Of a stretch of 33,399 bases of DNA, positions 1 to 33,399 are shown in pieces (position 1 is the stretch's first letter; the number at the start of each line of letters is the position of its first letter). The DNA is from a bacterium (GTDB taxonomy: Bacteria > Patescibacteriota > Minisyncoccia > UBA6257 > GWB1-50-10). The notes below the pieces were generated by a model that searched no databases, was not told the DNA's origin, and worked only from the letters and a program-made list of their open reading frames with translations. The position numbers and the translations under genes were made by a program. The stretch covers positions 1 to 33,399 of the forward strand of contig JAJZPU010000003.1 of NCBI GenBank assembly GCA_021811055.1, given 5' to 3'.

Positions 1-1
1 C

Positions 2-295
2 GACGCATTATTTCTGAATTTCGACAAGGAGAGCGAAGTATATATAGAAGAAGCCGCCGCGCGATTAAGAAGCGAGGGGATCAAAACGGAAATTTATTTC
101 GGAAATGAGGAAACTATAAAGGGACAGCTCGCATATGCCTTGCATCATGGGGTGCTGATAGTGCTTCTTGCGGGATCGGATGAGAGGGGAAAGGGAACGA
201 TCCAGGTGAAGAACATTGCCGCGCGGACACAGGTGGAAGTCGACCGTTCCGAGGTCGGAAATACGATAAAAAAGATTCTCGGAAGGGAAATTTAG
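2..295 (+). CDS. hisS: Histidine--tRNA ligase, C-terminal anticodon-binding domain (5'-truncated by window edge)
   Basis: Manual translation of frame 2: DALFLNFDKESEVYIEEAAARLRSEGIKTEIYFGNEETIKGQLAYALHHGVLIVLLAGSDERGKGTIQVKNIAARTQVEV...REI*; matches the class IIa anticodon-binding pattern (LR..GI..E, QL.YA, G.DE...G.I.VKN); TAG at 293-295. Confidence 0.8.
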   Translation, partial: DALFLNFDKESEVYIEEAAARLRSEGIKTEIYFGNEETIKGQLAYALHHGVLIVLLAGSDERGKGTIQVKNIAARTQVEVDRSEVGNTIKKILGREI

Positions 296-304
296 TGATA
301 TACT
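296..304 (+). promoter_or_regulatory. Extended -10 promoter (TG-A-TATACT), probably leaderless hpf transcript
   Basis: TGATATACT at 296-304, 6 nt before the ATG at 311; no SD. Confidence 0.6.
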
Positions 305-310
305 GAGCGC

Positions 311-640
311 ATGAATATCACCATTGTAGCGAAGAAACTGGACTTAACACCATCGATAAAAAAGTTCATAGAAGATAAATTCGGGTCCCTTGCCCGAATG
401 GTTTCCTCATTCGAAAAAGAAGGAGAGCTTGATTGTTTCGTGGAGATCTCGCGGACAACGCGGCACCACAAGAGTGGAGAGGTGTTTTATACGGAGGCGA
501 CATTTAGACTTCCCGGAAAAACGCTTCGTGCCGAAGCGGCCGATCTGGATATACGCGTTGCGATCGACGGAGTGAAGGATACGCTCAAGGCGGAAATCAA
601 AAAATACAAGGAAAAAACGAACGAAAAAAGAAAAAAATAA
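311..640 (+). CDS. hpf: Ribosome hibernation factor HPF/RaiA (short form)
   Basis: MNITIVAKKLDLTPSIKKFIEDKF...E.TF.LPGKTLRAEA...D...AID pattern of the S30AE/HPF family; 109 aa. Confidence 0.9.
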   Translation: MNITIVAKKLDLTPSIKKFIEDKFGSLARMVSSFEKEGELDCFVEISRTTRHHKSGEVFYTEATFRLPGKTLRAEAADLDIRVAIDGVKDTLKAEIKKYKEKTNEKRKK

Positions 641-643
641 TAT

Positions 644-2191
644 ATGCCGAAAAAAACGAAATTTTTCAAAAATAAAAAAGTTATTATTGCGGGTATTGTA
701 CTCGTCCTCATTGTAGGTTCGTATTTTATTTTCGGAAGCGGCAAGGACGCGACACGGGAATTGGTCACGGTCATGCGCGGAGACGTCGTGGAAGAGGTGA
801 GTGTCACGGGAAAAGTGGTTCCCGCGAAGAGTATCGATCTCGCGTTCGAAAAAAACGGACGCATCACGCGTCTTCCCGCAACAGTGGGAAAAAAGGTGGC
901 GCAGGGAGAGACTCTCGCGCAGCTCGAGAATGGAGATTTGTGGGCGCAGATCACGCAAGCCGAAGCCACGTTGAAGACTCAGGAGGTTAAGCTCGATGAA
1001 TTGAAACGGGGATCGCGTCCGGAAGAGATCGCGATAAAACAGACGGAGCTGAAGCGCGCGGAGCAGGATCTGCTCAATTACTATCGGAGCGTTCGAGATG
1101 TATTGAACGATGCGTATGCGAAAGCGGATGATGCCGTACGCGCGAAAACAGATGATATTTTTTCCGATGACGATACGCCGAATCCGAAACTGGCATTCAC
1201 CTCTTCGAACACCCAAGGGGCGATCGATGTGGCGTCGATGCGCTATCGTGCGGGGATTGATCTTACGACATGGCGTGCCGAATTGCGGGCGATAAACGAC
1301 AACTCTTCGGAGGAGGAGATTTCCAAAGCGGTCCGTTCGGGAGAACAGTATCTTTCTTTCATACGCGATTTTCTCGCACGAACACTCGATGTTGTGGATG
1401 GAGCAACGGGAGTCGAGGCGACAACGATAAGCACCTATAAATCGAGTATTTACACGGGACGCACGAACGTGAATACGTCATATACATCGTTGAGTTCACA
1501 GGAACAGACGATCGCGTCGCAAAAAATAACAGTGGAACGCATAAAGAACGAATTGGCGCTTACGCTTGCTGGAGCATCATCGGAACAGATCGCGTCGCAG
1601 GAAGCACAGGTGGAACAGGCGCGCGGCAATCTCATGTATTATCGTACGCAATATGAAAAGACACTGCTTCGTGCGCCGTTTTCCGGTACGATAACAAAAG
1701 TGAGCGCGGAAGTGGGTGATATCACTTCGGGAACCCCCGTCGTATCGCTTATCGGATCGGGAAATTTCGAAATAGAAGCGAATATCGCGGAATCTGATAT
1801 CGCGAAAGTAAAAGTGGGGAACACGGCAAAGGTGACGCTTGATGCATATGGCAAGGGAGTTCTTTTTGAAGCGACGATAACGCAGATAGATCTTTCCGAA
1901 ACGGTACTCGAGGGAGTTGCGACGTATAAGACGAAATTTCAGTTCAAGGATAAGGATGATCGGATCCTTCCCGGGCTTACCGCCGATGTGGATGTTATGA
2001 GCGGAAAGAAGGAGAATGTGCTTTTCGTTCCCACACGGAATATCGTGATCGACGGCGGAAAATATTTTGTAATGAAAATTGATGGAGAGAACACCACGAA
2101 GACGGAAATCACGACGGGATTGCGCGGTTCGGACGGACGGACCGAAGTGCTTTCCGGAGTGAACGAGGGCGACAGTATCGGAATCGAATAA
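644..2191 (+). CDS. MacA/HlyD-like efflux periplasmic adaptor with long coiled coil
   Basis: N-terminal TM anchor, lipoyl-like halves (G.I..L...VG..V..GE.LA; LRAPFSG.I), PGLTA.V.V and GLRG C-terminal motifs. Confidence 0.88.
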   Translation: MPKKTKFFKNKKVIIAGIVLVLIVGSYFIFGSGKDATRELVTVMRGDVVEEVSVTGKVVPAKSIDLAFEKNGRITRLPATVGKKVAQGETLAQLENGDLWAQITQAEATLKTQEVKLDELKRGSRPEEIAIKQTELKRAEQDLLNYYRSVRDVLNDAYAKADDAVRAKTDDIFSDDDTPNPKLAFTSSNTQGAIDVASMRYRAGIDLTTWRAELRAINDNSSEEEISKAVRSGEQYLSFIRDFLARTLDVVDGATGVEATTISTYKSSIYTGRTNVNTSYTSLSSQEQTIASQKITVERIKNELALTLAGASSEQIASQEAQVEQARGNLMYYRTQYEKTLLRAPFSGTITKVSAEVGDITSGTPVVSLIGSGNFEIEANIAESDIAKVKVGNTAKVTLDAYGKGVLFEATITQIDLSETVLEGVATYKTKFQFKDKDDRILPGLTADVDVMSGKKENVLFVPTRNIVIDGGKYFVMKIDGENTTKTEITTGLRGSDGRTEVLSGVNEGDSIGIE

Positions 2192-2195
2192 TCAT

Positions 2196-2918
2196 ATGGA
2201 GGCGCTTATACGGACGGAAAAACTCGAGAAGGTATATATGAACGAGGATGTGTCGACGACGGCTCTTGAGAACATAGCCCTCTCTATAAAGGAGGGTGAG
2301 TTTGTTGCCATTGTCGGTCCCTCAGGATCGGGAAAATCGACACTCATGCAGATACTCGGATGTCTCGACCGTCCGACGGGAGGGAAATATTTTTTCGAGG
2401 GAAAAGAGATCCATAATTATACCGACGACGAATTTGCACGGATACGGAATGAAAAAATAGGATTTGTGTTTCAGGCGTTCAATCTCCTGCCCCGGCTTAC
2501 GGTGCTCGAGAATGTGGCGTTGCCGCTTATGTACAGAGGAATTCCTCCAAGAGAACGCATGAAAAAGGCGAAAGAAATGATCGATCTCGTGGAGCTTTCC
2601 GACAGATCGAACTATCAGACGTCGCGGTTATCGGGAGGACAAAAGCAACGCGTTGCGATCGCGCGAGCGCTCGTGAACGATCCGAAGATCATCTTTGCCG
2701 ACGAACCGACGGGGAATCTCGATTCAAAATCGGGAGGTATCGTGCTTGGATTTTTGCAGGAACTGAACGATCGCGGACACACCATCGTTATCGTGACGCA
2801 TGAATCGTATGTTGCCGAAGCGAGCGACAGGATAGTGCATATCATTGACGGAAAAATAGACAAGGACGAGAAAGTACTTCATCGACGCATCGTCGCGCGC
2901 GAAGGATTCAAAAAATAA
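2196..2918 (+). CDS. ABC transporter ATP-binding protein (MacB/LolD-like)
   Basis: Walker A GPSGSGKS, signature [21 protein letters not shown]. Confidence 0.95.
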   Translation: MEALIRTEKLEKVYMNEDVSTTALENIALSIKEGEFVAIVGPSGSGKSTLMQILGCLDRPTGGKYFFEGKEIHNYTDDEFARIRNEKIGFVFQAFNLLPRLTVLENVALPLMYRGIPPRERMKKAKEMIDLVELSDRSNYQTSRLSGGQKQRVAIARALVNDPKIIFADEPTGNLDSKSGGIVLGFLQELNDRGHTIVIVTHESYVAEASDRIVHIIDGKIDKDEKVLHRRIVAREGFKK

Positions 2919-2922
2919 CCGT

Positions 2923-4164
2923 ATGAGATTCCGCGATTCCATTATTACCGCGAAAAAAGGAATCTCCGTGCACAAGAACAGATCGGCACTCACCGTGCTG
3001 GGTATTGTGATCGGAATTGCTTCGATCATGACGATCATGTCCATGGGTCAAAGTGCCGAGGGTCTGGTGATGGGAGAGATACAGCGTTTCGGTCCCTCGA
3101 ACATATTTCTGTTGCCCGGACGTCAGCCAACCGGTCCGAGCGACAGCGCAGGGACGCTTTTAAACGATTCGTTGAAACAGAAGGATTTCGAGGATTTACA
3201 AAAAAAATCGAATGTGCCGGGAGTGAAAAACGTAATTCCGTATGCGTTCGGATATGTGACGGCATCGTATGATTCCGAAATTTATGACGCAATGGTGATC
3301 GGCAGTACGGAGATCATGAAGAAAAACTTTGATCTTTCTATCGCCCGGGGTTCGTTTTTTGGAAAGACCGATGTCGATGAGAAAGAAAAAGTCGTGGTGA
3401 TTGGGGATAAGGTGCGGGAGGATCTTTTTGGAAATGTAGATCCCATTGGCGAAAAAATACAGCTGAAAAATCAGAAATTCAGAGTCATCGGTGTGCTTGA
3501 GCCCGAAGGACAAGGATCCTTTATCGATTTCAACAAAGCGGTACTCGCTCCCTATACCACCATCCAAGAAAATGTGCTCGGTATCCGTTATTTCAACCGC
3601 ATTGTGGTTGAAGCGGAATCGATAGAAAAAGTTCCCGAGGTTATTCGTGATGTGAAGTCGCTTTTGAGAAACAACCACAACATTGACGATCCGGAGAAGG
3701 ACGATTTTTTCATTCAAACGCAGGAAAGCATCGTGAATCAGGTAAAAACAATCACGGGAATTCTTACGGTGTTACTTTCTTCCGTTGCCGCGATTTCTCT
3801 TGTTGTGGGAGGTGTCGGGATCATGAACATCATGCTTGTGTCGGTTACGGAACGCACGAAGGAGATCGGATTGCGTAAGGCGCTCGGGGCATCGAACAGC
3901 GACATACTCGCGCAATTTTTGTATGAAGCACTGCTTCTTACGGGACTCGGCGGGATAATCGGAGTGGCGCTCGGAGCGGTATTAACATTCATACTTTCAT
4001 ATGCCGCACGGACATTCGGGGGTCTCAATTTTCCATTTTCATTTTCAATCAATGGACTAATGCTTGGAATAGTCGTGTCCGTATCCATCGGTGTTGTTTT
4101 CGGCATATTTCCCGCGCGGAAAGCTTCTAAAAAGAGTCCGATTGAATCATTACACTACGAATAA
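2923..4164 (+). CDS. MacB/FtsX-family ABC permease
   Basis: RS.LT.LGIVIG, GGVGIMNIMLVSVTERTKEIGLRKALGA, PA.KAS..SPIESL.YE. Confidence 0.93.
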   Translation: MRFRDSIITAKKGISVHKNRSALTVLGIVIGIASIMTIMSMGQSAEGLVMGEIQRFGPSNIFLLPGRQPTGPSDSAGTLLNDSLKQKDFEDLQKKSNVPGVKNVIPYAFGYVTASYDSEIYDAMVIGSTEIMKKNFDLSIARGSFFGKTDVDEKEKVVVIGDKVREDLFGNVDPIGEKIQLKNQKFRVIGVLEPEGQGSFIDFNKAVLAPYTTIQENVLGIRYFNRIVVEAESIEKVPEVIRDVKSLLRNNHNIDDPEKDDFFIQTQESIVNQVKTITGILTVLLSSVAAISLVVGGVGIMNIMLVSVTERTKEIGLRKALGASNSDILAQFLYEALLLTGLGGIIGVALGAVLTFILSYAARTFGGLNFPFSFSINGLMLGIVVSVSIGVVFGIFPARKASKKSPIESLHYE

Positions 4165-4166
4165 CC

Positions 4167-5420
4167 ATGAATTTAAAAGACACCATACGCACCGCAATTC
4201 AGGCGCTCGTGACGCACAAAGGAAGATCGATACTCACCATTCTTGGTATTGTAATCGGCATCAGTGCGATCATGATCGTAATGTCGATGGGGGACAGCGC
4301 AACACAACTTATCGTAAAGGAAATACAGTCATTCGGATCGGAAAATGTTTTTATAAATCCCGGGAAGCCATCAGACGGATTGTTCAGTTTTGGAGGACAG
4401 AGCGCGGCATTACTTTTGAAATCCCTCACCGAAAAAGATGTGGAAAGCCTGCGTGATCCGGCAAATGTTCCCGATGCGATCATCGTAAATCCGGCCGTAA
4501 ACGGATCAGCGTCAATTTCTTTTGAATCTGAAACGAAAACGGTTTCAATGATTGGGAGCGGTGCCGAAGGGTTCGATATTTACAACATATCGGTCGGATT
4601 GGGAAGAAAATTCACGAAAGAGGAAGTGGACGATAAGGCGGCGGTCATTGTTATCGGAAAAAATATCGTGAAGGAACTTTTTGGATCGGAGTCGGCAAAT
4701 CCGGTCGGAGAGAAAATAAAGATAAAAGATAAACGTTTTCGTATCGTGGGCGTTCTTTCCACGTTTGGTACATCGATGTTCGGAATTGATGATATGGTGA
4801 TGATGCCCTATTCGTCTATGCAGCAGTATGTTCTGGGCGTCAGGCACTTTCATGAAATTGCCGTTACGGCACGGACTGCCGACGCGGTACCGGCGATGGT
4901 AAAGGACATAAAACTAACTCTTAGGGATAACCACGACATTGAGGATCCTTCGGATGATGATTTTATTGTGAGTACGCAGGAAGACATTATAAAAAGCGTC
5001 AACAGTATATTGGGTGCCATCACCGTATTTCTCGCTTTTGTCGCGGCGATTTCTCTTGTTGTGGGAGGTGTCGGAGTTATGAATATTATGTTTGTTTCCG
5101 TCACGGAACGCACAAAGGAAATAGGACTTCGAAAAGCGTTGGGTGCGACAAATAAGAATATATTGACGCAGTTTCTCATAGAGGCCGTTTTTCTGACATC
5201 GCTCGGAGGTATCTTCGGGATCATTGTCGGTGCGCTTATCACGTTTTTGGGGGTTGTCGCGGCTTCGTTTTTTACGGGTATCAATTTTCCCTTCCTGTTC
5301 TCCTATTGGGGCGCCTTCCTCGGCATCCTCGTTTCGGGTGGCATTGGCATTGCGTTCGGTATATTTCCCGCATATCAGGCGTCGAAAAAAAGTCCTATTG
5401 AGGCGTTGCGCGACGACTAA
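4167..5420 (+). CDS. MacB/FtsX-family ABC permease (tandem paralog)
   Basis: Same conserved motifs as the upstream permease. Confidence 0.93.
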   Translation: MNLKDTIRTAIQALVTHKGRSILTILGIVIGISAIMIVMSMGDSATQLIVKEIQSFGSENVFINPGKPSDGLFSFGGQSAALLLKSLTEKDVESLRDPANVPDAIIVNPAVNGSASISFESETKTVSMIGSGAEGFDIYNISVGLGRKFTKEEVDDKAAVIVIGKNIVKELFGSESANPVGEKIKIKDKRFRIVGVLSTFGTSMFGIDDMVMMPYSSMQQYVLGVRHFHEIAVTARTADAVPAMVKDIKLTLRDNHDIEDPSDDDFIVSTQEDIIKSVNSILGAITVFLAFVAAISLVVGGVGVMNIMFVSVTERTKEIGLRKALGATNKNILTQFLIEAVFLTSLGGIFGIIVGALITFLGVVAASFFTGINFPFLFSYWGAFLGILVSGGIGIAFGIFPAYQASKKSPIEALRDD

Positions 5421-5425
5421 ACAGT

Positions 5426-6130
5426 ATGAAACAACATCGTTTTTTTATCGGGGAAAATAGCATTAAAAAAGAGGGAACACACACGGATGCCGAACTTGCG
5501 CATCAGTTGAAGAAAGTGCTTCGCATGAGATCCGGAGCTACCGTCGTATTTTTCGACGCGTCCGGAAATGAATATACCGTACTGCTTAAAGAAGTGAATG
5601 GATCGGATATCGTGTATGAGATAACGGATAGTAAAAAGAACAATGAAGAAAAAAGGAGAGTGCATCTTTTTGCGAGTATTATAAAACGGGAAAATTTCGA
5701 ATGGATCGTGCAGAAAGCAACCGAATGCGGCGTGTCGGATATTACGCCGATACAGACCGAACGAACGGTGAAGATGGACCTGAAGATGGAGCGATTGAAA
5801 AAAATAATAAAAGAAGCCGCGGAACAGTCGGGACGGGGATACATACCCGAGCTTTTCCCCATAAAAAAATTCAGTGATGTTATGGCGCACGAAGACGGGA
5901 ACGCGATGTCCGTGTTGTGCGATGGAAGTGGCGGGAATGGCGCTGCGGTTTTCGGGAAGAATACGGACATACGGATATTTGTCGGTCCGGAGGGGGGATG
6001 GACCGAACATGAACTTGGATCGGCAAAGGAGAAGGGTATACATATAGTGAACCTCGGATTATTCACGCTGCGTGCGGAAACCGCGGCGGTTATTGCGGCG
6101 TATCTAGGCGTCAATGAAAACAAAGGATAA
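5426..6130 (+). CDS. rsmE: 16S rRNA m3U1498 methyltransferase RsmE
   Basis: H..KVLRM..G, QKATE.GV..I.P..TER, EAAEQSGR, VGPEGGW, LG..TLRAETA. Confidence 0.95.
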   Translation: MKQHRFFIGENSIKKEGTHTDAELAHQLKKVLRMRSGATVVFFDASGNEYTVLLKEVNGSDIVYEITDSKKNNEEKRRVHLFASIIKRENFEWIVQKATECGVSDITPIQTERTVKMDLKMERLKKIIKEAAEQSGRGYIPELFPIKKFSDVMAHEDGNAMSVLCDGSGGNGAAVFGKNTDIRIFVGPEGGWTEHELGSAKEKGIHIVNLGLFTLRAETAAVIAAYLGVNENKG

Positions 6131-6743
6131 AAAAATACGCGCGCGGAACATACTGAAAGGGCTTAAAAAGCTTTTACCGGACGCGGGGATGATGCTCAAA
6201 TATTCGAATAACTGGGAGCTTTTGGTCGCGGTGATGCTTTCGGCGCAATGCACCGACAAAAAAGTGAACGAAGTGACGCGACATCTTTTTAAGAAATACC
6301 GGTCACTTGAACAATATATTCATGCGGACCATCGGGAATTCGAACGGGATATTTATCAGACGGGATTTTATAAAAACAAAACAAAAAATATTCTTGCCGC
6401 GGCGCGGTACATAAAAGAACATCATGGAGGAAAGATACCGAAAACGATGGCGGAAATGATACGAATCCCCGGCGTTGGAAGAAAGACCGCGAATGTCGTG
6501 CTTGGAAATGCGTACGGAGTTGTCGAAGGGATCGCGGTCGACACCCACGTTGCCCGTCTCTCGCAAAAACTCGGATTTTCAAAATACAGGAACCCCGAAA
6601 AAATAGAGAAAGATCTTATGGAACTGTTCATGAAAAAAGACTGGTTCCAGCTCACCTATTATCTTATCGAGTATGGGAGAAAGTATTGCCCTGCGCGAAA
6701 GCATGCTCATGAAAATTGTCCGCTCACAAAATTCGAGAGATAA
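6114..6743 (+). CDS. nth: Endonuclease III (HhH-GPD glycosylase) with degenerate Fe-S motif
   Basis: LLVAVMLSAQCTDKKVN, HhH IPGVGRKTANVV, AVDTHV; overlaps rsmE by 17 nt. Confidence 0.93.
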   Translation: MKTKDKKIRARNILKGLKKLLPDAGMMLKYSNNWELLVAVMLSAQCTDKKVNEVTRHLFKKYRSLEQYIHADHREFERDIYQTGFYKNKTKNILAAARYIKEHHGGKIPKTMAEMIRIPGVGRKTANVVLGNAYGVVEGIAVDTHVARLSQKLGFSKYRNPEKIEKDLMELFMKKDWFQLTYYLIEYGRKYCPARKHAHENCPLTKFER

Positions 6744-6752
6744 TTCTTCCAT

Positions 6753-6780
6753 TTGACATAACCACGATTTTCCGTAGACT
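6753..6780 (+). promoter_or_regulatory. Sigma70-type promoter for tRNA-Ala
   Basis: TTGACA (6753-6758), 16-nt spacer, TAGACT (6775-6780), 15 nt before the tRNA. Confidence 0.65.
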
Positions 6781-6795
6781 GGAGAATAGTATTTT

Positions 6796-6869
6796 GCGGG
6801 TATAGCTCAATTGGCGAGAGCGCTTCCCTTGCAAGGAAGAGGTTGCGGGTTCGAATCCTGTTACCTGCA
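6796..6869 (+). tRNA. tRNA-Ala(TGC)
   Basis: Acceptor GCGGGTA/TACCTGC with G3:U70 and A73; anticodon arm CTTCC-CT TGC AA-GGAAG; T-loop GGTTCGAATC; CCA not encoded. Confidence 0.93.
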
Positions 6870-7005
6870 CGCAGCCGGAAATTATACGGTCGCTCCGGAC
6901 ATGACCGGAAATTTCCGTTCCTTGGGCAACGTATCGCCTATTCTTTGAGGCGTTGGTTGTAGGTATAACAAAACCTTCAGTTGCTCAAGCGATATTTTTA
7001 TTTGT

Positions 7006-7034
7006 AACCCTTCTGAAACGAAGGGTTTATATTT
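7006..7034 (+). terminator. Possible intrinsic terminator
   Basis: AACCCTTC-TGAAAC-GAAGGGTT followed by T-rich TATATTT. Confidence 0.45.
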
Positions 7035-7068
7035 ACCATATGCCTGTTTTATGGCACTATAAAAACAC

Positions 7069-7152
7069 GCCCGGGTGTCGGAACTGGTAGACGATCACGA
7101 CTCAAAATCGTGTGGCCGTAAGGCCGTGTGGGTTCAAGTCCCACCTCGGGCA
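7069..7152 (+). tRNA. tRNA-Leu(CAA)
   Basis: Acceptor GCCCGGG/CTCGGGC with A73; anticodon arm CACGA-CT CAA AA-TCGTG; long variable arm GGCC-GTAA-GGCC; T-loop GGTTCAAGTCC. Confidence 0.95.
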
Positions 7153-7158
7153 CGACAT

Positions 7159-8157
7159 ATGCCAGCACGCACTATTGCAATATTCAACCAAAAAGGAGGA
7201 GTGGGAAAAACGACCACCGCAATGAATCTGAGCGGGTATTGTGCTATGCTCGGAAAAAAGACGCTCCTTATCGATTTCGATTCACAGTTCAACGCAACGG
7301 TCGGACTCGGTGTCCGCCATGCTCCCGATGAAACGATCTATCACGCGCTTCTCGGGGGAAAGCATCCTTGGGAAGTCATCCGTCGCACATATCTTGCGGG
7401 TCTCGATCTCGCGCCCGCGACATCCGATCTCGCCGGCGCGCTCATCGAAATGGTGGAAGTTCCCCGCCGCGAATATTTGTTGAGAAAATTCGTGGAAGCG
7501 GTACGCGGCGAGTATGACTATATTTTCGTCGATCTGGGACCAAGTCTGAATCTGCTTACCATAAACGGACTGCTTGCGGCGGATGAGGTTATCATTCCCG
7601 TACAGTGCGAATATTACAGTCTCGAAGGGATCGCTCAGGTGCTCGAGACGCTCGATCTCATACGAAAGAATTTGAATCATCCGATAAAGATCGGAGGAGC
7701 GCTTCTTACGATGTATGACAAGCGTGAAAAACTTTCAAGGGAGATCGCGCGGGAAATCAGACGCCGTTTTCCGTATCATGTGTACGACATAGAAATTCCG
7801 CGGTCGGTGGCGCTTGCCGAAGCGCCGAGTTTTCAAAAACCAATCATGTTGTATGCGCCGCAGAGTCCCGGCGCGTTGGCGTATGAAGAGCTTGCAAAAG
7901 AGCTCATCGGGGAAATTCCACGGACGAAGAGCGAAATATCGTCGTTTTATAAAAAGACCTATCCCGAAGAATTGAAAGTGGATCTGCGGCCGTCACCCAC
8001 GCCCGTACGCGACGAAAAAGAATATGTGGTTGAATACGGCACATATCTTCCGGATGTGCCGGAGGAGGTTCCGCCGCCGCTTATCCTTATGATTCACGAA
8101 CACATGGATCCGGAGAGTGCCGGAGAAAACACCATATCTCCCGTCGGCGCGTTTTAA
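7159..8157 (+). CDS. parA: ParA/Soj chromosome-partitioning ATPase with C-terminal extension
   Basis: NQKGGVGKTTT deviant Walker A, LIDFDSQ.NAT, IIPVQCEYYSLEG, IPRSV.LAEAPS; start moved to ATG 7159 because the ORF-track start (7075) lies inside tRNA-Leu. Confidence 0.93.
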   Translation: MPARTIAIFNQKGGVGKTTTAMNLSGYCAMLGKKTLLIDFDSQFNATVGLGVRHAPDETIYHALLGGKHPWEVIRRTYLAGLDLAPATSDLAGALIEMVEVPRREYLLRKFVEAVRGEYDYIFVDLGPSLNLLTINGLLAADEVIIPVQCEYYSLEGIAQVLETLDLIRKNLNHPIKIGGALLTMYDKREKLSREIAREIRRRFPYHVYDIEIPRSVALAEAPSFQKPIMLYAPQSPGALAYEELAKELIGEIPRTKSEISSFYKKTYPEELKVDLRPSPTPVRDEKEYVVEYGTYLPDVPEEVPPPLILMIHEHMDPESAGENTISPVGAF

Positions 8158-8198
8158 GAGCGATACACCCGTTGTGCACAATCGAATTTTTTGCGGGG

Positions 8199-8226
8199 TT
8201 GACGCCATGCGCACCTTTTGTATCAT
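8199..8226 (+). promoter_or_regulatory. Sigma70-type promoter in the parA-parB spacer
   Basis: TTGACG (8199-8204), 16 nt, TATCAT (8221-8226). Confidence 0.55.
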
Positions 8227-8338
8227 TGGTAGTGGTTTCTATTATGTGCGCGAATCGGCTGCGGACTGAATGTCCGGCCGGCAGGAGGTTCGTATGTACG
8301 TTTGCGGACATGATATGGATCCGTGTACACGTTAAACG

Positions 8339-8493
8339 CTGAAACAGGGGACGCTTTTGTGCTATTTGCCGCATCACATATTTTCGTCATCTCGAGCTGC
8401 TCTTTATATTAACTCACACAAATATTAAACGCTCGAGGTTCGTAACGAAAAACAATTGCAGCAAAAGGCATGGAAAGGAAGCCTCTGTTTTAG
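8339..8493 (+). ncRNA. Candidate rod-shaped structured RNA (family unassigned)
   Basis: Six nested helices paired by eye; G-U wobbles in the two outer helices favour the + strand (see findings). Confidence 0.5.
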
Positions 8494-8643
8494 TTTACAT
8501 ACCTGTTATCAACCATACATTTCTCTTCACTCGGGCGCTCCTGGACGCTAGCCCAAGTCATACCCTCGTTCGGAGAAATGTGTATTGAAGTTAAATTTAA
8601 TTATTTAGTTGTGGGTTGTTGGTCGTTGGTTTATTATTTACTT

Positions 8644-9627
8644 ATGGCACTAGGAAGAGGACTACAATCATTGATACCGCCGCAGGACGATGCGTCCCGC
8701 GACGAGCATGAAAATCATGAAGAAATAATAGAGGAAAAGGAACGCGTCGAGGAACATCTTCCCGTGTCCCGCTATCGGAACATACGCGAAGCGATACCGC
8801 AGCTTCGGGAAACATACGCGCCGGAACGCGAACATCCGAAACAGGAATCGATATTTCAGATTGAAGTTGAAAAAATAAAACCGAATCCGTATCAGCCACG
8901 GCGGGAATTCAACACGGAAGATTTGAAGGGACTTGCACAGTCGATAAAAGAATTCGGAGTGATCCAGCCGATCACCGTTTCAAAAGTGACGAAAGAGACC
9001 GATCTGGGCACCGATGTCGAATATCAGCTCATTGCGGGAGAGCGGCGTCTTAAGGCGGCAAAAATGGTCGGATTGGAACGGATTCCCGCGATCGTAAAAA
9101 AGATCGATGCGGGAAAGGCGAAACTCGAAATAGCGCTCATAGAGAACATTCAACGGAGTGATCTGAATGCGCTCGATTCCGCGAAGGCATACGCGCGTCT
9201 GCAGGATGAATTCGGTCTCACACAACGCGAAGTCGCGGCACGCGTGGGAAAAAGCAGGGAATCGATCGCAAACACCCTCCGGCTCCTCAACTTGCCCTCG
9301 GAGATACAGGACGCGCTTTTCAATAACACCATCAACGAATCACAGGCACGCACGCTTCTTTCCATCGGGAATTCCGAGGAACAGAAACGGGCGTTTTACA
9401 ATATTATTTCGGGAAAAACCACAATGAAGGAGTTGCGCGAAAAGAAGGAAAATCCCGCCGCTGATCCGGAAGGAAAATTTTGGGAGAAAAAGCTTGAGGA
9501 AAAATTTCAGGCTCCGGTGCAGATACTCAAAAAAGGAGGAAGGGGGAAGATCGTCATTCCGTTCTATTCCCGCGAAGAAATGCAGGCACTCGTCGACAAA
9601 ATGCTCGGCGAGGATACTCTTTCGTAA
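8644..9627 (+). CDS. parB: ParB/Spo0J partition protein
   Basis: ALGRGL.SLIP N-terminus, PNPYQPRR.F, LIAGERRLKA CTPase motif, ALIENIQR.DLN, HTH TQREVAARVGKSRESIANTLRLL; start set at ATG 8644. Confidence 0.95.
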   Translation: MALGRGLQSLIPPQDDASRDEHENHEEIIEEKERVEEHLPVSRYRNIREAIPQLRETYAPEREHPKQESIFQIEVEKIKPNPYQPRREFNTEDLKGLAQSIKEFGVIQPITVSKVTKETDLGTDVEYQLIAGERRLKAAKMVGLERIPAIVKKIDAGKAKLEIALIENIQRSDLNALDSAKAYARLQDEFGLTQREVAARVGKSRESIANTLRLLNLPSEIQDALFNNTINESQARTLLSIGNSEEQKRAFYNIISGKTTMKELREKKENPAADPEGKFWEKKLEEKFQAPVQILKKGGRGKIVIPFYSREEMQALVDKMLGEDTLS

Positions 9628-9633
9628 GACGCA

Positions 9634-11328
9634 TCAGCGGATATATTTGAAACTCACCTCGTTTGTTCCGGGGATCGATTTCACTTTCACGAGAATTTTC
9701 CGGACTTTTTCCTGCTGTACGGCGGGACAACGAACGGTGACAATGGAATACGTGAAGCGGGGATCTATCTGGCTGTTCAGGAACACGATGTTTATCTTGA
9801 GATCCGCAAACACGCTCGTGATTTCTTTGAGATATCCCGGGCGGTCGAGATTCACGATCTTGAATTCGATGTGCTGTGGTGGCAGCGCTTTTTTTATCTT
9901 CCGGTCTTTCTCTCTTGTTACGCTCCTCAGATATTTTTTCGCCATCGAGCTTTTTACGAATCGCAGCCAGTCTTCCGAAGGTTTTTTTCCTTTTTGCGTC
10001 ATGATTTCCACAAGATCGCCGGAATGTAGTTCATAATCGATGGGCACTATTTTTCCGTTCACCCGCGCTCCGACGCACTGGTTTCCGATTTCGCTGTGAA
10101 TGTGATATGCGAAATCGACGGGTGTCGCGCCCGCGGGAAGATCGATGACGTCGTTTTTCGGAGTGACCACGAAGATACGTTCTTTGAAAAAATCCACCTT
10201 CAGGGAGTCGAGAAAGTCCTTCTGATCGGCAAAACTTTTTTGCCAGTTGCGAAGCTGTTCCACCCAGAGTAGTTCTTTTTTATTTCTTACACCGCCCCAG
10301 CTGTCTTTTTTCGCTCGGGAATCTTTTATTTGTTCGTATGCCCAGTGCGCGGCGATACCAAACTCCGCCTCTTCGTGCATTTCTTTTGTTCGTATCTGTA
10401 TTTCGGTTATTTTTCCTCCGGGCGTCGATACGGTGGTGTGGAGACTTCGGTAGCCGTTCGGTTTCGGGACGGCGACATAATCTTTGAATTTTCCGGGAAG
10501 CGGCGCCCAATGCTTATGAATGGCTCCGAGCGTGGCATAGCATTCTTCAACGGTCGTCACAATGACACGAAGCGCGACAAGATCATAGATCTTTTCGAGT
10601 TCCATATCGTTCCGGAGGAGTTTCCGATACAAGCTGTAATAACGTTTTGCCCGCGAATCGACGGAGACGGGAACGATATGCACCTCTTCGAGCATCTTCC
10701 GGAGTACCGGCTTCAGTTTTTCGGCATAGACTTCCCGTTCCTCGTATTTTTCCTTCACGGTGTCCATGAGCCACCGGTATTCGTCGGGATAGAGATAGGG
10801 GAACGCGAGGTCTTCGAGTTCGCCGCTTAATTTTTGCATACCGAGCCGGTAGGCGATCGGCGCGTAGATCTCCACCGTTTCCCAGGCGATCTCCTTCTGT
10901 TTTGTCGTCGATTTGAAAGTAAGCGTTTGCATGTTGTGCAGACGATCGGCGAGCTTCACGAGAATGACGCGGAGATCCTTGCTGAACGAGAGCACGAGCT
11001 TGCGTATATTTTCCGCATCGGGATTTTCCCCGTATTTGAATTCCTTGAGTTTCGTAAGACCGTTCACGATACCCGCAACCTCTTCACCGAATTGTTTTTC
11101 TATTTCTTTCAGGGAGTGTCCGCTGTCCTCGACGACATCATGAAGGAATGCCGCGGCGATAGAGGATTCATCGAGATGCCAATCGTGCACGAGTTTTGCG
11201 ACCGCGACCGGATGGATGATATACGGTTCGCCGCTGTCCCGCGTGACATTTCTGTGGGCATCTTCCGCGAACGAATAGGCTTTTCGTACAATACTGTTCT
11301 CCGGATATGTAGAAAGCCATTGATTCAT
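9634..11328 (-). CDS. rel: RelA/SpoT homologue, bifunctional (p)ppGpp synthetase/hydrolase (HD-SYN-TGS-ACT)
   Basis: R.SGEPYIIHP, FLHDVVED, VKLADRLHNM, KFKDY...PKPNGYRSLHT, EIQIRT, GIAAHW.Y, TGS LP.GATPVDFAY.IH, ACT DRPGYL.EIT. Confidence 0.93.
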   Translation of the reverse strand: MNQWLSTYPENSIVRKAYSFAEDAHRNVTRDSGEPYIIHPVAVAKLVHDWHLDESSIAAAFLHDVVEDSGHSLKEIEKQFGEEVAGIVNGLTKLKEFKYGENPDAENIRKLVLSFSKDLRVILVKLADRLHNMQTLTFKSTTKQKEIAWETVEIYAPIAYRLGMQKLSGELEDLAFPYLYPDEYRWLMDTVKEKYEEREVYAEKLKPVLRKMLEEVHIVPVSVDSRAKRYYSLYRKLLRNDMELEKIYDLVALRVIVTTVEECYATLGAIHKHWAPLPGKFKDYVAVPKPNGYRSLHTTVSTPGGKITEIQIRTKEMHEEAEFGIAAHWAYEQIKDSRAKKDSWGGVRNKKELLWVEQLRNWQKSFADQKDFLDSLKVDFFKERIFVVTPKNDVIDLPAGATPVDFAYHIHSEIGNQCVGARVNGKIVPIDYELHSGDLVEIMTQKGKKPSEDWLRFVKSSMAKKYLRSVTREKDRKIKKALPPQHIEFKIVNLDRPGYLKEITSVFADLKINIVFLNSQIDPRFTYSIVTVRCPAVQQEKVRKILVKVKSIPGTNEVSFKYIR

Positions 11329-11352
11329 ACGTGTATATTTACTCTACCCCAG

Positions 11353-11380
11353 TTGACATAAATTTCAATTTCCATACAAT
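11353..11380 (+). promoter_or_regulatory. Sigma70-type promoter of groESL
   Basis: TTGACA (11353-11358), 16 nt, TACAAT (11375-11380). Confidence 0.7.
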
Positions 11381-11389
11381 AAAACCGTA

Positions 11390-11416
11390 TTGGCAATAAA
11401 AGGTCACCAGTGCTAA
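11390..11416 (+). promoter_or_regulatory. CIRCE element (HrcA operator)
   Basis: TTGGCAATA-N9-CAGTGCTAA versus consensus TTAGCACTC-N9-GAGTGCTAA (6/9 and 8/9), between the promoter and the groES start. Confidence 0.75.
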
Positions 11417-11425
11417 AATAACAAA

Positions 11426-13385
<1,960 letters not shown>

Positions 13386-13402
13386 AAAGAAAAGATGCTT
13401 TT

Positions 13403-13438
13403 AAAAAACCGCGCTCTTTAAGGAGCGTGGTTTTTTTT
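13403..13438 (+). terminator. Intrinsic terminator after groEL
   Basis: AAAAAACCGCGCTC-TTTAAG-GAGCGTGG followed by T8. Confidence 0.85.
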
Positions 13439-13471
13439 GAACAAAACATTCATACTGAAAAGAAACACACT

Positions 13472-15142
13472 ATGGATACGGAAAAATATAAACCCGCGTT
13501 CGCCGGCGAACATTGGACGGAACGGGACCTTCATTATCTCGAACCATTCGCTTCAAATCCGAAAGGACTCGTCTCGACACTTTCGAATCTTCCGCCGGAA
13601 CTCGTGGGCGCGCTCTCGTCCCGCGCAAGCAGAGCGCAGGGGTCGCTGCTTCGTATATTTCTTAAGGAATATATTTACCCGATCCTTGACGGAGAAGATA
13701 GGGCGCTTGCGGAAGAACTTGACGCGGTGGTGGATTTTTTCCGCGAAAAAGGATTTAAAAACATTTTGAACAATCAGCGCGCGCAGGCATTTTACGCAAA
13801 GTGGCTTTCCCAGTACGGAGACGATTCCATCGCGCAGATGACCGGCACCCATCTCGTATTCTGGGGTATTTCACAGGTCGCGATGAAAAATATGGAAGAC
13901 AGACGTATCGGTCTCGAACCGATAGAAAAATCGACGCGATACGTGAATTTCGGAGAAAAGATAGACGGAAAATATCTTTATTACACTCCCGTTCCGGATC
14001 TTCAATCTGCCGGTCTTCTTGAGGAATATACAGGAGTCATGGATGATCTTTTCGATACGTATGTGGCGTTGCTTCCGAAACTTCTCGAATGGTTGAAAAA
14101 GAATTATGACGACAAGGAATCGGTGCTCGAAAAAAAAGCATTCGACACGCTTCGCGGACTTCTTCCTATGGCGACATTGGGACAGGTCGCGTTCCGTGGA
14201 AATGCGCAGGCATTCGAATATCTCATGAACAGGACGATGCGCCATCCGCTCGGAGAATTGCGATGGATCGCGGAAGCAATGAAAAAAGAACTCGACAAGG
14301 AAATCCCGTCGCTTTTTTTGAGACTGAACGATCCGCAGAGCGAATTCTATCAGGAGGAAGTTTCAAAACGGAGCGAACGCGTACGATCAATGTCGTCAGT
14401 TTCGGAAACTCACCATATCGAACAGGGAGAAAAACCGGCGGTGCGTCTCGTGGAATACGATACACACGCCGAGGATTCCATACTGACGGGAATATTGTAT
14501 CCGGAAAATCATATGCGGTGGGATTCGGTCCTCTCCCGGGTGAAAGAAATGAAGATGAACGAAAAGAAAAATGTCATTGCGGCATATATCGGAAAGAGGA
14601 ATGCGCGGTGGCAAAAAGTGGGAAGAGCGTTCGAAAATTCGTTCATGCGGTTCGAAATAGAAATGAACATCGGCGCTTACAGAGATCTGCAACGGCATCG
14701 GATGATGACCCAGGAGAGACAGCGTTTTACGACGCATCACGGATACGATGTCCCCAAGGAACTCGTGGATGCGGGGCTTTCCCAACCGTTCGTTGCGGCA
14801 CTCGAAAAAACGAAGGCGTTGTTTGGAAAGCTTGAAGCGATACATCCCGATCTCGCCCAATATGTCGTGCCGCTCGCGTATCGCGTCCGTTTTTACCAGT
14901 GGCAGAACGTTCGCCAGTTCTTCTGGGAAACGGAGTTGCGGACGATATCGCAGGGACATCCCGACTATCGATGGATAGAACACGAAAAATACAGGCTCGC
15001 GAAAGAGGCTTTCCCGCTCATTTCCGGATTTGTGCTTGCCGATATGAATGATTATAAAGTCGCGCGGAGAGGCACCGAAGAAAAAATTGCGGCGAAGGAG
15101 AGGGATATCGTCGAAAAACTGAAGGGAAGGGGAACCGTGTAG
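13472..15142 (+). CDS. thyX: Flavin-dependent thymidylate synthase, tandem-domain form
   Basis: N-half YGDDSIAQ, EKSTRYV, AFDTLRGLLP; C-half RAFE, YRDLQRHR, QYVVPLAY, ELRT..QGHPDYR; start set at ATG 13472 (GTG 13427 lies in the terminator). Confidence 0.85.
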   Translation: MDTEKYKPAFAGEHWTERDLHYLEPFASNPKGLVSTLSNLPPELVGALSSRASRAQGSLLRIFLKEYIYPILDGEDRALAEELDAVVDFFREKGFKNILNNQRAQAFYAKWLSQYGDDSIAQMTGTHLVFWGISQVAMKNMEDRRIGLEPIEKSTRYVNFGEKIDGKYLYYTPVPDLQSAGLLEEYTGVMDDLFDTYVALLPKLLEWLKKNYDDKESVLEKKAFDTLRGLLPMATLGQVAFRGNAQAFEYLMNRTMRHPLGELRWIAEAMKKELDKEIPSLFLRLNDPQSEFYQEEVSKRSERVRSMSSVSETHHIEQGEKPAVRLVEYDTHAEDSILTGILYPENHMRWDSVLSRVKEMKMNEKKNVIAAYIGKRNARWQKVGRAFENSFMRFEIEMNIGAYRDLQRHRMMTQERQRFTTHHGYDVPKELVDAGLSQPFVAALEKTKALFGKLEAIHPDLAQYVVPLAYRVRFYQWQNVRQFFWETELRTISQGHPDYRWIEHEKYRLAKEAFPLISGFVLADMNDYKVARRGTEEKIAAKERDIVEKLKGRGTV

Positions 15143-15220
15143 CGGTGCGACCCTTTTTTATTCCGTTTTTTTCGTGTATACTTGTGTGGTAAACAAAAAA
15201 GGTCAATTATTTTTTATTGT

Positions 15221-15775
15221 ATGAATATTCTCACTATAGTGCTTGTCGTTATTGCAGTGCTTCTTGTCTGGCTCATCGCCGTGTATAACGGTTTTGTAAA
15301 GCTCATAAACAGAACAAAAGAAGCGTGGTCGGATATCGAAGTCCAGTTGAAGCGGCGGTACGACCTTATCCCGAATCTCGTCGAGACGGTGAAGGGATAC
15401 GCGAAACACGAAAATGCGGCGTTCGAAAACGTCACGAAAGCGCGCGCGCAGGCGTTGGGCGCCCAATCCGTGAAGGAAAAGGAGGTGGCAGACAACATGG
15501 TGACGTCGGCATTGAAAAGCGTGTTTGCCGTCGCGGAAGCCTATCCGCAACTTCGCGCAGTCGAAAGTTTCACGAAACTCCAGGACGAACTTTCCGATAC
15601 GGAAAACAAGATACGGGCGGCACGGAGATTTTATAACGGAAATGTCCGTGATCTGAATACGAAGATAGAAATGTTCCCATACAACGTTATCGCGGGCATC
15701 TTCAATTTCGCGAAGCGAGAGTTCTTTGAGCTCGACAATGAGGCGGCAAAAGAGCCGGTAAAAGTACAGTTTTAA
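15221..15775 (+). CDS. lemA: LemA family protein
   Basis: N-terminal TM, YN, EAWSDIEVQLKRRYDLIPNLVETVKGYAKHE, EAYPQL, ENKI.AARRFYN; start set at ATG 15221. Confidence 0.95.
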   Translation: MNILTIVLVVIAVLLVWLIAVYNGFVKLINRTKEAWSDIEVQLKRRYDLIPNLVETVKGYAKHENAAFENVTKARAQALGAQSVKEKEVADNMVTSALKSVFAVAEAYPQLRAVESFTKLQDELSDTENKIRAARRFYNGNVRDLNTKIEMFPYNVIAGIFNFAKREFFELDNEAAKEPVKVQF

Positions 15776-15782
15776 TATCGCC

Positions 15783-17789
15783 ATGAAAAACACCCTTCGC
15801 CATACGGGATCTCTCCCCGCGCACGGGGTGTTTTTTATATGCGTAGCGGTACTGTCGTTTTCCTTTTTTTTCCTACTCGTACACGCGGAAGAAAAAACAT
15901 ATTCGTATAAGGATATTTACACGACATTTGAAATACGGCGGGATGCGACGGTGCGGGTGGAAGAGCGACAGACCTATTCATTCGATAGCGGCGAATTTCA
16001 CGAGGGGTGGAGGGATATTCCCCTGAATGGCGTTGATGCCATTACGGACATAACCGTCGTGGACGGTGCGACGGGACGAGAACTTTCGTTTTCCGGATCA
16101 AAACTCGATAAGACGAGTCCGGAAAGTTGGGATAGATATACCACATATAAAGAGAACGGAAGGCAGATCATCGAATGGTATTACAATCTCGAAAACGCGG
16201 AAATTCCGATCGAAAGGACGTGGATACTTTCCTACACCCTTCATGGAGCGCTGCAATTCGGAACGGCATACAACAGACTGTATTGGAACGTTTTTTCGGG
16301 ATACTCGGTTCCGGTGAATTCCGCTTCGGTGAGTGTCGTCCTTCCGCAAAAATACGAAACAGGGGACACGCAGGGATTTTTTTACCGGTCCGCCATCGAG
16401 GGGGCGCGTGAACTTTTATTTTCTCCGGAAATCGCGAGATACACATTCACGGAACAGATGTTTTCTCCGAATGAATCTTTTACGGTTGATGTGGCGTGGA
16501 AGAAGGGTGTGCCGGCGATGAGCGCGTATCTGTTGGATTTTTTGAAGATGAAGTTCGGGTATGTGTTCTCGATCATCCTGATTCTTGCCGCTTTCGTATT
16601 CATGGGTGGGCATTTCTATACGGAAAAGAAAAAAGAGAAACGGACTATTATTCCCGAATACGAACCGCCGAAAGACATCCCGCCGCTCTTTGCCGAACTC
16701 GTATTGAAAGAGTCTGTCACGCCGAAAGGATTTTCCGCGACGATCGTCGATCTTGCGGTCAGAGGATATATAAAGATCATTCAGGATGAAAAAGGGATAT
16801 GGAATCGCTTTCTCGATGTTGTGCAGTCAAAAAAGAAAACGATCGCGATTATCGTCCTCGTATGTGGCGCATTTTTGGCGACACTCATCGCCGGTTCGAG
16901 AAGTTTGGATCTTTTCTCCCCGATGCTCCTCGGAGTATTCGAATTTGTTTTTCTCATCTTCCTCGTGGTCATTATTCCCGCGATGTTTTCGACAAAAAAG
17001 AAGTCTTATACGTTGAAACTTCTGAAAAGAACCGAACACGATACGAACGTACAGGAATTCGAGAAAAAATATCTTGAAGAATTGTTCGGTGAGGGAGATA
17101 CGTTCTCGCTCGAAGAATTGAAAAAAGATACGACGCGACAGCGCGAATTCTCAAAAAAGATACAGGATATACAGGATGATGCGCTGAAAGAAATGGACGA
17201 CGATACGAAGGCATTCGTGGGTGGCGGTATCCAGAAAAAGAAATATTTCACCATTGTGATTGTTGGGGCTCTTTTTCTCTTCGGATTTTCGTGGTCTCTC
17301 GGATCGAAGATATTTTCATCGAATATGTCGCTGCAGTCCTTCATCGCGGGAGTTTCGCTTGTATCTATTGGGCTCGTGCTCTGGGGTTTTTTGAAATTCG
17401 AAGCACGACTTTCGGAACACGGGATCGTATTAAAACAAAAACTTCTCGGATTTAAGATGTTTCTCGGAGTCACGGAGAAAGACAGAATGAAAACATTGAC
17501 GCCGGATCTCTTTGAAAAATATCTTCCGTACGCAATGATTTTTGGTGTCGAGAAAAAATGGGCGCATGCGTTCGAGGGAATGCATCTGCCGCCGCCCGAG
17601 TGGGTCATGATGCCGTATGCGGTCGGTGCAGTGGACGGCGCGGTCGCGAACGCATTTTCTCCCTCCGCGTTCAGCACGAGTTTCTCTTCCGCGTTCACGA
17701 GTGCCGTTTCAAGCGCGGGTGCTTCGGGGGCTGCGGGCGGAGGAAGCGCGGGAGGGGGCGGAGGCGGTGGCGGAGGAGGCGCCAGCTAG
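15783..17789 (+). CDS. DUF2207 (YciQ-like) membrane protein
   Basis: Signal-like N-terminus, LYWNV, PEYEPP, ATIVDLAVRGYI, GFKMFL, FEKYLPYA.IFGVEKKWA, Gly-rich C-terminus. Confidence 0.85.
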   Translation: MKNTLRHTGSLPAHGVFFICVAVLSFSFFFLLVHAEEKTYSYKDIYTTFEIRRDATVRVEERQTYSFDSGEFHEGWRDIPLNGVDAITDITVVDGATGRELSFSGSKLDKTSPESWDRYTTYKENGRQIIEWYYNLENAEIPIERTWILSYTLHGALQFGTAYNRLYWNVFSGYSVPVNSASVSVVLPQKYETGDTQGFFYRSAIEGARELLFSPEIARYTFTEQMFSPNESFTVDVAWKKGVPAMSAYLLDFLKMKFGYVFSIILILAAFVFMGGHFYTEKKKEKRTIIPEYEPPKDIPPLFAELVLKESVTPKGFSATIVDLAVRGYIKIIQDEKGIWNRFLDVVQSKKKTIAIIVLVCGAFLATLIAGSRSLDLFSPMLLGVFEFVFLIFLVVIIPAMFSTKKKSYTLKLLKRTEHDTNVQEFEKKYLEELFGEGDTFSLEELKKDTTRQREFSKKIQDIQDDALKEMDDDTKAFVGGGIQKKKYFTIVIVGALFLFGFSWSLGSKIFSSNMSLQSFIAGVSLVSIGLVLWGFLKFEARLSEHGIVLKQKLLGFKMFLGVTEKDRMKTLTPDLFEKYLPYAMIFGVEKKWAHAFEGMHLPPPEWVMMPYAVGAVDGAVANAFSPSAFSTSFSSAFTSAVSSAGASGAAGGGSAGGGGGGGGGGAS

Positions 17790-17870
17790 TATAAAGCACA
17801 AAGTAGTAAGTATTAAGACTTGATACAAAATGTGCGATACTGAATACTAAATACCATATACTAAATACTA
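17787..17870. repeat. Head-to-head heptamer tandem repeats
   Basis: TAGTATA AAGCACA AAGTAGT AAGTATT (17787-17814) and GATACTG AATACTA AATACCA TATACTA AATACTA (17836-17870). Confidence 0.8.
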
Positions 17871-17873
17871 ATA

Positions 17874-18779
17874 ATGGCAACGATATATACGCATCAAAGT
17901 TCGAACACGCGGAAAACCTGGTTTCTTTTCAGCGTCTTTTTTGTTGTTGTGATCGGATTAGGGTGGTTTTTTTCGCGGGTATACGGGAATGTGAACATCC
18001 TGGTTTTTGCGGTGATCTTCTCTTCAGTGATGAGTTTCGTAAGTTACTGGTATTCCGATACGATCGTGCTCCGGATGGCGAAAGCGGTGCCTGTCGATAA
18101 AAATAAGGAACCGGTACTCTGGAATATCGTCGAGAATCTTTCGATCACAGCGGGGCTTCCGATGCCGAAAGTGTACATTATGTACGAAAATGCTCCGAAC
18201 GCGTTCGCGACAGGGCGGAATCCGGAACATGGTGTTGTGGCGGTGACAACGGGTCTCCTTGAGCGGCTGAACAAGAACGAACTCGAAGGTGTCATCGCGC
18301 ACGAGCTGTCGCATATCGGCAACAAGGATACTTTTATCGCGACCGCCGTCGTCATTCTTGTCGGATTTATTTCCCTCATCTCCGATTTCTTTTTGAGAAG
18401 CACGTTTTTCGGAGGACGTGACCGCGAGGAGGGTGGAGGACAAGTACAAACGGTGCTTATGCTCGTGGGAATCGTCCTCGCGATACTTGCACCGATTGCG
18501 GCGACGCTTATGCAACTCGCGATCTCGCGAAAACGGGAATTTCTCGCCGACGCATCGGGAGCGCTTCTTACGCGATATCCGGAGGGACTGGCAAGCGCGC
18601 TTCTGAAAATTTCCGGAGATCCGACAAAACTTCGGACGGCGAACAACACCACCTCGCATCTCTGGTTCGATGATCCGCTCGACAAGCCGGGAGAACGCAC
18701 CTCATGGCTTCATAGACTCTTCATGACACATCCTCCCATAGAAGAACGCGTGAGTGCTCTGAAGGAAATGGCACGATGA
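17874..18779 (+). CDS. htpX: Zinc metalloprotease HtpX (M48)
   Basis: PNAFATGRNP, HELSH zinc motif, SRKREFLADA, THPP. Confidence 0.95.
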   Translation: MATIYTHQSSNTRKTWFLFSVFFVVVIGLGWFFSRVYGNVNILVFAVIFSSVMSFVSYWYSDTIVLRMAKAVPVDKNKEPVLWNIVENLSITAGLPMPKVYIMYENAPNAFATGRNPEHGVVAVTTGLLERLNKNELEGVIAHELSHIGNKDTFIATAVVILVGFISLISDFFLRSTFFGGRDREEGGGQVQTVLMLVGIVLAILAPIAATLMQLAISRKREFLADASGALLTRYPEGLASALLKISGDPTKLRTANNTTSHLWFDDPLDKPGERTSWLHRLFMTHPPIEERVSALKEMAR

Positions 18780-18850
18780 AGGGAGAACGCATGTGAAAGA
18801 AACGGGAAGGAATCATCGTATTATAGTGTAACAGTACGCATACTTACTAT

Positions 18851-20641
18851 ATGAAAAAGGTTTTTAAAAAACTGTGGGGCTCCATCGTCGCTCATAAGAT
18901 AAGATCGGGACTCTTGATTCTCATTGTCTTTGGAGGCGGTTATTTCGTGCATGGAAAACTGTTTCCGACCGTTGAACCGACAAAATACGTGTTTGCCGCC
19001 GTGGAACGTGGCGACGTTATCGTTTCGGTGACGGGAAGCGGGCAGGTGTCGTCTTCCGACGAGATAACCATAAAACCGAAAACATCGGGCGACATCACGT
19101 GGATAGGGATAAAAAACGGACAGGAAGTGAAAACGGGAGAGACACTCTTTTCGATCGACAGTACCGATATGAGAAAAAGCATCGCCGATGCCGAAGTGTC
19201 GCTTGAAGAGGCGAGATTGAATCTCGAAAAGAGCACACAGCAGGCGCCGATCGATTATCAAAAAAAACTCCGGTCGCTTGAGAACGCGAAAGAGGATCTT
19301 TCAAAGGAATATGTGAATACGTCGAATGCGATATCGGACGCGTATCTTAAAATGCCGGCGATCATGACGAATCTCGAGAATATTCTCTATGGGACCGACA
19401 TCGGGAAAAGCACGGGACAGTGGAATGTAAGCACCTATAAGGATCTTTTCAGCCGGGAAGTGAACAGGGACACCGTTTCTTCTTTTTCCGATGTTGCGGA
19501 AAAGGAGTATAAAGACGCACGGGCGCTCTACGATGCCGCGTTCGCGAAATTCAAAACATTCACCAAGGATTCTTCGGAAGCGGACACGGAGACGTTTCTT
19601 GAAGAGACGATGGAAATGGCGGATGCCGTCGCGCGTGCCGCGAAAAGCGAAAAGAACCTCATCGATACCGTCGACGATATCGCCGAACAGGAAAAAGTGA
19701 CGTTAAATTCATATATCACGACGGCGCAAACAAATCTCAACGCGAATATCACGAGCATGAACAGTACGGTGAGCGCTCTCATTTCACAAAAAGCAGCATT
19801 GAAGAACGCGAAGGATTCCGTTCTCGATATCGAGCACGACATCGCAATACTTGAAATAAACAATCCGACCGGCGGAAATCCGATCGATCTTCAGGTGCAA
19901 AAGAACAATATCAAGAAGCAGGAATCGGATCTCGCCGATCTGAGAAAAAAACTTGTCGACTACACGGTATACGCGCCATTCTCCGGTATTATAACGACCG
20001 TCGATGTGAAAAAGGACGATTCCGTATCGACCGGCACGTCTCTTGCGACGCTTATTACGAAGCAGAAGATCGCGAAAATATCATTGAATGAGGTGGACGC
20101 GGCGAAGGTGAAATTGGGACAGAAGGCGATGCTCTCCTTCGATGCCGTCGATGGGCTTTCGGCCGCGGGAGAAGTGATAGAGATCGATACGGTGGGAACC
20201 GTTTCCCAGGGGGTCGTCACCTACAACGTGAAGATCGGATTGGATTCTTCGGATGACGGGATAAAATCCGGCATGAGCGTGAGCGCGTCCATCATCACCG
20301 ATATTCGTCAGAATGTGGTTATGGTGCCGAATGGAGCGATAAAAACGCAAAATAATTTGAATTATGTGGAAATAGCGAACGGAGTCTCGAACGCAACGAC
20401 AACATCACAAGGGGTGGTGCTCCAATCACTTCCGGAAGCGCGCGCGGTGGAGGTTGGTCTTTCGAATGATTCGATGACGGAAATAGTAAGCGGGGTCACG
20501 GAAGGAGAATATGTCGTGACAAAAACGATACTTTCCACCACGGGCACGCAAACGACGGCTCCGTCGCTCCTGCAGTCTGTCGGTGGCGCGCGTGCCACGG
20601 GAAACACAAGAAGCACGGGGGGAATACAGATCCCTCGGTAA
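18851..20641 (+). CDS. MacA/HlyD-like efflux periplasmic adaptor with long coiled coil
   Basis: TM anchor, VTGSGQV, APFSG.I, NEVD..KVKLGQ, GMSVSASI, VEVGLSND. Confidence 0.88.
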   Translation: MKKVFKKLWGSIVAHKIRSGLLILIVFGGGYFVHGKLFPTVEPTKYVFAAVERGDVIVSVTGSGQVSSSDEITIKPKTSGDITWIGIKNGQEVKTGETLFSIDSTDMRKSIADAEVSLEEARLNLEKSTQQAPIDYQKKLRSLENAKEDLSKEYVNTSNAISDAYLKMPAIMTNLENILYGTDIGKSTGQWNVSTYKDLFSREVNRDTVSSFSDVAEKEYKDARALYDAAFAKFKTFTKDSSEADTETFLEETMEMADAVARAAKSEKNLIDTVDDIAEQEKVTLNSYITTAQTNLNANITSMNSTVSALISQKAALKNAKDSVLDIEHDIAILEINNPTGGNPIDLQVQKNNIKKQESDLADLRKKLVDYTVYAPFSGIITTVDVKKDDSVSTGTSLATLITKQKIAKISLNEVDAAKVKLGQKAMLSFDAVDGLSAAGEVIEIDTVGTVSQGVVTYNVKIGLDSSDDGIKSGMSVSASIITDIRQNVVMVPNGAIKTQNNLNYVEIANGVSNATTTSQGVVLQSLPEARAVEVGLSNDSMTEIVSGVTEGEYVVTKTILSTTGTQTTAPSLLQSVGGARATGNTRSTGGIQIPR

Positions 20642-20647
20642 GGGTAC

Positions 20648-21364
20648 ATGATAGAAATAAAAAATGTATCGAAAATTTATAAAACAGGCGAGGTTGCATT
20701 CGAGGCACTCCGCGGTGTAAGTTTTTCCATCAAGGATGGAGAGTTTGTCGCGATCATGGGTCCTTCGGGATCCGGAAAATCGACACTCATGCACATCTTG
20801 GGAGCGCTCGACACGCCGACAAAGGGTACCTATTTTCTCGACGGAAAGGATGTCTCAAAATTCAGCGATGATGCGCTCGCGGATATCCGGAGAGATAAAA
20901 TAGGATTCGTGTTCCAGGCATTCAATCTTTTGCCACGCACCACCGTCTTGAGGAATGTGATGTTGCCGCTCGTGTACGCGGAAATAGACAAAGAAACAAG
21001 AAAAAAGAGAGCTGAAGCAGCGCTTCGTGCCGCGGGACTTGATGAGGAACATTTCGTTCATCTTTCGAATCAGCTTTCGGGAGGGCAAATCCAACGTGTT
21101 GCGATCGCGCGGGCGCTTGTGAACGATCCGACGCTCATTCTTGCCGACGAACCGACGGGAAATCTCGATACGAAAACAGGAGAGATCGTGCTCGGCACAT
21201 TTCAGAGATTGAATGTGGAACACGGAAGGACCATTGTCCTCATTACGCACGAACACGACGTCGCGGAACACGCCGAACGCATCATTTCGATACGCGACGG
21301 AGAAATAGTCGAAGACAGCAGGAGTCACAAACGACGGATAATGCACCACCATGAAATTCGCTGA
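20648..21364 (+). CDS. ABC transporter ATP-binding protein (MacB/LolD-like)
   Basis: [24 protein letters not shown]. Confidence 0.95.
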
Positions 21365-22577
21365 TCTATCGGAAGAAACATATTTTGCTTTGTCGGCGAA
21401 CAAAGTCCGCTCAGGACTCACTATGCTTGGTATTGTTATCGGCATCGGTTCCGTTATCGCCATGGTGTCGATCGGGCAGGGAGCACAAGGGTCCATCACC
21501 GCGAACATCGAATCGTTGGGATCCAATCTTCTCATTGTGCGGCCGGGTGCGCAGCGTGGTGTCGGCATGCAGGTGAGTTCGGGAAGGGGATCCGCGCAAA
21601 CACTCACGCAGGATGATGCGACTGCGATAAAGGGAACCGTATCGGGCGTAGCCGCCATTGCTCCCGAGGTATCGGGACGATATCAGATAGTGGGAAAGGG
21701 AACGAATACGAATACATCGGTGACCGGCACGACGCCGGACTACACCTCCGTGAGAAACATGGAAGTGGAAGAGGGTTCCTTTATCACCGAGCAGAACATA
21801 AAAAGCCTCTCGAAAGTTGTGGTATTGGGGCCGACGGTGAGGGACGATCTTTTCGGTGAGAACGCGACAAATGTCGTGGGACAGACATTACGCATTAAGG
21901 GAATGGAATTCAAGGTTGTGGGGATCACAAAATCGAAGGGAGGATCGGGATTCGGAAGTCAGGACGATATGGTCTTCGTGCCTCTCACGAGCGCCCAGAA
22001 ATTCCTTGTCGGCAATGAATATCTTTCGACGATAAACATTCAGGCGGAGAGTTCGGAAATAATGACGCAGATACAGGCGGACGTGACGAGTCTGCTTCTC
22101 GAACGGCACCGCATATCGAATCCGGACCTCGCCGATTTCAACGTTATGAACCAGTCGGACATCATCGCGAGTGCGTCGAGCATCACTGATACGCTCACCA
22201 TGCTGCTCGCGGCAATCGCGGGGATATCACTCCTTGTGGGTGGCATCGGCATCATGAACATGATGCTCACGACCGTGACGGAACGGACGCGGGAGATAGG
22301 ACTCCGCAAAGCGATCGGAGCGAAAAGAAAAGATATCAATCTCCAGTTCCTTTCCGAAGCGATCATGCTCACATTCGGCGGCGGGATCATCGGCGTTCTT
22401 CTCGGCTGGCTCATTTCCTTCGGATTTTCGTATTTCAATATCATACAGACACAGATGTCCGGGACTTCCGTAGTTCTCGCGTTCGGCGTTTCGGCACTCA
22501 TCGGCATCGTATTCGGATATTATCCGGCAAGCCGCGCCGCGAATCTTAACCCGATCGAGGCGTTGCGCTATGAATAA
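21351..22577 (+). CDS. MacB/FtsX-family ABC permease
   Basis: NKVRSGLTMLGIVIG, GGIGIMNMMLTTVTERTREIGLRKAIGA, NPIEALRYE. Confidence 0.93.
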   Translation: MKFADLSEETYFALSANKVRSGLTMLGIVIGIGSVIAMVSIGQGAQGSITANIESLGSNLLIVRPGAQRGVGMQVSSGRGSAQTLTQDDATAIKGTVSGVAAIAPEVSGRYQIVGKGTNTNTSVTGTTPDYTSVRNMEVEEGSFITEQNIKSLSKVVVLGPTVRDDLFGENATNVVGQTLRIKGMEFKVVGITKSKGGSGFGSQDDMVFVPLTSAQKFLVGNEYLSTINIQAESSEIMTQIQADVTSLLLERHRISNPDLADFNVMNQSDIIASASSITDTLTMLLAAIAGISLLVGGIGIMNMMLTTVTERTREIGLRKAIGAKRKDINLQFLSEAIMLTFGGGIIGVLLGWLISFGFSYFNIIQTQMSGTSVVLAFGVSALIGIVFGYYPASRAANLNPIEALRYE

Positions 22578-22632
22578 AAAAAGAAACAGGAAATAAAGAA
22601 CAAAAGGTCAAAAAATAAAATATGAAAAGTAA

Positions 22633-23070
22633 ATGAAAAATAAAAAAATACAGCTCGTAGTGATCATCGTTATTTCATTTGTTGTGGGATTCGCTGGCGG
22701 CATGCTCGTAAATGGTGGGAGTAAAAATACGCAACAGTCCGCATACCAGATGAACGGAGCTGGATTCGGGCGGGGAATGGCGGGAACCGACACACAAGCA
22801 CGCGGGTTTCAGAGAGGCGGAGGGATGATAAGCGGAGAGGTGACCGCGAAGGATGCGACAAGCATTACGGTGAAGATCCCGAGCGGAGGATCGAAGATTG
22901 TGTTTTTCTCCGCTTCGACAACCATCACGAAGTCGACCGAAGGACTCTCCGATGATATAGTAATAGGAGCGCCGGTAACGATCGCGGGAACGCAAAATTC
23001 CGACGGAAGTGTTTCGGCGCAATTGATCCAGTTGCGTTCGGGAGTTCGCATGATACAACCGGGACAATAG
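22633..23070 (+). CDS. Membrane-anchored hypothetical protein, possible DUF5666/OB-fold-like domain
   Basis: N-terminal TM (..GFAGGM), Gly-rich linker, GEV...D.TSITVK...GGSKIV, G..NSDGSVSAQ.IQLR; co-oriented with the ABC operon. Confidence 0.7.
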   Translation: MKNKKIQLVVIIVISFVVGFAGGMLVNGGSKNTQQSAYQMNGAGFGRGMAGTDTQARGFQRGGGMISGEVTAKDATSITVKIPSGGSKIVFFSASTTITKSTEGLSDDIVIGAPVTIAGTQNSDGSVSAQLIQLRSGVRMIQPGQ

Positions 23071-23091
23071 TGTAGAAAAATGGGTATATAT

Positions 23092-23120
23092 AAAAAATCC
23101 GCTGTGAGGGCGGATTTTTT
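23092..23120. terminator. Bidirectional intrinsic terminator
   Basis: AAAAAATCCGC-TGTGAGG-GCGGATTTTTT between convergent genes. Confidence 0.85.
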
Positions 23121-23128
23121 GTCTTTGT

Positions 23129-23587
23129 TTATTTCGTGTCGCCGCTTCCGATATAGGGAAAGGGAAGCAATTCATTAAGTGATGTTTTTACTATCTCGTC
23201 TTTCTTTGTATTCGAGCAGAGTATCTGAATATCGCTCCCTCCGATCTTTACGAATTCTTCTATGAATTGGCGGCAAGTACCGCACGGCATTATCGGTTTT
23301 TCAATATCACCGTCTCCGTCGATTCCTATGATAGCCATGGAGTGGATATTCCTTTCTCCTTGAGAACTTGCAATGGAAAGTGTGACGCGTTCCGCGCATA
23401 TATTTGCGGAAGATGAGGAAATACACATGTTCGATCCGCTTATGATTTTTCCCGCTACGGTGCGCACTGCGGCACCGACGCGTGTCTTGCTGTTGTAGGG
23501 ATTATAGGCATACTGAAGGGCCTTTTCCGCCTCTCCGAGCAATGCCTTTTCCTCCTCATTCAGTCCGTTGAAATTTGTTGTGAGCAT
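23129..23587 (-). CDS. cdd: Cytidine deaminase (tetrameric, 3-Cys type)
   Basis: AYNPY...VGAA, ICAER, PCGTCRQFI.EF, ELLP; start set at ATG 23587. Confidence 0.88.
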   Translation of the reverse strand: MLTTNFNGLNEEEKALLGEAEKALQYAYNPYNSKTRVGAAVRTVAGKIISGSNMCISSSSANICAERVTLSIASSQGERNIHSMAIIGIDGDGDIEKPIMPCGTCRQFIEEFVKIGGSDIQILCSNTKKDEIVKTSLNELLPFPYIGSGDTK

Positions 23588-23593
23588 ACAAAT

Positions 23594-23602
23594 ATTATAC
23601 CA
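23594..23602 (-). promoter_or_regulatory. Extended -10 promoter (TG-G-TATAAT), probably leaderless cdd transcript
   Basis: Minus strand reads TGG-TATAAT-ATTTGT-ATG. Confidence 0.65.
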
Positions 23603-24434
23603 CCGCTTTTTCGATATAGTTCCGATATATCTCCATAAGGCGTTTTGTTTCTTCTCCCACCCGCCCATTCCCGATCGTTACGTCGTCAATCATGACGACG
23701 GGGACGATATCGCGAGTTGTCGAAGTGATGAAGGCTTCCGAGAGTTCTTGAAGCTCCGAAACGGCAATGGGACGCTCGACGACTCTGTAGCCACGTTTTT
23801 TCGCAAGCCGTATGACAAGATTTCTCCGTGTGCCGATTAAAACATCCTCTTTCGGGGTAATGAGTGTCTTGTTTTTAATGCCGAAAAAATTAAACGTGGT
23901 GCCTTCGAATATGTATCCCTTGAATTTATAGAGGATCTCGAACATGCCTTTTTTCTTTTTTTCGGGGAAAAGCGTGAGCATGCGGAGATAGTTCGTTGAT
24001 TTCGCTTCCGGAAATTCACGCATGTATTCCGCGGTCATGAGCGCGACGCCGTTCTCATATACCGTCTTCGGATAGCTTGGGAGTTCTTTCGCGGTGATGA
24101 AGAAGGTCGGAGTGCGAAGATCATAGTCGACGCCATTCAGACTCGCGCCGCCCGTAAGGACGATGCGAATGCCGGCGTCTTGTATCTTGTTTTTCCGGGC
24201 AAGTGTTTCGATGATCTTCCGTATCTCCTTTCTTTTTATTGGAATTCTCATCTTCAAAATACGCGCCGTGCGCTCGAAACGCTTCATGTGCTCGTCGAAA
24301 AGAAAGGGGACACCGTTATAGGTGCGGAGATAATCGAACGCGCCGAATCCCCGTATGACCCCGAGATCATTCACCCCGACCGCCGCCTTCTCCGTCGGGA
24401 CGATTTTTCCGTTGATATAGCAATAATTTTTCAT
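23595..24434 (-). CDS. Class IV PLP aminotransferase (D-amino acid/branched-chain type)
   Basis: YING, D.G..RGFG.FD.LR.Y.G, EH..RF, AKSTNY (PLP lysine), EGT..NFF, L.G.RR, EAFITST. Confidence 0.9.
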   Translation of the reverse strand: MKNYCYINGKIVPTEKAAVGVNDLGVIRGFGAFDYLRTYNGVPFLFDEHMKRFERTARILKMRIPIKRKEIRKIIETLARKNKIQDAGIRIVLTGGASLNGVDYDLRTPTFFITAKELPSYPKTVYENGVALMTAEYMREFPEAKSTNYLRMLTLFPEKKKKGMFEILYKFKGYIFEGTTFNFFGIKNKTLITPKEDVLIGTRRNLVIRLAKKRGYRVVERPIAVSELQELSEAFITSTTRDIVPVVMIDDVTIGNGRVGEETKRLMEIYRNYIEKAVV

Positions 24435-24866
24435 TTATATATTATTTTCCCGTATCGATCCGAATATCTTTTCAATCTTTCGTTTTGTAAGATCACTCAT
24501 CGGATTCAATGTCGCCGCGGTGCGCTCGTCGAGCCACAGGGAAGAATCGTGCTCGTCAGGGTTCAGTTTTATTTCTCCGCCCTTCTCGGGAACGCAAAGA
24601 TAGGTTACTTCGACGGCCTTCATATTCGGTCTGTCCTCCCGAGTGAACTCCTCGACGTCTATCGGTCGCACAATAGTGACCAAGAGTCCCGTTTCTTCCA
24701 GCACCTCTCTTTTCACGGCATCCTCGATTGACGCGTCGCTTTCTTCGTATTTGCCGCCTACGATCGTCCAATAGCCCGACAGGAACTTTTCTCCGGACGA
24801 CCGCCGCAAGACGAGGAGCTTATTTTGATCGACAATGGCGGCACTCGCCATTATTTTTATCTCCAT
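24435..24866 (-). CDS. NUDIX hydrolase
   Basis: Nudix box GGKYEESDASIEDAVKREVLEETGL; L..DEH...W. Confidence 0.9.
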   Translation of the reverse strand: MEIKIMASAAIVDQNKLLVLRRSSGEKFLSGYWTIVGGKYEESDASIEDAVKREVLEETGLLVTIVRPIDVEEFTREDRPNMKAVEVTYLCVPEKGGEIKLNPDEHDSSLWLDERTAATLNPMSDLTKRKIEKIFGSIRENNI

Positions 24867-24943
24867 TTTTATAATTGAATTTTACCTTTTTTCCCCGTGT
24901 ATTTACAAATGGATTTTGAAAATCACTCCCACACCCAAAACAG

Positions 24944-24968
24944 AACACCGCGCATACGCGGTGTTTTT
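24944..24968. terminator. Terminator-like hairpin
   Basis: AACACCGCG-CATA-CGCGGTGTT with T-rich tails on both strands. Confidence 0.6.
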
Positions 24969-25314
24969 CGGCGCTGACGATGTCCCGAAGTTAGAACCAA
25001 GACGGTTTAATTTCCGGAACCTTGATAAAATCGTACGAGATTTAAGGCGAATTTACAAAGAAAATCCAGCCTTGTTCGATGTTCCTACTTTTGCCCAAAA
25101 ACAATATTAGCCACTCGCTCGACTTCCTTATCAGAGAGCTTTGAGCCCTCAAGACGAGTAGACGCGACAGCGGAGGCAATGAGAGTGGCGCGGCGGAGTT
25201 CGGCTGGGCGTTCTGCTGAAATAGCTCGATTCTTTTTCATTTGGTTTAGCTTTGTCATAGATGCTTAATTATTTTACCGCTTTGTAATGAAGAGTTACCA
25301 CCCTAACCCTTTTT

Positions 25315-25797
25315 CTAGTCGCACTCCTTAGAGTATCCAACTACCCTCCTAATCAAGCCAGTTGCACGCCAAAATACCCAAAGAGTCAGAATCACTGCAG
25401 TAAGCGTTGCCCATTCATCAAAATACGATAAACAGGTGGAAAAACTTTCTGAGAGAACGGTACCAAAGGATAGAGAAAAAGCTAGGATAGTTGAGATAAA
25501 CGACATAAAGACGATTTTTGTAAAATCAGTTCTAAATTGCCAGTCATTCAATAGATGTCTATTCCCGGATTCTTTTACAAGATCAGAGAAAACAATTGTA
25601 GCCGCAAATGCCGCTATGCCGATTACCGACTGAATAACTAAATTAGAGAAAAACTTTGCATCACTAAGAACGTCTAGTATTGCTTTTAAATTTAAAACTA
25701 CACCAAGAAAAATCACAATGAGGGCGATGAGAGCACTTATTAAAAGTTCTTTTCTTAAGGTTCTATAAAGAATTTCTTTGTTGTTACGTTCAGCCAT
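25315..25797 (-). CDS. Hypothetical membrane protein (about 4 TM segments), AT-rich
   Basis: 160-aa ORF with four hydrophobic stretches, downstream of tRNA-Ser; no family recognised. Confidence 0.65.
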   Translation of the reverse strand: MAERNNKEILYRTLRKELLISALIALIVIFLGVVLNLKAILDVLSDAKFFSNLVIQSVIGIAAFAATIVFSDLVKESGNRHLLNDWQFRTDFTKIVFMSFISTILAFSLSFGTVLSESFSTCLSYFDEWATLTAVILTLWVFWRATGLIRRVVGYSKECD

Positions 25798-25894
25798 AGT
25801 TCAAATCCCTTCGGGGTTCACTCATTTTATCACTTTTCAGTTTTGAAATGTAGCGCAAAATAAGGGAATTTTAACTAGCACTTTCCAAAACTTC

Positions 25895-25982
<88 letters not shown>

Positions 25983-26119
25983 AATACCCGTCTCACAAGG
26001 GCGGGCGATCATTTTGCCTTACACAAAATGACGTATGACACGTATGTAATATAAGCGAGAAATAATAACAATTCAATCTTGTAAAAACACATTTTTTAAA
26101 ATCCACCACCATACATTGT

Positions 26120-26144
26120 CATCCACCCATTGGCGCGAATGGGT
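26120..26144. repeat. 25-bp palindromic repeat, copy 1
   Basis: CATCCACCCATTGGCGCGAATGGGT, identical to 26545-26569. Confidence 0.9.
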
Positions 26145-26210
26145 TGGTGGGTGTGATAGAATGGAAGAAAGGGCGAAAGAGGGGGTGGGGGAATAAAAAA
26201 TAAAAATAGT

Positions 26211-26483
26211 ATGAAAAATATAAAAAGAATTACTCAGATATTTAAAATATTTTCGAATATAAACAGGGTAAAAATTGTACATCTCCTTTCAAAGAAAAGA
26301 ATGATGAATGTAACGGATCTTGCAGAAGCGCTTGAGATTTCATTCACATCGACATCAAAGCATCTCATCATCCTTGAGCGATTTGATGTGGTGAGCTCGA
26401 CAGGGAAGTTGGGGCACGTGTTCTACTCGCTGAACGAAGATATTCCCAACGATGTTCGGGAAGTGATGAATCTTTTTACATAA
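26211..26483 (+). CDS. ArsR/SmtB-family winged-HTH regulator
   Basis: FK.FSN.NRVKI..LL, NVTDLAEALEIS..STSKHL..L, VFYSL; extended -10 TG-A-TAGAAT at 26154-26162. Confidence 0.88.
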   Translation: MKNIKRITQIFKIFSNINRVKIVHLLSKKRMMNVTDLAEALEISFTSTSKHLIILERFDVVSSTGKLGHVFYSLNEDIPNDVREVMNLFT

Positions 26484-26544
26484 GTTCTCATTACTCCCCA
26501 CTCTCCACTTTTTTCTACTTTTCATTGTTCACTGTTCACTCATC

Positions 26545-26569
26545 CATCCACCCATTGGCGCGAATGGGT
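26545..26569. repeat. 25-bp palindromic repeat, copy 2
   Basis: Identical to 26120-26144; here the perfect stem extends to 14 bp (26543-26556 with 26563-26576). Confidence 0.9.
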
Positions 26570-26755
26570 GGATGGAGAGAAGTTTGAGAAATACGAAGAG
26601 TGTGGTGAGTCTGAGAGGCTGGGCGGGGTTATGTTTGTGGGGGGGCACAACGAGAGGCGAGGCGAATCCCTTACCTTCGAGTTTGGGTCAAATTCCCGCA
26701 TACAGTGTATTTGGAACGTGATATAATTAGTTTGTTAGAATATCTCGTGAGAAGT

Positions 26756-27343
26756 ATGGAAATTCCACACGAAACAAAAATTGTTCTGCATGTTTTCATT
26801 GATGCCTCGAATTTATGGCAAGCACAGAAAGCAAAGGGAAAAATGTTGGATTATAAAAAGTTAAAAGAATTTTTAAAATTGAAATTTTCCGCAACAGAAA
26901 TAAAGGTGTTTTATTACACCGCATATCCAAAAGAAGGTACTCGTGAATACAGTCTCGATGGAAAACATAAATTTTTTGTATATTTAAAAAAAGGACTTGG
27001 ATTTGAAGTGCGGAAAAAAGAGTTAAAAAGAATTCCGATTCACAGAGATGGATGCGATGATTCAATCCAAGAAAAAGGGAATATGGATGTCGAATTAACT
27101 ATAGACGCCGTGCATTTTGCAGAAAACTATTGCAGTGCGGTATTTTTCACAGGCGATTCTGATTTTCTCGCTCTTGTTTCTTATCTAAGAAATATCCATA
27201 AAAAGAAAGTTTATGTGTTTTCTTCGAAAAACAATATATCACAGGAATTACGCACCGGCGCAGATCAATATTTTGACATACTCGAGTTGAAAGATGATGT
27301 CTGGGGAAGAGATCTTAAATATCGTTCTGAGAAAAGTTTTTAA
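26756..27343 (+). CDS. NYN/LabA-DUF88 (PIN-like) ribonuclease domain protein
   Basis: VFIDASNL, EKGNMDVELTID, FTGDSDF, S.ELR..AD.YFD; start set at ATG 26756 downstream of TG-A-TATAAT (26719-26727). Confidence 0.9.
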   Translation: MEIPHETKIVLHVFIDASNLWQAQKAKGKMLDYKKLKEFLKLKFSATEIKVFYYTAYPKEGTREYSLDGKHKFFVYLKKGLGFEVRKKELKRIPIHRDGCDDSIQEKGNMDVELTIDAVHFAENYCSAVFFTGDSDFLALVSYLRNIHKKKVYVFSSKNNISQELRTGADQYFDILELKDDVWGRDLKYRSEKSF

Positions 27344-27372
27344 AAAAGCAGCCCTCCGTAAGGAGGGCTGCT
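27342..27372 (-). terminator. Intrinsic terminator oriented for a minus-strand transcript
   Basis: Perfect 11-bp stem AGCAGCCCTCC-GTAA-GGAGGGCTGCT; a T6 tail exists only on the minus strand. Confidence 0.75.
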
Positions 27373-27416
27373 CTTGGATGTAATACCCTTAAGGTCACAA
27401 ACAGAAACCCTAAGAC
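27342..27416 (-). ncRNA. Candidate ~75-nt small RNA convergent with the NYN gene
   Basis: Bounded by a minus-strand promoter (27423-27452) and a minus-strand terminator; no ORF; 5' end approximate. Confidence 0.5.
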
Positions 27417-27422
27417 ATTTGT

Positions 27423-27452
27423 ATCTTACCACATTTTAAATATAAAAGTCAA
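27423..27452 (-). promoter_or_regulatory. Sigma70-type promoter pointing back at the NYN gene
   Basis: Minus strand TTGACT, 18 nt ending in TGG, then TAAGAT (extended -10). Confidence 0.6.
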
Positions 27453-27459
27453 AGTCATC

Positions 27460-27852
27460 CACATCAGCAGATGGAATCGCGAGCTGGCGGCTAGACCGAG
27501 GTGAGCGACGGCGAACCGAGAGTCGGAGGCGAATCCCAATCTCTTTATATCGTAGCGGGTGAGGAGGAATCCCTTACAAATCGCGGAGAGGAGCGAGCAA
27601 ATGTCTTTGCTCGTGTGAGGATTCGAACGCCGGAGCCAGTGCGCATCAGCAGATGTGCACGCGAGGCCGAAGTGTAAAATGAGAATACAACTGCTTGTAT
27701 TCGAATAACGGAGATGGGCAAGCGTTATGCAAATCTTTGCATTGCGAAGTCTAGAGTAGGGGTGGTCAGCCCGAGGAAGTGCGACGGCGAACCGAGAGTC
27801 GGAGCCGAATCCATGACTGAGAATCATTCCGAGTCGAGGGCAAATCCCGCAT
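27460..27852. repeat. GC-rich structured repeat module
   Basis: GCGACGGCGAACCGAGAGTCGGAG(G/C)CGAATCC at 27505-27536 and 27781-27812; CATCAGCAGATG twice; several hairpins. Confidence 0.85.
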
Positions 27853-27941
27853 TTTTATTGGAATATAGACTAATTATCTACAAGGAGGGATAATTAGACG
27901 AAACGTCAGATATCTATATTGTGAACGCAATAAAATAAGCT

Positions 27942-30494
27942 ATGCCAAACCCTAGAGAAGCAAAAGCACGGATAAAAATAAACAAACTCCTCGAAGAATC
28001 GGGATGGCGTTTTGAGGACGACGAAAGAGGTCGGGCCAATATTTTACTTGAGGCGGGAGTTAAATTTAATGAATTGGACGAAAATTTAGAAAACGCTGTG
28101 ACGAGCGACGGACGTCGCGGCGCCATTGATTTTCTTCTTCTTGATAAAGATGGTCGTGCGCTTGTTGTTATAGAAGCAAAAAAAGAATCGATCGATCCAC
28201 TGTCAGCTAAAGAACAAGCGAGAAATTATTCGCGTAATAAAGGTGCACGTTTTGTGATTCTTTCCAATGGTAATATTCACTATTTTTGGGATACAAAGCA
28301 TGGTAATCCTGATACTATCTCGCGTTTTCCAACACAAGATTCAATTACTCAATATGAAAAATATACACCAAATCCTGTAGAGCTTGCTCAAACACGAGTT
28401 GATGAAAATTATGTTGTTTCCACACAGATACCGAATTATGCACAAGATCCATTATTTCAAAACGAATCGACGAGAGTTGAATTCTTAAAAAATAACAAAC
28501 TCAAACAACTTCGCCCATATCAAGTACAAGCAATAAAAGCTTTACAGTCCGCGGCCGAAGGTGGAAATCAGAGGTTTTTATTTGAAATGGCAACTGGAAC
28601 GGGTAAGACTCTCATCTCTGCTGCGGTCATAAAACTATTTCTTAAATCTGGAAATGCACGCCGCGTGCTTTTTCTTGTTGATCGTCTTGAACTTGAAGAT
28701 CAGGCACAAAAAGCTTTTGTGCAGTATCTTGGACATGATTATCGCAGTGTTATTTATAAAGAAAATCGTGATTCTTGGGCAAATGCGAGCATTGTTGTTT
28801 CCACAATTCAAACTTTTCTCGCCGGTGATCGGTATAAAAAGGAATTTTCTCCGACTGACTTTGAACTCGTTATTTCCGATGAAGCTCATCGCTCTATTGG
28901 TGGCAATAGTCGCGCTGTTTTTGAATATTTTGTCGGCTACAAACTTGGACTTACTGCAACGCCCAAAAATTATCTAAGAGGATTTGATGTTGAGGGGTCC
29001 GATAGTCAGAGAGAATATGAGCGCCGACTTTTGATTGATACCTATAAAACATTTGGTTGTGAATCCGGGAATCCGACTTTTTCTTATGACCTCGAAAAAG
29101 GTGCAGAGGAAGGATATCTTATAAAACCAACACTTGTTGATGCTCGTACCAACATTACCACTAAACTTCTCTCGGAAGAGGGTTATGCTGTGCACATACT
29201 CACCGAAAGTGGAGAGACTATTGATGAGACTTTTAATGAACGCCATTACGAGCGCAAAATTTTCAATGAAGAAACAAATATTGCTATGTGTAGGGCGCTG
29301 ATTGATAACGGACTATATGATCCAGTTGCAAAACAACTTGGAGTAAACTTATTTGGAAAAACAATTGTGTTTGCAATATCACAGCGCCACGCCGCCAGAC
29401 TGACCAATATCTTAAATAAGATTGCTTTTGAAAGGTGGCCAGAACAATACAGTGAATCAAACTTCGCGATGCAAATTTCTTCACAAGTTGTAGACGCGCA
29501 ACAAATGACAATTAATTTTTCCAACAACCGTCTTGGCGGACAAACAAATCATCCCGAAGGATATGACACTAGCAAAACTCGCGTTGCTGTAACGGTTGGA
29601 ATGATGACGACTGGTTATGATTGCCAAGATTTGCTCAATATTGCGCTCATGCGTCCTGTTTTCTCACCAACTGATTTTGTGCAGATTAAAGGACGAGGCA
29701 CTAGAAAGTGGCAATTTGAATATAATGATTATCAAAACGAACCGATTAACGCCCCTAAAGAAAAATTCAAGTTTTTTGATTTCTTTGCCACCTGCGAATA
29801 TTTTGAAAATGAATTTGATTATGATGAAAGAATTACACTTCCACCAATTCATGTAACTCCGTCAACTAGCCCCGAAGGGGACGGTCTTGTTGGTGATCCA
29901 CCGCCGGAACCACCGAAAGGTCCAATAGACCTTGCGACCAGTGACGAATTGGCAACGATTTCTGAAACTCCCGAAGGCGTGATTATGCGCATTGACCGTG
30001 AAGGCTTCAAGCGTGCCGTTGAGGAGGATATCCTTGGAAACAACACGCTTAAAAATATGTGGAATAATGGCGACAGAGAGGAAGCAGAGGAGTTCACTAA
30101 AAAATATATCTTTGACAAGCCGAAATATTTTCTCAATCTTGATAAGATAAAAAAGATTTTTGGTGTTGATCGTCGCGTCACCGTCAAGGAAGTTTTGCAA
30201 TATGCTTTTGGCGAGAGGGAAGAATTTGAAATGAAAGATGATCTTTTGGAATCAGAGTGGGAAAAATTTGTAGAAATCAATAATATTGATCAGGATCATT
30301 ATTGGCCAGCGAAAAACTTTTTTAAAGCGTATATTGTAGATGAACAGGTGCGCGATATAATTAAGCGTAATCAGCCAGCAGAGTTCTATCACTGTGCATC
30401 GTTTGATTTTGAAGACTACCAAAAACTCAATGGATATAGAATAACTGTTCCACAATATATTCATGATTATGCATATCAATTAACAAATTTATAA
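27942..30494 (+). CDS. hsdR: Type I restriction enzyme R subunit (EcoAI/EcoEI-like)
   Basis: Nuclease D..L....VIEAKK, LRPYQ, EMATGTGKT, DEAHRS, GLTATP, MMTTGYD, QIKGRGTR. Confidence 0.92.
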   Translation: MPNPREAKARIKINKLLEESGWRFEDDERGRANILLEAGVKFNELDENLENAVTSDGRRGAIDFLLLDKDGRALVVIEAKKESIDPLSAKEQARNYSRNKGARFVILSNGNIHYFWDTKHGNPDTISRFPTQDSITQYEKYTPNPVELAQTRVDENYVVSTQIPNYAQDPLFQNESTRVEFLKNNKLKQLRPYQVQAIKALQSAAEGGNQRFLFEMATGTGKTLISAAVIKLFLKSGNARRVLFLVDRLELEDQAQKAFVQYLGHDYRSVIYKENRDSWANASIVVSTIQTFLAGDRYKKEFSPTDFELVISDEAHRSIGGNSRAVFEYFVGYKLGLTATPKNYLRGFDVEGSDSQREYERRLLIDTYKTFGCESGNPTFSYDLEKGAEEGYLIKPTLVDARTNITTKLLSEEGYAVHILTESGETIDETFNERHYERKIFNEETNIAMCRALIDNGLYDPVAKQLGVNLFGKTIVFAISQRHAARLTNILNKIAFERWPEQYSESNFAMQISSQVVDAQQMTINFSNNRLGGQTNHPEGYDTSKTRVAVTVGMMTTGYDCQDLLNIALMRPVFSPTDFVQIKGRGTRKWQFEYNDYQNEPINAPKEKFKFFDFFATCEYFENEFDYDERITLPPIHVTPSTSPEGDGLVGDPPPEPPKGPIDLATSDELATISETPEGVIMRIDREGFKRAVEEDILGNNTLKNMWNNGDREEAEEFTKKYIFDKPKYFLNLDKIKKIFGVDRRVTVKEVLQYAFGEREEFEMKDDLLESEWEKFVEINNIDQDHYWPAKNFFKAYIVDEQVRDIIKRNQPAEFYHCASFDFEDYQKLNGYRITVPQYIHDYAYQLTNL

Positions 30495-30498
30495 AATT

Positions 30499-32970
30499 AT
30501 GAATACAGACACAAAAAGACACATAGATGCTGCTCGCCAAGTCCTTGTTGGAGTTGTTCCAAATCCAACTTCACAAATTGATCAAATCACTAATGCTTTG
30601 ATTTATAAGTTTATGGATGATATGGATCAATCCGCTATCAAAGCCGGTGGTGAACCCTCATTTTTTATAGGTGACCTTGAACGCTACGCATGGACGCGTC
30701 TCATGGATGCGCGTATAGGCAATCAAGATCGTGTGAATTTATATTCTGAGGCACTTCTCAAATTTTCGGTTGCAAAACAATTACCAGAGCTTTTTCGTGG
30801 AATTTTTAAGTCTGCATTTTTACCCTATCGTAATCCAGAAATACTTGGGTTGTTTTTAAAGGAAATTGATTATTTTGATTATTCACATCCTGAGGAATTG
30901 GGAAATGCGTATGAATATTTACTTTCAGTGATGGGAAGTCAGGGCGATGCAGGACAATTTCGTACTCCGCGACACATTATTGATTTTATGGTTGATACAG
31001 TAAACCCCACTAAGGACGATAAAGTACTTGATCCTGCGTGTGGCACTGGTGGATTTCTAGTCAGTTCGTACAAGCATATTCTTGAGCAACATGATGGCAA
31101 GGATGACCCAAAGAAAAAGGAAAAACCACTCACACCCGACGAACGCAAAAAATTAGTGGCGAATTTTGAGGGCTATGACATTGATCCTACAATGGTGCGT
31201 ATCGCACAGGTGAATATGTATCTACATCAATTTAAAAATCCAAATATATATAACTATGACACCCTTACTATGGAAGAACGATGGAATGATAGGTTTGACG
31301 TTATTTTAGCAAATCCGCCATTCATGAGTCCAAAAGGTGGGGTAAGTACACATAGTAAATTTAGTATTCAGTCTAGTCGTAGCGAAGTTTTGTTTGTTGA
31401 TTACATAATGAATCATCTCAGACCAAGAGGCCGTGCTGGCATCATTGTGCCGGAAGGAATTATTTTTCAATCAGGCACTGCGCATAAGCAACTTCGTAAG
31501 AATTTAGTGAATGATGGACTCTATGCCGTAGTTAGTTTGCCATCTGGCGTATTTGCGCCATATAGCGGAGTGAAGACAAGTATTTTGCTTTTTGATAATG
31601 AAATAGCAAAATTAAGCAAGGAAATTTTGTTTGTAAAAATTAAGAATGATGGCTTTGATCTTGGGGCTACACGGAGGCCGAGTCAATTTAATGATTTACC
31701 CCACGCTAAAGAGGCAATTTTAGAATATCAAAAATGCATTACGGTTGGCGATCAAACAAAAATAAACGGTGTTGTTTTTAAACACAGTCAACTTTTATTT
31801 GCGGTCAGTAAAGAGAAAATAGCAGAAGATGGCGACTACAACCTTTCGGGTGACCGCTATCGTGTAGCGACTGATTACAGCAATGCTAAATGGCCGATGG
31901 TGAAACTTGGTGAAGTTATTCATTTAGATTTTGGCGAAAGAATTACGAAAAACAATAAACAAGGCACAAAATATCCGGTTTATGGTGGAGGTGGCGAAAG
32001 CTTTAGAACGAATGAATATAATCGCGAGAATGAATATGTGATTGCTCGGTTCGCAATGTCTGAGAATTGTGTTCGCTTTGTATCAGGTCCATTTTGGATG
32101 ATGGATTCTGGTGGTACTTTTTCGGTTTTACCTGAATATAAAGATAAATTGAATAAAGACTTTATTGGAAAGATTCTATTAAGTCGTCAAAAAGATATTT
32201 TCATGTGTGCACGTGGCGGAGCACAGAAAAATTTGAATAATGATCATTTTTATGAATTAAAAATCCCTCTCCCGCCTCTCGAAATCCAAAAACAAATCGT
32301 GGCGGAGCTGAACGGCTATGCGGGTATTATCGCTGGCGCAAAACAAATCGCCCAAAACTGGAAACCTAAAATTGATATTGATCCAGAGTGGGAGAAGGTG
32401 AAGTTGGGGGAGGTTGTTGATTTTACTGGTGGCTATGCATTTAAGAGTGGGGAATTAAAAAAAGAAAAATCCAGCGACGCTGACTTACCCGTGATTAAGA
32501 TCGGGAATGTCGGCAGAAATGGAGATGTAGAAATTGAAGATGCACAATATTTTCCAAATAATAAATCACTAGCGAAGTTTCTCGTTAATAAAGACGACAT
32601 TGTTATTGCTATGACTGGTGCGACAGTTGGAAAAGTAGCTGTTTCTAAATCTGATAATTTACTTCTCAATCAGCGTGTCGGTCTCGTAAGACCAGACGAA
32701 CAAAGGCTTTCCAAATATTTTCTTAAATCAGTTTTGTTCTCGAATGATTTTTATGAATATTGTCAGATGACTGCTGGTGGTGGAGCACAAGGCAATATCT
32801 CTCCGAATCAGATAAAAGAATATGAAATCCCTCTCCCGCCTCTCGAAATCCAAGAACAAATCATAGAAAAAATTGAAGCCGAGCGCGCCCTCGTGGAATC
32901 CGCCAAAAAGTTGATTAATATTTACGAACAAAAAACCAAAGAATCTATTGCCAAACTTTGGGAAGAATAA
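30499..32970 (+). CDS. Type I RM N6-adenine methyltransferase fused to a two-TRD specificity subunit (HsdM-HsdS)
   Basis: GQFRTPRHII, DPACGTGGF, ANPPF, then W..VKLGEV and IPLPPLEIQ..I repeats flanking two TRDs in a single ORF. Confidence 0.9.
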   Translation: MNTDTKRHIDAARQVLVGVVPNPTSQIDQITNALIYKFMDDMDQSAIKAGGEPSFFIGDLERYAWTRLMDARIGNQDRVNLYSEALLKFSVAKQLPELFRGIFKSAFLPYRNPEILGLFLKEIDYFDYSHPEELGNAYEYLLSVMGSQGDAGQFRTPRHIIDFMVDTVNPTKDDKVLDPACGTGGFLVSSYKHILEQHDGKDDPKKKEKPLTPDERKKLVANFEGYDIDPTMVRIAQVNMYLHQFKNPNIYNYDTLTMEERWNDRFDVILANPPFMSPKGGVSTHSKFSIQSSRSEVLFVDYIMNHLRPRGRAGIIVPEGIIFQSGTAHKQLRKNLVNDGLYAVVSLPSGVFAPYSGVKTSILLFDNEIAKLSKEILFVKIKNDGFDLGATRRPSQFNDLPHAKEAILEYQKCITVGDQTKINGVVFKHSQLLFAVSKEKIAEDGDYNLSGDRYRVATDYSNAKWPMVKLGEVIHLDFGERITKNNKQGTKYPVYGGGGESFRTNEYNRENEYVIARFAMSENCVRFVSGPFWMMDSGGTFSVLPEYKDKLNKDFIGKILLSRQKDIFMCARGGAQKNLNNDHFYELKIPLPPLEIQKQIVAELNGYAGIIAGAKQIAQNWKPKIDIDPEWEKVKLGEVVDFTGGYAFKSGELKKEKSSDADLPVIKIGNVGRNGDVEIEDAQYFPNNKSLAKFLVNKDDIVIAMTGATVGKVAVSKSDNLLLNQRVGLVRPDEQRLSKYFLKSVLFSNDFYEYCQMTAGGGAQGNISPNQIKEYEIPLPPLEIQEQIIEKIEAERALVESAKKLINIYEQKTKESIAKLWEE
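32261..32862 (+). repeat. 38-bp direct repeats in HsdS conserved regions
   Basis: AAATCCCTCTCCCGCCTCTCGAAATCCAA(A/G)AACAAATC at 32261-32298 and 32825-32862, one mismatch. Confidence 0.9.
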
Positions 32971-32973
32971 CTT

Positions 32974-33399
32974 ATGTGGGATTCTACATATAATAGGTAT
33001 ATAGAGCGTTTACTTAACGATCAATATGAAGCGGCAGAACTTCTTGGACATGAACTGACTAAAGGGGAAATAAGAGAGGAATTTATTCGGGAACAGATTA
33101 ATAACCAATTTGGCGGAACAGTCCTGTGCGTATCTGGCGTTTTATCAATAGAAAAAAAGAAAGAAAGATACAAACAATGTGATCTTGCTTTACTTTCCCA
33201 TAAAACTAGAAGAAGAGAACTCGGACATCAGTATTTGATTAATCCAAAGGATGTTTTGTTAATAGCAGATGTAAAAAGTTCTCTAAAAATGAGAGACATA
33301 AAAGAATGGGATGAAATTGCAAAAAAAATTCACAAAAGAGCAAAAAAGGAAAAATGGGTCATTACTCCACAAATTGGATTAATATCCTATAGATATACG
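32974..33399 (+). CDS. DUF6602-like putative PD-(D/E)XK nuclease (3'-truncated by window edge)
   Basis: Manual translation MWDSTYNRYIERLLNDQYEAAELLGHELTKGEIREEFIR...KQCDLAL...LIADVKSSL..., open to the end; absent from the ORF track because it has no stop. Confidence 0.65.
   Translation, partial: MWDSTYNRYIERLLNDQYEAAELLGHELTKGEIREEFIREQINNQFGGTVLCVSGVLSIEKKKERYKQCDLALLSHKTRRRELGHQYLINPKDVLLIADVKSSLKMRDIKEWDEIAKKIHKRAKKEKWVITPQIGLISYRYT

What the first reader, a model, noticed from the sequence alone, without database searches (positions are those of the whole stretch)
26756..27452. NYN RNase paired with a convergent small RNA: candidate RNA-antitoxin or defence module
Seen: the strong hairpin right after the NYN stop has its T-tract on the opposite strand, and 50 bp further on is a minus-strand promoter (TTGACT-18-TAAGAT with extended TG). 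Together they define a ~75-nt non-coding transcript (about TGTCTTAGGGTTTCTGTTTGTGACCTTAAGGGTATTACATCCAAG plus hairpin plus U6) with two CTTA(A)GGGT motifs, overlapping only the stop codon and 3' UTR. The NYN acidic catalytic motifs are intact. Established: NYN/PIN folds are RNases, and type I and type III toxin-antitoxin systems use RNA antitoxins. Inference: a standalone NYN toxin held in check by an antisense or protein-binding RNA inside a defence island; I know of no described system of this exact form.
Basis: partly seen in the sequence, partly recalled or inferred. Interest (0 to 1): 0.78.

Follow-up and report, generated by a model that had tools for sequence, protein, structure and literature searches.

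The report
NYN RNase with conserved convergent sRNA
A predicted RNA-cutting enzyme gene in a tiny groundwater-type bacterium is always followed by a small, structured RNA gene pointing back at it, and this undescribed pair looks like a toxin kept in check by an RNA antidote.

Summary
At 27342-27416 (minus strand) lies a ~75-nt RNA gene with its own sigma70-type promoter, two hairpins and a U-tract that overlaps the NYN stop codon. The same RNA gene lies right after the NYN stop in 63 of 63 orthologue loci. Both hairpins covary: 98% of cells pair and 14 of 21 pairs show compensatory changes. G·U pairs put the RNA on the strand opposite NYN. The -10 box sits in a fixed register. No other neighbour gene is conserved. 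The dependence is one-sided. No NYN was found without the RNA, but the RNA occurs with a truncated, broken or missing NYN in 7 of 16 genomes and 9 of 38 contigs. That pattern is expected of a toxin and its antidote. A DnaA box just upstream of the -35 is about 20-fold enriched. More distant NYN clades carry unrelated convergent mini-RNAs in the same layout. Nothing matches in Rfam, and four literature searches found no description. Toxicity, neutralisation and even transcription are untested, because no RNA-seq covers the locus. The defence-island setting is not general.

The parts
26756..27343 (+). NYN/LabA-like predicted endoribonuclease gene (195 aa, stop TAA 27341-27343)
   Evidence: Pfam PF01936 E 6.6e-21. 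Invariant D16, D111, D134, D136. AlphaFold model pLDDT 85; best PDB matches are 2qip and the MARF1 NYN domains.
27342..27416 (-). Predicted ~75-nt non-coding RNA, TSS about G27416, 3' end in the U-tract 27342-27347. It overlaps 2 nt of the NYN stop codon.
   Evidence: Covariance model R1 scores 85.9 bits, E 1.5e-18, and this is the only strong copy in the genome. Homologous RNA at 63 of 63 orthologue loci. MFE -38 kcal/mol, z -5.9.
27388..27414 (-). Hairpin P1 (9 bp, variable loop).
   Evidence: 96.9% of cells paired, 6 of 9 pairs with changes on both sides. Its many G.U pairs would be A.C mismatches on the NYN-sense strand, and P1 does not form on that strand.
27376..27387 (-). Conserved single-stranded linker (GGGUAUUACAUCC, running on into AAG). 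This is the most conserved part of the RNA.
   Evidence: Invariant or >=90% conserved columns G38-G40, A45-C50, A52, G53 in 62 sequences.
27344..27375 (-). Hairpin P2, the intrinsic terminator stem. The upper stem CCCUCC/GGAGGG is conserved in sequence and the lower stem covaries. The U-tract follows.
   Evidence: 99% of cells paired, 8 of 12 pairs with changes on both sides. The T-run is on the minus strand only.
27423..27452 (-). Sigma70-type promoter of the RNA: -35 TTGACT (27452-27447), 18-nt spacer with TG, -10 TAAGAT (27428-27423)
   Evidence: In 62 aligned loci the -10 ends 8 nt before the first P1 base in 57. T-14, A-13 and T-9 are present in 58, 58 and 59 of 62. All 62 match >=8 of 12 consensus positions and 55 match >=9.
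27455..27463 (-). DnaA-box-like nonamer (TGTGGATGA on the minus strand, 1 mismatch to TGTGGATAA), 2 nt upstream of the -35
   Evidence: A box with <=1 mismatch lies in the region upstream of the promoter in 18 of 62 loci against 0.83 expected, and in 24 of 44 independent metagenome loci against 0.98 expected. The genome has dnaA with a box cluster beside it.

Best explanation
This is a self-contained, horizontally mobile two-gene module. One gene encodes a LabA-like NYN endoribonuclease, the presumed toxin or effector. The other, transcribed towards it from its own sigma70 promoter, makes a ~75-nt structured RNA that serves as the enzyme's dedicated antidote (an RNA antitoxin). Shown: the RNA gene, its structure, its strand, its promoter register and its obligate linkage to NYN. 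Inferred: the RNA neutralises NYN. I favour, at about 3:2 over pure antisense control, direct binding of the conserved single-stranded linker and P2 upper stem by the NYN protein, which would be type III-like. The linker's primary sequence stays almost invariant while the protein drifts to 54% identity, and no other conserved partner exists. Because nothing terminates NYN transcription before the RNA gene, the NYN mRNA must also carry the RNA's complement, so an antisense contribution is likely as well. In many copies a DnaA box abuts the -35. This suggests that supply of the antidote is tied to the replication initiator.
For: RNA present at 63 of 63 NYN orthologue loci at 54-74% protein identity. 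Structure: 98.1% of 1281 cells paired, 14 of 21 pairs with compensatory change, 0 of 500 shuffles reach the observed values, and slid controls pair at 40-65%; RNAalifold agrees. Strand: 98.2% paired on the strand opposite NYN against 82.0% on the NYN-sense strand, with 218 G.U cells against 8 A.C. Promoter in fixed register. Only NYN is shared among 522 flanking ORFs, which fall into 404 clusters. NYN upstream regions are not conserved. In one sample of 151 genomes of the order, 12 have an NYN orthologue and all 12 have the RNA. Sixteen have the RNA, 4 of them with no orthologue, and 3 more carry a truncated, frameshifted or stop-containing NYN. In an RNA-anchored metagenome sample, 38 loci had enough flank: 29 had full NYN, 6 broken NYN, 3 none. 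Patchy distribution: 1 of 36 same-family genomes has the orthologue, and 1 of 150 genomes from the rest of the phylum does. The module also sits in a Bacteroidota isolate (L024). Catalytic Asp residues are invariant. More distant NYN clades carry unrelated convergent mini-RNA genes in the same layout: 11 of 73 loci against 3 of 719 genes in the own genome, one of the 3 being this NYN.
Against: No experiment and no RNA-seq was available, so transcription, toxicity and neutralisation are all inferred. The one-sided co-occurrence could partly reflect target size: a 90-nt RNA gene decays more slowly than a 585-nt ORF. Under neutral decay I would expect roughly 3 cases of intact NYN with lost RNA against the 16 opposite cases, and 0 were seen. 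That is only a weak test. Genomes in the samples are related and are not independent. The convergent, stop-abutting layout is kept across NYN clades whose RNAs are unrelated. This argues that the arrangement itself matters, which favours a cis-antisense mechanism over protein binding. Many copies sit among housekeeping genes, and the PADLOC hits are weak. LabA-type NYN proteins are not established toxins.
Confidence: 0.5

Rival explanations
1. Type I-like cis-antisense control. The RNA acts only by pairing with the 3' end of the NYN mRNA, which must read through the RNA gene. This triggers RNase III cleavage or transcriptional interference, with no contact to the NYN protein.
For: Convergent layout with the terminator within -29..+20 nt of the NYN stop, kept even in distant NYN clades whose RNAs are unrelated in sequence. 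In 7 orthologue loci P2 lies inside the NYN coding end. There is no T-run after P2 on the + strand. RNase III is encoded in the genome. NYN 5' regions are unconserved, so control cannot sit there.
Against: Antisense complementarity is automatic and places no constraint on primary sequence. Yet the linker and the P2 upper stem are nearly invariant across proteins down to 54% identity. Orphan RNA genes without any NYN orthologue in the genome still score 71-89 bits. The toxin would not be the small hydrophobic peptide typical of type I (recalled).
Confidence: 0.25
2. Not a toxin-antidote pair. The RNA is the enzyme's cofactor, guide or specific substrate. Either they form a ribonucleoprotein, or NYN is a dedicated processing or turnover factor for a regulatory sRNA that has its own DnaA-linked function.
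For: Strict linkage and sequence-level conservation of a single-stranded segment. The RNA persists without NYN in 4 of 16 genomes, as if it had a function of its own. The DnaA box suggests physiological regulation.
Against: No site in the own genome matches the linker's complement with 2 or fewer mismatches, apart from the locus itself. The distribution is patchy and HGT-like, and the context is variable, which is unusual for a housekeeping regulator. NYN decays while the RNA stays, which is the wrong way round if NYN were needed to mature the RNA.
Confidence: 0.17
3. Nothing special: a bidirectional terminator after NYN plus a chance promoter-like site, or a structured 3' UTR of the NYN mRNA.
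For: In the window alone the promoter match is no better than chance (8 found against 8.4 expected). The sense strand also folds well because of P2.
Against: The promoter keeps its register in 57 of 62 loci. P1 and the linker are conserved beyond any terminator. G.U pairs and P1 exist only on the minus strand. The hairpin has no T-run on the + strand.
Confidence: 0.03

Closest known systems
Type III toxin-antitoxin systems (ToxIN, CptIN, TenpIN; recalled, no call)
   Same: An endoribonuclease toxin paired with a small structured RNA that, in the favoured reading, binds and inhibits the protein. Patchy, mobile distribution.
   Different: There the antitoxin is a tandem array of short repeats upstream of the toxin on the same strand, and the toxin has the ToxN fold. 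Here a single-copy RNA is transcribed convergently from its own promoter, and the toxin has an NYN fold.
Type I toxin-antitoxin pairs with convergent, 3'-overlapping antitoxin RNA (B. subtilis txpA/RatA and bsrG/SR4; E. faecalis par RNA I/RNA II; recalled, no call)
   Same: A convergent small RNA with its own promoter ends at or in the 3' end of the toxin gene. The hairpin is shared between the two transcription units.
   Different: Those toxins are small membrane peptides. Here the toxin is a 195-aa enzyme. The overlap with the coding region is 2 nt in this window, and the RNA's primary sequence is conserved beyond what antisense pairing needs.
SymE/SymR and RalR/RalA (nuclease toxins with RNA antitoxins; recalled, no call)
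   Same: A precedent for an enzyme toxin, rather than a peptide, controlled by a small RNA. SymE-type loci are wired to a DNA-status regulator (LexA), much as this RNA promoter often carries a DnaA box.
   Different: The folds are different, the antisense RNA sits at the 5' end or acts in trans with Hfq, and there is no sequence relation.
LabA/NYN family PF01936 (structure 2qip; MARF1 NYN domain)
   Same: Same fold and acidic active-site residues.
   Different: None of these is reported with a dedicated convergent RNA. The housekeeping NYN paralogue of the same genomes (~30% identity) has no such RNA.
CRISPR-associated NYN ribonuclease (bioRxiv 10.1101/2024.04.08.588522; seen as a search listing and the start of its abstract only) and the PADLOC models NYN PDLC01154 and HEC-09
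   Same: An NYN nuclease in a defence setting; weak profile matches (E 6.7e-12 and 2.2e-6).
   Different: No CRISPR or cas genes were found among the ORFs I examined in 25-33.4 kb of the window. The match covers only the NYN domain of a 310-position model.

Membership tests
NYN domain (Pfam PF01936, LabA-like) | Profile match above the curated cut-off | tested here: met
   75.8 bits against a cut-off of 24.2, residues 13-175.
NYN domain (Pfam PF01936, LabA-like) | Conserved acidic active-site residues. That the family uses four Asp is recalled, not from a call. | tested here: met
   D16, D111, D134 and D136 are invariant in 20 homologues.
NYN domain (Pfam PF01936, LabA-like) | PIN-like alpha/beta fold | tested here: met
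   Model pLDDT 85.4. Foldseek: 2qip E 3.3e-11, TM 0.78 normalised to the target; MARF1 NYN E 2e-6.
Type III toxin-antitoxin | Antitoxin is an array of tandem RNA repeats upstream of the toxin on the same strand | tested here: not met
   A single RNA copy, downstream and convergent. No tandem repeats.
Type III toxin-antitoxin | The RNA binds and inhibits the toxin protein, and the toxin processes the RNA | not testable with these tools
   Needs biochemistry or an RNA-protein structure prediction.
Type I toxin-antitoxin | Antitoxin RNA is complementary to the toxin mRNA | tested here: inconclusive
   The overlap with the CDS is 2 nt here and up to about 35 nt in 7 other loci. Full complementarity holds only if the NYN mRNA reads through. 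No + strand terminator is visible, but no transcript data exist.
Type I toxin-antitoxin | Toxin is a small hydrophobic peptide (usual, with exceptions; recalled) | tested here: not met
   A 195-aa soluble NYN enzyme.
Any toxin-antitoxin system | The toxin arrests growth and the antitoxin rescues | not testable with these tools
   Only indirect support: NYN is never found without the RNA, while the RNA is often found without intact NYN.
Any Rfam 15 RNA family | Covariance-model match at the gathering score | tested here: not met
   The only matches at the gathering score in the window are tRNAs. With relaxed thresholds the best overlapping hits are 21-24 bits against cut-offs of 55-60.
Integron gene cassette with attC site (considered for the unconserved upstream region plus a structured element after the stop) | Core sites GTTRRRY/RYYYAAC at the ends of an imperfect palindrome with little internal conservation (recalled) | tested here: not met
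   Read by eye. No such core sites were seen, the internal sequence is highly conserved, and a promoter, purine start and U-tract are in register.

The most novel reading that the evidence does not exclude
A whole class of RNA-antidote modules in Patescibacteria, with occasional transfer to other phyla. Different clades of NYN ribonuclease toxins would each be neutralised by their own cognate convergent mini-RNA. The RNA's promoter is driven by DnaA through a box abutting the -35. When DnaA is inactive or titrated (replication arrest, starvation, or incoming phage or plasmid DNA), the short-lived RNA would run out and the RNase would be unleashed. That would be a toxin-antitoxin type wired to the replication initiator, in organisms where almost no regulatory RNA biology is known.
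Probability: 0.2. Interest if true: 0.9.

Novelty: new variant of a known kind. Interest (0 to 1): 0.74.

Why it matters
If true, this adds a new toxin fold (NYN) and a new, well-supported structured RNA family to the RNA-antitoxin systems. Its architecture fits neither type I nor type III cleanly. It would be one of very few regulatory RNAs defined in Patescibacteria (CPR), whose biology is known almost only from genomes. It would link a ribonuclease switch to DnaA. The RNA family is defined here by a covariance model with 14 covarying pairs, so it can be annotated at once in hundreds of genomes. The copy in the cultivated Niastella vici DJ57 makes the idea directly testable.

Tried and rejected
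Expression data: no RNA holder was listed for 26600-27600. Three metatranscriptome runs of the same study laid nothing on it. This says nothing about expression.

Mobile-element carriers: no orthologue in IMG/VR viral contigs and none in INPHARED phages. Plasmids hold only ~33% identical NYN genes, chiefly in alphaproteobacterial records. Two of those were looked at. In the S. meliloti record the gene sits next to rpoZ and a (p)ppGpp synthetase/hydrolase gene; in the Bradyrhizobium record the neighbours are DUF2939, hypothetical and caspase-family genes. No signature was obvious by eye.

Trans target: no site in the own genome is complementary to the 18-nt linker with 2 or fewer mismatches, apart from the locus itself.

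5' control: the 130 nt upstream of NYN show no conserved element across loci.

Replacement toxins beside orphan RNAs: their neighbours are rpsG, a 2-hydroxyacid dehydrogenase, a LOG-like gene and small ORFs without a family. One locus has an AbiEii gene ending exactly at the RNA terminator. No consistent partner emerged.

Known RNA families: none.

Earlier notes of this scan: nothing by place, by sequence or by words.

Literature: four full-text searches found no paper describing an NYN gene with a dedicated small RNA or a DnaA-box-controlled antitoxin. The terms were 'NYN domain'+antitoxin+'small RNA'; NYN/'structured RNA'/Patescibacteria; 'RNA antitoxin'+NYN; and 'DnaA box'+antitoxin+'antisense RNA'. 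I saw listings and the starts of abstracts only. Subscription journals and supplements are not covered.

Rejected readings: a small ORF on the RNA (no conserved start); an attC site; a leader or attenuator of a minus-strand gene (only NYN antisense lies downstream); a plain bidirectional terminator.

Method slips: my first anchor regex missed L021, L042 and L071. The first two were recovered and L071. The promoter/terminator scan did not list the P2 terminator.

Full report
**Setting.** The window is a whole 33.4-kb contig (C20) of a 751-kb, 62-contig genome with 45.7% G+C. The closest named relatives of its NYN protein are Patescibacteria/CPR bacteria. The finding lies in a low-G+C stretch of 30-40%. 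This stretch holds a tRNA-Ser gene (25895-25982, minus strand), an ArsR-type HTH gene (26211-26483), the NYN gene (26756-27343), a 490-nt G+C-rich spacer, and a type I restriction-modification pair: an HsdR-like gene at 27942-30494 and an HsdM-HsdS fusion at 30499-32970. A DUF6602 gene is cut by the contig end.

- The NYN ORF matches Pfam PF01936 (E 6.6e-21).
- Its stop codon TAA is at 27341-27343.
- A G+C-rich hairpin spans 27344-27375. Six A precede it on the + strand, which gives a U-tract on the minus strand. No T-run follows it on the + strand.
- The consensus scan finds TTGACT-18-TAAGAT with an extended TG on the minus strand at 27452..27423.
- That scan also shows that such a site alone means nothing: 8 sites were found and 8.4 expected in the region.
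- The predicted transcript 27416->27342 is 75 nt. It folds into two hairpins at -38 kcal/mol, z -5.9 against shuffles.
- The NYN-sense strand forms only the terminator stem, at -28.9 kcal/mol.

**The decisive test is conservation.** A pattern scan of one genome per species returned 61 loci that encode orthologues at 54-74% identity. One more came from the relatives search (L002). These loci lie mostly in diverse Patescibacteria, and one is in the isolate Niastella vici DJ57 (Bacteroidota).

Printing the DNA after each stop codon showed the same element in almost all of them. With an anchor motif I located it in 62 of 63 loci, counting the window. The covariance model then found it in the remaining locus, L071 (E 1.7e-14). 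The count is therefore 63 of 63. In 7 loci the terminator hairpin lies inside the end of the NYN coding region, not after it.

**Structure and strand.** The 62 sequences (61 distinct) align over 101 columns (A1). RNAalifold predicts P1, P2 and a 2-bp closure of the linker. For P1 and P2 together:
- 98.1% of 1281 cells form standard pairs.
- 14 of 21 pairs show changes on both sides.
- None of 500 column shuffles reaches any observed measure.
- Sliding the partners by 1-3 columns drops pairing to 40-65%.

The sequences are related, so the shuffle control overstates the significance. The slid control and the many independent pair types (for example AU/CG/GC/UA at columns 68/87) do not depend on that. 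Reading the same pairs on the NYN-sense strand lowers pairing from 98.2% to 82.0%, because 218 cells are G.U against 8 that are A.C. The RNA is therefore made from the strand opposite NYN.

**Promoter.**
- In the RNA orientation, the -10 hexamer ends 8 nt before the first P1 base in 57 of 62 loci.
- T-14, A-13 and T-9 occur in 58, 58 and 59 of 62.
- TTG of the -35 is in register.
- All 62 match at least 8 of 12 consensus positions, and 55 match at least 9.
- The base 7 nt after the -10 is a purine in all 62.

This is a conserved transcription unit, not a chance site.

**Anatomy of the RNA.**
- The 5' end lies at about G27416.
- P1 has 9 bp and a variable loop.
- The linker GGGUAUUACAUCCAAG is the most conserved part, with invariant G39, G40, A45, A47-C49, A52 and G53.
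- In P2 the upper stem CCCUCC/GGAGGG is conserved in sequence, while the lower stem and the loop vary.
- A U-tract follows.

**What travels with it.** Only NYN does. Among 522 ORFs flanking the 63 loci there are 404 clusters. The NYN cluster covers 62 loci, and the next largest cluster covers 5. Three loci dropped out of the gene-order listing because my crude gene caller did not pick the NYN frame.

Pfam scans of the 110 immediate neighbours of 59 loci give restriction-modification families: N6_Mtase 5, Eco57I 5, HSDR_N_2 4, N6_N4_Mtase 3, ResIII 3, Type_ISP_C 2. These families overlap on the same proteins. The scans also give TGT 5, class II tRNA synthetases 3, Mur ligases, MreC and RNA polymerase. 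Restriction-modification genes are thus frequent neighbours, but the module is not confined to defence islands. The 130 nt upstream of NYN are unconserved, and NYN often follows another gene directly.

**One-sided dependence.** The model R1 finds one strong copy in the own genome.

In 151 genomes sampled from the order:
- The RNA is present at E <= 1.1e-13 in 16 genomes. Two further weak hits are a diverged relative and a likely false positive.
- The same 151 genomes hold an NYN orthologue (E <= 1e-25) in 12, and all 12 are among those 16.
- Four genomes (G041, G136, G097, G171) have the RNA but no orthologue anywhere in the genome.
- Of the 12 with an orthologue, G075 keeps only residues 73-191, G105 is frameshifted and G138 has two internal stops.
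- G102 is partly masked.

In 150 genomes from the rest of the phylum, one has both genes and none has either alone.

An independent sample was anchored on the RNA. A degenerate 18-mer scan of metagenome contigs gave 80 loci, of which 46 hold a true RNA by R1. Among these, 38 have enough flank to judge: 29 with full-length NYN, 6 with truncated or interrupted NYN, and 3 with none.

In summary, intact NYN without the RNA was seen 0 times. The RNA without intact NYN was seen in 7 of 16 genomes and 9 of 38 contigs. This is what a toxin and its antidote predict. It is not proof, because a short gene also decays more slowly, and the genomes are related.

**The enzyme.** An alignment of 20 homologues shows D16, D111, D134 and D136 invariant. 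The model has pLDDT 85.4. It matches the LabA-like structure 2qip (E 3.3e-11) and the MARF1 NYN domains. 2qip is also the only hit by sequence. PADLOC gives weak matches to an NYN model and to HEC-09. The orthologue is rare among close relatives, in 1 of 36 genomes of the same family. A ~30% identical paralogue is nearly universal there and has no such RNA.

**Two things found on the way widen the picture.**

First, a DnaA box with one mismatch or none lies just upstream of the -35 in 18 of 62 loci, against 0.83 expected. The maximum in 2000 random draws was 5. Most boxes sit 2-3 nt from the -35 in the same orientation. In the independent metagenome set the figure is 24 of 44 against 0.98 expected. 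The window has TGTGGATGA at 27455-27463. The genome encodes DnaA, with a cluster of such boxes beside the gene.

Second, more distant NYN clades (24-42% identity) carry unrelated convergent mini-genes in the same position: a promoter, a 32-101-nt RNA, and a hairpin with a U-tract that abuts or overlaps the NYN stop. By a strict automatic definition this holds for 11 of 73 loci, 7 of them with a DnaA box. The background is 3 of 719 genes in the own genome, and one of those 3 is this NYN. The arrangement is thus a recurrent property of non-housekeeping NYN genes, and the RNAs appear to have diversified together with the proteins.

**Mechanism.**

*Shown:* the linked pair, and the RNA's strand, structure and promoter.

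*Inferred:* the RNA counteracts NYN. Two routes fit.

- Protein binding (type III-like) is favoured by the near-invariant linker and P2 upper stem across proteins that have drifted to 54% identity. Antisense complementarity is automatic and would not constrain the sequence. No other conserved partner exists, and the genome holds no complementary target.
- Cis-antisense action (type I-like) is favoured by three points: the layout is kept across clades, no + strand terminator lies before the RNA gene, and RNase III is present.

I put the antidote reading as a whole at about 0.75 (0.5 + 0.25), split roughly 3:2 between the two routes. The reading in which the RNA is NYN's cofactor or substrate gets about 0.17. 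The DnaA box suggests that supply of the RNA follows the state of the replication initiator. That is inference only.

**Comparison with known systems.** My knowledge of these systems is recalled and was not tested here. The module works like an RNA-antitoxin system but fails defining features of both established types. Type III needs tandem repeats upstream on the same strand, which this lacks. Type I usually has a small peptide toxin, which this is not. SymE/SymR and RalR/RalA are precedents for nuclease toxins under RNA control. The RNA matches no Rfam 15 family. Four literature searches and the scan's own notes returned no description. The library lacks most subscription journals, and supplements were closed, so a motif listed only in a supplement could have escaped me.

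**Verdict.** This is a real, strongly conserved and apparently undescribed NYN-sRNA module. It is best read as a new variant of RNA-antitoxin systems, with the function still to be shown experimentally.

Noticed in passing
window 27455-27463 (minus strand), and the equivalent place in L021-L081 and L173-L252: DnaA-box nonamer 2-3 nt upstream of the -35 of the RNA promoter. Present in 18 of 62 loci (0.83 expected) and in 24 of 44 independent loci (0.98 expected). Also present beside the unrelated mini-RNA promoters of other NYN clades, in 7 of 11.
   Followed up: yes
L003, L005, L011, L013, L015, L102, L112, L118, L157, L163, L166-L168 (relatives' genomes): Distant NYN clades (24-42% identity) each have their own short convergent RNA gene (32-101 nt) ending at the NYN stop. 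Some pairs of these RNAs (L163/L168, L112/L118) show compensatory changes between them. L013 and L102 were seen by eye only.
   Followed up: partly
window 27362-27382 (+ strand): On the NYN-sense strand the conserved region reads GGAGGG, 10 nt, ATG, then at once a stop: TAA 39, TAG 10, TGA 5, against TTA 5 and 3 unparsed, out of 62. This is a Shine-Dalgarno site plus a start-stop mini-ORF in the 3' UTR. It could be a coincidence of the RNA's UUACAU motif. Unexplained.
   Followed up: partly
window 27456-27941: A G+C-rich (about 50%) non-coding spacer between the RNA promoter and hsdR. It has an internal 32-nt repeat (27505-27536 and 27781-27812). Stretches of it are 89-91% identical to pieces on contigs C17, C58, C25, C31 and C35 of the same genome. 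It looks like a dispersed intergenic repeat family. There is no Rfam match.
   Followed up: no
window 26120-26153 and 26541-26576: Near-identical 31-34-nt palindromic hairpins (CATCCACCCATTGGCGCGAATGGGTGGATGG) flank the ArsR-type HTH gene on both sides. A third copy lies on contig C41.
   Followed up: no
window 25895-33399: Everything from tRNA-Ser to the contig end (ArsR, NYN with its RNA, the type I R-M system, DUF6602) has a lower G+C content than the genome: 30-44% against 45.7%. This may be an island inserted next to the tRNA gene.
   Followed up: no
L089 (G082:C28), L100/L105 and L107/L108 (G143), L094/L106 (G102): Some genomes carry two to four RNA copies. G102 has two RNA genes 204 nt apart. 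G143 has, on each of two contigs, a full module and a second copy with a truncated NYN 1.9 kb away. In G082 an orphan RNA ends exactly at the stop of an AbiEii toxin gene.
   Followed up: partly
L024 (Niastella vici DJ57, NZ_LVYD01000041.1): A cultivated Bacteroidota isolate carries the complete module (NYN 73% identical, RNA and sigma70-type promoter intact). This implies transfer across phyla and offers a tractable host.
   Followed up: partly
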